A DNA stretch of 64,000 nucleotides from a virus. Every line of letters starts with the position of its first letter. Within the stretch, counting starts at the first letter, position 1. The stretch spans positions 17,073 to 81,072 of IMG/VR virus record IMGVR_UViG_3300035242_000035, one strand, 5' to 3'. The translations under genes were made by a program, and so were the position numbers. A model generated the notes under the pieces. The model saw only the letters and a list, made by a program, of their open reading frames with translations. It did not search any database and was not told the DNA's origin. Shown here piece after piece: positions 1 through 64,000 of the stretch.

Positions 1-183
1 GCCGTCTCGGACCTTGCCGGCCTTCTGCAGGTTGGGGGAGCGGCGCAGGGCGCGGGTGTAGTGCATCCGGCACAGCCTCCACGGCCCGCCGCCCTCATTC
101 ACGGGGCGCGGGTCCTGGTGGAAGCCTTCGCGGCCGCAGTACTTGCAGGTCCCCAGGCCAACCTCTCTCTTGGCTCTCGACAC
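1..183 (-). CDS. Partial small Zn-finger protein (runs off left edge)
   Basis: GTG at 183 after GGAGGGAGAG; translates VSRAKREVGLGTCKYC...LCRMHY (CxxC...CxxH). Confidence 0.55.
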   Translation of the reverse strand, partial: MSRAKREVGLGTCKYCGREGFHQDPRPVNEGGGPWRLCRMHYTRALRRSPNLQKAGKVRDG

Positions 184-209
184 GTTCTCTCCCTCCGATT
201 GGCGACCGC

Positions 210-503
210 TCAGATCGCCGACTTGATCGACTTCAGGTCCACGCCTTCCGACTCCAGCAGGGCCGCGAGCTGAGCGGCGGTGGCCTCTGCCGCGGCGGCG
301 CGCTCGAGCGCCAACTCCAGGGCGTCGGCCGGCTCGTGGCCGCGCGTGGGCTGCGTCTTGCCCCAGACGCGCCAAGCCCGCCGCTGGGCCGCAGCCGCCC
401 GCCGGTACTTGGCGACGGCCTGGATCAGCGGGTGCGTCGTCGGGAGCGTCAGGGCGTTGGCCGGGATGGTGATGTTCAGCTTCGGTTCGGTGCGGTCGGT
501 CAT
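210..503 (-). CDS. Hypothetical protein
   Basis: ATG 3 nt after upstream stop; co-oriented operon. Confidence 0.65.
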   Translation of the reverse strand: MTDRTEPKLNITIPANALTLPTTHPLIQAVAKYRRAAAAQRRAWRVWGKTQPTRGHEPADALELALERAAAAEATAAQLAALLESEGVDLKSIKSAI

Positions 504-506
504 GGC

Positions 507-2198
507 TCAGTCCCAGCGGTCCAGCTGGTAGAACATCTCGCCAAGCTCACCGGTGACGCGGAGCGTGCAGTCCCACCCTTCCCCGTCCCGCCTGAGCAGC
601 AGGCCGCAGGCGGTCGCCTCCTCCTTGCCAGCGATGGCCGCCTGCCGGCTGTAGGCCTCCAGCGTGGCGCGGACCTGGTGGAACTCGGACTTCAGCATCT
701 CCGGGAAGAGCCCGCCTCCGCGCCCGGCGGCGTAGTTCAGGTCCCGCGCCCCCTCGAGCAGCAGGAAGACCCTCTGGCCGTGATGGGCGTGGCGGTCTTC
801 GCCCGACCACATGTTGGGGCCCAGCGCGACCGCAGCGACGGCCACCCACCCGCCGGGCCGGAGGTTCCACCGAGACGCGTGGGAGCCACTGGCATACACG
901 TACCAGGAGAAGGGGTTGCGCTGCTCCGGGTTGTCCCACTGGAGGATCGGCGGTGCGCCGGAGTCGGCCGCGGTCAGGAGCGCGGCGTAGCTGCCAGCGA
1001 ATGGCGCGAGCAGTTCGATCTTCTTCGCGTCGGGCAACACGGTTCGGCGAAACTTCTCCCAGGTGATCGGCGTGGGCGGCTGCCTGACGCTGGTGGCCAC
1101 CGCTCCGCGCCCCTTCGCGGCCAGGTGGCCGAACACGCTGCCGGGATGGGGAGACTTGGGGGCATGGCCATGGCTCGGGCGCCAGAGCGCCTGGACCTCC
1201 TCGAGCTTCGCGAACCTGCGGCTGAGGGACGGCGCGATCCCCATCTCGGCGACGAGTTTCTCCGCAGCGGCGATGTTACCGGCGCTCGGGGCAGCCTGGG
1301 GGCGTTGGTAGAGCAGCGGGTTCATCTTGGAGTAGAAGCGCTCCTTGATCACCTCGAACGGGAGCCCGGCCTTCACGTCCTCCAACAGGGCGCCGATCAT
1401 CCCAGATCGGACGTGGCAGAAGCCGGTCGGGGCCTTCGCCACGGCCCGCCAGGTCAGGTTGGCCGCCCGGTCGCCGCCGTGCGCTGCACCTGGAACGCGC
1501 CCAGGGACGAACGTGAGCGTGGAACCTGGCACCAGCGCCCGCGCTTCGTGCAGGTCCAACAACCAACGGGCCATCCCCTCGCACTTCTCGCTCCTGTAGA
1601 GATTGCCGCTGACCAGGAGTTGAAGCGCGGCGCGCACGGTCTCGGCCGGGAACTCCGCAAGGCCGCGGCACAACATCCCGAACTCCTCGGACTTCTGGGC
1701 GGCCAGCTGGTCGGCGCGCTCGGCTGAGCCCACCAGGACAGATGTGACCGCGGACATGTGGCGCCAGGTTCCACGCTTACTCTCGTTCTGGGGCACACCC
1801 CAAGTGCGCTCACTGGTGAAGAAGACGCTGGAGATCGTCGCGCGCCGGACCATGCGCTGGAGCTCCTCCACCGCACGGTCTAGGCCGGCGCCGACGCCAG
1901 CCGGCGCCCAGAACAGCGGGACCAGGAGCCCGTCGTCGGCCACCGTGACCAGCCCGCCATAGCGCTCGACGAACCGGCGGCAGGCCCGGCAGTTGTAGTG
2001 CTGACGCTCCGGTTCGTCCAGGGCGCCCAGGAAAGCGTCAAACAGCCGTGGCGCCGCGTCGGTCTGGAACAGCGCGGCGCCGGCGCCCGTGGCTGCCAGC
2101 GCCCGCTCGCGAAGGGCTACCAGCAGCCGCCCGTACCCGTCCTCGTCGTGGTGGTGGGCCTTGACTCCTCCGGTCTCGCTCGAAATCGTCGTCTCCAC
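507..2198 (-). CDS. Large conserved-looking phage protein of unknown function (HYNCRAC motif)
   Basis: GTG at 2198 after AAAAGGAGAGG; long globular ORF with CxxC and aromatic blocks (ILQWD, RNPFSWYVY, LFPEMLKSEFH). Confidence 0.8.
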   Translation of the reverse strand: METTISSETGGVKAHHHDEDGYGRLLVALRERALAATGAGAALFQTDAAPRLFDAFLGALDEPERQHYNCRACRRFVERYGGLVTVADDGLLVPLFWAPAGVGAGLDRAVEELQRMVRRATISSVFFTSERTWGVPQNESKRGTWRHMSAVTSVLVGSAERADQLAAQKSEEFGMLCRGLAEFPAETVRAALQLLVSGNLYRSEKCEGMARWLLDLHEARALVPGSTLTFVPGRVPGAAHGGDRAANLTWRAVAKAPTGFCHVRSGMIGALLEDVKAGLPFEVIKERFYSKMNPLLYQRPQAAPSAGNIAAAEKLVAEMGIAPSLSRRFAKLEEVQALWRPSHGHAPKSPHPGSVFGHLAAKGRGAVATSVRQPPTPITWEKFRRTVLPDAKKIELLAPFAGSYAALLTAADSGAPPILQWDNPEQRNPFSWYVYASGSHASRWNLRPGGWVAVAAVALGPNMWSGEDRHAHHGQRVFLLLEGARDLNYAAGRGGGLFPEMLKSEFHQVRATLEAYSRQAAIAGKEEATACGLLLRRDGEGWDCTLRVTGELGEMFYQLDRWD

Positions 2199-2348
2199 GT
2201 CCTCTCCTTTTCGGTGGTGCCGCGCCCGGAGGAACAAGCACCGCCGCCGGCCGGGGCCCCGGCGTCAGTCTGCGCCGAGGCGCCTTTATGCGGCCTCGTC
2301 GCCCTTACTTTCCGGTCAGGATCTTCACTCCTGCACAGCCGTCGAAAC

Positions 2349-2531
2349 TCAGCTCTCGTTCCTCTTCCGCAGCGCGGCGGCACGCTCGCGGCGCTTCGTC
2401 ACGATCGGCTCTTGGCTGTGCGGCATGTTCCGCCCGCCGAGTTTCCGGGTCTCCTCCTTCCCAAACCCCTCTTGTCTCGAGACTGCTCCGCACTTCGGAC
2501 ACGTCACCTTGCCGTCTGCCCGTGAGGACAT
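2349..2531 (-). CDS. Small Zn-ribbon protein
   Basis: CPKCG motif, strong RBS AAAAAGGAGAGG, first gene after operator-promoter copy 1. Confidence 0.7.
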   Translation of the reverse strand: MSSRADGKVTCPKCGAVSRQEGFGKEETRKLGGRNMPHSQEPIVTKRRERAAALRKRNES

Positions 2532-2585
2532 CGCCCCTCTCCTTTTTCTCGGCGGCCGGTGAGACCCGGTCGACCGATGGACCGA

Positions 2586-2613
2586 ACAATACGCACTCGG
2601 ATTCCGATTGCAA
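2586..2613 (-). promoter_or_regulatory. Operator-promoter copy 1 (TTGCAA-N16-TATTGT, TCGGA-n-TCCGA palindrome)
   Basis: Near-identical to 19918-19945 and 25611-25638; intergenic, upstream of an operon. Confidence 0.75.
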
Positions 2614-2624
2614 GCAGAAATGGA

Positions 2625-3209
2625 TCAGGACCCCGATGCGCCGCCCGGCAGCCCCGCGCGCGTCTTTACAAACTCTGCTCTCGCCTTGGCCTTCTCCGCC
2701 TCTGGCGCGAACCCCTCCTCTTGAAGCCACCACGCGATGAAGCTCCACCAGAAGGCCGCGCTCGGTCGGTTGTTGGTGAATCCGATGTGGCACGCACGAC
2801 ACCAGGCGGCGCATGTGCGGACGGATTCCAGGAGACGACCGCGACCTCTTCCGAAGAGGTGAGACAATTCCGCTGGCGCGTTGTCGCACCGGCTGCCACC
2901 GCCCACCCCGAACCATAGCGGGCCCGGACCTTCACATCGGCCATTGGCGCGCTCGAACACACCTATCCGGATGGCAGCGCGACGGTCGCGGGCGCTCGCC
3001 CTCCTGGTCTTCACGGAGGACACTCGTTCCGCTCGCGTCGGCTTCGGGAGCGTCGTTGTGACCCTGACGGCGACACGGCCGCGGCGGCCAGCGAGTTGGA
3101 CCAGAGCCCCGGCCACCTCGCGCTCATCGCTCGCAGAAAGGCGCCCGCTCTCCTTGGCGATGCGGGCCGCCTCGGTGAGGGCGCCCAGCGCGCGCCGCGA
3201 CAGCCTCAC
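2625..3209 (-). CDS. HNH-like nuclease
   Basis: VFERANGRCE...ELSHLFGRG...WCRACH; GTG overlaps the ERF stop. Confidence 0.65.
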   Translation of the reverse strand: MRLSRRALGALTEAARIAKESGRLSASDEREVAGALVQLAGRRGRVAVRVTTTLPKPTRAERVSSVKTRRASARDRRAAIRIGVFERANGRCEGPGPLWFGVGGGSRCDNAPAELSHLFGRGRGRLLESVRTCAAWCRACHIGFTNNRPSAAFWWSFIAWWLQEEGFAPEAEKAKARAEFVKTRAGLPGGASGS

Positions 3210-4096
3210 GAGCTCTTGCCCTGGCTCGCGGTGATCCGGCGCTCCACCTCGGCGCCGAGCACCTCCAGGCACCTGTTCACCGCCGGAACCCAATCCGCCT
3301 TGGGGCTGTCGGCGACGGCCTTCCGGCCCTCCTCGAGCGCCTCAGTGACCGCCTCGTCGCTGAGCTGGACGATGGGCTTGCCCTTGTGCTTCCCGAAGAG
3401 AACGGTGGTCGGTGGTTTCGGGACGGGGTTGGCGTCGGTCCCTTTCCGCGCGGCAGCCTGGGCGGCCTGCTCGCGGGCCCGCTCCAGGTTGCTCTGTCGG
3501 CGCTCACCGTCCCAGGCGTTGCCGTCGTCGTCCTCGTCGTCCCCAGCGGCGACGCCGACCATCGCCGACAGCGCGTACCTGCGTGCATAGGTGAACGCAG
3601 CACCGATCGCCTGGATCCAGGTCTGCTTGTTGCCCAACTTGCTGACCACCCTCTCCATGGGGACCGTCAGCACGTCGAGCACCCACTGCCCGCTCGAGTG
3701 GGTCAAGAGGGTCGTCACGGTGACGCGCCCCTCCACGTCCGAGAGGTAGGAGATCTCGTGGGCGCGCTGGATGACCGCCAGCCCGTTCTTCGAGAGCGGC
3801 TCCCGGCAGGCGTCGATCACGGACGCGAGCGTGGCGTAGCGGGACCGCAGCTGGTCATTCTCCCGGTCCTTGGCGGCGTGGCGCATCTCGCCCTGTGCGG
3901 CGGCGAGCGCGGCGGCGAGCTGGTCGATCTCGACGGATTGGTGCTGAGCTCGCGCCTGCCCGTCCACGCGCTGCTGCTTGGCCCCCTCGGCGACGCGGGC
4001 GGCCGTCTCCTCCAGCAACTGCGCCACGTCGGGCAACCCGTAAAGACGCGCGCGCTTGGCGGCGTCAAGGAACTCCCTCGGTTCGATCTTGCTCAT
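3206..4096 (-). CDS. erf: ERF-family ssDNA-annealing protein
   Basis: LAAALAAAQGEM, RYATLASV, LSKNGLAVIQ, HSSGQW, GAAFTYARRYALSAMVG, DDDGN. Confidence 0.92.
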   Translation of the reverse strand: MSKIEPREFLDAAKRARLYGLPDVAQLLEETAARVAEGAKQQRVDGQARAQHQSVEIDQLAAALAAAQGEMRHAAKDRENDQLRSRYATLASVIDACREPLSKNGLAVIQRAHEISYLSDVEGRVTVTTLLTHSSGQWVLDVLTVPMERVVSKLGNKQTWIQAIGAAFTYARRYALSAMVGVAAGDDEDDDGNAWDGERRQSNLERAREQAAQAAARKGTDANPVPKPPTTVLFGKHKGKPIVQLSDEAVTEALEEGRKAVADSPKADWVPAVNRCLEVLGAEVERRITASQGKSS

Positions 4097-4148
4097 GTGC
4101 CTCTCCTTTCCACTGCGTGAAATTCGTAGGACCGAAACATCTCCGGGG

Positions 4149-5264
4149 CTACGTCCCATCGGTCAGCACCTTTCGCGCCACGTCGGGCAGCGCCTCGGCG
4201 AGTTGGTCCTCCAGTTTCTCGCGGCTCCACGGCTTGTGCAGGCGCCTGTGGCCCTTGGTGACCACCGTGTTCCCGTCCACCGCGGCACGGAAGACGCGCC
4301 CGGCCACGCCCATCTGCTCGTCCGTCGGCCCGTTCGGGCAGAGTGCGCCGAGCATCCCCTGCAGCACGTCGCGCGCCGCCTTCTCCCACTTCGTGTTCGT
4401 GCTGCCCCTGGTCCGCTTCCAGGTGACCACCCCGCGCGCGGTCTCCAGCCCCTCGGCCTCGCCGATTGCGGAGGTGATGACGTTCTTCTCCTTGGCCACT
4501 TCCTCCTCCAAGCGCTTGCCGACCAGTTCCAGCATGCGCAGGCGCTCCACAGAGGCGGCGAGTTGGGGGTCCGCGACCTTGAGAATCGAGCCGGGCGTGT
4601 GCTCTGGGTAGTACGTCTTGAGGAAGTTGGCGTAAGAGGCGCTCGCGTCCGGCGGGGGCGGGCGGCGAGTCAGCACGTGGTCGGTCCAGAACCGCGCCCC
4701 GAGCTCCACCAGCGCGTTGAAGTACTGGTCGTCGAACGGCACCGTGTAGATCCAGAATACCGAGCGGTCGAACAGCACGGCCACGTCGCACAGCCCGACG
4801 CCGGACACGCCCATCTCCCAGGTGACCTGCGCGAGTTCGTCCTGCGGTAGGCCGGTCGGGTCTTCGTCCGGGTCTCGGTAGTGCTCCAGCAGGCGCCACG
4901 AATGGTTCTTCACCTGCAGGAGCCGCTCGATGCTGCCCCAGTCCTCCGTCTCCAGGCGCGGCTGCGGGCCGGAGTGGACGCAGCGGTCCGGAGTCGCCAG
5001 CGCGAAGGCGTGGCGTCCGCTCCGGATCGTCCCGGGGTTGGTCAGGTAGATGCGGCCGGTCCGGCGGGAGTACACCTCGGCGATGGGCGCCTCGAACAGG
5101 TCCCCCAGCTCCATCTGCAGGGTCTGCTCCTTCTCCCAGCCGAGCACCTTGCTCGCGTAAATGTGCGCGGGCGAGGTCCACCTGGACAGCCCCGCGATGG
5201 CCGCGATCTCGCTCGCGCCGATGCCGGACCGCCTCAGCTCCAACTGCTCCCTGGTCAGCGGCAC
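4149..5264 (-). CDS. YqaJ/lambda-exonuclease family recombination nuclease
   Basis: RRSGIGASEIAAI, G..FEAPIA, ATPDR, LLQVK, QVTWEMGV; adjacent to erf. Confidence 0.9.
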   Translation of the reverse strand: MPLTREQLELRRSGIGASEIAAIAGLSRWTSPAHIYASKVLGWEKEQTLQMELGDLFEAPIAEVYSRRTGRIYLTNPGTIRSGRHAFALATPDRCVHSGPQPRLETEDWGSIERLLQVKNHSWRLLEHYRDPDEDPTGLPQDELAQVTWEMGVSGVGLCDVAVLFDRSVFWIYTVPFDDQYFNALVELGARFWTDHVLTRRPPPPDASASYANFLKTYYPEHTPGSILKVADPQLAASVERLRMLELVGKRLEEEVAKEKNVITSAIGEAEGLETARGVVTWKRTRGSTNTKWEKAARDVLQGMLGALCPNGPTDEQMGVAGRVFRAAVDGNTVVTKGHRRLHKPWSREKLEDQLAEALPDVARKVLTDGT

Positions 5265-5593
5265 GTCGCCCTCCTCCCCGGTGCTGGCTCCACGCCGCAC
5301 CCGGTGAGTCGGTCGACCTCCTCGGCGAGGATCCAGGCGTGGCAGGCGACCGCATCGGGCGGACACGCGCAGAGGAGCCGTTTGCCAGCCAGGCCGAAGA
5401 GGTGATCCGTGAACCACGGCCCCGTGCGCTCGATGCTGCGGCGTAGCCACTCTCGGTAGAGATCGAGGGCGCGCCAGCCGTACCGCTGCACGGTGTACGG
5501 GTTGCCCCAGGGGCCGGGCCGCGTGACGAGGACGTCCCGCTCTTCCGGTTCCCCTCGGCTGCGCAGACTGGCGACTTGGATTGGGGACATCAC
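5255..5593 (-). CDS. DUF4326 domain protein
   Basis: RPGPWGNPY...YREWL...LAGKRLLCACPP..CHAWIL. Confidence 0.85.
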   Translation of the reverse strand: MMSPIQVASLRSRGEPEERDVLVTRPGPWGNPYTVQRYGWRALDLYREWLRRSIERTGPWFTDHLFGLAGKRLLCACPPDAVACHAWILAEEVDRLTGCGVEPAPGRRATCR

Positions 5594-5808
5594 CGACCCT
5601 CGGTCTTGGCGATGGCGGCGCCTGCGACGGTGAGGAGCTGTCTCCGCGTGAGCGCCGGCCTGCCGACGTTCGGATCGAGCCCGAGCCCGCGGTGAATGGT
5701 CCGCAGCGCCTTCAACGCCTGGGGCGCCGCATCTGCTCGGCGCACGACCTCCGGCGTGGCCTCGGCGAGGAGGGCGCGGGCCTGCTCGCAGTTAACGTAA
5801 TGCCCCAC
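5590..5808 (-). CDS. Hypothetical protein
   Basis: Overlapping start/stop coupling within the operon. Confidence 0.5.
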   Translation of the reverse strand: MGHYVNCEQARALLAEATPEVVRRADAAPQALKALRTIHRGLGLDPNVGRPALTRRQLLTVAGAAIAKTEGR

Positions 5809-5935
5809 CGCGCTCGCCTCTTCGGAATACCTCCGCCAGTAACACGGAGCCGCGGCGCCGTGTGTGGCACAGTTCCTCGTGTACAGCGCTTGCCGCGAAC
5901 TCGCGCAACCGCTCGACGATGCCCTTGGTGCTCAT
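5792..5935 (-). CDS. Small hypothetical protein (MSTKGIVERL...)
   Basis: ATG with GGAGG RBS, ATGA overlap with upstream gene. Confidence 0.45.
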   Translation of the reverse strand: MSTKGIVERLREFAASAVHEELCHTRRRGSVLLAEVFRRGERGGALR

Positions 5936-6159
5936 GACCGCCTCCACCTGGAAATCTCCTCTGGCCACATGGTCAGAGCGTCTCTCCGCTCGAACCCCTC
6001 CACCCACACGACGTACATGCCGCTGTCGCGTAGGTACGAGACGATCACCCCCAACTTGCCGACGAGCGCTTGGGGGGTTCTCGACGCCGTCTCTGGCACC
6101 AACCGCAGCAAGTCGCCGTCGAAGCCGTCGCACCAGAACCGCTCGGGCGTGGCGTTCAT
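5932..6159 (-). CDS. Hypothetical protein
   Basis: ATGA coupling on both sides. Confidence 0.55.
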   Translation of the reverse strand: MNATPERFWCDGFDGDLLRLVPETASRTPQALVGKLGVIVSYLRDSGMYVVWVEGFERRDALTMWPEEISRWRRS

Positions 6160-7016
6160 CCCCCAACTCCGGCGCCGGTCCCTGTCGCGCCCTCGGCGAT
6201 CATTCGGTCTAGTAGGTCGAGCGCCGACCGCTGGAGGCGCTCGACGGTGCCCGCGAGGGCTTGCTCGGCCGCGCTCCAGGCCGCGCTCTCGGCCGCGCTC
6301 TCGGCCGCGCTCCTGGCCGCGCTCTCGGCCGCGCTCCAGGCCGCGCTCTCGGCCGCGCTCTCGGCCGCGCTCCTGGCCGCGCTCTCGGCCGCGCTCCAGG
6401 CCGCGCTCTCGGCCGCGCTCCTGGCCGCGCTCTCGGCCGCGCTCCAGGCCGCGCTCTCGGCCGCGCTCTCGGCCGCGCTCCAGGCCGCGCTCTCGGCCGC
6501 GCTCCTGGCCGCGCTCTCGGCCGCGCTCCAGGCCGCGCTCCAGGCCGCGCTCTCGGCCGCGCTCTCGGCCGCGCTCAACGGGCCCTGAGCGTCCCCCGTG
6601 GTGGCGATGTCCACGATCTGCGCCAGCGAGCGGAGCGCGGCGGCCTCATTGTACAGATTCGCCAGCTCGAGCCAGGTGGGCGCGAAGGTGCGGACGTACC
6701 AGTCGATCGCGAGGTACGCCCGCCGCTTCTCGACCTCCGCCGGCGCTGCCGTGCCGACGAGCCGGAGCACGTACGGCTTGAGCCACTGGCGTCGCTCGTC
6801 GTCCAGGCTGTCGTTCCAGTCGCGCAGGAAGGCGCCAATGGACTCGCTCGCGCACCGCGGATGGTCGCTGTGCGGCTCGCGAGCGACGAAGGCCACCGCT
6901 TCCATCACGCAGCACCCGTCCTCTGGCGAACGGTGGGATCCGTGCGCGAGAGTGAGCCGCGCAAGGAACGTCTCTATCTCGGCCCGCCGCTCGGGGCCGA
7001 CGTCTGGCGCGCTCAT
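6156..7016 (-). CDS. Phage protein with 26 SAA(E/W/R) tetrapeptide repeats
   Basis: N-terminal GSH...CCVMEA...HSDHPRC...WNDSL block, then repeat tract and short helical tail. Confidence 0.85.
   Translation of the reverse strand: MSAPDVGPERRAEIETFLARLTLAHGSHRSPEDGCCVMEAVAFVAREPHSDHPRCASESIGAFLRDWNDSLDDERRQWLKPYVLRLVGTAAPAEVEKRRAYLAIDWYVRTFAPTWLELANLYNEAAALRSLAQIVDIATTGDAQGPLSAAESAAESAAWSAAWSAAESAARSAAESAAWSAAESAAESAAWSAAESAARSAAESAAWSAAESAARSAAESAAESAAWSAAESAARSAAESAAESAAWSAAEQALAGTVERLQRSALDLLDRMIAEGATGTGAGVGG
6264..6575 (-). repeat. 26 x 12-bp tandem repeat AGCGCGGCC(GAG/TGG/AGG)
   Basis: Directly visible; 312 bp, only the fourth codon varies. Confidence 0.97.
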
Positions 7017-7171
7017 CGCCCGCCTCGCGGCAGCCAGCCCGCGCCGGAGCCGATCATCTCGGTGAGCGCGCCGTCTGGGAGTTGGACGCTGGGGTTCCTG
7101 CGCCAGCGCGTACTGGGGACCACGGCGGAGAACGCCTCGAAGCCCACAGCCCTGGGCACGAGAATCAACAT
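7013..7171 (-). CDS. Small hypothetical protein
   Basis: RBS CGAAAGGAGAGG before ATG 7171; stop overlaps next ATG. Confidence 0.55.
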   Translation of the reverse strand: MLILVPRAVGFEAFSAVVPSTRWRRNPSVQLPDGALTEMIGSGAGWLPRGGR

Positions 7172-7200
7172 GTTGGTTCCTCTCCTTTCGACAGCAGGAC

Positions 7201-7404
7201 TCAAGCGCTTGGAGACGTGCCCCGATCCCGCGCCTCCAACGCCTCTCCAAGGAGTACGCGCACAACGTCGGAGACCGTCGTCTTCATTCGCGGTCGGCTC
7301 TCCTTTTCCTTCCTCAACTCCGCGTCGAGCCGTATACGGATGTCGTCTGGCAACTTGACGGAGATGAGGTATCCGAATTCGCCGGTGAATTTCTTTTTCG
7401 CCAT
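7201..7404 (-). CDS. Ribbon-helix-helix (Arc/CopG-like) regulator
   Basis: YLISVKLPDDIRIRLDAEL...TVSDVVRVLLGEAL; first gene of left arm at the divergence point. Confidence 0.7.
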   Translation of the reverse strand: MAKKKFTGEFGYLISVKLPDDIRIRLDAELRKEKESRPRMKTTVSDVVRVLLGEALEARDRGTSPSA

Positions 7405-7411
7405 GCGCTGG

Positions 7412-7490
7412 GTATCGCACGGGTCTGTCTCTGCTGTCAACGCCCGTATACCCGTCTTGACAGACGCCTGCCTGCCGTGTGAGACAGTGG
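7412..7490. promoter_or_regulatory. Divergent promoter region (genetic switch)
   Basis: Back-to-back TTGACA boxes (7435-7440 minus, 7457-7462 plus) flanked by inverted TGTCTC/GAGACA. Confidence 0.65.
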
Positions 7491-7497
7491 GCAATCC

Positions 7498-8415
7498 ATG
7501 CCGACCCGCATGCTCCACGAGTCGCTGCTCACCTCGCCGTCCCTCAAGGTCTGCAGCGCGCGTGCTCAGGACGCCTTCCACCGCTTCATCCTGCTGGCGG
7601 ACGATTTCGGCTGCTTCGAGGTTTCGCCGCGCCTGCTGATCGGGCGCGGCTGGCCCTACCGCAACGACGTCTCCGAGGAAGATGTTCTGGGGTGGTTGGA
7701 AGAGTATGGGCACGCGCGCTCGCCGGAAGATCCCGGCGCGGTGCCGATGGCCATCTTTTGGGTGGACGGAGGTAGGCGCTGGGGCCACCTAACCGGATGG
7801 TTCGGCCCGCACGGTCAGCGTAGGCGCGAGGAGTACAGCACCTCCAACCCGAAGGGGTCCAGACGCAAGACCCCGAGGCCTCCAGCTAACCTATTGGAAC
7901 GACTTCCCGCGGATTTCCCGCGAGACGGCCCGCGGGAAACTACCGGGAAATTCGGTTTCCCGCCGCTGCAGTCGCAGTCGCAGTCGCAGTCGCAGTCGCA
8001 GTCGCAGTCGCAGTCGCAGTTAGAAGATCTACGTCATGGTGTCCTCTTCCCCGAACTGCAACCCCCAAAGCGGGAGCGCAAGGAAAGCGAGGCCGAAGAG
8101 TGGTTTGAGGTGTGCGTTGAGGGCGAAAGGCGAGTGAAACTGCTCGAGGAAAACGGGGGGGACTTCGAAGTTGCGCCCCTACGTGCAGCCGAACGAGGTC
8201 TTACTGCGCCTTACATCAACGCCCAGGTGAAACGCCTCCGCGAGTGGGCGAAGCTGCCACTTTTTGGCGAAACCAAGGGACAGGTCGCCATGACTGCCGT
8301 CTGGTGTGCGTATCTTGACGACCCGGCGAACGCTGGGCGCGATCCGGCCTACAGCTTTCGTTACTTCTGCAGCGAGAACGTCTTCCAGAAGTACCTCGGG
8401 AGGGTGGCCGCATGA
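7498..8415 (+). CDS. Phage replication initiator (replisome organiser)
   Basis: MPTRMLHESLLTS...LLADDFG N-terminus, low-complexity QS linker, directly upstream of helicase. Confidence 0.75.
   Translation: MPTRMLHESLLTSPSLKVCSARAQDAFHRFILLADDFGCFEVSPRLLIGRGWPYRNDVSEEDVLGWLEEYGHARSPEDPGAVPMAIFWVDGGRRWGHLTGWFGPHGQRRREEYSTSNPKGSRRKTPRPPANLLERLPADFPRDGPRETTGKFGFPPLQSQSQSQSQSQSQSQSQLEDLRHGVLFPELQPPKRERKESEAEEWFEVCVEGERRVKLLEENGGDFEVAPLRAAERGLTAPYINAQVKRLREWAKLPLFGETKGQVAMTAVWCAYLDDPANAGRDPAYSFRYFCSENVFQKYLGRVAA
7904..8020. repeat. Putative origin: five TTCCCG(C/G) motifs plus (CAGTCG)8
   Basis: Motifs at 7904, 7914, 7931 (inverted), 7943 (inverted), 7956; hexamer array 7969-8016; inside the initiator gene. 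Confidence 0.6.
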
Positions 8416-9920
8416 CGCCAGCTGCTGCCGAGTGGTTGATCATCGGCGCGGTGCTCGACGCCGAAGCGATGAAGATCTCACCGCGCGAGTTGGTTGAGGC
8501 GTCCGGGCTCTGTGGTGCGGACTTTTCGGACCCGCGCACTCGGTCCACCTGGCTGTCGATCACCAGCCTCGCGGAGCACAAGCGGCCGGTGTCGGCGTCC
8601 ACCGTCTTCATGGCGGCGCGCGCCGCCGGTCAGTTGGCCGAGCACGACCTGGCCACGCTGCAGACGCTGCAGGCGCGGAACGCCGTGACGCGAGAGCAGT
8701 TCAAACAGCTCGCAGAGACCTTCCGCCACGCCGCGCGTGGACAGCAGGTCGCCCAGCGACTGCGCCAGATGGCCGATGACCTCGAGCAAAGGCGAGTCAG
8801 TCCGTCGACCATCTCAGGGAGCCTTGAGGGGCTCGCCGCCAACCTCACCTCGCAGTGGGCGCCCGATCACCGCGGTGACGAAGATCTCCACGAGGTGCTC
8901 GGTGAGTGGGACCACGCCGGACAACCAGGCGGCAGGCCGTTGGTCGTCCCGACCGGCATCGAAGCGCTAGACGCTGGAGATCTGAAGTTCAGGGGGTGGG
9001 CGCCGAACCTCAATTTGGTCATCGGCCAGCCGTCGGTTGGTAAGTCGGCCGTGGAGGCGGCCTGCATCATCGCGGCGCTCCGGGCGGGCCGGAGGCCGGG
9101 CATCTTTGGGATCGAGGACGGCACCAAGTGGCTCACTCGCCGGTTCATCGCGGCGGAGTTGGGGATCGCGGTGGCCGATGTCGGGACCGTGCCGTACACG
9201 GAGGAGCAGGCGGGCCGGATTCAAGGGAAGGGCCAAGAGTGGTCGGAGTTGCTACGAAACCTGATCACCTTCAAGTCGAGCCACGTCAACGCGGACGAGC
9301 TCATCCGCAGGTCCGTCCACTGGATTCGAAACGAGGGCGTGACGGAAATTTGGGTTGACCACCTCGGGCAGATTTCACACCGCCGCCAATACGGTGAGGA
9401 CACCAGGCACGCGATCGGACGCACCCTGCTCAACATCCGCGCTGCTGGCGAGCGTTACCAGACGCCCATGATCGTCTTGGCCCACACGTCGCGACCAGAC
9501 CCAAAGGACAGAGAGGAGCGGCCACCGCTCATGACGGAGATCGCCGAGTCCGCGATCGCTGAGCGGTCGGCATACAAGATCATCGGGCTGTGGCGAAAGA
9601 ACGGCGAGATGCGAGCCACCATTTTGAAGAACAAGGACGGCAGGCGAGACGTCACGGTGGGCCTAAACGTGTTCCATGACGCGGCATTGGTGGACGCCGC
9701 GGGTGGCGAGGTCGTGGATCTTGGCAAGGAACGAGGCGCCGAGAGAGCCGCGCGGGAGGCGGAGCGCGAGGAGAGGCTCAAAAAGGTCCGGGCCCAGCGA
9801 TTCGAGGAGACGCAGGAGCGAAAGCGCAAGGCGGCCCGTGAGCGCGCTCGCGAGGGTCGCCTCTTCGACGAAACGGAAGAGAAGAGCTCTGCGCCAGCCA
9901 AGACGGAGGCGAAGGCGTGA
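8412..9920 (+). CDS. dnaB: DnaB-like replicative helicase
   Basis: PTGIEALD, Walker A GQPSVGKS, IWVDHL, IAESAIAE, ILKNKDG. Confidence 0.85.
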   Translation: MTPAAAEWLIIGAVLDAEAMKISPRELVEASGLCGADFSDPRTRSTWLSITSLAEHKRPVSASTVFMAARAAGQLAEHDLATLQTLQARNAVTREQFKQLAETFRHAARGQQVAQRLRQMADDLEQRRVSPSTISGSLEGLAANLTSQWAPDHRGDEDLHEVLGEWDHAGQPGGRPLVVPTGIEALDAGDLKFRGWAPNLNLVIGQPSVGKSAVEAACIIAALRAGRRPGIFGIEDGTKWLTRRFIAAELGIAVADVGTVPYTEEQAGRIQGKGQEWSELLRNLITFKSSHVNADELIRRSVHWIRNEGVTEIWVDHLGQISHRRQYGEDTRHAIGRTLLNIRAAGERYQTPMIVLAHTSRPDPKDREERPPLMTEIAESAIAERSAYKIIGLWRKNGEMRATILKNKDGRRDVTVGLNVFHDAALVDAAGGEVVDLGKERGAERAAREAEREERLKKVRAQRFEETQERKRKAARERAREGRLFDETEEKSSAPAKTEAKA

Positions 9921-10297
9921 CCACATCGACGGTGCTCAGGAAAGCGCGGCGCCTGTTCGAGGCTGGGTGGAATGAATCGTCATGGGGGTCCTCTGGTATA
10001 CGCACGTGGTCCGTCAAGGTGTCGATCGATGCTTGCGCCACCGACCCAGGGCATCTCGCCGCAGCGTCCCGCCTGCTAGAGCACGTCGCCCTGCCAGACA
10101 AAGCCCCCTCCGATGCGGTAATCGCGGCCCACATCGAGGGGCGCGTGACGGACGAGAACGTTGCGAGCCCGACCGAAGTCCCAGGGGCCGGCTCGCGCTT
10201 GCGTGATTGGCTGGAGTCGCCGGACCGAAGGCTGACGGAAGTGATCGCGGTGTTCGACGCGGCGACCCTTCGAGCAAAAATGCTGGAGGGCGATTGA
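9917..10297 (+). CDS. Hypothetical protein
   Basis: GTGA coupling to helicase. Confidence 0.65.
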   Translation: MTTSTVLRKARRLFEAGWNESSWGSSGIRTWSVKVSIDACATDPGHLAAASRLLEHVALPDKAPSDAVIAAHIEGRVTDENVASPTEVPGAGSRLRDWLESPDRRLTEVIAVFDAATLRAKMLEGD

Positions 10298-10441
10298 CGC
10301 CGCTCACCCTCGCGCGCCTACCGCACGCTGGGCTGATCCGCCGTCGCGGCGGCGCGCGCCGGCCGGAGGACATCGGCTGCTCGGTGCCGGAGGGCGAATA
10401 GGCAGCGGAGTGATTTTGCGGGATCGGAAAGGAGAAGTGGC

Positions 10442-11437
10442 ATGGGTAAGGATTCGAGCATCGAGTGGCTGGGCGAAGGCGGCATCACGTCGAGCCCGTG
10501 GGAGGGTTGCACGCACGCGCACGTCGGGTGCAAGGCGCCCGGCGTCGTGGCGAGTTGCTACGCTGAGGTGCTGAACCGGCGTTGGCGCGGCGGCGAGAAC
10601 TGGGGCAAGGGCGCCCCGCGTCGCGTCGCGAAGGGCTTCTGGACCGAGGTGCCAAGGCACGCCCGCGCGCTCGCGAGGCAAGGCAAGCGCGGCTCGCTGT
10701 TCATGAGCATCTGCGACCCGCTCGATGCCGAGGTGTGGAATCTCGACCCGAAGGACAACCGCGACGGGCGCGCGGACCGCAACACCGCGCGCGACATGAT
10801 CCAGATTATTAGAGAGTCAATCGAGAGGTGTGGTGACTGCGGACGCTCGCTACGAGCCGGCAACGAATCCTGCCAAGGCACCGCTTGTACGCCTCGCCTG
10901 CGCGGCGGGCTGACCCCGCTCCTGCTCACCAAGCGCCCTGAGAACGCGCATCTTGTCCCCGAGGACGTGCGGCGTCATACCTGGCTCATCTACAGCGCCA
11001 GCGACCGGGCGAGCCTAAGGATGGGCATCGACGCCCTGCTGCGCGCGGAGGGGTTCGCCGGCCTCGGATTGAGCCTGGAGCCGTTGCTCGGCCCGGTCGA
11101 CATCCAATTGTTCCTGCATGCCGACTGGTGCAAACTGCAGGACGCTGGCTACTGCGACTGCGGGGGCCCCGAGCGGAGGCGGATAGATCGGGTCGGCTGG
11201 GTGATCATCGGCGGCGAGAGTGGTGCCGGCGCGCGCCCGTACGACCTCGCCTGGCCGCGCTCGATCATCGCGCAGTGCCGCACCGCTGGCGTGCCGGTGT
11301 TTCACAAGCAGGCCGGCGCGAACCCCCTCTTCGAATACGGCGAGCGGTACTTCGTCCAAGACGCGAAGGGCGGTGACCCGTCCGAGTGGCCACTGGACCT
11401 CAAGGTTCGTGAATTCCCGGAGGGGCTGCGCCGATGA
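10442..11437 (+). CDS. Phage Gp37/Gp68 (DUF5131) family protein
   Basis: SSIEW, PWEGC..GC..CYAE, LLTKRPEN, SLEPLLG, WVIIGGESG..ARP, VFHKQ. Confidence 0.9.
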   Translation: MGKDSSIEWLGEGGITSSPWEGCTHAHVGCKAPGVVASCYAEVLNRRWRGGENWGKGAPRRVAKGFWTEVPRHARALARQGKRGSLFMSICDPLDAEVWNLDPKDNRDGRADRNTARDMIQIIRESIERCGDCGRSLRAGNESCQGTACTPRLRGGLTPLLLTKRPENAHLVPEDVRRHTWLIYSASDRASLRMGIDALLRAEGFAGLGLSLEPLLGPVDIQLFLHADWCKLQDAGYCDCGGPERRRIDRVGWVIIGGESGAGARPYDLAWPRSIIAQCRTAGVPVFHKQAGANPLFEYGERYFVQDAKGGDPSEWPLDLKVREFPEGLRR

Positions 11438-11541
11438 GCGCGCTCGTGATGGTCGGCCGCATGGCCGCGAACGCGAGGCGCGCCAAGCGCGACTGTCCGC
11501 GCCGGAAGGCGGTCGGGAGCAAGCGCTTCGGAGGCTCCTAG

Positions 11542-11757
11542 GTGCGCGGGACGTGTTTATGCGGGCGCGATGCAGAACAGCGCTGCACGCGCTGCGGTCG
11601 GCGGCTCTGCGTCCGGCACTACGCGCTCTCACTGGTTTCTCGTGACAGAGGCGCCGGAGCAGTCCCGGCCTGCATGCCCGTCTGTGACGCGGGCTTTTGG
11701 AGCGACCCCAGCTCCGTGATGGAGTGGATGTCAGACAGCGAAAGGAGAGGCACGTGA
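11542..11757 (+). CDS. Small Cys-rich Zn-finger protein
   Basis: CLC..CTRC..LCVRH..CMPVC. Confidence 0.5.
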   Translation: MRGTCLCGRDAEQRCTRCGRRLCVRHYALSLVSRDRGAGAVPACMPVCDAGFWSDPSSVMEWMSDSERRGT

Positions 11758-12380
11758 GCAACAGGACCAAGGCGGAGCAGGAGGAGCGCCGGCGCTGGTG
11801 GGAGCGGAAGCCGCTGCCGGTGGCGGTGCTGGGGGTGGATCCCGGGGAGCGCGCCGGAGCGGCACTGCACCTGCCAAAGGCGGGGGTGCTGTGGTCGCGG
11901 CAGGTGGAGACCAACACCCGACAGCTCGAGCAGGCGCTGGAGCAGGCGCTGCGCGACGCCTGGACGGCCGGATGCTCGCGACTCCTGATGGTGATCGAGG
12001 AGTGGGGCCGAGGCGGGAAGATGGGGATCGACCAGTGGCTCGGCCTCGGGGCCGCGCTCGGGGCCTGGCGCCGCACCGCCGCTCTGCTGGTGGCGGAGTG
12101 CGGCGACCCGTGGGCGCAGCTGCTCACCAAGACGCGCTCCACCGTCAGGGTTCCGATGGTGACCTGGCGGTCCCATATGTTCGAGGTGTTCGGAGCATAC
12201 GCTGGCGGCAAGTACCGGCCCTTCAAGTCGGCGGACTGGAAGGAGCAGGCGGTCCGGCGATGCGCCGAACTCTTCCCCGCCATGACGTTCGACGGCCCCG
12301 ACGCCGCGGAGGCGGCGCTCATTGCCTACTACGGCGCGCGATCAGACGAGGCCGGGAAGGTGGTCGGGGCGTCGTGGTGA
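11754..12380 (+). CDS. RuvC-like Holliday junction resolvase
   Basis: VLGVDPG, VIEE, DAAEAALIA; strong RBS. Confidence 0.75.
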   Translation: MSNRTKAEQEERRRWWERKPLPVAVLGVDPGERAGAALHLPKAGVLWSRQVETNTRQLEQALEQALRDAWTAGCSRLLMVIEEWGRGGKMGIDQWLGLGAALGAWRRTAALLVAECGDPWAQLLTKTRSTVRVPMVTWRSHMFEVFGAYAGGKYRPFKSADWKEQAVRRCAELFPAMTFDGPDAAEAALIAYYGARSDEAGKVVGASW

Positions 12381-13054
12381 CCAGACCGCGGGAGTGGGCG
12401 CGGATCTGCACCGACAAGGTGGCGCTCAACATTCGTACCGGCGCCCAGCTGCAGGACCGCAGGCCACTGGCGATCCGCGTCGGCCGCGGCAAGGCGCCAG
12501 TGCCGCCTGATTGGGAGGTGTGGATCGAGGAGGGCGAGGTCCGCGCGCAGCCGCCCGGCGGCAAGGCGGTCCGCGTCGGGCCCGCTCCCAAAGTCGGCGA
12601 GCTGATCTGGGTGCGCGAGTGCTGGCGGACCGAAGAGACCCCGGACGGGACCGATGGGATCCGCTTCCGCGCGGACGACGCCTTCCATCCAATCACAGCA
12701 ACGAGAGAGTCGGCAGACCGCTGGATGGGCCTCCACCGGTGCGACGGCGAGACGACGGTCCGCCCATGGCGCCCGAGCATCCACATGCCGCGCTGGGCCT
12801 GCCGGACCGAACGGCGGATCGCCCGCGTGTGGGTCGAGCACGCGCAGGACATCTCGGAGGACGACGCGGCGGCCGAGGGCCTGGAGCCATGCCGGATCCA
12901 GCATGCCCGCGGTCTAGGGCTGTTCCGCGACGCCTTCGCCCACCTTCTGGACGAGCTCTACCCCGGATCATGGCCGAGAAACGACTGGCTCTTGGCCGTC
13001 GCTCTCGAGGTGGCACCCGAGCACGCGAAGGCCGAGGAAGGAAGACGGCGATGA
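12377..13054 (+). CDS. ASCH/PUA-like phage protein
   Basis: GELIWVRECW, WRPSIHMPRWACR, QDISEDDAAAEG. Confidence 0.8.
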   Translation: MTRPREWARICTDKVALNIRTGAQLQDRRPLAIRVGRGKAPVPPDWEVWIEEGEVRAQPPGGKAVRVGPAPKVGELIWVRECWRTEETPDGTDGIRFRADDAFHPITATRESADRWMGLHRCDGETTVRPWRPSIHMPRWACRTERRIARVWVEHAQDISEDDAAAEGLEPCRIQHARGLGLFRDAFAHLLDELYPGSWPRNDWLLAVALEVAPEHAKAEEGRRR

Positions 13055-13632
13055 CCCAACTGGATCTCATTGGCGCAGGGATGTCACGGCGTCCGCGACG
13101 CGTGACGGGCTTCCCGGAGTTCATCGGCTTTGGCCAGGACGAAGAGGGCCCGTATCGCTATCGCCTTTGGCGCATCTGGGACGCGACCCGTCTCCCGGTG
13201 TGCTTCGCAATGCTGAACCCGAGCACTGCCGACGACGTAGAGCCTGATCCAACCGTTCGCCGATGCCTGGATTTTGCCATCCGTTGGGGCGCTGGTGGAC
13301 TCCTGGTGGTGAACGCTTTCGCCTGGCGCTCGACGGATCGAGAGGTTCTCTTCACGCTCAATGATCCCATCGGGCCGAGGAACATCGCCGCGCTAACGTG
13401 GGGCGCGCTGAACGCCTCCATGGTGGTCGCCGGATGGGGGACTGGCGGGGCGCTTCTCTCTGGTGGCGACCGCGCACTCCACCAGCTGACCTATCACGCC
13501 GACGTGTATGCGCTGCGCGAGACGAAGGGCGGCTTCCCTGAACACCCACTCTACGTTCCCAAGGTCACTGTCCCCATCCGATTCGCGCGCCGGCGACCCC
13601 GAGCGCCGCGCCGCGCCTGGGAGGCCACGTGA
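13051..13632 (+). CDS. DUF1643 domain protein
   Basis: YRYRLWRIWD, MLNPSTAD..DPTVRRC, VNAFAWRST, GWG, HPLY. Confidence 0.9.
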   Translation: MTQLDLIGAGMSRRPRRVTGFPEFIGFGQDEEGPYRYRLWRIWDATRLPVCFAMLNPSTADDVEPDPTVRRCLDFAIRWGAGGLLVVNAFAWRSTDREVLFTLNDPIGPRNIAALTWGALNASMVVAGWGTGGALLSGGDRALHQLTYHADVYALRETKGGFPEHPLYVPKVTVPIRFARRRPRAPRRAWEAT

Positions 13633-13710
13633 CCCACTCGCGCCCCAGCGGCCGATTGCGCATCCTGCCCAGTCCGTGAGAAAGATGCTGCCCAGGAAAG
13701 GAGACCCCAG

Positions 13711-14414
13711 GTGAACGAGCATTCCAGGCGTATCGTCCACTCCAGCGAGGTGCAGAACTACGGGACGCCGCGTGACTTCTTCGCGTGGCTTCAGGCCGCC
13801 TTCGCGATGCAGGTGGACGCGTTCGCCGAGGACTGGAACGCCAAACTCCCGCGCTACTGGACCGTGAAGGACGACGGCTTCCGGATGCCGTGGGACGGGC
13901 TGAGGGTCTTCTACAACCCCGAGTACAACTCCACGTTGGACGCCGTGAACAAGGCCCGCGACCAGGCGGAACGCTTCGGCACATTGTCCGTGGGGCTCGT
14001 CGCCGCGCGCACGTCGAGCCACTCCGGGCGCGGGAAGGGCGGCTTCTGGGACCGCGTGAAAGCCAACTCCGGCCCGATGCGGCGGAGCTATTACCACGCG
14101 ACGCCAGGAGGGGCGGCGGACGTGCTGTGGATCTGCTGGCGCGGGCTGACCACGGGCATCTACTTCCACGATGACCGGCTTATCTTCGACCATCAGGCAA
14201 AGGACACCATCCAGGCGCCATGGTCATCTTCGCGCCGCCGGTCGGCGCGCCCATGCCGAAGCCACCGCCCACACGCGTGCCGCGGAAGCTCATCGTCCAG
14301 ATGGACGCCGAGGGCAGGGGCTATAGCCAGCGGCCGCTCCTCTCTGACGGGCAGCCGTGGGGGCGTGGGCCGCAAATGCCGGCGAGGATTATCGGAGGTG
14401 CTGTCGCCGCCTAA
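13711..14414 (+). pseudogene. Phage Dam-type N6-adenine MTase, apparent frameshift near 14190
   Basis: YGTPRDFF, VDAFA...NAK, DDGF..PW, FYNPEY; the expected tail (..GKGHHPGAMVIF) lies in another frame. Confidence 0.7.
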
Positions 14415-14575
14415 ATCTCAGGCGCGATGGCCCGGAGGCGGCCCCGTGTTTTGGTCCTCGTCCGCGCACACGGACGAGGCACCTCTCCTTTCCCACGGGG
14501 CAGCCTCCTCTTTCAGAGCAGCACCGCGCCGGCATGACGCCGGTGCGGAACGAGCAGAACGGGAGGGTGAAGCAG

Positions 14576-14854
14576 ATGGCCAAGAGCCGAGGCAAGAGGC
14601 AGATGGAGATTCCCGGCACCGAGCAGAAGCAGATCAAAGAGGTGACCGACGCGGCCGAGGTCTACGAGGCGGTCCGGGACAAGCGAATGGCGCTCACCGA
14701 GAAGGAGACCGCGGCCATGGCGACGCTGGTCGAGGTGATGACCAAGCACAAGATCACCGCCTACAAGGACTCCAATGCCGTCCCGCCGCTGGTGGTGGTC
14801 GTGCAACCCGGCAAGGTGAAGGCCAAGGTCTCTAGGATCAAGGAAGACGAGTAG
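14576..14854 (+). CDS. Hypothetical protein
   Basis: GGAGGG RBS, coiled helix then beta tail, typical codon usage. Confidence 0.7.
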   Translation: MAKSRGKRQMEIPGTEQKQIKEVTDAAEVYEAVRDKRMALTEKETAAMATLVEVMTKHKITAYKDSNAVPPLVVVVQPGKVKAKVSRIKEDE

Positions 14855-14964
14855 GGCGGGGCTTGCCGGCCAGGCCTCCGGTCTGGCATCTTGGCGGCGT
14901 CGGAAAGGAGAGGTACCCAAACCATGATGGTGTCCAGCCTCTGCGCACCCGCGAGGTGCGCTCG

Positions 14965-17151
14965 ATGAGTGATCACGTCTTCACCGCACTGTTCCCGTTC
15001 TGCGGCCTCGGAGCTGGCGCTCGCGGCTTCATCGAAGCGATGGCCCATCTCGGCACGGACTCGGCTCGGTTCCTCAACCTCGGCGGGATCGACGTCGACG
15101 CGGAGAGTTGCTCCGACTTCGAGAGGTTGGCCGGCGGCCCAGCGCTCCGGGCCGACCTGCACTCGCTCACGCCGGCCGAGCTCATCGCCTGGCTGGTGGC
15201 GCAGCACGGGAGGAAGATCGCGGAGAGAAGGCCCGACGCCGTATTTCTGTCTCCGCCATGCAAAGGCATGAGCAGATTGCTCGGGACGAAGGCGGCAAGG
15301 GCCGAGAAGTATCAGCGCCTCAACGGCCTCGTGTGCGAGGGGCTGTTCCTCGTCCTGGAGACGTGGCCGGACGCCAGGCCGCCGCTGATCGTGCTGGAGA
15401 ACGTGCCGGGCATCGTCCAGCGCGGGGCCGAACTACTCGACCGCGCGCGGCGGATGCTGTCCGGGTACGGGTACGTCTTCAACGCGGCCACCCACGACTG
15501 CGGCGAGATCGGCGGGCTCGCCCAGCACCGCAAGCGCTTCCTGTTGGTGGCGCGCGACCCGCGCCAGGTGCCGGCGTTCGTCTACCAACCGCCGAAGAAG
15601 CGGGTGCGCGGGTGTGGCGAGGTGCTCGGCGAGCTCGCGCTCCCCGGCGACCCGGAGGCCGGACCGCTCCACCGGCTCCCGCTGATCGATTGGGTGAATT
15701 GGGTGCGGCTGGCGCTGATCCCCCCGGGCGGAGACTGGCGGGACCTCCCCCGCACCGTCCAACTCGCTGCCGACAACCCTAACCGTCACGAGGCGAAGCT
15801 GCGGGTCGAGGACTTCTCCCAGCCCGCGCATGCGGTGACGGGCGCCACGCGGCCGAACTCCGGCGCGCCCTCTGTTGCGGACCCGAGGGTGCTGGGCTTG
15901 AACTTGAGCCCCAACGCCCACAACAACCTCTATGTCGTGGGCGCGTGGGAGGAACCAGCGAAGACGGTGATAGGCGCTACCCGCCCGGGCAGCGGCGCTG
16001 CCGCTGTCGCGGATCCCCACCTAGAGAAACTCCAGCCGGGGCTCACGGCCACCAATGCGGGGACCTGGAAGGGTCGGCCGGGCTTCATGGGCGTGCTCGA
16101 CTGGCGGGAGCCGTCTCGGACGGTGGTCGGTCGCTCCTCTGTCAGCGGGGGTCATGCCAGCGCGGCCGTCGCCGAGCCGTTCGGCCACGTGAACCTGGTG
16201 CTCGGATGGGACCAACCGTCTGGCACGGTCACCCACGCCCCAGCGCCCAGCTCGGGTGGCGGCGCCGTCGCTGACCCGCGTGTGCCCGGGCTGGAGATCT
16301 CCGACTCATCCCGTGGCGGCGCGCTGGGGGTGATTGGTTGGGCCGAACCGGCACCCACCATCACCGGGAGCATGGAGCCCGCGCGCAGCAACACGCCGGG
16401 CTCAGTGGCGGACCCACGCTTCCGCGGCAGCCTGGGCGTGACGGCCTGGCAGGCGCCTGCTCGAACCGTCACCGGCGAGAGCTACCCGAGCAATGGGGCC
16501 GCCTCGGTCGCTGACCCGCGTCTGGTCTCGCCTGTTCAGCCAGGCCAAGCCCGTCGCGAGGTGATCGGCCGGCACCGGGTGCTCGACTGGCGGCACCCGT
16601 CCCCGGTGGTCGCCGGCCCCGGCAGCAACGGCGCGCAGAACATCGCCGACGTGAGGGCCGAGGCGCTCGTGCTCGGCTGCTCCCCGCGAGCCGGCGTGTA
16701 CGGCGTGCTGTCCTGGGAGCAGGCCGCGGCCACGGTGATCGGCGAGGCCCGGGTGGACAACGGCCGGTACGCGGTCGCCGACCCTCGGCCCGGCGATCCC
16801 GGTTGGCGCCCGCCGGAGGGGGTAATCCCGGTCATCATCTCACCGTGGGGCTGCTGGCACCGGCCGCTGACGACGCTGGAGCTGGCGGCGCTGCAGGGGC
16901 TCCCGGCGACGCTCAACGGCAAGCCGCTGGAACTAGCTGGCCGGGCAGTGTCCAGGTGGCGCGAGCGCATCGGCAACGCCGTGCCGGTCCAGGCCGGGAC
17001 CGCGATCGCCGTGAGCCTGCTGAAGGCGCTGCTCGCCTCCGCGGTCGGCCACTGGTCCATCCTCTTCGGGCCGGGCGGCGCCGCGGTGTGGGTCCGGGAT
17101 GACGGGCGGGACGAGCACGAGGTGGGCCCTTCGGAGGGGGTGTCTCCATGA
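14965..17151 (+). CDS. C5-cytosine DNA methyltransferase with 8 internal repeats
   Basis: FCGLGAG (motif I), SPPCKG (IV), ENVPG (VI), QHRKR (VIII), RPLT..ELAALQG (IX), IGNAVP (X). Confidence 0.93.
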   Translation: MSDHVFTALFPFCGLGAGARGFIEAMAHLGTDSARFLNLGGIDVDAESCSDFERLAGGPALRADLHSLTPAELIAWLVAQHGRKIAERRPDAVFLSPPCKGMSRLLGTKAARAEKYQRLNGLVCEGLFLVLETWPDARPPLIVLENVPGIVQRGAELLDRARRMLSGYGYVFNAATHDCGEIGGLAQHRKRFLLVARDPRQVPAFVYQPPKKRVRGCGEVLGELALPGDPEAGPLHRLPLIDWVNWVRLALIPPGGDWRDLPRTVQLAADNPNRHEAKLRVEDFSQPAHAVTGATRPNSGAPSVADPRVLGLNLSPNAHNNLYVVGAWEEPAKTVIGATRPGSGAAAVADPHLEKLQPGLTATNAGTWKGRPGFMGVLDWREPSRTVVGRSSVSGGHASAAVAEPFGHVNLVLGWDQPSGTVTHAPAPSSGGGAVADPRVPGLEISDSSRGGALGVIGWAEPAPTITGSMEPARSNTPGSVADPRFRGSLGVTAWQAPARTVTGESYPSNGAASVADPRLVSPVQPGQARREVIGRHRVLDWRHPSPVVAGPGSNGAQNIADVRAEALVLGCSPRAGVYGVLSWEQAAATVIGEARVDNGRYAVADPRPGDPGWRPPEGVIPVIISPWGCWHRPLTTLELAALQGLPATLNGKPLELAGRAVSRWRERIGNAVPVQAGTAIAVSLLKALLASAVGHWSILFGPGGAAVWVRDDGRDEHEVGPSEGVSP

Positions 17152-19412
17152 CCGCGGGATACGAGGCGTTCCTGTCCGGAAAGGCCCCGGCCTTCAGGCC
17201 CTCCGGTTTTGAGCCCAAGGCGGTGAGTCGCATGCTCAAGGCCTGGCAGGCGTCCATCGTCCGCCGCGGGTGCCGCCTCGGGCGGATGGCCGCCTTCGCG
17301 GACTGTGGCCTCGGCAAGGGGCCGATCGCGCTGGAGTGGGCGCGCCAGGTGGAGGCGAGCGCCGGGGCGCCGGTGCTGATCCTCGCCCCGCTCGCGGTGG
17401 CCCAGCAGTTCGTCACCGAGGCCCAGAAATTCGGGCTCCCCTGCAGTTACGCCAGGAACCAGGCGGAGGCGTCCGGCCCGGTGGTGGCGACCAACTACGA
17501 GCGTCTGGGCGAGTTCGACCCCGGCCGCTTCTCAGGGGTGGTGCTGGACGAGTCGAGCATCCTCAAGAACTACTCCGGCAAGACGAAGCGCGTCCTGGTC
17601 GAGGCCTTCCGCACGACGCCGCACCGCCTGGCGTGCACCGCGACCCCGGCCCCCAACGACGTGATCGAACTCGGGAACCACGCCGAGTTCCTCGGCGTGA
17701 TGCCGAGCGCCGAGATGCTAGCCCGGTGGTTCATCAACGATACGATGGAGGCCGGCAAGTACCGCCTCAAGCGCCACGCCGAGCGGGACTTCTGGCTGTG
17801 GGTCGCCGGGTGGGCCGTCACCATGGGCACGCCGGGGGACCTGCTGGACGAGGCCGGCCAGCCGTACCCGGACGACGGCTACCAGCTGCCGCCCCTCGAG
17901 GTGGTCCACCACGTCGCGGCGGCGCCCGACCGGAAGGCCCCGCCCGGCTCCCTGTTCGAGCACGTCACGCTCCACGCCACCACGCTCCACGCCGCCCTGA
18001 GGGAAAGTACGCCGCAGCGGGCAGAGCTCGCCGCGGAACTCGTGAAGGCCGAGCCGGACGAGGCCTGGGTAGTGTGGGTCGCCACCAACTACGAGGAGGA
18101 GGCGATCACCGAGCGACTGCCGGACGCAGTGGCGGTGCGTGGCGACATGGACCAGGAGGAGAAGCGGCGGCGGCTCGTGGACTTCGGAGAGGGGCGGGTC
18201 CGCGTCCTGGTCACCAAGGCGGGGATCGCCGGGTACGGCCTGAATTGGCAGCACTGCGCGAGGCACGTTCACCTGGCCAGCTCGTTCAGCTTCGAGGACT
18301 GGTATCAGGAGGCCCGGCGCAGCTACAGGTACGGCCAGACGCGCGCCGTCCGCGCGCACGTCGTGTGCGCCAGCGGCGAGGAGCGCATCCCGGAGGTCAT
18401 CGCCGCGAAGCAGGCGGCCCACGCGGACCAGCGCCGCCGGGCGGTGGAGGCCCAGCGCAGCCTTCAGCTCGCGGAACTCGACGGCCCGCGCGCCGAGGTC
18501 GGACCCGCCTACGTCAAGTCGGAGTCCAGCGAGGGTTGGAAGCTCCACCTCGGGGACTGCGTGGAGGCGGCGCGGCGGGTTCAGGACTCGTCCGTCGGGC
18601 TGCACCTGTTCTCCCCGCCGTTCTCCAACCTGTACGTGTACTCGGCGAGCCTGCGCGACATGGGGAACTGCCGAGACGACGCCGAGTTCTTCCGGCACTT
18701 CGGATACCTCCTGCCCGAACTGTTGCGCACCCTGAAGCCCGGGCGGCTGTGCGTGATCCACTGCAAGGACCTGCCGCAGTACCGCGGCGAGGCCGGCGCC
18801 CTCGGGCTGCGCGACTTCCCGGGCGAGCTCACCCGCCGGATGCTAGAGGTCCGCGGCGCTGACGGGGAACGGTTCGCCTACCACTCCAAGGTCACCATCT
18901 GGAAGTCACCTGTCTTGGAGATGCAGAAAACCAAGAGCTACGGCCTGCTCTACAAGACCCTCCGCGAGAACGGGTCCTTCTCGCGCCAGGGGCTGCCGGA
19001 CTACCTGGTGGTGTTTCGCAAGTCCGCGCCCGGCGACGGGTGCGACGACCCGGTGAAGCACACGCCGGAGGACTACCCGCTCGAGCTGTGGCAGCGCGTG
19101 GCCTCGCCGGTGTGGTCGGACATCCGGCAGACACGCGTCCTCAACGTCGAGGCGGCCAGGGCCGACGACGACGAGAAGCACCTGGCGCCGCTGCAGCTCG
19201 ACGTGGTGGAGCGCTGCGTTCGCCTCTGGACGAACCCCGGGGACCTCGTGTTCTCGCCCTTCGCCGGCGTCGGCAGCGAGGGCGTCGGGGCGCTCAAGTT
19301 GGGCAGGCTGTTCGAGGGGGCGGAGATCAAGCCCGAGTACTTCGAGCGGGCCTGCCGGAACCTGCGGTCCGCCGGCGCGCAGCTAGACCTGCTGACCGAG
19401 GAGGCGTCGTGA
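17148..19412 (+). CDS. SNF2-like helicase fused to N4/N6 DNA methyltransferase
   Basis: DCGLGKG, LDESS, TATPAPN, GLNWQH, RSYRYGQ; then GDC, FSPPF, SPFAGVGS. Confidence 0.92.
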   Translation: MTAGYEAFLSGKAPAFRPSGFEPKAVSRMLKAWQASIVRRGCRLGRMAAFADCGLGKGPIALEWARQVEASAGAPVLILAPLAVAQQFVTEAQKFGLPCSYARNQAEASGPVVATNYERLGEFDPGRFSGVVLDESSILKNYSGKTKRVLVEAFRTTPHRLACTATPAPNDVIELGNHAEFLGVMPSAEMLARWFINDTMEAGKYRLKRHAERDFWLWVAGWAVTMGTPGDLLDEAGQPYPDDGYQLPPLEVVHHVAAAPDRKAPPGSLFEHVTLHATTLHAALRESTPQRAELAAELVKAEPDEAWVVWVATNYEEEAITERLPDAVAVRGDMDQEEKRRRLVDFGEGRVRVLVTKAGIAGYGLNWQHCARHVHLASSFSFEDWYQEARRSYRYGQTRAVRAHVVCASGEERIPEVIAAKQAAHADQRRRAVEAQRSLQLAELDGPRAEVGPAYVKSESSEGWKLHLGDCVEAARRVQDSSVGLHLFSPPFSNLYVYSASLRDMGNCRDDAEFFRHFGYLLPELLRTLKPGRLCVIHCKDLPQYRGEAGALGLRDFPGELTRRMLEVRGADGERFAYHSKVTIWKSPVLEMQKTKSYGLLYKTLRENGSFSRQGLPDYLVVFRKSAPGDGCDDPVKHTPEDYPLELWQRVASPVWSDIRQTRVLNVEAARADDDEKHLAPLQLDVVERCVRLWTNPGDLVFSPFAGVGSEGVGALKLGRLFEGAEIKPEYFERACRNLRSAGAQLDLLTEEAS

Positions 19413-19521
19413 AACGTCGGGGGGCGGCGCGGTCGCGGACAAGTCCGTCGAGTGGGCGGAGCGTCAGATCGGCTGGCCAGAGGCCGATCGCCAGCCCGGC
19501 AACACCGAGGCCACGCACCTG

Positions 19522-19914
19522 GTGCCGGACTGGTTCTGGACCGGGTGGACGGGGGCGGAAGTCGGCCTGGACAACCTGATCGCCACATTCCTCCAGGCGC
19601 CGTCCGGGATGCCGGTCCCGGTCGTGACGGACTGCCCGCGGTGCAAGCTGCGGCACGTTGACCGCGGCGCTTGGATGACCCGTCGCCACTCCACTCACAT
19701 CTGCGACGGGTGCTACCTCCAGTGGAAGGTGGAGGGGCGCGGCAAGTTCACGGTCGGGGTCGCCGACTACTGCGCGGGCTCCGGCGTCCCGACCCGCAGG
19801 GCGGACGACGGCGTTGGGGGGTGCGTGACGTGCGCCGCGATCTTCGCCCCGCTGGCTAACGGCGGCCCGGCGCCGGAGCACGTCGCCGGGCAGGGACTGA
19901 CGCAGCCTCCGTAG
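19522..19914 (+). CDS. Zn-finger protein (true start probably 19409 across a G6 frameshift)
   Basis: CPRC..H..H..HICDGC; open frame extends upstream with no start codon. Confidence 0.55.
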   Translation: MPDWFWTGWTGAEVGLDNLIATFLQAPSGMPVPVVTDCPRCKLRHVDRGAWMTRRHSTHICDGCYLQWKVEGRGKFTVGVADYCAGSGVPTRRADDGVGGCVTCAAIFAPLANGGPAPEHVAGQGLTQPP

Positions 19915-19917
19915 TTC

Positions 19918-19945
19918 TTGCAAACGGAGTCCGACTGCGTATACT
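19918..19945 (+). promoter_or_regulatory. Operator-promoter copy 2 (TTGCAA-N16-TATACT)
   Basis: TTGCAAACGGAGTCCGACTGCGTATACT followed by RBS and ATG 19968. Confidence 0.8.
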
Positions 19946-19967
19946 TGACAGCGAAAGGAGAGGACCG

Positions 19968-20228
19968 ATGCCGCTCGACGCCACGAAGCAGGTCACCACC
20001 TCGTCTGTGGAGGTGCCGCCGAATTCGATCTGGGTGAAGCTGGTGACCGTCAACGCCAAGGATCTTCACCGGGTGGAGGAGGCGATCAAGAACGCCGTGG
20101 GCGCCAGCGCCGAGGTGGACCGGGCCTGCCGCCGCAACATGAGCCCCAAGGCCGTGGGTGCGCGGCTGGCCATCGCCGACGCCGCCGCGCGCGGCTTGGT
20201 GAAGGTGCTGGCCGAGGTCCTGGCGTAG
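19968..20228 (+). CDS. Hypothetical protein
   Basis: RBS GAAAGGAGAGG. Confidence 0.7.
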   Translation: MPLDATKQVTTSSVEVPPNSIWVKLVTVNAKDLHRVEEAIKNAVGASAEVDRACRRNMSPKAVGARLAIADAAARGLVKVLAEVLA

Positions 20229-20231
20229 AAA

Positions 20232-20510
20232 ATGGGTCGCTCGAAACAGAAGGAGGCGTGGGCGATCCGCTACTGGCGCTGGCGTCCCGACGTGAATCGC
20301 GAGGACGGCACCGCGGATCTCGTCGATCAACAACAGGAGGTCTGGCGACGGTTTCCATCCGAGGCGATGGCGCGCGCCATGGGTCCGCGGATCGTCTCCC
20401 GAGACCCGGACGTGACGAGTCCGGGGCTGTTCGACTTGATGCGCGGAACGCCAGACCGGCATTCCATGGATGGCTGGGATTGGCAGATCACTGAGGAGGT
20501 GCGGCCGTGA
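20232..20510 (+). CDS. Hypothetical protein
   Basis: Operon packing. Confidence 0.6.
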   Translation: MGRSKQKEAWAIRYWRWRPDVNREDGTADLVDQQQEVWRRFPSEAMARAMGPRIVSRDPDVTSPGLFDLMRGTPDRHSMDGWDWQITEEVRP

Positions 20511-21052
20511 TGATGGGCGCTGACGACAGGAAGCAGGGCGAGGCCGCAGTTTTCGTGGACCACGCGGGCGTGGCAGAGCGCCTAGCTGAACTGCTGGAAA
20601 CGGAGGCCGGCCCGCGCGCATCCGTGATCCTCGGGGCCCTGCGCGCCAAACACACCCACCCCGCGCCCGTGGGGCTGGCGGCGAGGATGCGCTCGGCCCT
20701 GGCGGGCGTCCCTCTTATGAGGGGGCCCGCGTCTCAACTGGTTTGCCTGGGCTGTGGCGCGGTGGGTGACGCGGAGTGCGCTGTCAGATGTTGGGCTGAC
20801 CGAGTTGATGCCGTCCTGACCGAGGACGCCACCCCCGCCGCCGTCGCCGTGCTGGACCGGGCGGCGGAGGAGAACAGGCGGCTACGGGAGGCGCTCAGCA
20901 AGGCCGTCGACGCACTGATGACGGTCGGCAACCAGCTCGATCTTGTTCCTTCGGCGACCGACGCCGTCGTAGCGGTTCGAGAGGCCGCGACGCGCTACTT
21001 TGAGTTGTGGTCCGAAGACGCTAAGGCCCTACTTTTCAGAGAGACGCCATGA
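20507..21052 (+). CDS. Hypothetical protein
   Basis: GTGA coupling, GAGGAGG RBS, CxxC. Confidence 0.6.
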   Translation: MMMGADDRKQGEAAVFVDHAGVAERLAELLETEAGPRASVILGALRAKHTHPAPVGLAARMRSALAGVPLMRGPASQLVCLGCGAVGDAECAVRCWADRVDAVLTEDATPAAVAVLDRAAEENRRLREALSKAVDALMTVGNQLDLVPSATDAVVAVREAATRYFELWSEDAKALLFRETP

Positions 21053-21152
21053 CCGAGGCCGAGGTGCTCGCCAAGGTGGACGCGCTGCTTCGGACGCGGG
21101 CGTCCCGTCCCTGAGCGTTACCTCGTAGTAGCATCGCAGTCCGAAAGGAGAG

Positions 21153-21581
21153 GTGCCCATGGACGACGTGAACGCAGGCCCCGCCGCAGGTGCAGACCCG
21201 GACGAGAAGGCCGACACCGCCATATACGTGGAGGTCCGAAACGAGCGGGTGAAGTTGACCCGCCAGCAGGAGGAAGTGCTGCGCCTGGTGGTCGCAGGCA
21301 AGGAGAACGCGGTGATCGCGCAGTTGTTGGGCGCGACCGCGAAGCGGAAGTCCATCGCAGGGGTGGTGAACAAGCTCTCCCACCTGCTCGGCGTGGAGAC
21401 CCGCGTCGACCTGGCCAGCCGTGGGCGGGAGGTGCTGGGGCTGAGCGCGGCCGGCGAGCTCCGGCAGGCCGGAGAGGTGGCGAAGGCGGCGATCCGTCGC
21501 GGGACCGCTGAGGCCATGCAGACGGCGCTCAAGACGGTCGCCCATCTCGCCGACGACGCAGCCGCCAGGGGCGCGGAGTAG
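21153..21581 (+). CDS. LuxR-type HTH regulator (no receiver domain)
   Basis: KLTRQQEEVLRLVVAGKENAVIAQLLG...LLGVETRVDL. Confidence 0.75.
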   Translation: MPMDDVNAGPAAGADPDEKADTAIYVEVRNERVKLTRQQEEVLRLVVAGKENAVIAQLLGATAKRKSIAGVVNKLSHLLGVETRVDLASRGREVLGLSAAGELRQAGEVAKAAIRRGTAEAMQTALKTVAHLADDAAARGAE

Positions 21582-21627
21582 ACGAGCCGTGACCGCCGGG
21601 ACCTCGGCAGCAGCATGGCCACGGCGC

Positions 21628-21696
21628 TCACAACTGGAGTACAGATGTCGCACCACCAACCTAAAATCGGACGGCGAAGATCAGGCGTTTACGCGG
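21628..21696 (+). repeat. Dispersed 69-bp regulatory repeat, copy A (IHF-like site)
   Basis: 57/69 identical, ungapped, to 27809-27877. Confidence 0.85.
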
Positions 21697-21836
21697 ATGC
21701 GCCGCCTGCCAGTCAGTGCACACCGCCGACGCCGAGCAGACGCGCCCGTAGTGGTGGCCACTCGCGGGGGAGCCGCCGATCTCCCGCTACCAGCGTAACG
21801 CCGGGTCCGCTCCGGCAGAAGAAGAGGCACCACCCA

Positions 21837-22649
21837 ATGACCGAAGGAACCAGTGCAGCGCCTTTCCCCTCGACGATGATTGGCCGCGCCTACGCCCTTG
21901 CTCGCGCCCACGGGCACGAGTGGGCGACCATCCTCACGGCTGAGGAGGTGGCCGCGTGCGGCACCGACGTCGGCAGGATCCTGACGTTGGTCCACCAGCG
22001 CCAGCGTGAGTTGGAGCACAGCTCCGATGGCCCCGGCGGGATCGAGTGCCCCTTGGTCGGTCCGCAGGGCGTCGATCACGTCACCTGCACGGGGCGCACC
22101 TCGTGGGTCGTCCGGTGGGACGGGTCTGTTGAGGTGAAGCGGTTCGAGGAGGGGGAGGGAGCCTCCACTGAGCCGCTCGCGACGATGGGGGTGGAATCCT
22201 GGGGGCGTTACGCGCACGAGGGGCCGGGCGGCAAGCCCATGGCGAGGATCTCGATCCACTCCGCAGAGTGCAGTCAGGTCGACTTGGCCCGCCTGGTGGA
22301 GTGCGCCTCGGCGGTCGGCGCGGTTCCCCATCTGGACGGGTACTGGCACGACTGGCTCGGGCTGGTTCCCCCTCCCGGGATGCTCCCCGCCCTCGACTCG
22401 CTCGACGTCGCACAGCGAGAGCACGGGCCCGCTGGCAGTAAGCCTTTGCAGCCAGGAGAGAGGGTCCTGTCGACGGGCCGCGGCAGTATCCACGGGTGGT
22501 ATCACCGCACGAGCGAGCCGTTCCTGGTGGACGGGAGCGCCACCGTCGTTAGGCTGGATGGCTGGGCGGACGCCCTCCTGGACACCGGCTTCACCGTGTC
22601 GCTGGACTCGGTCCGTCGCCCAGAGGCCACCGCGGCCGAGGTGGCGTGA
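21837..22649 (+). CDS. Hypothetical protein
   Basis: AAGAGG RBS before ATG 21837. Confidence 0.6.
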   Translation: MTEGTSAAPFPSTMIGRAYALARAHGHEWATILTAEEVAACGTDVGRILTLVHQRQRELEHSSDGPGGIECPLVGPQGVDHVTCTGRTSWVVRWDGSVEVKRFEEGEGASTEPLATMGVESWGRYAHEGPGGKPMARISIHSAECSQVDLARLVECASAVGAVPHLDGYWHDWLGLVPPPGMLPALDSLDVAQREHGPAGSKPLQPGERVLSTGRGSIHGWYHRTSEPFLVDGSATVVRLDGWADALLDTGFTVSLDSVRRPEATAAEVA

Positions 22650-22987
22650 TGGCCGCCCACGAGTCCGGCGACCCAGCGGAGGAGGAGCGCTTCCTCCGCT
22701 TCTACGCCCTGCCCCCGAACCCGACCGAGGTTGACCTGGAGTCCTCACTCGTCGATTGGCGCAGGTTGGGGATGTCCGAGACCTTCGTGGAGTCGCTGGT
22801 CGCGAGGTTGGAGGTGGTTCGACTCCAGCGCCCCGTGGCCAGCCACATCGTCAGTACCGAGGCCCGGTACGTCGAGGCCGACGACGCGTGGGAGTACCGG
22901 CGCCGGTGCTCGTGCGGGAACCGCGGCGCTTGGCTCCGCGACCAGAAGAAGATCGCACCGTGCCCTCGCGCAGGAGGCGCGAGATGA
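22646..22987 (+). CDS. Hypothetical protein
   Basis: Coupled; H..CSC..W motif. Confidence 0.55.
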   Translation: MMAAHESGDPAEEERFLRFYALPPNPTEVDLESSLVDWRRLGMSETFVESLVARLEVVRLQRPVASHIVSTEARYVEADDAWEYRRRCSCGNRGAWLRDQKKIAPCPRAGGAR

Positions 22988-23262
22988 GCGCCATGGGGAT
23001 TGAGAAGGGTTGGCGAGCGGTCTACACGGCGCAGCGCGGGTGGGCCTGGATTGAGGACGCGACCGGGCGCCGGGTCGCTGACTACGTGCCGGAGGACGTT
23101 GCCCCGGCGATAGAGTCCTTGCCGGACCTGCTGGAGGCGTTGCGCGATGCGGACACCGTGCTGATGATGGCCGACCGCTCGAATGCCTGGCGCTGCGAGA
23201 GGGACCGTTGCCGCGAGCGCATCGCCACCGCCCTCGGCAAGGCGGAGAGGGTCCGTCCGTGA
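22984..23262 (+). CDS. Hypothetical protein (PDLLEAL family)
   Basis: AGGAGG RBS; IESLPDLLEALR. Confidence 0.6.
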   Translation: MSAMGIEKGWRAVYTAQRGWAWIEDATGRRVADYVPEDVAPAIESLPDLLEALRDADTVLMMADRSNAWRCERDRCRERIATALGKAERVRP

Positions 23263-23477
23263 CGATCATCTCCGCCCTTCAGGACACAGGCGAGATCCAA
23301 CCAGCGCCGCTCCTCCCGCCCCACCGGACTGCGGCCGTGTACGCCGCGATCTGGCGACTCCTCCACGAGGAGGCTGCGCAGTGGTCTCCGCTCGACGTCG
23401 CCGTCCGCCGCTTTCTCGGCTTGTCCCGCGACCCGGCTCAGACCCACGAGCCGAAGCGCCAGCGAGGAACCAGGTGA
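23259..23477 (+). CDS. Hypothetical protein
   Basis: GTGA coupling. Confidence 0.45.
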   Translation: MTIISALQDTGEIQPAPLLPPHRTAAVYAAIWRLLHEEAAQWSPLDVAVRRFLGLSRDPAQTHEPKRQRGTR

Positions 23478-23680
23478 CCGCGGACGTCTCAAGAGCGGCG
23501 CGCCTGGAGGCGGAGCGCCAAGCAGAGGTCGAGGTGCTGAGGGACGCCCTGGCCCGCCACCTCGCCGCGATCACGCGGGACCTGGCGCGCGGCGTCACCG
23601 TCATCCTCACGCCGACCTCGGGGCTCGGCCGCCTGCTGGTGGAGGCCTCCGACCGGCTGGCGGACCTGGGCGAGGAGTGA
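23474..23680 (+). CDS. Hypothetical protein
   Basis: GTGA coupling. Confidence 0.45.
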   Translation: MTADVSRAARLEAERQAEVEVLRDALARHLAAITRDLARGVTVILTPTSGLGRLLVEASDRLADLGEE

Positions 23681-23713
23681 CCTTCCACAACCAACGAAAA
23701 GGAGTGAGTACCC

Positions 23714-24454
23714 GTGAATCGCGTTCTCGCAATCGCCCTCGTCGTTCTGTCCGCTCTTCCGCCGGTGTCGCTGCCGCGCTTCGTCGACCCTCTGGGGTAC
23801 GACCGGACGGGGCTGTTGGCCAAGCAGATACAGAAGACGGAGGAGGAGATGTCGCGCCAGGCCCCAGAGCTCTACAGGCGCCTCGTCTCGTCGGAGAAGG
23901 ACCGCCGGTGCTTTTGGTTGGCCTACGCCGTGCTCACCTCCGGCCGCATGGTGGATGTCGCCTACCGCGGCGTCGCTCGCGGGACGGCGCCGGAGGGAAG
24001 CATCAAGCTGGCCGAGGAGAACCGCACCAGGGTGGCGCTCGAGGCCGAACGGCTGGGCTGCACGGGCCCCAAGCTCCCAGACGGTGGTTACCCGGACTCC
24101 ACGGGTTCGAAGACGCTGGACGATGCCCTCCGATATCTGGAGGACAGGATCGGGTCGAAGACCAGCGAGGGCTACCACCGCGCGCTGGATCCAGAGGAGC
24201 GCGCAATGGTGTCGGCCCACTTTCACGCATGGCAGTCGTCGATCCCCGGGAGAGTCCAGGCCGGTATGTACGCAGCGAATGGGATAGGGCCTGCCGTGCC
24301 GCCCGGCACCGATATCCCGACCGAGCACGCGGTGTTGGTCGCCGCGGCTACCGCAGCTGCGCTACTCGGGCCCGAGGCGGTCCCGCTCCTGCTGCGCCTC
24401 GTGGCCCCGGCCGCCGCGACTGCCCCGGCGATTCTCCAGGGCGCATCTCGCTGA
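23714..24454 (+). CDS. Exported protein with signal peptide and FVDPLG motif
   Basis: AAAAGGAG RBS; MNRVLAIALVVLSA; hydrophobic C-terminus. Confidence 0.65.
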   Translation: MNRVLAIALVVLSALPPVSLPRFVDPLGYDRTGLLAKQIQKTEEEMSRQAPELYRRLVSSEKDRRCFWLAYAVLTSGRMVDVAYRGVARGTAPEGSIKLAEENRTRVALEAERLGCTGPKLPDGGYPDSTGSKTLDDALRYLEDRIGSKTSEGYHRALDPEERAMVSAHFHAWQSSIPGRVQAGMYAANGIGPAVPPGTDIPTEHAVLVAAATAAALLGPEAVPLLLRLVAPAAATAPAILQGASR

Positions 24455-24518
24455 CCACGGAGCCCTATTCGGTCGTGAACTCGCGCGCGGCGACAGAGCC
24501 CGCTGCGCGCCGAGACGT

Positions 24519-24764
24519 TCATGACCCAGCGACAGTCTTCACGGCGCGCGGGTGGTCCGGCTGCACGAAGGCGAGGTCCATCGGATCCGGCGGATAGAGC
24601 GGCAAAACCTCCACGCCGGAGCCGATGTTCACCCCCCTCGGGTACTCAGCAGCGGCGCGCTCGGCGCCCTCGCGGCCGTAGGGGCCCAGGCAGTACGACA
24701 CGGCCTCGCCGTACTCGACGGCGTGCACGCGCACGACGTAGAGCGTCTCCTCGTTGGGGTCCAT
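24519..24764 (-). CDS. Hypothetical protein (MDPNEETL...)
   Basis: GAGAGG RBS; last gene of minus-strand mini-operon. Confidence 0.5.
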   Translation of the reverse strand: MDPNEETLYVVRVHAVEYGEAVSYCLGPYGREGAERAAAEYPRGVNIGSGVEVLPLYPPDPMDLAFVQPDHPRAVKTVAGS

Positions 24765-25212
24765 CCAGGCACCTCTCATTTCCGATCTCGATTGAACGCC
24801 CCCGTATCGCCGGGAGCCACGCGGGGGATGATGGAGCTCGGCCCCATTCAGACAGCACCCACATGGAGTCCCGCGCGTGGTTGAGGTGTTCGCGAACCAC
24901 GTCAAGCGCTCGTGCGCGGACGTCATGGCTCACGTCACCGACGCCGCCGATCAGTTGGCCGAGGTCCCAGTTCGCCCACGCGTCCGGGTGGTCGAAGAGG
25001 TAGTTTCGGGCTGATCGGACGACATCCGCCGGGCTCATGTTGCGGACGAGCCGGACGCTGAAGCGCCCGTCGCCAAGGTCGGTCTGGGCGGCGAAGGCGG
25101 TGTCCTGCGCCAGCCACCCCGCGGGCAGCGCCTGCCGCACGTCCTCCACCGTCGCCGAGGAGTCGAACAGCGCACGTGGACCGACGTCGGAGTTGAGGTC
25201 GATGTGAACCAT
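24646..25212 (-). CDS. Hypothetical protein
   Basis: Follows the 25215 gene directly; 3' end overlaps next ORF and is uncertain. Confidence 0.5.
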   Translation of the reverse strand: MVHIDLNSDVGPRALFDSSATVEDVRQALPAGWLAQDTAFAAQTDLGDGRFSVRLVRNMSPADVVRSARNYLFDHPDAWANWDLGQLIGGVGDVSHDVRARALDVVREHLNHARDSMWVLSEWGRAPSSPAWLPAIRGRSIEIGNERCLDGPQRGDALRRARARRRVRRGRVVLPGPLRPRGRRARRC

Positions 25213-25214
25213 GA

Positions 25215-25550
25215 TCAGCGACCCTCAGCCTTAGCGCGAGCGTTCCGGGCCATCTCCACCAGCCGGTTCCAGGCCGGACTACCGATCTCGTCGTCGAAAT
25301 CCACCAGCGCGACCGTCACATCGTAGGTGTCCGGTGCGGCGGCGATGAGGCGGGCGTTGGCCTCGCTATCGCGCTCGGCTCTGAGCCCGCACGCACCTGG
25401 CGCCTCCCTCCACGTCTGCGGACGACTCGCCGTGTTGGCGGGCCAGAGAATGGATTCGATCAGCGCGCCCGGCGCGACCGGATGCAAGGCCCTCAGCCTC
25501 TTCATGTCTGGATTCCAGCCCCACGGGCCTGGCGTGTGCTTCGCGTCCAC
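25215..25550 (-). CDS. HTPGPW...ANARLIAAAPD family phage protein
   Basis: Both signature motifs present; AAAAGGAGAGG RBS. Confidence 0.75.
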   Translation of the reverse strand: MDAKHTPGPWGWNPDMKRLRALHPVAPGALIESILWPANTASRPQTWREAPGACGLRAERDSEANARLIAAAPDTYDVTVALVDFDDEIGSPAWNRLVEMARNARAKAEGR

Positions 25551-25610
25551 GTGCGAACCTCTCCTTTTCCTGCGGTCGACGCCAGAGCGACACCGGCCGA
25601 AGCGGGAGCA

Positions 25611-25638
25611 ATAATACGCAATCGGAGTCCGATTGCAA
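25611..25638 (-). promoter_or_regulatory. Operator-promoter copy 3 (TTGCAA-N16-TATTAT) with perfect 9-1-9 palindrome
   Basis: GCAATCGGA-G-TCCGATTGC at 25618-25636. Confidence 0.8.
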
Positions 25639-25769
25639 GTCCAAACGCCTAGAGACGCGCACCGGGCGCGCCTCCGGGTATGCTGGGCCGACCATGCACA
25701 GCCAGCTCACCAACCGGCACGGCCACTTCGGGCCGAGCGCGGGAGATCGCCGTGGGTAATGGGACCAAG

Positions 25770-26222
25770 ATGGCTTCATTCTGGCGTGGATTCCTCAGCG
25801 CCTTCGACCTGCTCGGCAGCCTCTTCCGACCGACGTGGTCCCTCAGGGCCCGCGCGATCCGGGCGATGCCCGACGCCCAGGCGCTTGCCTCCGATTGGCG
25901 CGCCATCGGCCGCGACTTCTCGGCGGTGATGCCCAGGCCCGGCGACCTAGCGGTGGAGATCGACGATGGCCTCACGGCCAGGGTCTCACCGGAAATCGCC
26001 GGACCGGACCGGGTGAGATTCGCGCTGCCTTCCGTCGACCTGCTGCGCCCCGGCTTCTCGCACTTCCGCAGCGACGGCTGGCCCTACTGCCCGCGGTGCG
26101 ACAAGGACGAGGTCTACACCCTCGCCGGTGCGGCGAAAGGTCGCGCGCCGATCCTCGACGACCTGGCGCAGGACGCCACCTGTAATGGATGCGGCTGGTG
26201 CCTCGCGGTGCACGATGGGTAG
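25770..26222 (+). CDS. Hypothetical protein with C-terminal Zn ribbon
   Basis: DAQALASDWRAIGRD motif; CPRC...CNGC. Confidence 0.6.
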   Translation: MASFWRGFLSAFDLLGSLFRPTWSLRARAIRAMPDAQALASDWRAIGRDFSAVMPRPGDLAVEIDDGLTARVSPEIAGPDRVRFALPSVDLLRPGFSHFRSDGWPYCPRCDKDEVYTLAGAAKGRAPILDDLAQDATCNGCGWCLAVHDG

Positions 26223-26835
26223 AGGGCCGAGCGTCGAGTCCCTCGCCGCGAAGTTCACCGACGCGGCGTCGCGCCTGCGCGCGGCCGTGACCGCCTCCGA
26301 GTTTCGCCGGCACGTCAACGCCGTGTTGGGCACCGTACCCAAAAGCCCTAGAGGGGCCGAGCTTCGGCTGACGGCGGAGGTCCAGGAGGAGGTGTGCGAC
26401 CTCATTCGCATGGGGTGCACCTGGGAGGAGGCGGCCGCGGGCGTCGGCCTGGACGATAAGACGCTCCTGCGCTGGCAGTCCCTCGGGAGGCGGGCAAGTG
26501 GCGGAATTTACCGCGATTTCTTCGATGCCGTGGCCCAGGCCAGGAAGGGGAAGAAGCCCTGGTGGCTCCAGCAACTCCTCAGGGCCGGGAAGACGGACCC
26601 GGCCACCCTGCGCTGGCTCGGGGAGCGCGTCCTCAGGGAGGAGTTGCGCCCACCTCGAGTGGACGTGGAGGTAAACCAGGAACTGGAGCGGTTCGTGGGG
26701 CGGCTCAAGCGGAAGCTGCCGCCGGAGGTCTTCGAACTCGTCCTGGTCGCAGCCACGGAGGACGACGAGCCGGAGTCCCGGGACGCCGACGGGCTGCCGT
26801 CGGTTGCGGTCGAACCCGAGAAGGTGGAAACGTAG
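26215..26835 (+). CDS. Terminase small subunit-like HTH protein 1
   Basis: RLTAEVQEEVCDLIRMG..AAAGVGL..TLLRW...YRDFFDAV..A. Confidence 0.6.
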   Translation: MGRGPSVESLAAKFTDAASRLRAAVTASEFRRHVNAVLGTVPKSPRGAELRLTAEVQEEVCDLIRMGCTWEEAAAGVGLDDKTLLRWQSLGRRASGGIYRDFFDAVAQARKGKKPWWLQQLLRAGKTDPATLRWLGERVLREELRPPRVDVEVNQELERFVGRLKRKLPPEVFELVLVAATEDDEPESRDADGLPSVAVEPEKVET

Positions 26836-26884
26836 GTCAAGACCCAGTAGCGGGCCCACGCGCTACCGCGAGGAGGTTTAGAGG

Positions 26885-27169
26885 ATGGCTCGGTTCATCG
26901 CATGGCTTCGATACGTAATTACTCCGCGCAGTTACCCAGACCGCTGGCAGGATCGGCTTTTCCGGGGCCACGTTCATTGGGGGCCCATCACCATCTACGG
27001 CGCCAACGCGATGCACTGGGCCGTGAATGTGTGGTTCCGCGGCGCGTACTGGTGCTTCCATCCCACCACGCGGACGTTCGGTGGGAAGTGGCGGTGGTAC
27101 TTCTACGTGAGCCCCGATGGAACGCCCGCCAGAGCGACCTTCGCCCTGGGAGACGCGAGGGGTTCTTGA
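26885..27169 (+). CDS. Trp-rich hypothetical protein
   Basis: AGGAGG/GAGG RBS; aromatic beta-rich. Confidence 0.6.
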   Translation: MARFIAWLRYVITPRSYPDRWQDRLFRGHVHWGPITIYGANAMHWAVNVWFRGAYWCFHPTTRTFGGKWRWYFYVSPDGTPARATFALGDARGS

Positions 27170-27201
27170 GGCCCCATCGCGTTCACCGGGCGGCATGAGG
27201 G

Positions 27202-27753
27202 ATGGCCAGCCGGCTGTCAAAGCTGCTAGGCGACGAGCTCGCACGACTCCGCGCCGCGCGGGCTCAGGCGCCTGGAGTCGCCCTCGAGCCGGTAGCGGAG
27301 CTGACGGACGAGGTGGTGGCGAGGCTGGCAGCCATCGTCCGCACGGGGGCCCCGAGGGCCACGGCAGCCGCCGCGATTGGCCTGAGGCCAGATCTGCTGA
27401 CGACGTGGCGCGCGACTGGGCGAGAGGACGCGGCGGCTGGGCGGCACGACACCCCCCACGCCAGGCTCGTTCATGCGCTGACCGTCGCGGCGGCCGAGGC
27501 GAAGGTGCTGTACTGGCAGCAGCTGCAGCGGGGGGCGGCCACCGGGCGGGACGAGGACGTGAGGGCGGCCCGGCTGGCGTTGGCGGCGCTGAACCAGCGG
27601 CGAGCGCGGGATTACGCGGACCCGAGAGGGGTCGGGCAGGACGCGGGCAGCGCTGGCCAGGATGGGGACGACGAGTTGGTGGTCAAGGTGGTGTTGGAGG
27701 CCCGAGCGCAGCACTCGGACGGCGGTGACAACACCCAGGGTGACAGCGAATGA
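27202..27753 (+). CDS. Terminase small subunit-like HTH protein 2
   Basis: ELTDEVVARLAAIVRTG..AAAAIGL..LLTTW..G...L..AAAEA; same pattern as the 26215 gene. Confidence 0.6.
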   Translation: MASRLSKLLGDELARLRAARAQAPGVALEPVAELTDEVVARLAAIVRTGAPRATAAAAIGLRPDLLTTWRATGREDAAAGRHDTPHARLVHALTVAAAEAKVLYWQQLQRGAATGRDEDVRAARLALAALNQRRARDYADPRGVGQDAGSAGQDGDDELVVKVVLEARAQHSDGGDNTQGDSE

Positions 27754-27808
27754 GGATCGCTGTGGACTCGGAGTGCGTGTTTAGGCGGCAGGACGGCCTC
27801 CCAGGCAA

Positions 27809-27877
27809 TCACAAGTGGAGTACATATGTCGCACCCACCACCTAAAATAGGACGGCGAAAATCAAGTACTTGCGCGG
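27809..27877 (+). repeat. Dispersed regulatory repeat, copy B, with consensus IHF site AATCAAGTACTTG (27860-27872)
   Basis: Matches WATCAANNNNTTR exactly; homologous to copies A and C. Confidence 0.85.
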
Positions 27878-27948
27878 TGGCGTCCGAAGTCAGGACGAAT
27901 CGTCTCGTGCAAGGCTGCGCAAGCTATCGATTTTGCTGGTGACGAAAG

Positions 27949-27964
27949 TGGCACGAGTGGTGCT
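27949..27964 (+). promoter_or_regulatory. Sigma54 -24/-12 promoter TGGCACGAGTGGTGCT
   Basis: GG-N10-GC with TGGCACG; upstream IHF site; gene start 28003. Confidence 0.7.
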
Positions 27965-28002
27965 TTGTCTTTGGCTCGCAGAAGCCAATCATGGAGGCCC
28001 CG

Positions 28003-28416
28003 ATGACCCGCCAGGACGCAGCCCAGAGGATCACCGAGAAGCTGAACGCGGAGGGGTACGAGGCGAAGGCGTGGAACGGTGGCGCGAAGGTCCGCGTCTA
28101 CGTCTCCTACGAGGGCAAAGAGCGCGGGTTCGTCGAGGTCGGCAGCGACCGGAAGTCCACCGAGAAGGGCTGCTCGACGATCCAGGGGGTCCAGGGCTCC
28201 GTGTCGCGGCACGTCTGCGGTCTGTTCGGCAAGTACGAGGAGTTCACCGACGCGCCCGCAGTTGAGCAGACCTTCCACGGCGTGCCGGCGTGGAAGCTGA
28301 AGAAACTTGCGCGCGAGGGTCTGATCTCGATCTCCGGCCTGACCGAGGACCAGATCGTCGAGGCCGTGCGCCTCGGGGTGATCTCCGAGTCCGACGCGAT
28401 GAACCGCGACTGCTAG
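28003..28416 (+). CDS. Hypothetical protein
   Basis: GGAGG RBS; first gene after sigma54 promoter. Confidence 0.75.
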   Translation: MTRQDAAQRITEKLNAEGYEAKAWNGGAKVRVYVSYEGKERGFVEVGSDRKSTEKGCSTIQGVQGSVSRHVCGLFGKYEEFTDAPAVEQTFHGVPAWKLKKLAREGLISISGLTEDQIVEAVRLGVISESDAMNRDC

Positions 28417-28460
28417 CCGTGATGCCGAAAGGCGATCCTGCCGGAAAAGGAGCTTTAAAA

Positions 28461-29183
28461 ATGCTGCGACAGATCAAGAACGCCGATATGCAACCGGACG
28501 TGCCGCACCGCGGCTATCTGGAGACGTACGCCTACTACCCGGGGATGATGCCGGGGCTCGACGAGGGCGAACTCCTCGCCTGCGTGTCGCCGGGATCGCC
28601 TTACGACGCGTCCGCCTGGCTTCGCGGTCCAGAGGAAGAGGTGCTCGCCGAGCTGGAGCGCCGCGTTTTCGACCAGTGGCCCCGGGATCAGGTTGGCGCC
28701 TCGTTCGCCAAGCGGCTCGTCAGAGACCTTCGCGAGTACCGGGTCGTCGCGATGGTGCTCCGCCGCCTCGGTTGGGTCGCGCTCGTCAGGTTGTACGAAC
28801 CGGCGCAGCGCGAGACGGATCGTCTTGCCCGAGCGATGCTCCTTTCCTGGATCCGTGCGGAGTTGTTCGCCTTCGCGCCTGGGTGCGGCACACCCGACGT
28901 CAAGGAGAAACTGCTCAAGGGCGTGACGGTCGGGTACGCACCGGGACGCGCGCCCGCGAACGGCGCGGCCCTGGCTCATCTCGTGTACCGCGACGAGGGC
29001 GGGGCGTGGCGACTGAGCGCCAGCGAAGGGGGCGCGAGCTACCACGGCCCGGTCTTCCTCGAGGATGGGGAGGCGCGTCGGGAGGCGGCCCACCTCTACG
29101 GCGCCGGGATGGCACCGAACAGGTATCCGCGCGGCGCAACGGCGCCTCCGGAACGGGCCGCCCCGATCCTGATCGCCGGATGA
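28461..29183 (+). CDS. Hypothetical protein
   Basis: AAAAGGAG RBS. Confidence 0.7.
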   Translation: MLRQIKNADMQPDVPHRGYLETYAYYPGMMPGLDEGELLACVSPGSPYDASAWLRGPEEEVLAELERRVFDQWPRDQVGASFAKRLVRDLREYRVVAMVLRRLGWVALVRLYEPAQRETDRLARAMLLSWIRAELFAFAPGCGTPDVKEKLLKGVTVGYAPGRAPANGAALAHLVYRDEGGAWRLSASEGGASYHGPVFLEDGEARREAAHLYGAGMAPNRYPRGATAPPERAAPILIAG

Positions 29184-29248
29184 CGCCGCCCTGTCCGTGA
29201 GCGGGAGGACTCAGTAACCACAAACCAAAAGAGAGGAGATTTCCGGAA

Positions 29249-29635
29249 ATGGGAACGAATCTGGTACCCGGGCGCTCGAGGGACCGCGAGGCCGTCCAGG
29301 CCGACCTCGAGAGGAAGAAGGGCGAGGTTGAGGCCGCTTACGCGGCGGTGAAGAGCGCGGAGGCGCTGCACGAGATGGTCCGACGCGAGGCCGCCACGCT
29401 GGGCGACGAGCTGCGCGCACTGGAGTTCGCTCCGAACGCGACCGTGACGCACGACGTGTTCGAGCCGTTCTCGATGAATGACGAGGAGGTCCACTACCGG
29501 CTCAGAAAAGGAGAACGGGTGCAGGCGTCGCGGTCTCCCCAGCGAGTCGCAGTGACGCGCGCCGACGGTCGGACCTTCGAGGTCTACTCTGGCTTCGTCG
29601 AATTCGACGCGGGAGACCAGGAGCCTGACCGATGA
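29249..29635 (+). CDS. Coiled-coil hypothetical protein
   Basis: AGAGGAG RBS. Confidence 0.7.
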   Translation: MGTNLVPGRSRDREAVQADLERKKGEVEAAYAAVKSAEALHEMVRREAATLGDELRALEFAPNATVTHDVFEPFSMNDEEVHYRLRKGERVQASRSPQRVAVTRADGRTFEVYSGFVEFDAGDQEPDR

Positions 29636-30054
29636 GCGCACACCTTGAGGACATCGGGACGGTCGTTCTCACCCCAGAAGAGCGGCGTCTGGACGACTTC
29701 GACTCGCCGGCCGCGCGCGAGGCCCGCTTCCGCTCGTTCTACGGCCTCCCTGGCGAACGACCGCTCACGGAGCACGACCTCGAGATCGCTCTCGGCGTGG
29801 CGCGTGGTGAGGAAGACGGCGCGGCCCGCGAACGGCTCGTCGCCGAGGTGGTGCAGCGCCTGGAGTTGATGCGGTCGTCCGGCCGCCTGGAGCGGTTGGC
29901 CTCGGACGCATCAGACCTCTGCGTCCTCACCGCGGTCGCTGAGTTCGACCGGGACTGGAGCGAGGAGCAGCACCGCCGGGCCGTCGCGCTGGTGGGCCGG
30001 ATCCAGACAACCCTCATGTTATTGGCGGGCCAGTTCGTGCGGGTGCCGCTATGA
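29632..30054 (+). CDS. Hypothetical protein
   Basis: ATGA coupling. Confidence 0.65.
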   Translation: MSAHLEDIGTVVLTPEERRLDDFDSPAAREARFRSFYGLPGERPLTEHDLEIALGVARGEEDGAARERLVAEVVQRLELMRSSGRLERLASDASDLCVLTAVAEFDRDWSEEQHRRAVALVGRIQTTLMLLAGQFVRVPL

Positions 30055-30275
30055 GGGCTCCTAGTCCTTGGCGCACCACGCGCGCCCCCACGCCGAAGAA
30101 GTGGGCGGTCCGCGTCGACGGCAAGGTCGTGCAGGAGATCGAGGTGCTCGGCGCCAGCAACGCGGCGTCGGAGTACTTCCGGGCGGAAGCGAAGGCTGGT
30201 CGCTACCCGCCACGATGTAAGGTCGGCCAGATGGTGTTCCGCAACAGCCTCCACGCCGCCGCCGAGGGACGATGA
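30051..30275 (+). CDS. Hypothetical protein
   Basis: ATGA coupling. Confidence 0.55.
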   Translation: MRAPSPWRTTRAPTPKKWAVRVDGKVVQEIEVLGASNAASEYFRAEAKAGRYPPRCKVGQMVFRNSLHAAAEGR

Positions 30276-30610
30276 TGCTGCGTGAGGCCCTCCGCCGGTT
30301 GTGGTGGCGCCTGACTGGTGCGGAGCGAGCGCCGGACGGGGATTCCTGCGAGGCCCTCGAGCTGTTCGCCGACGGAGAGTTGCCTCCGGAAGCCGCCGAG
30401 GACTTCCGAGGACACCTGGTGGCATGCGCGCGCTGTCAGCAGGGACTCCTGGACCACCTCCAACTCGAAGCCTTGGCGGAGCGCGCCACCCGCCTGTTGC
30501 GCGAGGTGGCGATGCCGGTGCACTGTGCTCAGTGCGGCGAGGCCGTGAAATGCGGGGGCTGCGGCACGCCGGTCTTCGTACAGGACGTGGCAGGGAAGAG
30601 GGCGTCTTGA
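30272..30610 (+). CDS. zf-HC2 (anti-sigma-type) Zn-finger protein plus CxxC-CxxC
   Basis: C..L..FADGELP.......HLVACARC. Confidence 0.7.
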   Translation: MMLREALRRLWWRLTGAERAPDGDSCEALELFADGELPPEAAEDFRGHLVACARCQQGLLDHLQLEALAERATRLLREVAMPVHCAQCGEAVKCGGCGTPVFVQDVAGKRAS

Positions 30611-30861
30611 CCGCAGAGCACGAACAGCGCGAGGCCGAATGCTCGACGGCCATCGCCATCGTCCGCGCCCCGAACGGCGAGGCTGGCTCCTCGGACGATG
30701 CGGTCCAGACGTTGACCTCGGGGGAGATGCCGCTGCGAGCAGCTCGAGCCTGGGCGCAGCGGGCCTGCGAGGCGCTCGGGGCGCGAGGTGCGACGTGGAC
30801 TATCACCGAAATTCACGAGGTCGAGGCGCTGCGGGAGAGCGAGGGCCCGGCTCATGGGTGA
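30607..30861 (+). CDS. Hypothetical protein
   Basis: TTGA coupling. Confidence 0.45.
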   Translation: MTAEHEQREAECSTAIAIVRAPNGEAGSSDDAVQTLTSGEMPLRAARAWAQRACEALGARGATWTITEIHEVEALRESEGPAHG

Positions 30862-31417
30862 CCAGGACAAGGAGGCGCGAAGACCCAAGGAGCGGCGGAT
30901 CCGGGCAGTGGCCCGCGGAGCCGAATCGTCGGATCAGTCCTGTAAATCTCTGATTTCGCAGCACTCAGCCGCGGCGCCGAAACGTCAGGAGTCGGGGCGC
31001 GCGCGGACGGACGCGGGCAAACACAGCCCGGCCGACCCGGTGCCTCTCGACGTCCCGGAGCACGCTCAGAAGGCGTTGCTCCAGAATCCCGCCGCTGTCC
31101 GCCTCTTGGCGATGGCGCGCGCCGGCCGCCGGTTGGTCGTCCACACCCCGCGCAAGGACGGGGAGGCCGCGATGCTGCGCAGGCTGACCGCCGTCCTGAC
31201 CCTGGAGAAGCTCGCCGCGGACCCCAACGGAAGAGCGACCAGGAAACCGGACGTGGCCTGGCTGGTGGGCGTAACGGACCTCGGCGGGGTGGTGGTCTGC
31301 GGGCCCTCCCGAGCGCACGGCTGGTCCAGCGCGAAGCCGTGGGCGCTCAGGGCCGGGGCGGAGTTCTGGCTGGGCGTGATGGACGAGCTCTGCGGCGACG
31401 CGAAAGGAGAGGTGTGA
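30854..31417 (+). CDS. Hypothetical protein
   Basis: Operon packing. Confidence 0.5.
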   Translation: MGDQDKEARRPKERRIRAVARGAESSDQSCKSLISQHSAAAPKRQESGRARTDAGKHSPADPVPLDVPEHAQKALLQNPAAVRLLAMARAGRRLVVHTPRKDGEAAMLRRLTAVLTLEKLAADPNGRATRKPDVAWLVGVTDLGGVVVCGPSRAHGWSSAKPWALRAGAEFWLGVMDELCGDAKGEV

Positions 31418-31803
31418 TGCAGGACGAGAAGAACTCGACGGGGGTGGCGGGCCTGATCCTTCGATGCGTCCATGGCAGTGCGATCCGCGACGGCGCGGGC
31501 GAGGCCCTAGAACCTCCGTGCGGCTGTCGTGCTGATGGGTGGTTGACCGTCGCCAGACCACCAAAGAAGTCCGAGCGCCTATGTGGCGCTGATGTGCGCT
31601 GCCCTGTGGACCGGGGCCGGCTCGCAGACGTAGCGCCCGATTACCAGTTCCTCCCGGACGACGCGACGCAGTACGACGATACCGGCGTCCACCTCCAGGC
31701 CCACTGCGAGAGGGGTTGCCTGCTCCATATCCACGTGACGCCGACAAGCTTTCGCGTCGAAGCGTGGGGCAAAGGTCTCGAGTTCGCCGGGCGGGGCGCA
31801 TGA
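31417..31803 (+). CDS. Cys/His-rich hypothetical protein
   Basis: GAAAGGAGAGG RBS. Confidence 0.6.
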   Translation: MQDEKNSTGVAGLILRCVHGSAIRDGAGEALEPPCGCRADGWLTVARPPKKSERLCGADVRCPVDRGRLADVAPDYQFLPDDATQYDDTGVHLQAHCERGCLLHIHVTPTSFRVEAWGKGLEFAGRGA

Positions 31804-32252
31804 GGCGACTCAAGACGGCGTCCGGACGGATCCGCGAGCGCGTGTGGCTGGAACATTTCGACGTAGAGGAGCCAGCGACGTCCCGATACCTCCTCCCATA
31901 CGGCACCTACGTCTACGCCTGCGCGCAGTGGGAGGCGGAGTCGGTTCGCGTAGAGCAGCAGCGCTTCGATGCTTGGGCCCTGGAGAGGCTCGAGATGCTC
32001 TTGCTAGGGCCGCAGTGGGTGCTCGACCCGCCGCCGCGCGTGGAGACGTGGGACTACGCCCTGGTCGTCCTGGGCGGCGTATACCGACCCGTCCACCGGA
32101 CGTTACTGAACGAGGCGCGGAACGCTGGTGCCAGGGTGGTGCTGCCGCCTGAACCGAGACCGACCATCCGGCAACTTCTGACGGAGAAGATCGCGACGCT
32201 CGAAGACGAATGGGGACTCCCGGCGGAGGTTGCTGGAAGTCGCCAGACGTAG
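31800..32252 (+). CDS. Hypothetical protein
   Basis: ATGA coupling. Confidence 0.55.
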   Translation: MRRLKTASGRIRERVWLEHFDVEEPATSRYLLPYGTYVYACAQWEAESVRVEQQRFDAWALERLEMLLLGPQWVLDPPPRVETWDYALVVLGGVYRPVHRTLLNEARNAGARVVLPPEPRPTIRQLLTEKIATLEDEWGLPAEVAGSRQT

Positions 32253-32266
32253 GTAGGGTATCGGGC

Positions 32267-33043
32267 ATGAACCCCACCACGCCCGTTTCGATGCTCGCGC
32301 AGATGGTCCGCACCGGCGCCAAGCCCACGCTCCCGGAGGCCGGAAGCTTCCTGGGCCGGACTGCGCGCGCCCCCGGCGTGTACCCGCTCGGGGACGGGAG
32401 ATCGGAGATCGTCGGCGCGGACGGGAAGACGGTAGGCGTGGTGAGCGACGAACAGATGTACGGCGACGAGGATACGGCCGCCGAGGCGCGGGACTTCATC
32501 GGCAACCGGCGAGCGCCGGGCGTCTACCAGGAGCGGTCGGGTGGGGTGGAGGTGGTGGGACAGGACGATGGTCCCTCGCTGTTCATGCCCGAGGAGGCGC
32601 TCTACGGAAAGGGCGATGAGGATGGTGATGAGGGTGTCGATGCGGCGACCATGGCGCGGATGATGATTCGCGGCGGCGGAGGGTCGCCTGCTCGCGAGCA
32701 GCCGCAGGCCAGCATGGCCTCGCTCATCAGGGGAAAAGACGGTCCCGTGAATCTCGCCAGCGCTGGTGAACCGGGCCCCGCGGCGGCGAACCAGCGCCGC
32801 GCTCCAGGCGTTTACCCGCTCGGCGGCGGCATGTCTGAGGTGGTCGGCGCGGACGGGGTGGCGCGGATCATCTCCGACGAGCAGCTCTACGGCGGGCAGG
32901 AGCGGACAGGCGACACCTCCGACCAGGCGCGCCGGGCCATCGCCCTCGGCTGGGAGCAGCAGATGGTTCCCAAACCGGCCAACGTGTCGAACCCCGAGAC
33001 GCTGGCCACGCTTATCCGCGGCATCCCCGGGCGCGGACGCTGA
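32267..33043 (+). CDS. Protein with three RAPGVY...EVVG.D...E.LYG repeats
   Basis: Repeats visible in translation. Confidence 0.75.
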   Translation: MNPTTPVSMLAQMVRTGAKPTLPEAGSFLGRTARAPGVYPLGDGRSEIVGADGKTVGVVSDEQMYGDEDTAAEARDFIGNRRAPGVYQERSGGVEVVGQDDGPSLFMPEEALYGKGDEDGDEGVDAATMARMMIRGGGGSPAREQPQASMASLIRGKDGPVNLASAGEPGPAAANQRRAPGVYPLGGGMSEVVGADGVARIISDEQLYGGQERTGDTSDQARRAIALGWEQQMVPKPANVSNPETLATLIRGIPGRGR

Positions 33044-33061
33044 AGCAGCGCGGAGTGTCCA

Positions 33062-33265
33062 ATGACGCAGCCGACGAACGCCGCACCCAGGACGATCACG
33101 GTCCACGTCCACCCGAGCATGTGGACCGAGATCCTGAGCTGGCTAGGCCGCAAGCACGGCCTCGCCCGTGCCCCAGCGGACAATGAGGTGCTGGTCTGGC
33201 GGTGGCCCATCATCACCGTCCAGGCGGTACCGATGATCAGGCCCCCGATCTGGGGAGTTACGTGA
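33062..33265 (+). CDS. Hypothetical protein
   Basis: GGAG RBS. Confidence 0.5.
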   Translation: MTQPTNAAPRTITVHVHPSMWTEILSWLGRKHGLARAPADNEVLVWRWPIITVQAVPMIRPPIWGVT

Positions 33266-33328
33266 GCTCAAACAACGCCTTGTTGGCGCGGCTGAAGCGC
33301 GACTGACGCGAGCAGGACGAACGTCCTC

Positions 33329-34732
33329 GTGGAAGTCGTCCTCCCCAACCTCTTCGTCCCCCGCTGGTACCAGAGCCAGTTCATGGCCTGGTTCGATCAT
33401 GGCGGTCGGCGGAGCATCGAGGTGTGGCACCGACGCTCGGGCAAGGACTTCACCGCCATGCACCAGACCTGCAAGATGGCGCACCGCAGGCGCGGGCTGT
33501 ACTGGCACATCTTCCCCACCGAGGCGCAGGGCCGGAAGGCCATCTGGCAGGGCTTCACCAAGGACGGGCAGCGGCTGATGGAGCTCGTCTTCCCGAAGGC
33601 GATCCGCCGCTCACCCCGGGAGTGGACGCCCAACGCCCAGATGGTGGTGGAGCTCAAGTGCGGCTCTATCTGGAGGCTCACGGGCTCGGACCGCATCGAG
33701 AACGTGGGAGCTGGCCCGGCCGGGGTGGTGTTCTCGGAGTTCGCGCTCGCGAAGCCGGGGGGCTGGGACTACATCCGCCCGATGCTCCGCGAGAGCGACG
33801 GCTGGGCCACCTTCCTCACGACGCCCCGCGGGAAGAACCACGCCTGGAGCCTGTGGGAGAAGGCCGGCGGGCTGGCGGACTGGCGGCGCCAGCTACTGGG
33901 GTTGCGCGACACCGGGGCCTACCCCTACGAGGAGACCCTGGCAAAGGAGCGGGCCGAGGGTATGGCCGATGAACTCATCGACCAGGAGTACAACTGCTCC
34001 TGGACGGCGGCGCTGGTGGGCTCGTACTACAGCTCGCTGCTCCGCGAGCTTGAGGAGCGCGGCGGACTGCGCGAGTTCCAGCACCCGAAGGACGAGATAT
34101 TCACCACCTGGGACCTCGGGCACGGGGACTCCACGGCGATCTGGTGGTGGCGGCTGGCCGAGCCGCGTGGGAGCGGGGTGGAGTTCATCGACCACTACGA
34201 GTCCCACTCGAAACCGATGTCCCACTACTTCCAGAAGGTGCGCGAGCGACCGTGGATGGTGAAGAAGCACTGGCTGCCCCACGACGCGCGGGCGAAGACG
34301 CTTCAGACCGGGCGGAGCATCCTCGACATGGCGCTGGCCGAGTGGGGTCCGCACGCGGTGGAGATTGTCCCAGAGATTGGCGTGCAGGACGGCATCCAAG
34401 CCCTGCGCAAGCTGCTCCAACAGAAGGGGACGAGGTTCCACCCGCGGTGCTCGAGGACGGAGGACCCGTCGGACTCCGACGGGGTGGAGTGCCTGCGCGC
34501 TTATCGCAAGAAGTGGGACGAGGTGCGGAAGTGCTTCTCGGCGGAGCCGATCCACGACTGGAGTTCTGATTCCGCCGACGGGGCCCGCTATACGGCGGTG
34601 GTCGAGCAGATCACCGATTCGATGACGAAGCCCGTGCCTCCCCGGCCGCCGCCGCGGCCCGCGTCCTCCGCCACGCTGGAGGAGTTGCACGGGGAACGCG
34701 AGCGGTGGGCGAAGGACCGCGGAAGGTTGTAG
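33329..34732 (+). CDS. terL: Terminase large subunit
   Basis: PRWYQ, WHRRSGKD, VVFSEFA, TTPRGKNH, QEYNCSW, WDLG, LPHDA, PIHDWSSDSADG. Confidence 0.95.
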   Translation: MEVVLPNLFVPRWYQSQFMAWFDHGGRRSIEVWHRRSGKDFTAMHQTCKMAHRRRGLYWHIFPTEAQGRKAIWQGFTKDGQRLMELVFPKAIRRSPREWTPNAQMVVELKCGSIWRLTGSDRIENVGAGPAGVVFSEFALAKPGGWDYIRPMLRESDGWATFLTTPRGKNHAWSLWEKAGGLADWRRQLLGLRDTGAYPYEETLAKERAEGMADELIDQEYNCSWTAALVGSYYSSLLRELEERGGLREFQHPKDEIFTTWDLGHGDSTAIWWWRLAEPRGSGVEFIDHYESHSKPMSHYFQKVRERPWMVKKHWLPHDARAKTLQTGRSILDMALAEWGPHAVEIVPEIGVQDGIQALRKLLQQKGTRFHPRCSRTEDPSDSDGVECLRAYRKKWDEVRKCFSAEPIHDWSSDSADGARYTAVVEQITDSMTKPVPPRPPPRPASSATLEELHGERERWAKDRGRL

Positions 34733-34919
34733 GAGTTGCGAAGTGGGCCGAGCGCTGGCAGTGTTGGTGATGCCGTACCGAAAAGGAGAGGGCTCGTGAA
34801 CGTGTTGATGATGCAGGACGCGATGCGCAAGGCCGGCGACGTGGTGTCAGTCAGAGAAGCGCGCCGATTTATGCTGTCGGCCTCGGCCGCCGCTCCGACG
34901 AGCGCCCGTTCCGTTCGCG

Positions 34920-34994
34920 GCAAAGGTGGCGCCCAGTGGGTGGCGCACCGCGCTCTGAACGCGGGGGTTGTCGGTTCGATCCCGACCCTCGGAG
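34920..34994 (+). tRNA. Degenerate tRNA-like element, anticodon CTG (Gln)
   Basis: D stem GCGC/GCGC, anticodon arm CCGCG-CTCTGAA-CGCGG, T arm GTCGG-TTCGATC-CCGAC; acceptor stem only 3 bp, no CCA. Confidence 0.5.
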
Positions 34995-35002
34995 CTGAAG
35001 GT

Positions 35003-35069
35003 GGCCTGGCGATGGAAGACGCTGACCCCTTGAAGGTCGAGCGGTCGGGTTCGAGTCCCGGACGGGCCG
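35003..35069 (+). tRNA. Degenerate tRNA-like element, anticodon TTG (Gln?)
   Basis: Acceptor GGCCTG/CGGGCC, arm TGACC-CCTTGAA-GGTCG, T arm TCGGG-TTCGAGT-CCCGG; D arm reduced. Confidence 0.45.
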
Positions 35070-35081
35070 AGAGGAGAAGTC

Positions 35082-35462
35082 ATGGTGGAAGTCACTCGTA
35101 GCGCAACGTGGACGTGTGGGAAGTGTGGCGCGAAGACGACGACCGGCCTCTCGGCCGCGAGCCAGGACGTCGCCATGCCGGTGACGCACAGCGGGCCAGT
35201 CAGTGGCGGTTCAGGCGACGCCCACCTGTGTCCGGAGTGCGCACCGGCGCTGGCCGAGTCGCTGCGCGTAGAGGAGATGAGCGCCGCCGCGGTGGACGTG
35301 CGAGGACTTCGAGATCGCGTCGACTGCGCGGAGGCAATCTGCGAGCAGCTGCGCGACCTGCTCGAAGCGGTCGAGGCGGGCGCGCGGGACGTCACCGAGA
35401 ACCAGATGGGGCGACTCCGCACCCTCCTCAAGAATTTCCGGCCTCGGCCTCCGGGCCCATGA
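35082..35462 (+). CDS. Zn-finger hypothetical protein
   Basis: CGKC...LCPEC; GAGGAG RBS. Confidence 0.65.
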   Translation: MVEVTRSATWTCGKCGAKTTTGLSAASQDVAMPVTHSGPVSGGSGDAHLCPECAPALAESLRVEEMSAAAVDVRGLRDRVDCAEAICEQLRDLLEAVEAGARDVTENQMGRLRTLLKNFRPRPPGP

Positions 35463-35535
35463 TTACAGGCCAGGAGGCTTGAACGCGTGGCCCCGGCCAG
35501 ACGGGGCAACAACCCAAGCCAGAGAGGTAATCGCA

Positions 35536-35955
35536 ATGAACAAGACGGAACACGACGGATCCATCGGCGGTATCGGAGCACCGCGGACGTTCAGGCTGGA
35601 GCGGACCGAGGACAAGACCGGCGTCAGCGGCAACGGCCTGGTGGCGGAGGGCTGCGTTTTCTCGGACGGGACCACCGTCATCCGCTGGCGGACGCAGTAC
35701 CGCTCCACCACTGTGTACGCGTCGGCGAGGGAGGCGCAGGCCATCCACGGTCACGGCGGGGCGACGCTGATCAAGTACGACGGGTACGAGGGCGCGCTGG
35801 CGCTGGCCTGCTCGAACTGCGCGCACGCGATGGGTGACCACGTGGCGGACAACGCGGCAATCTGCATCGCCGGGGGCTGCTCGTGCTGCCTGATGGAGCA
35901 CCCGGAATTCCACGCGGTGGCCGGGCCCGAGACGCAGCGGTCCCAGGCCGCCTGA
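35536..35955 (+). CDS. Conserved phage protein (DxxGVSGxG-VAEG-FSDG-IHGH family)
   Basis: [27 protein letters not shown]...IHGHGGAT. Confidence 0.75.
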
Positions 35956-36010
35956 TGATGTCCGCGTGGCCCCGGCGACACGGGGCGTTCAACCCCAACA
36001 GGAGGAGAGC

Positions 36011-36310
36011 ATGAACATCAGACCACTGCAGGACCGGATCCTTGTTCGGAGGACCCCGGAGAAGACCTCATCGCCCGGGGGGATCATTATCCCCGATGTC
36101 GTGAAGGAGAAGCCGCTCGAGGGCAAGGTGGTCGCGGTGGGCAATGGCAAGGTCCTCGAGGACGGCAAGGTGCGGCCGCTGGACATCAAGGCGGGCGACA
36201 CCGTGCTCTTCAGCAAGTACGCCGGCACCGAGATCAAGATCGAGGGCGAGGACCACCTCATCCTCCGCGAGGAAGACGTCCTCGGCGTGATCGAGGGAGG
36301 TGCGGCATGA
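36011..36310 (+). CDS. groES: Co-chaperonin GroES (Cpn10)
   Basis: [52 protein letters not shown]. Confidence 0.97.
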
Positions 36311-36837
36311 CGAACGAGCAGATCGCAAGGGTGTGCCACGAAGCCAATCGGGCCTACTGCGAGAGCATCGGCGACGCGAGCCAGAAGCCGTGGGACCAAG
36401 CCGAGGAGTGGCAGCGGAAGAGCGCGGTCGATGGCGTGGCCTTCGCCCGCGAGAACCCGAACGCGCCGGCCCGCGCCCAGCACGACTCCTGGATGGCGGA
36501 CAAACTCAGGGACGGCTGGAAGTACGGGCCGGTGAAGGACCCCGCGAAGAAGGAGCACCCGTGCCTGGTGTCCTACGGTGATCTGCCCGAGGAGCAGCGG
36601 CGCAAGGACAGGCTCTTCCAATCCTTGGTGAGGGCGCTGGCCACCGAGTCCGCCGCGAGCCCGGTTGACAAGAAGCCCATCCCCATCACCGGCGCGTGGC
36701 TGCGCCGCCAGGGCGACAAGGCCGAGATGCTCGTGGAGGTCGATGGGGAGTGGCGCCTCGTCGCCGTCGAGCCGCTCGACAGCCCGTTCAGCCACATCGC
36801 CGAGCCCTCGAACATCCTCAAGGCCCAGCGGGCGTGA
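36307..36837 (+). CDS. RyR-domain protein
   Basis: [47 protein letters not shown]. Confidence 0.88.
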
Positions 36838-36878
36838 CGGTGGCGCTATAGCGGGCGACTCAGCTACCGTCGCCCGCT

Positions 36879-38912
36879 ATGGCGGACCCCACGAGCGACA
36901 CCGAGCAGCCGGACGACTTCGAGGACACCCCGAGCGGGTGGGCGTCCCGTTGGAAGGCGGAGCTGGAGACCTCCGACAAGGAGCTCCAGTCCTGGCACAA
37001 GGCCGGCGAGGAAGTGGAGAAGCGATACCGCTGCGAGGACGTGCTCCCGAAGGAGGACGAGCCAGCGCGATGGGAGCTCTTCACCGCCAACGTGGAGAAC
37101 CAGCGCCGGCAACTCTACGCCCAGGTGCCGAAGGTGACCGTCTCGCGACGCTTCATGGACGCGGACGACGACGACGCGCGGGTGGCGGCGGTCATGATGG
37201 AGCGCCTGCTCAACACCGACATCGAGCGGGCCTCCGACACCTTCGCCCAGGCGCTTGGACACGCGGTGGACGACCGGCTGCTGCCTGGGCTGGGGGCCAA
37301 GCGCGTCCGGTACGAGACCGGGCCGATCCAGGTGCTGCCGGGGAAACCGGCGATGACGAGGGTGGACCCGGCGACGGGCGCGGTGGTGGAGATCGCCCCG
37401 GCCGTGCCGGACGTTGAGACCAAGCCGCTCGAGGACGCATGCGTCGACTACGTGCACTGGCGGGATTTCCGCTGGAGCCCGTGCCGCACCTGGGAGGAGG
37501 TGCGCTGGGTCGCCTTCGGGTGCGACATGTCCAGGCGCCAGCTGGTGAAGCGGTTTGGCGAGGAGATCGGCCGCGCCGTGCCGCTGAAGAACCGCCGGCC
37601 GGGCTCGGAGGACGGGCCGACCGCCCAGCCGTGGGGCCGCGCGCGGGTGTGGGAGGTGTGGAGCAAGGAGGACGACCGGCAGGTGTTCTGGTGGGCGGAG
37701 GGCTACCCCACCATCCTGGACCGGAAGCAGGACCCGCTAGGGCTGGAGAACTTCTTCCCGTGCTGCCAGCCGCTGCTCTCGCTGGCCACCTCGAGCACGC
37801 TGGTGCCGCGGCCGCCGTACGTGCTGGCGCAGGACCTGTACCGGGAGATCAACAACCTGACCGGCCGCATCCGCGAGCTCCAGGAGAGCGTCGTCGTCCG
37901 CGGCGTCTACGACAAGGCGTTCCAGGAGCTCGGGACGTTGCTCAGCGGCGGGAAGTCGGGGGAGCTCATCCCCGTGGAGATGTGGGCGAAGTTCATGGAG
38001 CGCGGCGGCTTCGCGGGGGCGTTCCAGATGCTCCCGCTGGCCGACATGGTGGCGGCGATGGACAAGCTCCGCGACCTCCGCTCCGAGGACGTGGCGATGC
38101 TGATGCAGGTGACCGGGGACTCGGACCTGGTGCGCGGGCAGCAGTTGGAGAACGGGACGCCAGGCGAGGCGGCGGTCAAGGCGCGCTTCGCGTCCCTGCG
38201 CGGACAGAGCCTGCAGGACAAGGTGGCGGAGTTCGCCGCCGGGACGCTGCGGCTCAGGGCGGAGATCATCTCGAAGCACTTCGACGTGGCCACCATCGTG
38301 GCGCGGTCCAACATCCTGATGACCACCGACGCCCCGCGGGCAGAGCGCGCCGCCAGGCTCATCAAGGAGCGGCTGTTCTGGCTGCGCATCGAAGTGAAGC
38401 CCGAGGCCGTGGGGATGGCGGACTTCGCGGCCATCAAGAGCGAGCGCCTGGAGGTGGTGCAGGCCATCGGGGAGTTCGTCCAGGCCACGCTGCCCGTCGC
38501 CCAGACGATGCCTGGCTCGATGCCCTTCCTGCTGAAGGTTCTCCGGTGGGCGGTGGCCTCGCTCAAGGGTTCGCAGGAGATTGAGGGCGTCATCGACTCC
38601 GCGGTGGACGCCGCGACCGAGCAGGCGAAGCAGCCCCAGCAGGCGCAGGGCGGTCCTCCTCCCGACATGTCGAAACTCATGGCCGAGCAGGCCAAGCAGC
38701 GGACGGTGCAGGCGAAGTCCCAGGCCGACCTGGCGAAGGTCGACGCGGAACTCCGGGCGGACTTGGCGCGGTCGCAGGCAGACGTCCAGGCCGAGGAAGC
38801 GAAGCAACGGGCCCAGACGGTGTGGAACGCGGTGGAGGAGCGGAACAGGAAGTTGGCGGCGACGGAGGTGCCGGTGCGCCCGCCGCCCGCTGCGCCGTTC
38901 GGCGGGCTCTGA
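36879..38912 (+). CDS. Portal protein
   Basis: 677 aa after TerL; DYVHWRDF, WEEVRWVA, VWEVW, DPLGLENFFPC, Gln-rich helical tail. Confidence 0.88.
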   Translation: MADPTSDTEQPDDFEDTPSGWASRWKAELETSDKELQSWHKAGEEVEKRYRCEDVLPKEDEPARWELFTANVENQRRQLYAQVPKVTVSRRFMDADDDDARVAAVMMERLLNTDIERASDTFAQALGHAVDDRLLPGLGAKRVRYETGPIQVLPGKPAMTRVDPATGAVVEIAPAVPDVETKPLEDACVDYVHWRDFRWSPCRTWEEVRWVAFGCDMSRRQLVKRFGEEIGRAVPLKNRRPGSEDGPTAQPWGRARVWEVWSKEDDRQVFWWAEGYPTILDRKQDPLGLENFFPCCQPLLSLATSSTLVPRPPYVLAQDLYREINNLTGRIRELQESVVVRGVYDKAFQELGTLLSGGKSGELIPVEMWAKFMERGGFAGAFQMLPLADMVAAMDKLRDLRSEDVAMLMQVTGDSDLVRGQQLENGTPGEAAVKARFASLRGQSLQDKVAEFAAGTLRLRAEIISKHFDVATIVARSNILMTTDAPRAERAARLIKERLFWLRIEVKPEAVGMADFAAIKSERLEVVQAIGEFVQATLPVAQTMPGSMPFLLKVLRWAVASLKGSQEIEGVIDSAVDAATEQAKQPQQAQGGPPPDMSKLMAEQAKQRTVQAKSQADLAKVDAELRADLARSQADVQAEEAKQRAQTVWNAVEERNRKLAATEVPVRPPPAAPFGGL

Positions 38913-39015
38913 TCCACGCCGCAGCGGCTTGACGGCGCGGCGCACCCGTGGGCATCGTCGCCGGTGAAGCGCTGGCCGGCGACCTCACTCACGGCCTGGA
39001 AAGGAGAGGACGCCG

Positions 39016-39915
39016 ATGGCGACGCACGAGATTTCGGACTCGGACCTGCAGTCGTTGGTGGAGGTCCGGGACCTGGTGGAGCGGATCATCGGGAGCCGGG
39101 CTATGACTTCGGGAATGGGGTTGCCGGGCGGCGGTGACGTTGAGCGCCTGGGCGCCGCGGTCCAGAAGTTGGTCGAGTTGAAGCTGGCGATCTTGCCGAA
39201 TCCATCACCGCCCTGCGCGTCCGCTTCACCCCAGCCGATCCCGGACATCATGATCGAACGGCGCAGCAACCATCCCGTTCTGGCCCACATGACTACAGAT
39301 CGGCCCGACGAGGACTTCATCGCCTCCGTGACCGCCACTCCGGTGGCGACCTACGGGGCGATCTACGAAACCGGCCGCAACGAGTACGAGGCGTTCGGCC
39401 GCCTCCTGATGCGCAGGATTCTGCAGGTCCGCGTATGCGCTCCAGGTGCCCCGACGTGCATCCTCGACGTGACGGCCGCGCACTCGCCGACCCCGCCCCG
39501 CGCTCCTGCGAGCCGTGAATCGATGTCTCGCGTGAGCGTGCCACTCACCTGCTCGCGGTGCAGTATCTTGATCACAGACTCTCTGACAGCCGCCTTTGTC
39601 AACGATGGCCAGATCACCGGCGTGGTCTGCAACAAGTGCCAGCCGTCCTCGATGCAGGCCGCTATCGATCGACTCAACCGTGCGGCCAACGCTCCACCGC
39701 CAGACAAGCGCCCGCTCAGCGAACGGTTTCGGGTCGGGTGGAACGTCCGCTTCACCAAGGAGACCGAGTTGTTCGAGGTGGGCGACGTTGTGGAGGTCCG
39801 CGGCCACGACGACGGTCTGGTGGTTGTGCCGCGGCCGGGCTACCTGGGTTCGACGACGACGGTCGAACCGGACTGCATCGAGATGATCCCGCTGCCGGCG
39901 AAGTCGGACGAGTAG
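39016..39915 (+). CDS. Hypothetical protein (CxxC pairs, SH3-like C-terminus)
   Basis: GAAAGGAGAGG RBS; own TTGACG promoter-like site near 38929. Confidence 0.65.
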   Translation: MATHEISDSDLQSLVEVRDLVERIIGSRAMTSGMGLPGGGDVERLGAAVQKLVELKLAILPNPSPPCASASPQPIPDIMIERRSNHPVLAHMTTDRPDEDFIASVTATPVATYGAIYETGRNEYEAFGRLLMRRILQVRVCAPGAPTCILDVTAAHSPTPPRAPASRESMSRVSVPLTCSRCSILITDSLTAAFVNDGQITGVVCNKCQPSSMQAAIDRLNRAANAPPPDKRPLSERFRVGWNVRFTKETELFEVGDVVEVRGHDDGLVVVPRPGYLGSTTTVEPDCIEMIPLPAKSDE

Positions 39916-39922
39916 CTGCTCC

Positions 39923-40135
39923 GTGGAGCTCACCCTCGCCCAACTCCGAGCCATCATGCCGCGCCTGCCCGAGGCGGCGGCTGCGGAGTACCTGCCGCAC
40001 CTCGACGGGGCGATGCGGGAGTTCCAGATCTCGCACGAGCCCACCAAGATCGCCCCGCCGAGGGTCTCGCTTGCGGTTGTGCGTCCCGCCTCTTCCCCGG
40101 GGCCAGCGACTCGCAAGCCTCCGTCCGCTTCTTGA
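39923..40135 (+). pseudogene. Truncated GH19 endolysin/chitinase-like N-terminus
   Basis: LTLAQLRAIMPRL...AEYLPHLDGAMREFQI, then similarity is lost before the catalytic AQ..HES block. Confidence 0.65.
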
Positions 40136-40215
40136 CGCGCGGTTTCCATGGCCGGTACGGTTCCGCCAGCCCAACAGCGGGCCAGGCCAACCTCCACCAG
40201 AAAGGGCCGCCACCC

Positions 40216-41358
40216 ATGAAGCGCATCCTCGCCTACTCCACCCTCCTCTTCGGCCTGGCCCTCGCTCCGCCCCTTCTCGCGGCGAGCGCCAACGGCAAGA
40301 GCGGATCCATCACCGTCCTCAACGCCAACGTCTCCTCCGGTACCGCCACCACCGGCAGTTCGGTGGCCGTCGAGACCTACCTGTCCGCCGGGCAGAACAT
40401 GTACACGGGCTCGGAGGCCCGGACCAACGTGGTGGCGATCCAGGTGACCGGCACCTTCACCGCGACGCTGACCTTCCAGGCGTCCTATGACCTCGGCTCC
40501 ACCTGGGTGAGCTTCCCGGTGGTGGTGGCGCCCATCCCCACCACCAACATCACCGGGACCGGGGTGACGACCACCACCGGTACCGGCAAGTGGTACGCGA
40601 ACACGGCCGGGGCTACCAACTTCCGCGTCACCTGCACGGCCTACACGTCGGGCACCGCCACGGTGGTCCTAGAGAAGAGCACCGGCTCCCAACTCGTCAC
40701 CATCCAGGGCATGCCGACGATCACCACTGCCGGCGGGGCCGCGGACGGTGCGGCGGTGTCCGGCAACCCGACGCTCATCGCGGGCCAGGATGGCACCCTC
40801 GCCCAGTCTCTGAAGACGGACAGCACCGGGCGACTGGAGGTGATCGGCGGCGCGGCGGACGACGCGGCCATCGCCGGCAATCCTGTGCCCGTGGGCGTGA
40901 AGGCCATCGCCGACGCAGCCCAGCCCTCGGCCGTCACCGCTGGCGACGTGGCCTACGCGGTCTCCACGCTCGAGCGCATCCCCATCGTCACCACGCGGCA
41001 CCCCAACGCCTTCAACTGCCGGGTGGCTACGAGCACCGCCACGACGCTCACGGCGGTGGGCGGTTCCTGTGCGGCCCCTGGTGCGGGGCTCAGCCTCTAC
41101 ATCTCCGACATCTCGTTCGCCTCGTCGGTCGACGGGGACGTGACGACGGCCGACGCCTACATGACGATCAAGTCCGGGACCGGCGGAACCTGCGGGAGCG
41201 GCACCGCCGTCCTCTGGGGGCTGGGTAGCCTCGCCAAGACCTCGGTGGCGCAGCAGTTCCGCCAGCCCATCAAAGTCGCCGCGAACAGCGAGATCTGCTG
41301 GATTCACAGCGTCGCTGGGAGCAAGACCCTGAACGTCCAAGGGTACATCGCCCCGTGA
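40216..41358 (+). CDS. Signal-peptide-bearing beta-rich Thr/Gly/Ala protein (virion appendage or surface protein)
   Basis: MKRILAYSTLLFGLALAPPLLA; duplicated GGAAD.AA..GNP motif; ends VQGYIAP. Confidence 0.75.
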   Translation: MKRILAYSTLLFGLALAPPLLAASANGKSGSITVLNANVSSGTATTGSSVAVETYLSAGQNMYTGSEARTNVVAIQVTGTFTATLTFQASYDLGSTWVSFPVVVAPIPTTNITGTGVTTTTGTGKWYANTAGATNFRVTCTAYTSGTATVVLEKSTGSQLVTIQGMPTITTAGGAADGAAVSGNPTLIAGQDGTLAQSLKTDSTGRLEVIGGAADDAAIAGNPVPVGVKAIADAAQPSAVTAGDVAYAVSTLERIPIVTTRHPNAFNCRVATSTATTLTAVGGSCAAPGAGLSLYISDISFASSVDGDVTTADAYMTIKSGTGGTCGSGTAVLWGLGSLAKTSVAQQFRQPIKVAANSEICWIHSVAGSKTLNVQGYIAP

Positions 41359-41594
41359 TCTGCATCCTGCTGATCGCCCTGCTTGCGGCCCCACCCACCG
41401 CGAGCGAGCCCTCCTGCCCGTCGCCGCAGATATATCGGTGTGACGCCGCAGGAGTCTGCCGGTGCTTCTACCCGGCGCCAGATGGTGGGCCGGCCTGTCG
41501 GCCGTCGGACGAGACGCGGTGCCAGCCGCCGCCGCCCGAGAAGCCGAGGTGCGCCACGTGCAAGCCGGGCGTCTCCGGGGCCGCCGGTGGTTGA
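41355..41594 (+). CDS. Small Cys-rich exported protein
   Basis: Hydrophobic N-terminus; 8 Cys in mature part; GTGA coupling. Confidence 0.6.
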   Translation: MICILLIALLAAPPTASEPSCPSPQIYRCDAAGVCRCFYPAPDGGPACRPSDETRCQPPPPEKPRCATCKPGVSGAAGG

Positions 41595-41874
41595 GGAACT
41601 GCGACAGCTGGTCGCGAGCCTGGCGGGATCTCTCCGCCGGGCCGCGCAGTACGATGAGCTGACGCTGATCGGCGGCGGTGACGCGCCGTGCCGGGACCAG
41701 GACCCCACCCATTGCGCCGGACACCGTGGACGGTCGCCTACGTGCGCGCAGAACATTGCCCTGCTCGAACTCGCCGACGAGGTGCTCCGCGACAGCGCCG
41801 GACCGGCGGCAGCGTCGCTGGATGAGGCACTCGTTGCGCTGGCTGAGGCTCAAGGTGATGGCGGTGGCGCATGA
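41587..41874 (+). CDS. Hypothetical protein
   Basis: Operon packing. Confidence 0.45.
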   Translation: MVEELRQLVASLAGSLRRAAQYDELTLIGGGDAPCRDQDPTHCAGHRGRSPTCAQNIALLELADEVLRDSAGPAAASLDEALVALAEAQGDGGGA

Positions 41875-42143
41875 TCGACGACGAGAACCAAGCAGCCCAT
41901 CGTCGCATCTGGTTCGATGCCCTCCCTGACGGAGCCCGGGCGCTGTACTGCGGCACGGTGTTGTTCCGCCGCACCCACGAGCCAGCGATAGAGGTGGCGA
42001 GGTCGCCGGCGGCCGAGTGGCGCGATCTGTCCCGAGCCGAGGCGCTGGACTTGTTCGAGATGGCGCTGCACGACCACGAGCGAGGCGGCCGGCATGTCGC
42101 GCCTTCTAAGATGGACTCATCGCAGCCCGCTGGATCACGATGA
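41871..42143 (+). CDS. Hypothetical protein
   Basis: ATGA coupling. Confidence 0.55.
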   Translation: MIDDENQAAHRRIWFDALPDGARALYCGTVLFRRTHEPAIEVARSPAAEWRDLSRAEALDLFEMALHDHERGGRHVAPSKMDSSQPAGSR

Positions 42144-42796
42144 CGCTCGAAGCCGCTGCTCGCATCCTGAGGTCGATCACGTTCGGCTGGCCCCTGAAGG
42201 CATGGGGGCTCTGGCTGCAGGTCGAGCCGCGCCCCACAGACGGGATGTTGATGGCGACGATTCACGCCCAGGTTCCGCACCGAGACACGGGCGTGCCAAA
42301 CCTAAGCTTCACCCGAATCGTCCTCCAGGAGTTGGAACTGGTCTGCGCTCGCGATGACGCCGCGCTGGCAGCGTCGCTGGTCGAGCGGGTCCGCATGGCC
42401 GTCCGCAACTGGCTGACACACGAACTGGATGAGTCGTTGCTCGTGTCCGGGCGCCGGGTATTCGACCCTCACCCGGCGCCCCGCCTGCCGCCGGCGAGCG
42501 CTCAATGGCGAGGCGCGGAGGTCCGTCCGATCGATGACCACGCTCTTCGTGGGCGAGCCGAGGCTGTCGGCCGAGCGTTCGCGGCAGTGCGCCGCGCGCG
42601 CGATTGCGGTGGAGGGGGTGTCGAGTTGGTAGTCGACCGACCCGGTCCCGGCGTGTCCTGGCATTTAGAGGTCGAGCCTTGGGCCGCCGAGGCGGCAGTG
42701 GAAACGATCCTGATTCGCCGTGGAGAGGACCCGTGCGCTGCGGCCGCCCGCCTGCTCGCAGCCGAAGGACGAATTGGCCAGCCGTTCACGCGATAG
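42140..42796 (+). CDS. Hypothetical protein
   Basis: ATGA coupling; HELDE motif. Confidence 0.6.
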   Translation: MTLEAAARILRSITFGWPLKAWGLWLQVEPRPTDGMLMATIHAQVPHRDTGVPNLSFTRIVLQELELVCARDDAALAASLVERVRMAVRNWLTHELDESLLVSGRRVFDPHPAPRLPPASAQWRGAEVRPIDDHALRGRAEAVGRAFAAVRRARDCGGGGVELVVDRPGPGVSWHLEVEPWAAEAAVETILIRRGEDPCAAAARLLAAEGRIGQPFTR

Positions 42797-42815
42797 ACCT
42801 TCGGGAGGACCGAGC

Positions 42816-43379
42816 ATGCCGGATGATTTCGACCTGGACCGAGACGCGGAGGCCGCAGCTCGCGAGGCGCTCACCGAGGCCTTGGGCTCGGCGCCCTCCG
42901 CTGCGGCACAGGCGGTAGGCATCGGGTCAGGCATCGGCGCCGCGCCGGCGGTGAGCGCGACCGATGTGAGTCTTCCCAAACGCTTGGGGCAGGGGACGGC
43001 CGATCCAGAGCAGCCGCAGTCGGGGCCACGGCAGCGGGGCATCCGAAGGTGGGTCTACACCTCCGGCGGCCAGCCGCTTCCCGGGCCGGTGGAAGTCGCC
43101 GAGGACTGGGACGCCGTCGGGCGCGACGCCCCGCGCACCTCCGAGGAGGAGATCTACGGCCACCTCACGGCCACCGACGGCACCCCCTTGGACACGCGCC
43201 GTAAGCACCGGCAGTACATGGAGCGGCACGGGCTCACCATGGAGTCCGACTTTAAGGAGACCTGGGCCAAGAAGGCGAATGAACGCGAGCGCGCGTTCAC
43301 CGACAACAGGTACGACCGGGAGCGCCGGATCGAGCACCTGAAGCGCGCGGTCGACCAGGCCGGGAAGCGGCGCCGATGA
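42816..43379 (+). CDS. Head-module conserved protein
   Basis: GGAGG RBS; DGT.LDTRRKHRQYMERHGL motif of genes between portal and scaffold. Confidence 0.7.
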   Translation: MPDDFDLDRDAEAAAREALTEALGSAPSAAAQAVGIGSGIGAAPAVSATDVSLPKRLGQGTADPEQPQSGPRQRGIRRWVYTSGGQPLPGPVEVAEDWDAVGRDAPRTSEEEIYGHLTATDGTPLDTRRKHRQYMERHGLTMESDFKETWAKKANERERAFTDNRYDRERRIEHLKRAVDQAGKRRR

Positions 43380-43500
43380 CCTTGGGCGATCCCACGGTCG
43401 ATCCACCGCGGGCGTGGTGGCTGGCCACGACCCGCCGCCAGGCGGCCATCAGATTCGCCGCGCAGTACCCATCGCCGATGTAACAGCGAAAGGTGGTTCC

Positions 43501-43728
43501 ATGGCCGTGGTTCTGAGTGAAGAGCAGTGGCGGCGGTTCGACGATCTGGATCGGCGGTTGGTCCGTGCGGAGCGCTCGATTCAGCGAGGGCTGGACGAGC
43601 ATATGTACGGGATGTCGGCAGAGCGTCGCGTGGCCAATCTCAGAGCCTCGGTTCTCGGAATCCAAAACCAGGAACCGAGCATCACCGGGTTGTCTGCATG
43701 GCTGCCGCCGGCAGGCAAGACCGTGTAG
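43501..43728 (+). CDS. Hypothetical protein
   Basis: GAAAGGTGG RBS. Confidence 0.55.
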   Translation: MAVVLSEEQWRRFDDLDRRLVRAERSIQRGLDEHMYGMSAERRVANLRASVLGIQNQEPSITGLSAWLPPAGKTV

Positions 43729-43786
43729 GATTCTAGACTCAGCACACCCCAGCGCCGCACACCAGGCACTGATGAAGGAGACCACG

Positions 43787-45061
43787 ATGCCGACCGAACA
43801 GCCCGCCTCGAAGGGCCCGTCGATCAGGGAGAGCCTGTCGAAGGTGGTGGATGCCGCCGGGCCCGCGCCCGAGCCGACGCCGACCCCAGCCAGTGCGACC
43901 CCCGGCGAGCCCGCCCGCCCCGAGGGCAAGGCCGGGCCCATCGTCGAGAAGAAGCCCGTCCTGAAGCCGGTGGACCGCGGCCCAGACGGGAAGTTCCTCC
44001 GGAAGGACGACGCCGCGCCGACAGGAGAGGTGCCGCAGCCCGACGCTGCCGCCGCCGCGCCAGGCGCTCCGGCGCAGCCCGCCCAGGCCCAGGGAGCACC
44101 TGCCGACGGGAAGCCCGCCACCGAGGGAGAGGTCAAGCCGAAGTCGCGGGCCCCGGCGAGTTGGCGCGCAGGCGCCAAGGAGGCGTGGGAGAAGGTGCCC
44201 CCAGAGGCCCAGGCGGAGATCCTCCGCCGGGAGGGGGAGGTCCGCGAGGCGCTCTCCAAGGCCGCGGCGACCGAGCGTCGGGCCCAGGAGACCGATGCCG
44301 CGCTGGACGAGCTCCGCCAGGCCGCGAAGCCGTACCAGGCGCTGCTCCAGGCCGAGGGCGGAAGCCTGGCCAAGGCGTTCGGTGGCTACCTCGGGACGGT
44401 CCACGCGCTCACCAATGGTACCCCGGCGACCCGCGCGGCCATCGGGGCGGATATGATCCACCGATTCGGCATCAACGTGGAGCTGCTCGCCGATGCCCTG
44501 GAGGGGAAGGCGGCCCAACCCTCCCAGACGCAACCGCAGCCCGCGCCCGCCGGCCAGCAGGCGCCCAACCCAGCGGACTTCCGCGACCCTCGGGTGGACG
44601 AGATACTGGCCCACGCCCAGCAGAACCGACGCTCCCAGGTCGAGCAGTTGGCGGCGACTCAGGCCGCCGAGTGGAGTGCGTTCGAGAGCGACCCACAGAA
44701 CGAGTTCCTCGAGCAGATCGAGCCGGGGCAGGGCGCGGCACCGGGCTCCGTGCGCTGGTACATGGCGGAGCTCATCGAGATGCACGATCGGGAGAATGCG
44801 GCCCGGGTGCGCCGCCGGCAGCCCCCCCTTGCGCTGTCCATGAAGGACATCTACTCTCGCGCCTGCCTGCTCAACCCGGAGGTCCGGGAGGCGCTCAGGC
44901 AGCGGGAGGAAGCCCAGCGAGCCGTGACCGCGAACGCGGCCACACGACAAGCCCAGGCAGCTTCCTCGTCCGTGCGGACAGAGCCGACCAGCAGCCCCGC
45001 GCCGAAGCCGCAGGGCCTGAGGGCGCAGCTCCTGGCCGCCGCGAGCGCCCACGGCCTCTGA
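43787..45061 (+). CDS. Capsid scaffolding protein
   Basis: RGPDGKF, APASW....KEAW, helical, Y.RAC..NPEVR; directly upstream of MCP. Confidence 0.8.
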   Translation: MPTEQPASKGPSIRESLSKVVDAAGPAPEPTPTPASATPGEPARPEGKAGPIVEKKPVLKPVDRGPDGKFLRKDDAAPTGEVPQPDAAAAAPGAPAQPAQAQGAPADGKPATEGEVKPKSRAPASWRAGAKEAWEKVPPEAQAEILRREGEVREALSKAAATERRAQETDAALDELRQAAKPYQALLQAEGGSLAKAFGGYLGTVHALTNGTPATRAAIGADMIHRFGINVELLADALEGKAAQPSQTQPQPAPAGQQAPNPADFRDPRVDEILAHAQQNRRSQVEQLAATQAAEWSAFESDPQNEFLEQIEPGQGAAPGSVRWYMAELIEMHDRENAARVRRRQPPLALSMKDIYSRACLLNPEVREALRQREEAQRAVTANAATRQAQAASSSVRTEPTSSPAPKPQGLRAQLLAAASAHGL

Positions 45062-45172
45062 GCGTCGAGCGGACCCGGTGTAGGGCCGGGAGCGGCGAAC
45101 GGCCATCCTCGGTCGTCCACGCGCTGAAAGCCCCAGCGCAGTGGACCCACGACCGAGAAGGAGCCGACGCCG

Positions 45173-46147
45173 ATGCCGGCCAACGCCAACTACAGCGAGA
45201 TCCTCGCGACCACCATCGAGTCGCGCAGCGGAGAGCTCGCCGACAACACCACGAAGAACAACGTCCTCTTCTCCCGCCTCAACTCGAAGGGAAACATCAA
45301 GTCGTTCTCCGGCGGGCACAAAGTCACCGAGGAGCTCGACTGGCAGGAGAACCCGAACTTCCAGTGGTACAGCGGCGCCGAGACGCTCGCGATGGCCCAG
45401 GGGGACGTGCTCACCGCCGCCGAGTTCGCGATCAAGCAGTGCGCCATCGCGGTGGTGATGACTGGGCTCGAGGGGCTGCAGAACTCCGGGCGGGAGCAGA
45501 TCATCGACCTGCTCGAGGGCCGGCTCGCCAACGCCGAGCGGACCATGATGAACCGCATGGCGCAGTCGGTGTATGGCGACGGCACCAGCTACGGCGGGCG
45601 CGAAATCACCGGCCTGGGCGCGGCGGTGGTGAGCGACCCCACCACGGGCACCTACGGCGGTATCGACCGCTCCGTCTCCGCCAACAGCTTCTGGCGCAAC
45701 AAGACCACCGGGGCCATCGGCGTCCAGACGGCGGCGACCATCCAGGGGGCCATGACCTCCCTGTATGTCGCCTGCAGCCGTGGCGCGGACAAGCCGGACC
45801 TCATCATCTTCGACAACACCCTCTACACCGCCTTCGCCAACTCGCTGCAGGTGCTCCAGCGCTTCACGGAGACCCGACAGGCGGAGCTGGGGTTCGAGTC
45901 CATCAAGTTCATGGGCGCCGACGTGGTGCTGGATGGCGGGGTCGGCGGCTACCAGGCCTCCGGCGTGGGGCACTTCCTGACCACCAAGTACATCCGGCTG
46001 CGGCCGCACTCGCGGCGCAACATGGTGCCGCTCTCGCCCAACAAGCGGTGGGCGCTGAACCAGGACGTCGAGGCGCAGTTCATCGCCTGGGCCGGCAACC
46101 TGACCACCTCCATCAGCTTCGTGCAGGGCTACTTCAACGGCAACTAG
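45173..46147 (+). CDS. Major capsid protein
   Basis: 324 aa; ATTIESRS..LADN, NSGREQIIDLL, YGDGT, TYGGIDRS...FWRN, WAGNLT. Confidence 0.92.
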   Translation: MPANANYSEILATTIESRSGELADNTTKNNVLFSRLNSKGNIKSFSGGHKVTEELDWQENPNFQWYSGAETLAMAQGDVLTAAEFAIKQCAIAVVMTGLEGLQNSGREQIIDLLEGRLANAERTMMNRMAQSVYGDGTSYGGREITGLGAAVVSDPTTGTYGGIDRSVSANSFWRNKTTGAIGVQTAATIQGAMTSLYVACSRGADKPDLIIFDNTLYTAFANSLQVLQRFTETRQAELGFESIKFMGADVVLDGGVGGYQASGVGHFLTTKYIRLRPHSRRNMVPLSPNKRWALNQDVEAQFIAWAGNLTTSISFVQGYFNGN

Positions 46148-46189
46148 GCCGGGCCTCGGGCACCGGAGAAAGAGAACGAGGGCACGACA

Positions 46190-46699
46190 ATGGCCTACAC
46201 GACCAACTGGAAGATCACCTCGCCGCTGGCGGGAACCCAGCCCATCGACCAGACCTCCACCACCAAGAACCAGGTGCTCGGCACCCGCGTCCAGGGCGTG
46301 GAGCTCGGGAACGACAACGGCATCGGGGAGTTCATCTACCTCAAGGGGGTGGCCAACACCGCGGCCGGCTCCTGGGTCACCTACAACCAGGACGACCACA
46401 CCACCGCGCTCCTGGCAGCGAACGCCATCGGGCCGGTGGCCATCGCGATGTCGGCGAACGTGGCCAGCCAGTACGGCTGGTACCAGGTCTTCGGCAAGGC
46501 GGTGGGCAAGTGCCTCGCCGCCTTCGCTGACGACGGCAACGTCTACGCCACCGCCACCGACGGGAGCGTGGACGACGCCGTGGTGGCCGGGGACCGGGTG
46601 AAGAACGCGAAGGGGGCGAGCGCCATCGATACGCCGGCCACCGGCCAGGCGGAGTTCGAGATCTCGTATCCCCTGATGGACGATGGGCTTTCGCAGTGA
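46190..46699 (+). CDS. Capsid decoration/minor head protein
   Basis: After MCP; GEFIYLKG, QYGWYQV.G. Confidence 0.7.
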   Translation: MAYTTNWKITSPLAGTQPIDQTSTTKNQVLGTRVQGVELGNDNGIGEFIYLKGVANTAAGSWVTYNQDDHTTALLAANAIGPVAIAMSANVASQYGWYQVFGKAVGKCLAAFADDGNVYATATDGSVDDAVVAGDRVKNAKGASAIDTPATGQAEFEISYPLMDDGLSQ

Positions 46700-46765
46700 T
46701 TCATGATTCTCCTTGGGTGGGGCGATGCGGTCTGGCACTCTCCGCTCCACCCAAGGAGGTTGTGC

Positions 46766-47302
46766 ATGCGTCAACGCGGGTGTCTTGCTCGCGAACTTGC
46801 CGCGCAGCGATGTGTGGCACGAGCCGTCCCGTTTGAGCAGCGCCTGGTCAAGAACGAGGTCACCGGCTGTCTGGAATGGTCCGGGGCTCGTGACCGGGAC
46901 GGATACGGCACCCTTCGCGCAGGGAGACGTGACCACAAAGCGCACCGGGTTGCTTTTGAGAAGGCGTTTGGTCCGATCCCGGCCGCCCGGGTTGTTTGTC
47001 ACCACTGCGACAACCCACCGTGCTGCAACCCGGAACATCTCTTTCTTGGCACGCCCGCGGAGAACAACCACGACCGCAACGCGAAGGGACGGCAGGCGCG
47101 AGGCGAGAGAAATGCGAACGCCAAGATCGCGGACGAAGACGTGCGGATGATTCGCAAGATGCTTGCTGAGGGCATGACTCAGGCTGCCGTCGGACGCGTA
47201 TTCGGCGTCCACCAGACGTGCATTTCACGGATACATTCGAGGACCGGGTGGGCGCACGTTCCTGACGACGTGGGTGGCAACCAAAACCAGAAGCAGGCGT
47301 AA
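46766..47302 (+). CDS. HNH homing endonuclease with C-terminal HTH
   Basis: CLEWSG..DGYG, AHRVAF, VCHHCDNPPCCNPEHL.LGT..EN..D; lower GC insertion in head operon. Confidence 0.92.
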   Translation: MRQRGCLARELAAQRCVARAVPFEQRLVKNEVTGCLEWSGARDRDGYGTLRAGRRDHKAHRVAFEKAFGPIPAARVVCHHCDNPPCCNPEHLFLGTPAENNHDRNAKGRQARGERNANAKIADEDVRMIRKMLAEGMTQAAVGRVFGVHQTCISRIHSRTGWAHVPDDVGGNQNQKQA

Positions 47303-47319
47303 CGACAGGAGGAGCGGAC

Positions 47320-48303
47320 ATGCAGGTGGCGGACGCGGAGTACTACGATTTCATGCTGGGCACCCCGGAGGCCCACGGACTGGGAGTGGCCTCGCAGATG
47401 GGCCCGGCGGCGGCGGCGGACGCGAAGCTCAACGTCCGCTTCTACGAGAAGTCGCGCGAGGCGGTGATGTGCTCGGACTGCGCGGCGGCCCAGCGCGCGC
47501 CGGCGCCCCAGGGGCTCGACGGGCTGCTGCTCGCGGCCCAGATGCAGCTGCCGCAGGCGCCGAAGGTGGCCCCGCGGACCCCGGGCGAGGGTTGTTGCTC
47601 CACCAACGCCGGCCGCCCCATCTACAAGGGGGTGGTGTACGTCTCCATCCGCAACCCCGGGGACAAGGACACCATCGTGGACCGCGAGGCCCGCGTGGAC
47701 CCGAAGAAGCTGCTCCCTGACGGCGGCCCCGGCGACGTGGACGCCCGGCGCTTCCCGCGGCAGTGGGCGGCTTTCAGGTCGAAGCGGGACCAGGCGACCG
47801 CCGCTGGCACCCCGCTGATGGTGCTGGTGCACGTCACGCCGCCCATCCTCACCGCCGACCAGGTGGAGGAGATGCGGCACCTCCCCGGGAGCCCCATTCA
47901 CACCGTGGAGCAGCTGGCTGGTTTGCCGGACACCGTGTGCGATGGTTTCCGGGGCTTCAAGGCGCTCCGCGACCGCGCCAGCGAGTACCTGGCGCGGACC
48001 CGCGCCGAGGCCCCGCTGGCGATGGTGCAGGCGATGCGCGAGCAGGAGCGCCAGCGGGCCGAGCAGCTCGAGGCCGCCCTCGCGCAGCAGGGCGAGCGGA
48101 TGAAGCAGCAGGACATGCAGATCCAGGCGCTGATGGACGAGGTGCGGAGCATGGGCGCCCGGGCCGCGCCCAGCGTCCCGCCCGCGGCGACGCCGTTCAC
48201 CACCGAGCCCGTCCAGGCCGCGCTGATGGCCGAGCCCGCGGGTGGGCCGGTGATCGCGGTCGTCGACAAGCCGAGCAAGGGCGGGAAGGGCGGTGCCCGA
48301 TGA
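47320..48303 (+). CDS. Conserved head-tail region protein
   Basis: GRPIY, PGDK.T.VDR, RFPRQWAAF, GTPL, IHTVEQLA; coiled-coil tail. Confidence 0.75.
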   Translation: MQVADAEYYDFMLGTPEAHGLGVASQMGPAAAADAKLNVRFYEKSREAVMCSDCAAAQRAPAPQGLDGLLLAAQMQLPQAPKVAPRTPGEGCCSTNAGRPIYKGVVYVSIRNPGDKDTIVDREARVDPKKLLPDGGPGDVDARRFPRQWAAFRSKRDQATAAGTPLMVLVHVTPPILTADQVEEMRHLPGSPIHTVEQLAGLPDTVCDGFRGFKALRDRASEYLARTRAEAPLAMVQAMREQERQRAEQLEAALAQQGERMKQQDMQIQALMDEVRSMGARAAPSVPPAATPFTTEPVQAALMAEPAGGPVIAVVDKPSKGGKGGAR

Positions 48304-48842
48304 AGGCGCGCTTCGAGCTGCGGCTGATCACCAAGGCTGACGGTAACGCCGAGTTGGTGGAGCACGTGGCGCTGCAAGCCGACTCGCACAACGAGGTGGT
48401 GCGGCCGGCCACGGACGACGACAGGCATCGCTGGCGGGCGGAGTACGAGGCGTTCAAGGCAGGCGGTGCCGAGGCGGAGGACGCGTCCGGCACCCTCGCG
48501 GAGCGGGACGAGGCCCTGAAGAAGGTGGCCGAGCTTGCCGCCGCGCTCGAGGAGGCGGCTCGGACCAACGCCGACCTCAAGATGAAGTTGGAGGGCATGG
48601 CGGCGCTGGCCGACCGTGACCGCGCCGCGAAGGAGTCCCTCGCCGAGGCGCTGGAAGAGGCGGTCCGCCGCGCGTCCGCCGCGGAGGCCTCGGCTGCCGA
48701 GCTCCAGCAGGCCCTGGCGGCCCGTCAGGACGAGGTGAAGCAGGGCGAGCCCGCCGCGTCCGAGACGGTGCCGGTCGGCGATGACCCCGCCCAGCCCGAG
48801 GGCGTCGCCGACAAGCACAAGCGCCGGTCCAAGAGGGAGTAG
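48300..48842 (+). CDS. Coiled-coil protein
   Basis: ATGA coupling; VRPATDDDRHRW..EYEAFK resembles the upstream gene. Confidence 0.7.
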   Translation: MKARFELRLITKADGNAELVEHVALQADSHNEVVRPATDDDRHRWRAEYEAFKAGGAEAEDASGTLAERDEALKKVAELAAALEEAARTNADLKMKLEGMAALADRDRAAKESLAEALEEAVRRASAAEASAAELQQALAARQDEVKQGEPAASETVPVGDDPAQPEGVADKHKRRSKRE

Positions 48843-48845
48843 TCC

Positions 48846-49577
48846 GTGCCGGTCCCGTTCTCGGCCACCGCGGGCGCGATCCTCAACCGCGCCTGCACCC
48901 AACTGGGATTGTCCACCGCGGCGGACCCGTACGCCTCGACGGACGCCACCATCGTCCAGCTCCGCGACCTCTTCGTCTCGTTGGGCAAGGATTTGGTGAA
49001 GGAGCACGCCTGGAGCCAACTCACCCGGCCGGCCGTCTATACCACGACGGCGGGACTCCCTCTCTACTCCTTGCCCCCGAGCTTCGACCGCCACATCCCC
49101 CAGACGGTGTGGGACCGAAGCAACGACGTGCGCCCAGGTCCCATCGGTGGGCCGGAGTTCCAGCGCCTCAAGGCGTGGGGGCTCTCCACGGCCGGCTACA
49201 TCTTCGTGCGCTTCACGGCCCAGGGGGTCTCCCTCTACCCGGACTCCGGCACGCCGGGCGGCGTGGAGTTCGCCTTCGAGTACGTCTCCTCGTACTGGGT
49301 GGCGGCCACGGGCCTCCCGACCCTCGGCACCAAGGAGGCCCCGACGCTCTCCAGCGATGTGCCTCTGTACGACGAGGAGCTCCTGGTCAAGGGGCTGAAG
49401 CTCTACTGGCGGCGCGAGAAGGGCTTCGACGCCGTGGAGGCGGAGCGCGCCTACAACTCGCGGTTGGAGAAGCTGCGCTCGGCGGACGCGCCCGGCGGTG
49501 TCCTCAGCATGAACCGCCGGGAGAACACGCAGTTGCTCGGTGAGCACAACATCCCGCCCACCGGGTGGGGGACCTGA
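48846..49577 (+). CDS. Head-tail adaptor (tail tubular protein A-like)
   Basis: Position; W..L, YSLP..FDR...T.WDRS, FEYVSS.W, DEELL..GLK....EKGFD. Confidence 0.78.
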   Translation: MPVPFSATAGAILNRACTQLGLSTAADPYASTDATIVQLRDLFVSLGKDLVKEHAWSQLTRPAVYTTTAGLPLYSLPPSFDRHIPQTVWDRSNDVRPGPIGGPEFQRLKAWGLSTAGYIFVRFTAQGVSLYPDSGTPGGVEFAFEYVSSYWVAATGLPTLGTKEAPTLSSDVPLYDEELLVKGLKLYWRREKGFDAVEAERAYNSRLEKLRSADAPGGVLSMNRRENTQLLGEHNIPPTGWGT

Positions 49578-49582
49578 CGGCG

Positions 49583-51376
49583 ATGTCATCCCGGTCTGCT
49601 CCCATCCGCTTCCCGGCGCCGGTCGCGGGGATGAACGCCGTCACCCCGCCGGACGAGCTCGCCCCGCTCGAGGCCCTGCGCCTGGTGAACGTGGTGGGCG
49701 GCGAGATGGGCTGCCAGACGCGGCTCGGGTGGCGGGAGTGGTGCACTGGGCTGGCCGGTCTCGCCTCGAACGAGGTGCGATCGGTCATCCCCTTCACGGG
49801 CACCCGGACCGACGGCTCCTCCAACAAACTCTTCGCGGCCACCCAGGTGGGCATCTACGACTGCACCACCCAGGGTGTCCTCGGCGCGCCGCTGGTGTCG
49901 TTCGTGACGACCATCGGGGACGCCGGGTACGTTGCCTCGGTGGCCGTGACCACCCAGGCCGGCGGTTTCCTGATGGCCTGCGACGAGGCGAACGGGCTCT
50001 ACCGCTACTCGGAGCCCGCCGTCGCCTGGACGAGGGTGCCGGCCGGGACGACGGTCGCCTGGGCCAACGCCACCGCCTATCAGGTGGGTGACCGCGTGGT
50101 GAACGGCGGCAACGTCTACGTCTGCGACACGGCCGGGACCAGCGCGGTGGCGCCGGCGACCGGGCCGTCCGGGACGGGCGCCAACATCGTGGACGGCTCG
50201 ACGCGCTGGGACTACGTGTCGGCCTCCGTCACCGGGGCGATTGGCCCGTCGCTGGCGGACCAGCGCGCCGGGCTGTCCCTGGACCCGGCCAACCTCGTCT
50301 TCGCCGCCGTGTGGAAGTCCAGGGTGTGGCTGGTGGAGCGGAACACCACCCGGGCCTGGTACCTGGAGGCGGGCGCGGTGGCCGGGACGGCCAACAGCTT
50401 CGACTTCGGGGCCAAGATGAGCAAAGGCGGCGCGCTCGTCGGGCTGTGGAACTGGAGCTACGACAACAGCGGCGGGATGGAGACGCTCCTCGTCGGCGTG
50501 TCGTCGGCCGGGGACGTCGTCATCTACCAGGGCACGGACCCGGCCTCCGCGAGCACCTTCGGGATCAAGGGGTGCTGGTCCGTCGGTGGGCTCCCGAAGG
50601 GGCGGCGGATCGCCACCGACTTCGGAGGGGAGATGCTCCTGCTCTCCACCCTGGGTAGCGTTCCACTCTCCAAGCTCGTCGTCGGCGCCGAGGGCGGCGA
50701 GCAGTACCAAACTCAGCGGATCCAGCCCATCTTCAACCAGGCCGTGGCCTACTCCGGCCATCTGCTCGGGTGGTCGATGGTGCTCCACCCGAACGACAAC
50801 ACGTTGTTGGTGCTCGTACCGGCGCCGGGCGGGCAGGAGCCGTACCAGTTGGCGATGAGCTTCGCGACCAAGGGCTGGTCCGTGTACGAGGACTTGCCGA
50901 TGTTCAGCGCGGCCGTCTGGCAGGGGCTGCTCTACTTCGGGACGACCGACGGTCGGGTGTGCGTGAACGACGGAGCGCTGGACGCGCGGTTGCTCTCCAA
51001 CCCCAACAGCTACAGCCCCATCACGTGGAAGGTGCTCACGGGGTTCCGCTCGCTCGGGCAGTCCAACCATAAGCACCCGGTGCTCGCCCGCGTGTCGCTG
51101 AAGACGGGCTCCATCCTGCCGGTGGTGCAGGTGACCGCGCGCTACGACTTCGACACCACCGAGCCGGACGCGCCCGTGGGGCTCCCCGGTGGCTCCGGGT
51201 GGGACGTGGACCGCTGGGACGTCGGGCTGTGGAGCGGCGAGCTCCCGCCGCAGCTACCGCAGCGTGGCGTGGTGGGGGTTGGCCGGGACGTGGCGCTCTG
51301 GCTGATGGGCAACGTCACCAGCAGGACCACGCTCATCGGGGTGGATCTCTACATGGAAAACGGGGGCGTGTGGTGA
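49583..51376 (+). CDS. Tail nozzle (tail tubular protein B / P22 gp10-like) with inserted CBM5/12-like domain
   Basis: PAPV.GMNA, KSRVWLVE...AWYL, IYQGTDP, WD...WD...W. Confidence 0.82.
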   Translation: MSSRSAPIRFPAPVAGMNAVTPPDELAPLEALRLVNVVGGEMGCQTRLGWREWCTGLAGLASNEVRSVIPFTGTRTDGSSNKLFAATQVGIYDCTTQGVLGAPLVSFVTTIGDAGYVASVAVTTQAGGFLMACDEANGLYRYSEPAVAWTRVPAGTTVAWANATAYQVGDRVVNGGNVYVCDTAGTSAVAPATGPSGTGANIVDGSTRWDYVSASVTGAIGPSLADQRAGLSLDPANLVFAAVWKSRVWLVERNTTRAWYLEAGAVAGTANSFDFGAKMSKGGALVGLWNWSYDNSGGMETLLVGVSSAGDVVIYQGTDPASASTFGIKGCWSVGGLPKGRRIATDFGGEMLLLSTLGSVPLSKLVVGAEGGEQYQTQRIQPIFNQAVAYSGHLLGWSMVLHPNDNTLLVLVPAPGGQEPYQLAMSFATKGWSVYEDLPMFSAAVWQGLLYFGTTDGRVCVNDGALDARLLSNPNSYSPITWKVLTGFRSLGQSNHKHPVLARVSLKTGSILPVVQVTARYDFDTTEPDAPVGLPGGSGWDVDRWDVGLWSGELPPQLPQRGVVGVGRDVALWLMGNVTSRTTLIGVDLYMENGGVW

Positions 51377-51843
51377 TCGTCACCGCCGCCAGCCCGGAGC
51401 ACGCGCTCTGGTTCTTCGAGCAGACCCGGTACCGCTTCGGCGGCGGCTGGCGTGGCATCGTCGCGCTCACCGCCGCCGGCCAGGTGCGCGGGATGGTCGG
51501 CTACGACGGCTGGACTGAGAACGCGGTGCAGATGCACGTGGCGCTGCCGGATCCCCGCGCGGCGCTCGCGCTCGTCCGGCCAGCCTTCTCCTACCCGTTC
51601 GAGGAGATCGGCGTGAAGGTGGCTTACGGCCTCACCCCGGCCGACAACCACCGCGGGCTCGCGCTGGCGAGCCGGCTCGGGTTCCGGCAGGTCTACCGCC
51701 TGCAGGACGGCTGGGCGGACGGGGTGGACCTCGTGCTCTCGGAGATGAGGCGGGAGGAGTGCCGGTGGCTGCTCCCGAAGCCGGGCGGCGGTAGGATGTT
51801 CCACGTGGAGCATGTCGCCGCCCCTGCGGCGGGAGGTGGGTAA
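51373..51843 (+). CDS. GNAT-family acetyltransferase (tail module)
   Basis: GMVGYD, AFSYPFEE.G, DNHRGL.L..RLGF; usual position after nozzle. Confidence 0.82.
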   Translation: MIVTAASPEHALWFFEQTRYRFGGGWRGIVALTAAGQVRGMVGYDGWTENAVQMHVALPDPRAALALVRPAFSYPFEEIGVKVAYGLTPADNHRGLALASRLGFRQVYRLQDGWADGVDLVLSEMRREECRWLLPKPGGGRMFHVEHVAAPAAGGG

Positions 51844-51845
51844 CC

Positions 51846-53087
51846 ATGAGCCAAGGACCGAAGCAGCAGCCCCCGCAGTACGGCGGCGCCGGCCAGGCGC
51901 AGCAGGGCCAGCCCAGACCGCGCTCGACCGTGTTCGGCGACGCCGCGGGCGTCCTCCCGTACCTCAACCCCTTCACGGCCCCGTGGGCGATCGGTGACAA
52001 GGTGTTCAACGGGGGGCGCGGGGTCGAGCGCGCGCAGGACTGGATCAACACCCAGGCCGACAGCATGGGGTTGGGCGGTCCCCCGCCGACACCGGACTAC
52101 GCCTCCGCGGCCGAGAAGACGGCCCAGGGCAACGCCGCCAACCTCGCGCAGCAGACCGCACAGAACCGGCCGGGGCAGTCCACGCCCTTCGCCTCCACCT
52201 CGTGGACGGTCGGGCCCGACGGCAAGCCACAGCAGACCACCGCGCTCGCAGGCGGGCTCGGGACAGCCGCCGGTAACCTGAGCCAGCAGATCGGCGGCAT
52301 GGGCGGGGTGGACTTCTCCAGCCTGCCGGCCCTCAACTACGGCGAGGAGGCGGGGAAGCGCGCCTACGAGACCACCTACGGCGAGTCCGCCCGACGGCTC
52401 GACCCGGCCTTCAACCAGCGCGAGGATGCGCTCCGGACGCGGCTGCTCAACCAGGGACTGGACCCCAACAGCCAGGCGGCGCGCGGGGCAATGTCGCAGC
52501 TGGGGCAGGAGCGGGAGGACGCCTACAGCGGCGCGCGCGCTCAAGCGTTCGGCCAGGGGCAGCAGGCCCAGCAGCAGGCATTCGGCCAGTCACTGGCGGC
52601 GCGCGGGCAAAGCCTCTCGGAGTTGATCCGCGGGCGGCAGATGCCATACGAGGAGCTCGCGAAGCTCCAGGGCCTGACGCAGATGCCAGACTTCCAGCGC
52701 GCCGGGCTCGCCGAGGGTCCGGACTACCTCCGCTCGCTCGGGATGCAGGACGCGGCCGACATGGGGCGTTACCAGGCGAACCAGCAGTTCTGGAGCGACC
52801 TCGCGGGCGGCGCCGGGCAGGCCGGCTCGCAGACCATCAGCTCGCTGCTGCCGCTCCTGCTCTCGGGTGGATCCGACGCGCGGATCAAGCGCGCCATCCG
52901 CCGGCTCAAGACCCACCTGCTCCCGGGCGTGCCGCTGGCCACCTGGGAGTACCTGGCGATCCCGGGCCGCCGGTGGCTCGGCGTCATCGCCCAGGACCTG
53001 GCGCGCGTGGCGCCGCACCTCGTCTTCCCCGGCGCGGACGGCGTGCTCCGCGTCCCCTTCCTCCCCATCGAGGTGACCCATGGCTGA
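51846..53087 (+). CDS. DNA ejection/pilot protein with C-terminal S74 chaperone domain
   Basis: PPTPDY..AA, NRP.Q.TPF, L.NQG; SDARIK...GVIAQDL..VAP. Confidence 0.78.
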   Translation: MSQGPKQQPPQYGGAGQAQQGQPRPRSTVFGDAAGVLPYLNPFTAPWAIGDKVFNGGRGVERAQDWINTQADSMGLGGPPPTPDYASAAEKTAQGNAANLAQQTAQNRPGQSTPFASTSWTVGPDGKPQQTTALAGGLGTAAGNLSQQIGGMGGVDFSSLPALNYGEEAGKRAYETTYGESARRLDPAFNQREDALRTRLLNQGLDPNSQAARGAMSQLGQEREDAYSGARAQAFGQGQQAQQQAFGQSLAARGQSLSELIRGRQMPYEELAKLQGLTQMPDFQRAGLAEGPDYLRSLGMQDAADMGRYQANQQFWSDLAGGAGQAGSQTISSLLPLLLSGGSDARIKRAIRRLKTHLLPGVPLATWEYLAIPGRRWLGVIAQDLARVAPHLVFPGADGVLRVPFLPIEVTHG

Positions 53088-53487
53088 GATGAACGGCGGC
53101 GACGCCGACATGCTGGCGTACATCCAAACGATGACGCCCGAGGAGTTGGACCGCCTGCTCGGGCTCGGCTCGTTCGGCCAGCGGGAGCAGCTGCTCGAGG
53201 AGGAGGCGGCCCGGGCTCAGGCGATGCAGCAGCCGCGCGGCACGCGGTACTCGACCGGCGGCGGCGCGCTGCTCGGGGCGGTGGGCGACGTGGCCGGGGC
53301 GCTGGGCGGCAGCATGTACGCGGACCTCATCCGCGGGAAGCGGAGCCAACTGCTCGACGAGACGGACCAGAGGCGGCGCTTGCTGGCCGAGGCCGCGAAG
53401 CGCGTGGCGGCCCGCGACGACTTCGCCAAGCAGATGAAGGGCGCTGGCGCGGGCGACATGGTGCCCGGGCCGTTCCGGCTCGGGTAG
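53080..53487 (+). CDS. Probable small ejection protein
   Basis: Gly/Ala helical protein in ejection cluster. Confidence 0.6.
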   Translation: MAEMNGGDADMLAYIQTMTPEELDRLLGLGSFGQREQLLEEEAARAQAMQQPRGTRYSTGGGALLGAVGDVAGALGGSMYADLIRGKRSQLLDETDQRRRLLAEAAKRVAARDDFAKQMKGAGAGDMVPGPFRLG

Positions 53488-53512
53488 AGAGGTTGAAGGG
53501 GAGGGTACGGGC

Positions 53513-53869
53513 TTGAACGGGCACCTGGACGCGGCGTTGAAGGTGGGCGGTCTGCTGATCGCCGGGCTCGGCCTGGCCGGCGGGACCGTCATCGGCGCAG
53601 CGCGCCTCAGCGTCGCCGGCGTCGAGGCGAAGGTCGACGCGGAGAAGGAGCTCGTCCGCGAGCGGCTGCGCCACCTCGAGGACGCGCAGGTAGAGGACCG
53701 CCGGGTGCAACGCGAGACGCTCCATTCCGTGGACCGGAAGGTGGACGGGCTCGAGCGTGCGGTGGTGGAGACCAAGGAGAGCGTGGACCTGATGCGGCGC
53801 GTCTTGCTCCCGAGGGACACGCCGGCAGGGCCGACCCGGCGCGGGCCCGTGGCGAGGGACATCCCGTGA
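53513..53869 (+). CDS. Single-TM coiled-coil protein (holin-like?)
   Basis: N-terminal TM helix then coiled coil. Confidence 0.5.
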   Translation: MNGHLDAALKVGGLLIAGLGLAGGTVIGAARLSVAGVEAKVDAEKELVRERLRHLEDAQVEDRRVQRETLHSVDRKVDGLERAVVETKESVDLMRRVLLPRDTPAGPTRRGPVARDIP

Positions 53870-54153
53870 CGTTGCTCGCTATCATCTGGGCGCTGACCTT
53901 CGGCGGCGCACCCGGCCCGTCTGGCGGAGCTCCGCGGCCGGTGCCGGACCCTCTGGCGAAGGTGTGCGGCAAGGACGCCGACTGCGGCCAGGGGCGAATC
54001 TGCCACTTCAACCCGGCGTGGGATCCGGCCCGGGCCTGCGTCGTCGGCTGCCGCCCCTCGAAGCCCAACTGCCCCCCGAAGTACACCTGCGTCCGCGACG
54101 ACGCCGGCTGGTACCGCTGCCGCGGACCTGACGGCACCCTCATGGGAGACTGA
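53866..54153 (+). CDS. Small Cys-rich exported protein
   Basis: Signal-like N-terminus; C..DADC..G.IC motif, 8 Cys. Confidence 0.65.
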   Translation: MTLLAIIWALTFGGAPGPSGGAPRPVPDPLAKVCGKDADCGQGRICHFNPAWDPARACVVGCRPSKPNCPPKYTCVRDDAGWYRCRGPDGTLMGD

Positions 54154-54156
54154 GCG

Positions 54157-55164
54157 ATGGCCGAGCTGAACCTCTACGACTTGCTGGCGGGCGGGGAACC
54201 CTCGGCGCGGGAGCAGGCGGCGCTGATGGCGCAGCGGATCCGCGGACGGAGCGGCCTGGGCGAACTGGCGCTCCTGACCGGGGATCCGGTGCTGGGGCGG
54301 TTCGGCCAGGCGCTGACCCAACGAGGGGCCGGCGACCAGGAGTTGCTCGCGAATGCCCTCACCGGGCGCGCGCAACGCGAGTTCCAGGCCCGCGGCGAGA
54401 TGGACCCGGCCGGGGACGCGCTCCGGCAGGTCGGTCTCCGCCTCCGGGTCAACCTCCCGGCCGACATGCCCACCCGGAAGGCGAAGGAAGCGCTGGACTA
54501 CGCGGAGAAGGCGTACGCGGCCGAGCAGCGGGGCAACGAGTTGGCGCTCAACCGGGAGGCGATGCGCTCAGCGAAGGACGACGCGCGCCGGGAGACGCAG
54601 CAGCGCCAGCTCTCCGAGGAAGTCGGCAAGATGGGGGCCCCGAACTTCTACCAGAAGTACTCCGAGGCGAGGCCGATCATCGACACCAACAAGGACCTCC
54701 CCGGGGTGGGGCCACTGGCCGGCCACCTGCCAGACATGCTGGTGTCCCAGCAGGGGAAGGAACTTCGGCAGGCCGTGGGCCAGATGTTGGCCGAGTACCG
54801 GAAGGGCATCACGGGCGCGGGGATGTCCGACGCTGAGCGGGCAGAGTACGGGCACATCACGGGCCTGTTGGAGAAGGGCGACGAGGCCGCCTACCGCTCC
54901 GGCGTCGAGCGCCTGAAGCGCGCGATGGACGCGCGGATGCAGGCCGCGGCCGGGGGGTATCCGCAGGAGGTGGTCGAGTCCTACGGCGCGCGGGTTCCTG
55001 GCGTCGGCGCCGCTCTCCGCGGGCAGGCGGGCGCGGCCCCCGGCCCTGCGCAGGCAGGCAGTGGTCGTCCTCCCGGCACCAAGGTTTTCTACAGCGCCAA
55101 GACGAACAAGACGAAGCTCGTCTACCCGGACGGGCGCGAGGAGATCCGCGATGGCAAGCCCTGA
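54157..55164 (+). CDS. DNA ejection protein
   Basis: Helical; TGAGMSDAE motif; position. Confidence 0.65.
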   Translation: MAELNLYDLLAGGEPSAREQAALMAQRIRGRSGLGELALLTGDPVLGRFGQALTQRGAGDQELLANALTGRAQREFQARGEMDPAGDALRQVGLRLRVNLPADMPTRKAKEALDYAEKAYAAEQRGNELALNREAMRSAKDDARRETQQRQLSEEVGKMGAPNFYQKYSEARPIIDTNKDLPGVGPLAGHLPDMLVSQQGKELRQAVGQMLAEYRKGITGAGMSDAERAEYGHITGLLEKGDEAAYRSGVERLKRAMDARMQAAAGGYPQEVVESYGARVPGVGAALRGQAGAAPGPAQAGSGRPPGTKVFYSAKTNKTKLVYPDGREEIRDGKP

Positions 55165-56752
55165 ACCAGACGACTGGGTGGAGGTTACGGGCGCGCCAGC
55201 GGATGCTGGTCCAGAGGACTGGGTGGAGACGGGTGCCTCCTCAAGCGCGCCGGGGCCGGGGGAGACCTTTGTGACGAAGGCGGCGCAGGTCCCGGCCTTC
55301 GGCCTCGTCGACGAGCTCGCCGGGGCGACCGGCGCGGGCGTCATGGCCGCCCAGGACGTGCTCCAGGGCAGGGCCCGGCCGGACGGCACCTTCGGCAAGG
55401 ACTACCGGAGCTTCCGCGACGCCGCGCGGACCCAAGAGAAGACCCAGGAGGCGGAGAACCCCGCGGCATCGGCAGCCGGAACGGGCGCCGGGTTGCTCCT
55501 CTCGCTGCTGGCCCCGGGGCCGAAGACGGCTCCGAGCATCGGCAGGTCCGTCGCCGAAGGGGCCCTCGCCGGGATCGGGTCCAGCGAGGGCGACCTCACC
55601 ACAGGACAGCCAGGTGATCTGCTCCGGGCTGGGCTCGACACCGCCCTGGGCGGGGCGCTCGGGGCAGCCGGGAACAAACTCGGCAAGGCGGCCGGCCGGG
55701 GGCTTGCGCGGCTCCGGGAGATGGCGGGCAAGAAGGTGGCCGCCGCGATCGGGAAGGCCACCGCCATGGCGGGCAGGGAGGAGGACGCCTTGGTCGCCAC
55801 CCTCCAAGGGAAGGCCGGCGCTGAAACCCAGAAGGGCAGCCGGATGCTGGAGAACCTCCGCCGCATCCCGGGAAGCGCATCGGTGTCCGAGACCCCCGAG
55901 ATGCTCCTGCGCGCGGCGGACGCCGCCGACCAGGAGGCCGCCCAGCTCGCCCAGAAGGCGCTCGCGTCCGGGGTGACAGAGGAGGTGGCGGACTCGGCGG
56001 GCAAGCTGATCACGCCGGGCTCGAAGCTCGACGCCGCCGCCAAGGCCTCGAACCAACTTGAGAAACTCCGGCGCACGGCCGCCGATCTCCGCCAGCGCGC
56101 CATGGGCGGCGGGGCCACGCAGGAGGGGCTGGAGGCCGCGCGCCAGGCCGCCATCGCCTCCCCGGAGGCCCAGGCGCTCGAACACAGCGTCCTCGGCAAC
56201 GTGCTCGAGGACTACCCGGGGCAGGCGGCCAAGGCGCAGGCGGCGCGCGCGGCGGCCGAGCTCGCGGCGAAGGGCCGGGACCAGGCGGTGGCGGGGCGAG
56301 CCCAGGAACTGCTCAGCCGCAAGACGGCGGCCCAGGCGCTACGGGCGAGGCTCCTGCGGTACGGCGCCCCCGCGCTCGGCAGCGTCGTCGGGAGCGTGCT
56401 CGGCGGCCCCGTCGGCAGCGCAGTGGGAGCCCTCGCCGGGGCCGGGACGCGACCCATGGTCCGCTCCTTCCTGCGGATGGCGGAGGACCCGGCGGTGGCG
56501 TCCCGGCTCTGGGGCGGGATCGGTCGCGCGGCGGAGGTTGCTCCAGCCGGCATCGACCGGCTCCTGCGGCTGGCTGGGCGCGGCGCGGCGGGGCCGCTCG
56601 TCGGGGGTGGCGCCGTCGGGGCCGAACCCAACGACCAGGAGGAGCCGGTCATCTGGGACGAGGTTCCGGTCGCCGAGCCTCCTCCCGCCCCGACGCCACC
56701 TCCATCCAAACGCGGAAACAAGCGTCTGCGCCAGCTCGCCGCCGGGCGCTGA
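55151..56752 (+). CDS. DNA ejection protein (large)
   Basis: DW.E repeats, FG..DELAG, ENP.AS.AG, Gly-zipper helices. Confidence 0.68.
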   Translation: MASPEPDDWVEVTGAPADAGPEDWVETGASSSAPGPGETFVTKAAQVPAFGLVDELAGATGAGVMAAQDVLQGRARPDGTFGKDYRSFRDAARTQEKTQEAENPAASAAGTGAGLLLSLLAPGPKTAPSIGRSVAEGALAGIGSSEGDLTTGQPGDLLRAGLDTALGGALGAAGNKLGKAAGRGLARLREMAGKKVAAAIGKATAMAGREEDALVATLQGKAGAETQKGSRMLENLRRIPGSASVSETPEMLLRAADAADQEAAQLAQKALASGVTEEVADSAGKLITPGSKLDAAAKASNQLEKLRRTAADLRQRAMGGGATQEGLEAARQAAIASPEAQALEHSVLGNVLEDYPGQAAKAQAARAAAELAAKGRDQAVAGRAQELLSRKTAAQALRARLLRYGAPALGSVVGSVLGGPVGSAVGALAGAGTRPMVRSFLRMAEDPAVASRLWGGIGRAAEVAPAGIDRLLRLAGRGAAGPLVGGGAVGAEPNDQEEPVIWDEVPVAEPPPAPTPPPSKRGNKRLRQLAAGR

Positions 56753-56819
56753 CCGCTGATCGTTGAGCCCAGGCTGGATTTGGCGCACGCGGTGTCGGTA
56801 GTCTGATCCGCACGCGCCG

Positions 56820-57107
56820 ATGGCCACCCGAAACTCCCACCACGCCCTGAAGGCCGCGGGCCACGCCATCCGGCGCGCCCGGGAGCGCTACGGCGTCCAT
56901 CTCGGATTCGAGGAGTACATCCGGCTGTGCAAGCGGGTCGCGGGCGGGTACGGCCGGTTGGTGGGGCTGATGGCGGACGGCATGGAGGCGTGGATCATCG
57001 GCCATCACGAGAAGCGCATGCTGGCGGTGTTCGACCGCGAGTTGGGGCGGATCCGGACATTCCTGCCGGCTGGCACGGTGGTGACCTTGGTGGCCACGCC
57101 GCGCTAG
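56820..57107 (+). CDS. Small protein, HA..RA.ERYG...RTFLP (RelE/DUF4258-like fold?)
   Basis: Motif pattern only. Confidence 0.55.
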   Translation: MATRNSHHALKAAGHAIRRARERYGVHLGFEEYIRLCKRVAGGYGRLVGLMADGMEAWIIGHHEKRMLAVFDRELGRIRTFLPAGTVVTLVATPR

Positions 57108-57131
57108 GCCGGCCCCGCTTCTCGGTCGTGA

Positions 57132-57455
57132 TCATGGCTTGCCCTCGACCAGCGCGAGCACCGCCGCCGCGTGGCAGAACTCGCACGCCTCACCCACGCC
57201 CCAGTGCCGCCCCACCACATCGCCCGGCCGCCCGGCCCAGCACGGGTTGAGCGGGTCGTTCAGGCACCGCTCGAACTTGGCCACAGCGCGACGCAGCGCA
57301 GCGACCATCAGCCGGGCCGCCGCAAACAACTGGGCATCGGGCAGTCCCGCCACGGCAGCGATCACGCAATCCCGGTCGTGAACGCGGTACATCCCGTCCT
57401 GGTGCTCGGCGACGCGCATCGGCACGAGGCCCCGCTTCTCGGCCGTGATGGTCAC
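57132..57455 (-). CDS. Hypothetical protein
   Basis: DAQLFAAA..MVAAL; CEFC; coupled. Confidence 0.55.
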   Translation of the reverse strand: MTITAEKRGLVPMRVAEHQDGMYRVHDRDCVIAAVAGLPDAQLFAAARLMVAALRRAVAKFERCLNDPLNPCWAGRPGDVVGRHWGVGEACEFCHAAAVLALVEGKP

Positions 57456-57643
57456 GGTTGCCGGCCCTCGGCCTCGGCGACGATGGCGACGGCTGCCTCG
57501 TGCGCCTCAGCCAGCGCCCGGTAGTCCCCATCGAGCAGTTCGTAGCCAGCGTGATTGCCGTCCGCGTCGCGGAGTTCTCGCTTCAGAATCCAGACGCCCT
57601 CGTGCGACCAGAGCCACGGCCCCGGCGTGTGCCTCGTCTCCAT
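57452..57643 (-). CDS. HTPGPW family small protein
   Basis: METRHTPGPW; GAGGAGG RBS. Confidence 0.6.
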   Translation of the reverse strand: METRHTPGPWLWSHEGVWILKRELRDADGNHAGYELLDGDYRALAEAHEAAVAIVAEAEGRQP

Positions 57644-57672
57644 GTGCGTCCTCCTCGGTTGCGTCGTCATCG

Positions 57673-57978
57673 TCACGGCTTCGCCTCGGTTTTACGGAGC
57701 GTCTGACAGCCGTCGCGGCACACCCAGAACATGTCCCCGGCCGCGTTGTTGGCCTGCTCCAGGTAGCAGGAGATCGTGTGCCGAGCGGCCCTTGCGCCGC
57801 CCGCGTGCGCCAGAAGCGCCTCGCCCAACTGCCGGGCCTGCGAGGCACTCAGCGTCGTCGTGGTCTCCTCGTCGCCGGTATCGATGGTGAGCCGCACTTC
57901 AACCGCCACGGGCCCCTCGACCGACCGCACCCTCACGACGTCGTCCGCCGCGATCGTCTCCACCTTGTCGACCTGCAT
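57673..57978 (-). CDS. Hypothetical protein
   Basis: GGGAGG RBS; LSASQARQLGEALL. Confidence 0.6.
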   Translation of the reverse strand: MQVDKVETIAADDVVRVRSVEGPVAVEVRLTIDTGDEETTTTLSASQARQLGEALLAHAGGARAARHTISCYLEQANNAAGDMFWVCRDGCQTLRKTEAKP

Positions 57979-58049
57979 GATCGGCCTCCCGAAACCACTG
58001 CGTTGTCCGTCGTCCTCGCTGGCAGCCCAACTCGCGCCGCCCTGCGCCG

Positions 58050-58289
58050 TTACGCCACCACCACGAACCGCTTGGGGGCGCCCTGAAGGATCCCGCCGCA
58101 GGCGAGAACCCGGCCGCCGTTGGCCACGGCGTACTCCGCCGCAGCGGCGTAGGTGCTGAACTCGTTCGCGCGCACCGTCCGGGGCGCGGGCGCCGACATC
58201 CGGCAGAAGGGCGTCAGCCCGCGAGCGGCGCGGACCGCGCACGCGGCGTTCCCACAGGTGCAGTCGGCCCTCGACGTGCTGTCGTTCAT
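58050..58289 (-). CDS. Hypothetical protein
   Basis: ATGA coupling. Confidence 0.5.
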   Translation of the reverse strand: MNDSTSRADCTCGNAACAVRAARGLTPFCRMSAPAPRTVRANEFSTYAAAAEYAVANGGRVLACGGILQGAPKRFVVVA

Positions 58290-58579
58290 GACGCCGACCT
58301 GTACGCGTGGGCCGCCTCGCGCAGGTCGAAGCCCCTGCGGAAGTGCTCGTTCACCCGGGTGCGCCGCGCCACGTCGTACACCCTGGCCGCATCGCCCTGC
58401 GTCATGACGACGCCGTTGAGCTCCAGCCGCCATCCGCCGCGCTGCGTGTAGCCGAGCTTGTATCCAGGCGCGGCTTCCGGAGCTCTGCGCTGAGCGACGA
58501 GGGCATAGCGCAGGACGTACTCCTTGTGGTCCACGCCGAGGTTGCCGACCGCATCGAACGCATTCCGGTTGATGGTCAT
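58286..58579 (-). CDS. Hypothetical protein, first gene after sigma54 promoter
   Basis: ATG lies at about the predicted +1 (leaderless). Confidence 0.6.
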   Translation of the reverse strand: MTINRNAFDAVGNLGVDHKEYVLRYALVAQRRAPEAAPGYKLGYTQRGGWRLELNGVVMTQGDAARVYDVARRTRVNEHFRRGFDLREAAHAYRSAS

Positions 58580-58591
58580 GCCATCTCATAC

Positions 58592-58607
58592 AGCATGCGT
58601 CATGCCA
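58592..58607 (-). promoter_or_regulatory. Sigma54 -24/-12 promoter TGGCATGACGCATGCT
   Basis: GG-N10-GC; about the same distance from the repeat as at 27949. Confidence 0.68.
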
Positions 58608-58681
58608 CCGACCCGCCTCAACAACATCGCCAACTTGCGGAGACGCGCGCTGCGCCCGACCGTCCGCGTCTCGGACGCCTT

Positions 58682-58712
58682 CGCGCAAGTGCCTGATCTT
58701 CGCCGTCCTATT
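58682..58712 (-). repeat. Dispersed regulatory repeat, copy C (IHF-like)
   Basis: AATAGGACGGCGAAGATCAGGCACTTGCGCG, 28/31 identical to 27846-27876. Confidence 0.85.
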
Positions 58713-58827
58713 CGAGACCACGGGTGGAGCGTGCGTGCACCACTCGTCGCCGTCACGCTGGCGCGCGCGGGTGGCGAGCAGGTAGCCTCCGGGTGCCACA
58801 CCCACGCCCCAGCAAGGACACCCGCCC

Positions 58828-59751
58828 ATGCCCCGCGACTCCTCAGGAGCCATGACCCTCCCCTCAGGGAACCCGGTCGCCACCCTCACGCCCATCGACT
58901 CCGCGGTCCACAACAACACCATGGAGGATTTCCGGGCCGAGATACAGATGAGCTTGGACCGCGACGGACGCGGAGGAATGTCGGGCTCGCTGAAGCTGTC
59001 GGACGGAACGAGCGTGGCTGACCCAGGGGCGCAGTTCAGGTTGGACGCGGACACCGGGTTTTGGAGAGCTGGGGCGAACGACATGCGCGCGGTGGCGGGC
59101 GGAGTGTCGCTCCAGTCGTGGACCCCGACGTCGGTGGGCTTCGGGGTCAACGTGGCGGTGACCGGCAACATCACGGCGACGGGGAACGTCACGGCGACCG
59201 GCAACGTGGCTGCCGGCGGGAACCTGACGGCGACGGGGAACGGAGCGATCAACGGCAGCGCGTCCGTTGGTGGCGCACTGGATGTCTCCGGGACGGCATC
59301 CGCGGCGGTGCCGACGCTGGCCGGCCACCTCACGCGGAAGGACTACGTGGACGCCCTCGTTAAGGTGACCCCGCTTTTCTTTGGCATGGCTTACGTGACC
59401 CAGGCGTTCCCCAATGCGCTAACCGTTCCACCAGGGTGGGGTACTGCGCCGCTCGTCGCATCGAACGACAGCGCGCCGGCCATCATCATCACCGAGGCCT
59501 GCACGATCTCGAAGATGTACATCTCCGCGACGGCGAATACCTATGCAGCCGGGTTGACATTCACGGTGTACAAAAACGGCGTGGCCACGGCGTTGACGGC
59601 AACGCTGGCGGCAGGAGCCACCAGCGCGTCCGATACCACGCACTCGTTCACCGCTGTCGCGGGAGACAGGATCATGGTGCGCGTCGATGGGGCGGCCGCC
59701 GGCGCCACGCTCGCCGACACGAGCGTCTCTATGAAGTGCTCCTTCGGCTAA
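58828..59751 (+). CDS. Tail fibre/receptor-binding protein
   Basis: MPRDSSG..TLP.GNPV...NN...D...S..RDG anchor, VTGNITATGN repeats, TRKDYVD, lower-GC beta-sandwich tip. Confidence 0.82.
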   Translation: MPRDSSGAMTLPSGNPVATLTPIDSAVHNNTMEDFRAEIQMSLDRDGRGGMSGSLKLSDGTSVADPGAQFRLDADTGFWRAGANDMRAVAGGVSLQSWTPTSVGFGVNVAVTGNITATGNVTATGNVAAGGNLTATGNGAINGSASVGGALDVSGTASAAVPTLAGHLTRKDYVDALVKVTPLFFGMAYVTQAFPNALTVPPGWGTAPLVASNDSAPAIIITEACTISKMYISATANTYAAGLTFTVYKNGVATALTATLAAGATSASDTTHSFTAVAGDRIMVRVDGAAAGATLADTSVSMKCSFG

Positions 59752-59768
59752 CGCTCGGAATGGTCGGG

Positions 59769-60254
59769 TCAGGGGTGAGAAGCACGCCAAGCCGCGTCCG
59801 CTAGCGCGAAGCCAGGAACATCCGCCCAACTTCGATGCTGACGTGAGCCGTTTTCTGTCACCCCCAACGCGCGCGCCTCAAAGAAATGGAGGGCTTCGTG
59901 AGCCAGCGAATGAAGCGAAGAGTCGGTGAGCACCCATCCGTTGTAGGGGTCGAAGGACCCGGTCATTTCAACGGCACTCTCGTACGGCGGGATCGAGAAC
60001 GATGCCGAGTGGACCCAAATGATGGCGTCTCCCCATGCTTCCGAGGACATCAGGGCCACGTGGGCCCGCTCCATCGTCTGAACCAGATCGAGCGCGGCTG
60101 ACTCTGTGTCTTCACAGGTGAAATCGACGCTGGCCTGCAATCGGATCTGGAAGACGAACACCGAAGGGCAGATACGGGCGGCCTCGAACGGCACCGGCGT
60201 TTGGTTGCAGGCAAACAAAACCGCCGCCAGCACTACTGGTGCGATGCATTTCAT
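59769..60254 (-). CDS. Lipoprotein with HExxH zincin motif
   Basis: Lipobox VLFAC; SLAHEALH. Confidence 0.72.
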   Translation of the reverse strand: MKCIAPVVLAAVLFACNQTPVPFEAARICPSVFVFQIRLQASVDFTCEDTESAALDLVQTMERAHVALMSSEAWGDAIIWVHSASFSIPPYESAVEMTGSFDPYNGWVLTDSSLHSLAHEALHFFEARALGVTENGSRQHRSWADVPGFALADAAWRASHP

Positions 60255-60280
60255 GACAGACTCCGTTGTGAATGGTGGTG

Positions 60281-60315
60281 ATGAGCCCGGCCTGTTGCGA
60301 GCAGGCCGGGCTCAT
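60281..60315. terminator. 14-bp perfect hairpin ATGAGCCCGGCCTG-N7-CAGGCCGGGCTCAT
   Basis: Inverted repeat seen directly; no U tract, so function is uncertain. Confidence 0.45.
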
Positions 60316-60465
60316 ATGGTGGATGGGGTTGGAGTCGATTGGGCGGCCGGGACGAAGGCCGTGGGATCCGTGCAGATCACGGCATATACCGGCGCCGGGC
60401 TCTACAACATGGGCGCTGGCAATGCGGCTCGTGTTGGGGTGGCGATCTTCGGTCCGGGCGCCTAA
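60316..60465 (+). pseudogene. Possible orphan tail-fibre C-terminal fragment
   Basis: ..GSVQITAYTGAGLYNMGAGNAARVGVAIFGPGA*, beta-rich, no RBS. Confidence 0.4.
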
Positions 60466-61064
60466 GGCACTCTAACCACGCACGCAATGCCGGCATCGAC
60501 GGCCGTGCATGCGTTGATCTGGGACACGCCCCTGAAAGGACAGCACCAGTTCCCCTGGAAACAGGGCCCTCCCTCATTGGCCACCTGCCCTACGGATCCG
60601 CCATCGGGTAACCGAATCGGCGAGCTCCAGCAGGTGCCTGGGTTAGGTTGGCAACGAAGTTCGCCGCCGCGCCCAGAGAGACAGGCCAGGCCCGGGCAGC
60701 ACCAGAGGTTATCGAGACACGTCGAGCCCACAGCCCCGGGGCCGGCGCCGCCAGGGGCGCAAGAGGGGGCGGTGGCGCAGATCGGGGAAGTGGCTCGCCC
60801 AAGTCCATCCATGCAAGTCCGATTGCCGGCACAGTGCGCCCCACCACAGCACGGCCCGAACTCGTACCCGCACGACAAACACAGCCCCGTCGCTGAATCC
60901 AGAACAAGGCCGGCGTGGCACGACCCGTCTGCGCAGGGGCTATCATAGTCACCGCCGCACTTGTCGCGCTCGCGCTCGCAGGCCAGGCTGATGCTCGCAA
61001 AGACAATCACCGACACGACGCGCGCCCATTTCTGCGCCATAGGCGTGGCTCCCGACTTCAGCAT
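60462..61064 (-). CDS. Cys-rich lipoprotein
   Basis: RBS GAAAGGGAAGG; lipobox ISLAC; more than 20 Cys with CC and G.PC repeats. Confidence 0.75.
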   Translation of the reverse strand: MLKSGATPMAQKWARVVSVIVFASISLACERERDKCGGDYDSPCADGSCHAGLVLDSATGLCLSCGYEFGPCCGGAHCAGNRTCMDGLGRATSPICATAPSCAPGGAGPGAVGSTCLDNLWCCPGLACLSGRGGELRCQPNPGTCWSSPIRLPDGGSVGQVANEGGPCFQGNWCCPFRGVSQINACTAVDAGIACVVRVP

Positions 61065-61115
61065 GGATTTGTTCCTTCCCTTTCGCCACCGGCAATCCCG
61101 GGGGACGAGCGGAAG

Positions 61116-61175
61116 AATGCGCCAGATTTCCGGATAGCGCAAGAGGGGCAGAGTAAATGCCTCCAGATTTCCGGA
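61116..61175. promoter_or_regulatory. Direct repeat CCAGATTTCCGGA x2 in divergent intergenic region
   Basis: 61122-61134 and 61163-61175, each preceded by AATGC. Confidence 0.6.
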
Positions 61176-61237
61176 CTTCCGGGGTGAAATTAGACCCATT
61201 TCCACCAGCGGAGAAATCGGGCAGTCTTCATGCCACC

Positions 61238-61870
61238 ATGAGCGAACCCAGCGAGCCCAACATTTGCCGCGTCCCTGGCTGCGGCCGTCCCGTCCACGCG
61301 ACGGGGCTCTGCCGCACCCATTACGACAAGGGCGAGAAGTACAGGATCCGCGGCTACACCCCTCGGGGCTCAGAACGCGAGTTCTACGCCGGGATCAAAG
61401 TAGAGCCGGCCACCCTCCAGGCGCTTGAGGGCGCGGAGAAGCTGACCAGCCTGTCGCCATCCGTGGTGCTCGGACAAGTGGCGGACGGCTGGGCGCGGAA
61501 GGAAGTGTGGAACCCCCGGAAACACGTCCGGGCTGGCGCGGCGGTCGTGGCGTCACTCGCGCTGGCGGGGATGATGGGGTTCCACTGCGCACCGCACGCG
61601 GTGAGGCCCAGCGGGCCCGCGGCCGAGGTGGTGTCGAAGGCAATGCCGCCGGGGCCGCTGGAGGGGCAGGCCCGCCCGCCGTGCGAGGAGCCCACGGTCG
61701 AGAAAGTCGGTGGTTGCTGGGGCGCGGTGCGCTACCCGGATGGCAGACAGAAGCGCGGCTGTTTGGAGTCGAAGCTGATGTACGAGGACAAGGACGGCCT
61801 ATGCTGGCTTCCTGCCTGGGAGAAGCCGCCGCCGCGTATCCCCACGAGCATCGAGATGCACCCGCAGTAG
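61238..61870 (+). CDS. Membrane-anchored ZnF/RHH-like protein with myxobacterial kinase-type extracellular Cys domain
   Basis: CRVPGC..GLCRTHY; strand-helix-helix; TM AAVVASLALAGMMGF; MPPGPLEGQARPPC..GGCW..C..YE..G.C.LP..PR.PTS. Confidence 0.72.
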   Translation: MSEPSEPNICRVPGCGRPVHATGLCRTHYDKGEKYRIRGYTPRGSEREFYAGIKVEPATLQALEGAEKLTSLSPSVVLGQVADGWARKEVWNPRKHVRAGAAVVASLALAGMMGFHCAPHAVRPSGPAAEVVSKAMPPGPLEGQARPPCEEPTVEKVGGCWGAVRYPDGRQKRGCLESKLMYEDKDGLCWLPAWEKPPPRIPTSIEMHPQ

Positions 61871-61903
61871 CGTCAACCCGTCCCACCGAAAGAAGAGGTC
61901 CCC

Positions 61904-62233
61904 ATGAATAGGCTCCCGTTCCTCCTCGTCATCTTGGGTTGCGGCTCCCTCACGCAGCTCGCCGTCAAGGAGGTCGACTCCAAGCGGGTCGAGGTGACGA
62001 ACCTCCAGTCCGGACCAGTGGTCTGCGGCCTCGCGCCAGAAGGCACATCCTGCGGATCACCGGGCGTTCTGCCTGGGGACATGGCCGAGAGGAAGTGCGT
62101 GCTCCCGGGGGAAGTGGTCATCCTTCCGCGCCTGCCAGGACGGATGCTGTGCTGCTCCGGCGTGCTGCGCTGTCCCGGACAAGACGGCCTCGGCCGTGGC
62201 CCCTCGGGCATGGGCTCGGCGGAGTCCTGGTAA
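61904..62233 (+). CDS. Cys-containing lipoprotein
   Basis: MNRLPFLLVILGC lipobox; AGAGG RBS. Confidence 0.65.
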   Translation: MNRLPFLLVILGCGSLTQLAVKEVDSKRVEVTNLQSGPVVCGLAPEGTSCGSPGVLPGDMAERKCVLPGEVVILPRLPGRMLCCSGVLRCPGQDGLGRGPSGMGSAESW

Positions 62234-62282
62234 CGCCGTGGGGTTCCACGCGGTTGGAGGAGTGGTCGAAAGGAGAGGACCG

Positions 62283-63137
62283 ATGCAACGATTGACGGCG
62301 CGCGAGCGCTTCATGAGGAAGGTCGTGGTCGAGGTGGGCGAGCACTGGCGCTGGCTCGGGAAGGCCAAGAACGGCCGCGGGTGGTTTCGGTTCGCGAGCG
62401 GCGAGAGGCAGGTGCGCGAGGCGGACCGCGCAGCCTGAACGCTGTTCCGCGGGGACGTGCTGCCCGGCCACGTCGTCCGCTATTGCTCGGGCTGCGTCAA
62501 CCCGTGGCACGCTCGGCTCCAGCGGGCCGAGGAGTTCACTCAGGAGATTCGCCTCCCAGCCCCTCTGCGTGGCGAGGCCACCCCTCAGGCCAAACTCGAC
62601 GCGAAGACCGTCAGGCGCGTCGTTCGTCTATGGAACAGCGGGTGGACCGGGAGGCAAATCCGCGGGCGCATCGGGCCACGAGTGACCGTCCATGCCATCC
62701 AGGCGATCACCACCGGCCGGACTTGGCAGTGTCTCGACCTGGCGATCACCAGACAGCCACGGCGTGGGCGCTGGCGCACCGGCCACCAGGTGCTGACCGA
62801 CGTCGAGGTGATGATCGCGCGGCACCTCCACGCCTGCGGTTACGGCGTCCGCGAGTCCTGGCGCCGCTGCGGCACCAGGGCCGGCGAGGGTGCGACCACC
62901 CAGGCAATCAGCGGACGCACGTTCCGCCACCTGCCGCTGCCCGTGTACCCGAGGGAGGCGCTCGCGCTGCCTGGTAGCGCGGCCCTCGTCCGTGTGCGCC
63001 GTGCCGCTGACGTGTTCGTGGACCCCGAGGAGTACGCCCGCGCGCAGTTGCTCGACATCAGCGGCATCCCGGGCTCGGTGATCGACGACGTGGCCGGGAG
63101 CATGATCGAGCAGGAGCGCGAGAGGCGTGGTCGGTGA
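62283..63137 (+). pseudogene. Degenerate HNH with two HTH repeats, in-frame TGA at 62436-62438
   Basis: ERFMRKV..WRWLG..G.F..ADRAA*TLFRG..CVNPWH in one frame; RGE..PQAKL. Confidence 0.72.
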
Positions 63138-63783
63138 TGGACTACTACACCGGCCAGACCCGCGGCAGGCGCACCATCGCTCTCTGCAATGAGTTCGGGT
63201 TCGGCGAGACAACGCAGCCCTTTGATTCGTGGCCGCCACGCCGCTCGGTCTACCTGTGGGACAGCGGAGAATTCCACCGGTGGGTGCACGAGGTGCCGCT
63301 CGATGAGGCATGGGATACCAAGGTGCTACGTCACGCCTACCGGGCCATCGACCTCACCGGGCTCGGGCACCCTCCGGACCTGGTGGTCCTCCCCGACATC
63401 GTGGCCGGCGGCGAGGCGAGCTTGGTGCGGAGTTCGCGGTGGACGGCTCTCCTCCGGCGAACCGGGGGGGGCTGCTGCTCCCGGTGCAGGACGGCATGTC
63501 GTCGGAGCGGGTGTGGTCACAGGTCGAAGCGGATGGCCTCGCTGGGATCTTCGTCGGCGGGACCTTCGAGTGGAAGTGGGCGACATTGCCAAAGTGGGCG
63601 CGGGAGGCGCGCGATGCCGGCAGGCTCTGCCACGTCGGGCGCGTTGGCTCGCGACGCGACGTCTTCCGCGCCCAGGCAGCCGGGGCGACCTCGGCCGACT
63701 CCTGCCAGGGGCTCTGGTCGCACCACCAGCTGCGCAAGGTGCACCACGCACTGGCGCAGATGTCACTCCTGGCGGGGCCCTGA
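63137..63783 (+). pseudogene. TGT/DpdA-like TIM-barrel protein split by a G8 tract (63464-63471)
   Basis: YYTG, WDSG.F, VLPDIVAGG..SL in one frame; VQDG, IFVGGT.EWK, HVGRV, ATSADS in the next. Confidence 0.65.
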
Positions 63784-63820
63784 TATTCCAGCGCCTGCCC
63801 GGAGTGATGGTGGGCGGAGA

Positions 63821-64000
63821 TCATCTCCGTCTCGGGCCGCCGTGGACCTCCTCCGCGCGCACCCGGTTGCAGAAGTCCACCAGAGCAGCGGAGCTCTCAG
63901 GGCGGTCACGCCCGCCATACCATTGCCACCGGCGCAGCTCGGCGCTCATCGCCCAGGCCCACTGGTGCGCATCGCAGAACTCCTGCCGGAGCGGCGTGGG
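63821..64000 (-). CDS. 3' end of a hypothetical gene entering from the right edge
   Basis: Open frame ..QEFCDAHQWAW..DFCNRVRAEE..*. Confidence 0.4.
   Translation of the reverse strand, partial: PTPLRQEFCDAHQWAWAMSAELRRWQWYGGRDRPESSAALVDFCNRVRAEEVHGGPRRR

Follow-up and report, generated by a model that had tools for sequence, protein, structure and literature searches.

The locus considered here, from an uncultivated myxobacterial phage, raises the question of what a phage does with a small membrane protein whose two ends appear to come from unrelated sources. The window, which is the whole 64,000-nucleotide stretch of viral DNA analysed, carries at 61238-61870 (plus strand) a 210-residue open reading frame with a Cys3His zinc finger, a ribbon-helix-helix (RHH) domain, one transmembrane (TM) helix and a four-cysteine C-terminal domain. 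An earlier note, made from the sequence alone, had proposed that this is a ToxR/CadC-like sensor in which a DNA-binding head stands in the place of a kinase domain.

Gene and domain architecture

The frame has a coding-type GC3 of 0.86. It could be extended in the 5' direction to 61157, but GC3 falls to 0.48 in this extension and the start is therefore placed at 61238. In an AlphaFold2 model of the whole protein the mean pLDDT is 82 and all four parts are modelled confidently. The model consists of a strand (residues 48-55), helices 57-70 and 74-86, a further helix 93-114, a disordered stretch 116-132 and a compact domain 134-200. This model, a PHROG match, superpositions of the RHH domain and a profile comparison with PDB sequences bear out the four-part architecture that had been described, and both the C10-x4-C15-x9-C25-x2-H28 finger and the C-terminal motif MP..P..GQ.RPPC..GGCW..C..YE..G.C.LP..PR.PTS are present in the translation. 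The features of the gene are as follows.

61238-61870, plus strand: gene of a chimeric membrane protein (zinc finger, RHH domain, TM helix, kinase-type tail), from GC3, AlphaFold2 and homologues
61259-61330, plus strand: Cys3His zinc finger, residues 8-31 (C10, C15, C25, H28), from PHROG matches; pLDDT 88-90
61373-61504, plus strand: RHH domain, residues 46-89 (strand 48-55, helices 57-70 and 74-86), from structure and profile comparison
61514-61579, plus strand: single TM helix, residues 93-114, with Lys and Arg on its N-terminal side (RKEVWNPRKHVR), from hydropathy, AlphaFold2 and homologues
61586-61588, plus strand: Cys117, a fifth, unpaired cysteine predicted to lie just outside the membrane, from an alignment column
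61637-61849, plus strand: four-cysteine, predicted extracytoplasmic domain, residues 134-204, homologous to the tails of Myxococcaceae Ser/Thr kinases, from alignment and profile

The gene is situated in a lower-GC island directly after a tail-fibre gene, among open reading frames with a lipobox; 400 bp downstream there is a separate HNH gene. The source run carries the whole stretch, and three other rhizosphere metagenome runs contain short contigs, 99-100% alike, that cover parts of it. No RNA run is listed among the sequencing runs that carry the stretch.

The DNA-binding head

In PHROG, the finger has its counterpart at the N-terminus of HNH-endonuclease families (phrog_5351, E = 1.5e-4; phrog_19978, E = 8e-4), with which it shares the C-x4-C-x9-C-x2-H spacing and the surrounding residues. 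The match covers only residues 5-52. In contrast to the phage HNH endonucleases, the 210-residue protein has no HNH nuclease domain after the finger, and a Pfam search for the HNH catalytic motif gave no match in it. A phmmer search returned 672 matches, mostly proteins having this finger in tandem copies.

The segment that follows the finger has, in the model, the strand, helix, turn, helix topology of the RHH superfamily, with pLDDT between 76 and 93 and mostly about 90. Residues 51-89 superpose on a dozen RHH structures, including TraM, Rv0298, PutA, NikR, CdbA, MazE9, SvtR and AmrZ, to within 1.4-2.1 Å over 36-39 residues (Z 3.2-3.8), and Foldseek matches the segment to CopG with a TMt of 0.73. 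When the family profile is compared with PDB sequences CopG is the top match (E = 0.29), spanning the whole RHH domain, and the SLS of the turn before helix 2, which is GLS in the homologues, aligns to the GLS of CopG. All of these matches are low in absolute score (Z below 4, profile E 0.29), as is expected for a domain of 40 residues. A Pfam search of the 210-residue protein gave no RHH match; in its relatives there are weak matches to a FitA-like RHH domain (E = 0.053) and to Arc (E = 0.066). The domain resembles the CopG/Arc/MetJ repressors and the RHH antitoxins in its beta-alpha-alpha fold of about 40 residues, in the G/S-L-S turn before helix 2 and in the paired repeats found in the promoter of its own gene. 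It differs from them in that a zinc finger precedes it in the same chain and a membrane anchor is joined to it, and a literature search found no membrane-anchored RHH protein described.

The membrane segment

The most hydrophobic 19-residue segment of the protein, residues 97-115 (Kyte-Doolittle 1.64), nearly coincides with the modelled TM helix, and all homologues have a hydrophobic segment at the equivalent position. The N-terminus is predicted to be cytoplasmic and the C-terminus periplasmic, given the homology of the tail to kinase tails, the Lys and Arg before the helix and the four conserved cysteines of the tail. The alignment column of Cys117 is common to P0001, P0003, P0028 and P0004/P0151, whereas the kinase of locus L001 has no cysteine between its TM segment and its tail; Cys117 may have a role in dimerisation. 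In the AlphaFold2 model only about seven residues connect the RHH domain to the TM helix. DNA bound by the head would therefore lie against the membrane, more tightly than in ToxR or CadC.

The C-terminal tail and the Myxococcaceae kinases

The tail, with cysteines at positions 149, 160, 175 and 189, is modelled as a compact domain in the whole-protein structure (pLDDT 79-97, mostly about 96); modelled alone it has a pLDDT of 86 and a pTM of 0.69. The earlier note had proposed that such a C-terminus ends a large family of myxobacterial Ser/Thr kinases, and this proved correct. The best match to the tail is in a 466-residue frame with an HRD motif at locus L012 (51% identity, E = 2e-18), and the L001 protein, of 503 residues, has a Pkinase domain (Pfam, E = 1.6e-27), a TM segment and the same tail motif. 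A single genome, G001, contains 82 tail matches, mostly in frames of 450-520 residues, and the HRD motif is present in seven of the eight such frames printed in full. The tail occurs in 29 of 201 sampled Myxococcota genomes, in seven of which the matches reach or approach 30 among the matches listed. A profile of the tail retrieves kinases at E values down to 1e-28.

Phage and kinase tails share the motif P..P..GQ.RPPC..GGCW..C..Y...G.C[YW].P...P.[TS]S, and in the tail alignment A5 a G, a Q, a W and the four cysteines are invariant. Each tail is C-terminal and follows a TM helix. The order of cytoplasmic module, TM segment and tail is identical in the phage protein and the kinases, which supports the view that the DNA-binding head stands where the kinases have their catalytic domain; no Pkinase domain was matched by Pfam in the 210-residue phage protein. 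The phage-type tails differ from those of the Myxococcaceae Hanks-type kinases in having about five extra residues between the second and third cysteines, and in a YED..G.CW signature where the kinases have YEW.G.CY. The five kinase-less tails group together in a single clade with good support (98/95). From its sequence, the phage tail appears to be a diverged form of the one found at the end of a lineage-expanded family of Hanks-type kinases in the Myxococcaceae.

Among the dozens of paralogous kinases the tail is highly conserved, which fits a common partner or dimerisation better than a specific ligand sensor. Neither Pfam nor NCBIfam has a model for it, and a literature search found no description of it. 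Compared with the PDB, the tail fold gave only Foldseek matches with E above 1 and no chain with Z of at least 2 among 48,161, from which it does not follow that the fold is new.

Homologues and rarity of the architecture

The architecture is rare but recurrent. Two metagenomic homologues, P0003 and P0028, have finger, RHH domain, TM segment and tail, and a third, P0151, has the last three without the finger; in all, four homologues keep the domain order, at 32-49% identity. Other relatives have only some of the parts. P0007 and P0059 consist of a TM segment and a tail without a DNA-binding head, indicating that the tail has some use on its own, and the finger and RHH domain alone occur as small soluble proteins (P0067, P0126 and P0140; loci L014-L017 and L021).

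Among 1.84 billion cluster representatives, which stand for about 15 billion proteins, there is only a handful of homologues. None was found in 50,697 phage records, at the level of DNA or protein, and no relative of the regulator was found in IMG/VR, in agreement with the earlier impression that no phage system of this build had been described. A word-index search returned only the protein's own cluster and, at its 'longer' setting, no kinases; the kinases with the tail surfaced through exhaustive phmmer and genome searches.

Repeats in the promoter region

The intergenic region upstream of the gene contains the direct repeat that had been pointed out earlier.

61122-61134, plus strand: direct repeat copy 1, 13 bp (CCAGATTTCCGGA), 116 bp before the ATG, an exact repeat and candidate operator
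61163-61183, plus strand: direct repeat copy 2 (61163-61175) with an overlapping degenerate copy (61171-61183), 75 bp before the ATG

The two exact copies, at 61122 and 61163, are 41 bp apart, and the third, at 61171, is 77% alike. No further exact copy of the repeat occurs within the window, and the three TTCCGG motifs at the repeats are the only such cluster in the 64 kb. The TCGGA-n-TCCGA operators that had also been suggested were not found at 59.5-62.5 kb when spacers of up to 25 bases were allowed. At L024, the only homologous locus examined, the best intergenic direct repeat also has a spacing of 41 bp and lies 70 bp from the start codon, an agreement that is reached by 0.18% of shuffles. 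The sequence of this repeat differs from that of the phage, the residues of the RHH strand differ too, and the loci are otherwise unrelated.

No sigma-70-like promoter was detected in the region. A sigma-54-like TGGCGC..GC adjoining repeat 1 was rejected, its spacing being wrong (GG-N11-GC).

The flanking lipobox frames

The regulator gene has on either side a frame with a lipobox-like motif; the earlier note had called both of them lipoprotein genes.

61904-62233, plus strand: downstream lipobox frame of 109 residues with 7 cysteines, 33 bp after the regulator stop codon (GC3 0.82; sequence pattern)
60462-61064, minus strand: divergent, cysteine-rich lipobox frame of 200 residues (GC3 0.74), with a AAGGGAAGGAA Shine-Dalgarno sequence before the ATG at 61064

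In the downstream frame, which is probably co-transcribed with the regulator, a hydrophobic stretch is followed by LVILGC. In the divergent frame, which has 23 cysteines when counted from a start at 61040, the hydrophobic stretch is followed by ISLAC, which departs from the canonical lipobox [LVI][ASTVI][GAS]C. By this pattern alone both products are putative lipoproteins. The downstream frame has no homologue among 5.8 billion clusters or in 151 Myxococcaceae genomes, and gave only sub-threshold leads in the protein Atlas; the divergent frame has no match in the 151 genomes.

The suggestion that these genes tie the regulator to TraAB-mediated lipoprotein exchange found no support, as the flanking lipoproteins are without detected homologues and the host kinases are without a conserved lipoprotein neighbour. 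The latter was examined in genome G094, in which 20 tail-kinase loci were compared with 20 control loci using a crude lipobox pattern. By this crude measure, a lipobox gene adjoins 5 of the 13 called kinases, compared with a frequency of about 5% among control genes. The five comprise an amylase, a C39-like peptidase, a radical-SAM protein that the pattern picked up falsely, an unannotated protein and a protein with a weak Ig-like match; they are heterogeneous, no partner is common to them, and the figure is not counted as support for a lipoprotein partner. The sole positive evidence for a tie between regulator and lipoproteins is adjacency, repeated in one other locus, L024, where the regulator gene is again divergent from lipoprotein-like genes.

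Proposed function

The reading that we favour, with a confidence that is about evenly balanced, is that the protein is a membrane-tethered RHH one-component autoregulator, similar to ToxR and CadC in its logic and built of other parts. It would be a single-pass inner-membrane protein with the finger and RHH domain in the cytoplasm and a small, disulfide-type domain in the periplasm. RHH domains bind DNA only as dimers, and Hanks kinases are switched on by dimerisation; for these reasons the tail, together with Cys117, would pair two chains. The RHH dimers would sit on the two TCCGGA-containing 13-bp repeats, whose 41-bp separation corresponds to about four helical turns, in the divergent promoter. 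The bound protein would then control its own gene and the lipoprotein gene behind it and, in the other direction, the gene for the cysteine-rich lipoprotein.

In ToxR and CadC the DNA-binding domain is N-terminal and cytoplasmic, and a single TM helix connects it to a periplasmic domain at the C-terminus. The phage protein has its parts in the same order as ToxR, CadC and TcpP, and its periplasmic cysteines could likewise govern dimerisation, so that a similar mode of action is plausible by analogy. However, those proteins have an OmpR-type winged helix where the phage protein has a zinc finger and an RHH domain, and searches of Pfam and NCBIfam gave no match to Trans_reg_C or any other winged helix. 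The phage protein is for this reason placed outside the ToxR family. It is also distinguished by an unrelated periplasmic domain from the kinase-tail family, by the tether of about seven residues and by being encoded by a phage. A role in a lysis-lysogeny decision is not supported; no integrase or resolvase was found in the phage genome, which is rated 100% complete.

More tentatively, the phage may have taken the sensor tail from the most expanded kinase family of its host and joined it to a DNA-binding head. The protein would then respond to the periplasmic cue that dozens of host kinases read, or plug into their common partner, and pass the signal directly to the transcription of the phage's envelope-lipoprotein genes. 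We consider this possible rather than probable.

Alternative explanations

It is rather unlikely that the protein is instead a decoy, or dominant-negative form, whose kinase-less tail pairs with host kinase tails or soaks up a shared ligand or partner and so blunts the host kinase response during infection, with the head serving only for anchoring or oligomerisation. Such a role would suit the closeness of the phage tail to the host tails (51% identity), its retention across many paralogues, as for a shared partner, the relatives P0007 and P0059 that consist of TM segment and tail, and the grouping of five kinase-less tails in one clade (98/95). However, a decoy needs neither a zinc finger nor an RHH domain, yet the RHH domain has been kept in four independent homologues, and at L024 the gene is again accompanied by paired repeats, a sign of DNA binding. 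The loop insertion and the YED..CW signature peculiar to the kinase-less clade show, moreover, that these tails have diverged from the host tails and do not track them.

An autoregulator that stays in the membrane has also to be weighed against one released by proteolysis, in which a periplasmic cue would lead to a cut in the linker 116-132 and then in the membrane, freeing the finger and RHH domain as a soluble repressor or activator. The linker is disordered and has 17 residues on the periplasmic side, on so short a tether DNA could be bound at the membrane only with difficulty, and soluble finger-RHH proteins exist in the same family. Nevertheless, no protease gene was found nearby and no cleavage motif was recognised, the conserved juxtamembrane cysteine is better suited to a stable dimer than to a cleavage substrate, and the scheme derives from the architecture alone. 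We regard it as improbable.

There is similarly little to recommend a function other than regulation, although DNA bound on so short a tether would be kept at the membrane. The protein might tether phage DNA there through the repeats for replication, partition or packaging. It might also belong, with the lipoproteins, to a superinfection-exclusion cassette, as suggested by the position of the gene in a lower-GC island after the tail-fibre gene, among lipobox frames, and by the lipoprotein-like genes that adjoin it at L024 too. The repeats, however, are confined to the gene's own promoter, as is usual for autoregulation but not for a partition site, and no homology to known exclusion proteins was found.

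Finally, although phage databases hold no close relatives and the word-index search found the protein's own cluster only, a chance chimera or miscalled frame without function is hardly credible in view of the coding-type GC3, the confident folding of all parts in the models, the four homologues of the same domain order (32-49% identity) and the 99-100% alike short contigs in three other rhizosphere runs.

Significance

To our knowledge only a few cases of phages listening to host signals are known, all with soluble receptors. A membrane-tethered regulator derived from the sensor tail of a host kinase would achieve this in another way and, if the favoured reading and the capture of the tail are true, would be a phage 'eavesdropping' one-component system of new build. 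Independently of the phage, a 65-residue, four-cysteine domain that ends dozens of Ser/Thr kinases in some Myxococcaceae matters for the kinome of these bacteria. The phage protein, if it acts as proposed, would provide the first experimental handle on this uncharacterised domain, of which a myxobacterial genome can have as many as about 80 copies. Its output, the binding of DNA at two defined repeats, would be easy to assay, and could make the role of the tail, be it ligand sensing, dimerisation or partner binding, directly testable.

Gene and domain structure of the proposed regulator

The open reading frame at 61238-61870 (plus strand, 210 residues) is a real gene. Its GC3 is 0.86, compared with 0.48 for a possible 27-codon extension from 61157, and the homologues of the regulator likewise start just ahead of the finger. 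The translation shows the C-terminal motif, and the zinc-finger spacing C10-x4-C15-x9-C25-x2-H28, exactly as the earlier note gave them. The AlphaFold2 model, for which 18 aligned sequences served as input, has a mean pLDDT of 82 and consists of the following parts.

Residues 8-31: finger
Residues 48-55: strand
Residues 57-70 and 74-86: two helices
Residues 93-114: long helix, coincident with the hydropathy maximum
Residues 116-132: disordered stretch
Residues 134-200: compact beta-rich domain (block pLDDT 79-97, mostly about 96)

Several PHROG HNH-endonuclease families begin with a finger that this one matches (best E 1.5e-4), and an exhaustive phmmer search gave 672 matches, mostly proteins with this finger in tandem. 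Many solved ribbon-helix-helix (RHH) domains, including those of TraM, Rv0298, PutA, NikR, Myxococcus CdbA, MazE9, SvtR and AmrZ, can be superposed on residues 51-89 at 1.4-2.1 Å over 36-39 residues. Helix 2 is preceded by a G/S-L-S turn, which is classical for RHH domains. CopG came out on top when the family profile was compared with PDB sequences, with the entire domain covered and an E value of only 0.29. The finger match, the model, the RHH superpositions and the tail homology bear out the proposed four-part architecture of finger, RHH, transmembrane (TM) helix and four-Cys tail.

The kinase-like order of the parts, the positive charges ahead of the helix and the conserved Cys residues predict a cytoplasmic head and a periplasmic tail. 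A Cys just past the TM helix (Cys117 in the regulator) is common to all four RHH-TM-tail proteins; the tail-bearing kinase of the Myxococcaceae locus L001 lacks a Cys in the stretch from TM segment to tail. Cys117 would thus be an odd, unpaired periplasmic Cys.

Relatives of the chimera

Relatives of the regulator (P0001) were sought among 1.84 billion cluster representatives, and the following metagenomic homologues were found.

P0003: 248 residues, 45% identical; finger, RHH, TM, tail
P0028: 200 residues; finger, RHH, TM, divergent tail
P0151: 163 residues; RHH, TM, tail, without the finger
P0007 and P0059: TM and tail only

Relatives with the same order of parts exist, so the chimera is not accidental. 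The kinase-less tails of P0001, P0003, P0004, P0007 and P0059 form a single clade apart from the kinases (support 98/95) and have in common an insertion of five residues and the signature YED..CW. The finger-RHH module also occurs without the other parts, both in small soluble metagenomic proteins (P0067, P0126, P0140) and in several Myxococcaceae genomes (loci L014-L017 and L021), where it forms a conserved open frame of about 99-101 codons. Because this module exists alone and the tail exists on kinases, the regulator is best described, from its sequence, as two pre-existing modules joined across a membrane helix, with the head at the position of the kinases' catalytic domain.

The carriers of the highly conserved finger-RHH small protein are several 4-6-Mb Myxococcaceae genomes. 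In L017 it has 93 residues counted from its ATG (1492-1773, minus strand), and its gene sits between an O-methyltransferase-like gene and a secreted-protein gene.

The kinase tail in Myxococcaceae

The homology of the C terminus to the tails of a large family of myxobacterial Ser/Thr kinases, a key claim of the earlier note, was borne out. When one genome per species was searched, a single close relative of the C-terminal domain came up, in a Myxococcaceae MAG (L001), where it ends a 503-residue protein (6684-8195) that combines the same motif with a TM segment and a Pfam Pkinase domain (E 1.6e-27). A five-sequence profile found 82 tail matches in that one 10.8-Mb genome, most of them in open frames of 450-520 residues; among eight frames read from end to end, seven have an HRD motif. 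With a 20-sequence profile, 29 of the 201 Myxococcota genomes sampled proved to carry the tail. In seven of them the scored candidates number at least about 30, and the others have 1-4 copies, so that the family is strongly expanded in one lineage. With the single protein as query, 62 of the 151 Myxococcaceae genomes sampled gave tails, a tally that counts one weak match in the unpublished genome G050, on which no other claim rests. The tail, of about 65 residues, is carried by dozens of Ser/Thr kinases in some Myxococcaceae (for example genomes G001, G031, G063, G081 and G094).

In the tail alignment G, Q, W and four Cys are invariant, and the closest host tail is 51% identical to that of the phage (E 2e-18). 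No Pfam or NCBIfam model for the domain was found. Modelled alone, it has a pLDDT of 86 and a pTM of 0.69, and no structural match to this model was found in the PDB. The four-Cys kinase tail constitutes an uncharacterised domain family of its own. Its strong conservation among paralogues points to a shared partner more than to a specific ligand.

The promoter repeats

The 13-bp direct repeat in the regulator promoter occurs as exact copies 41 bp apart, with no further exact copy elsewhere in the 64-kb window. A third, overlapping degenerate copy creates the sole cluster of three TTCCGG motifs in the 64 kb. The comparison was made with one homologous locus, L024, a 4.4-kb soil metagenome contig that may not be viral; its other genes bear no relation to this phage and matched no PHROG family. 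The L024 homologue lacks the finger, starts with TTG six bases past a GGAGG, and diverges from two genes with lipoprotein-like product starts, one of them canonical (..FATGC). The best direct repeat in the intergenic region of L024, at any spacing of 15-99 bp, consists of CAATTCCCAATTGC and CAATGGACAATTGC, whose separation is exactly 41 bp as in the window; its 11 of 14 matches at that spacing were reached by only 0.18% of shuffles of the region. The two copies precede the start codon by 111 and 70 bp, compared with 116 and 75 bp in the window. Each repeat contains a 6-bp palindrome, TCCGGA in the window and CAATTG in L024, and the RHH strand residues of the two proteins differ. These differences look like those of co-evolving operator/repressor pairs. 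Of the indirect evidence for binding of these candidate operators by the head, this recurrence is the strongest.

The phage and the flanking genes

The virus record, 81,072 bp long and from an assembly of a rhizosphere metagenome, has the window as its right-hand 64 kb. IMG/VR assigns it direct terminal repeats, its completeness is 100% according to CheckV, and its GC content is about 69%. The large terminase is nearest to its counterpart in Myxococcus phage Mx9 (56.8% identity), and no tyrosine or serine recombinase was found in this record rated complete. The virus is thus an uncultivated phage, probably a myxobacterial one, without sign of integration.

The regulator locus directly follows the tail-fibre gene, where GC is lower (0.65 compared with about 0.69-0.73), and has two flanking lipobox reading frames.

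60462-61064, minus strand: divergent, Cys-rich
61904-62233, plus strand: downstream

No homologues of either were detected, and the genes beside tail-bearing host kinases are heterogeneous (amylase, peptidase, P-type ATPase, dehydrogenases). The suggestion that the system involves lipoproteins passed between cells by TraAB is unsupported; beyond adjacency in two loci, nothing was found to link the tail to lipoproteins or outer-membrane exchange. Lipoprotein genes beside phage tail-fibre genes are common as receptor-masking exclusion genes, which would be an ordinary alternative explanation for their presence here.

The L001 kinase diverges from a 75-residue lipobox frame (..VLPGC) and a 302-residue Cys-rich protein (5488-6624, minus strand). 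This layout is similar to that of the phage, but across 20 kinase loci in another genome it did not hold as a general pattern.

The lower-GC island extends over 59400-62200 (0.65 compared with about 0.70), and both of its minus-strand lipobox genes have a GC3 of only 0.70-0.74, compared with 0.82-0.95 elsewhere, which suggests that an accessory cassette was gained more recently behind the tail-fibre gene. Short contigs from three other rhizosphere metagenome runs are 99-100% alike to the window at 60738-61014, 61427-61577 and 61998-62238, covering portions of the upstream lipoprotein, regulator and downstream lipoprotein genes; the phage or its close kin therefore recur at low abundance. Just downstream, an HNH-endonuclease-like gene (62283-63137; PHROG 826, E 1.1e-7 for the first 51 residues) is interrupted by one in-frame stop at 62436-62438, after which the same frame is open for 226 more codons. 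The stop could reflect a pseudogene, a sequencing error or read-through.

Proposed mechanism

To bind DNA, RHH domains must form dimers, and dimerisation is also what activates Hanks kinases. A tail that pairs chains would therefore serve either output. The favoured reading is that the protein acts as a membrane-tethered autoregulator. The tail and Cys117 would bring two chains together, and the dimerised RHH heads would be placed on both repeats, on the same helix face of the divergent promoter. The regulator would thereby govern its own gene and both flanking lipoprotein genes, the one downstream and the divergent, Cys-rich one. The weak points of this reading are the very short tether of seven residues, the low absolute RHH scores, and the strong conservation of the tail among paralogues. 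Its rivals are a decoy for the host kinases, a regulator released by proteolysis, and a DNA-membrane tether or component of an exclusion cassette.

Of the ToxR/CadC-like sensor that the earlier note envisaged, a ToxR-like reading is plausible, whereas membership of the ToxR family fails because the regulator lacks ToxR's defining DNA-binding domain. The protein is rated a rare form of the membrane-bound one-component regulators, encoded by an uncultivated phage.
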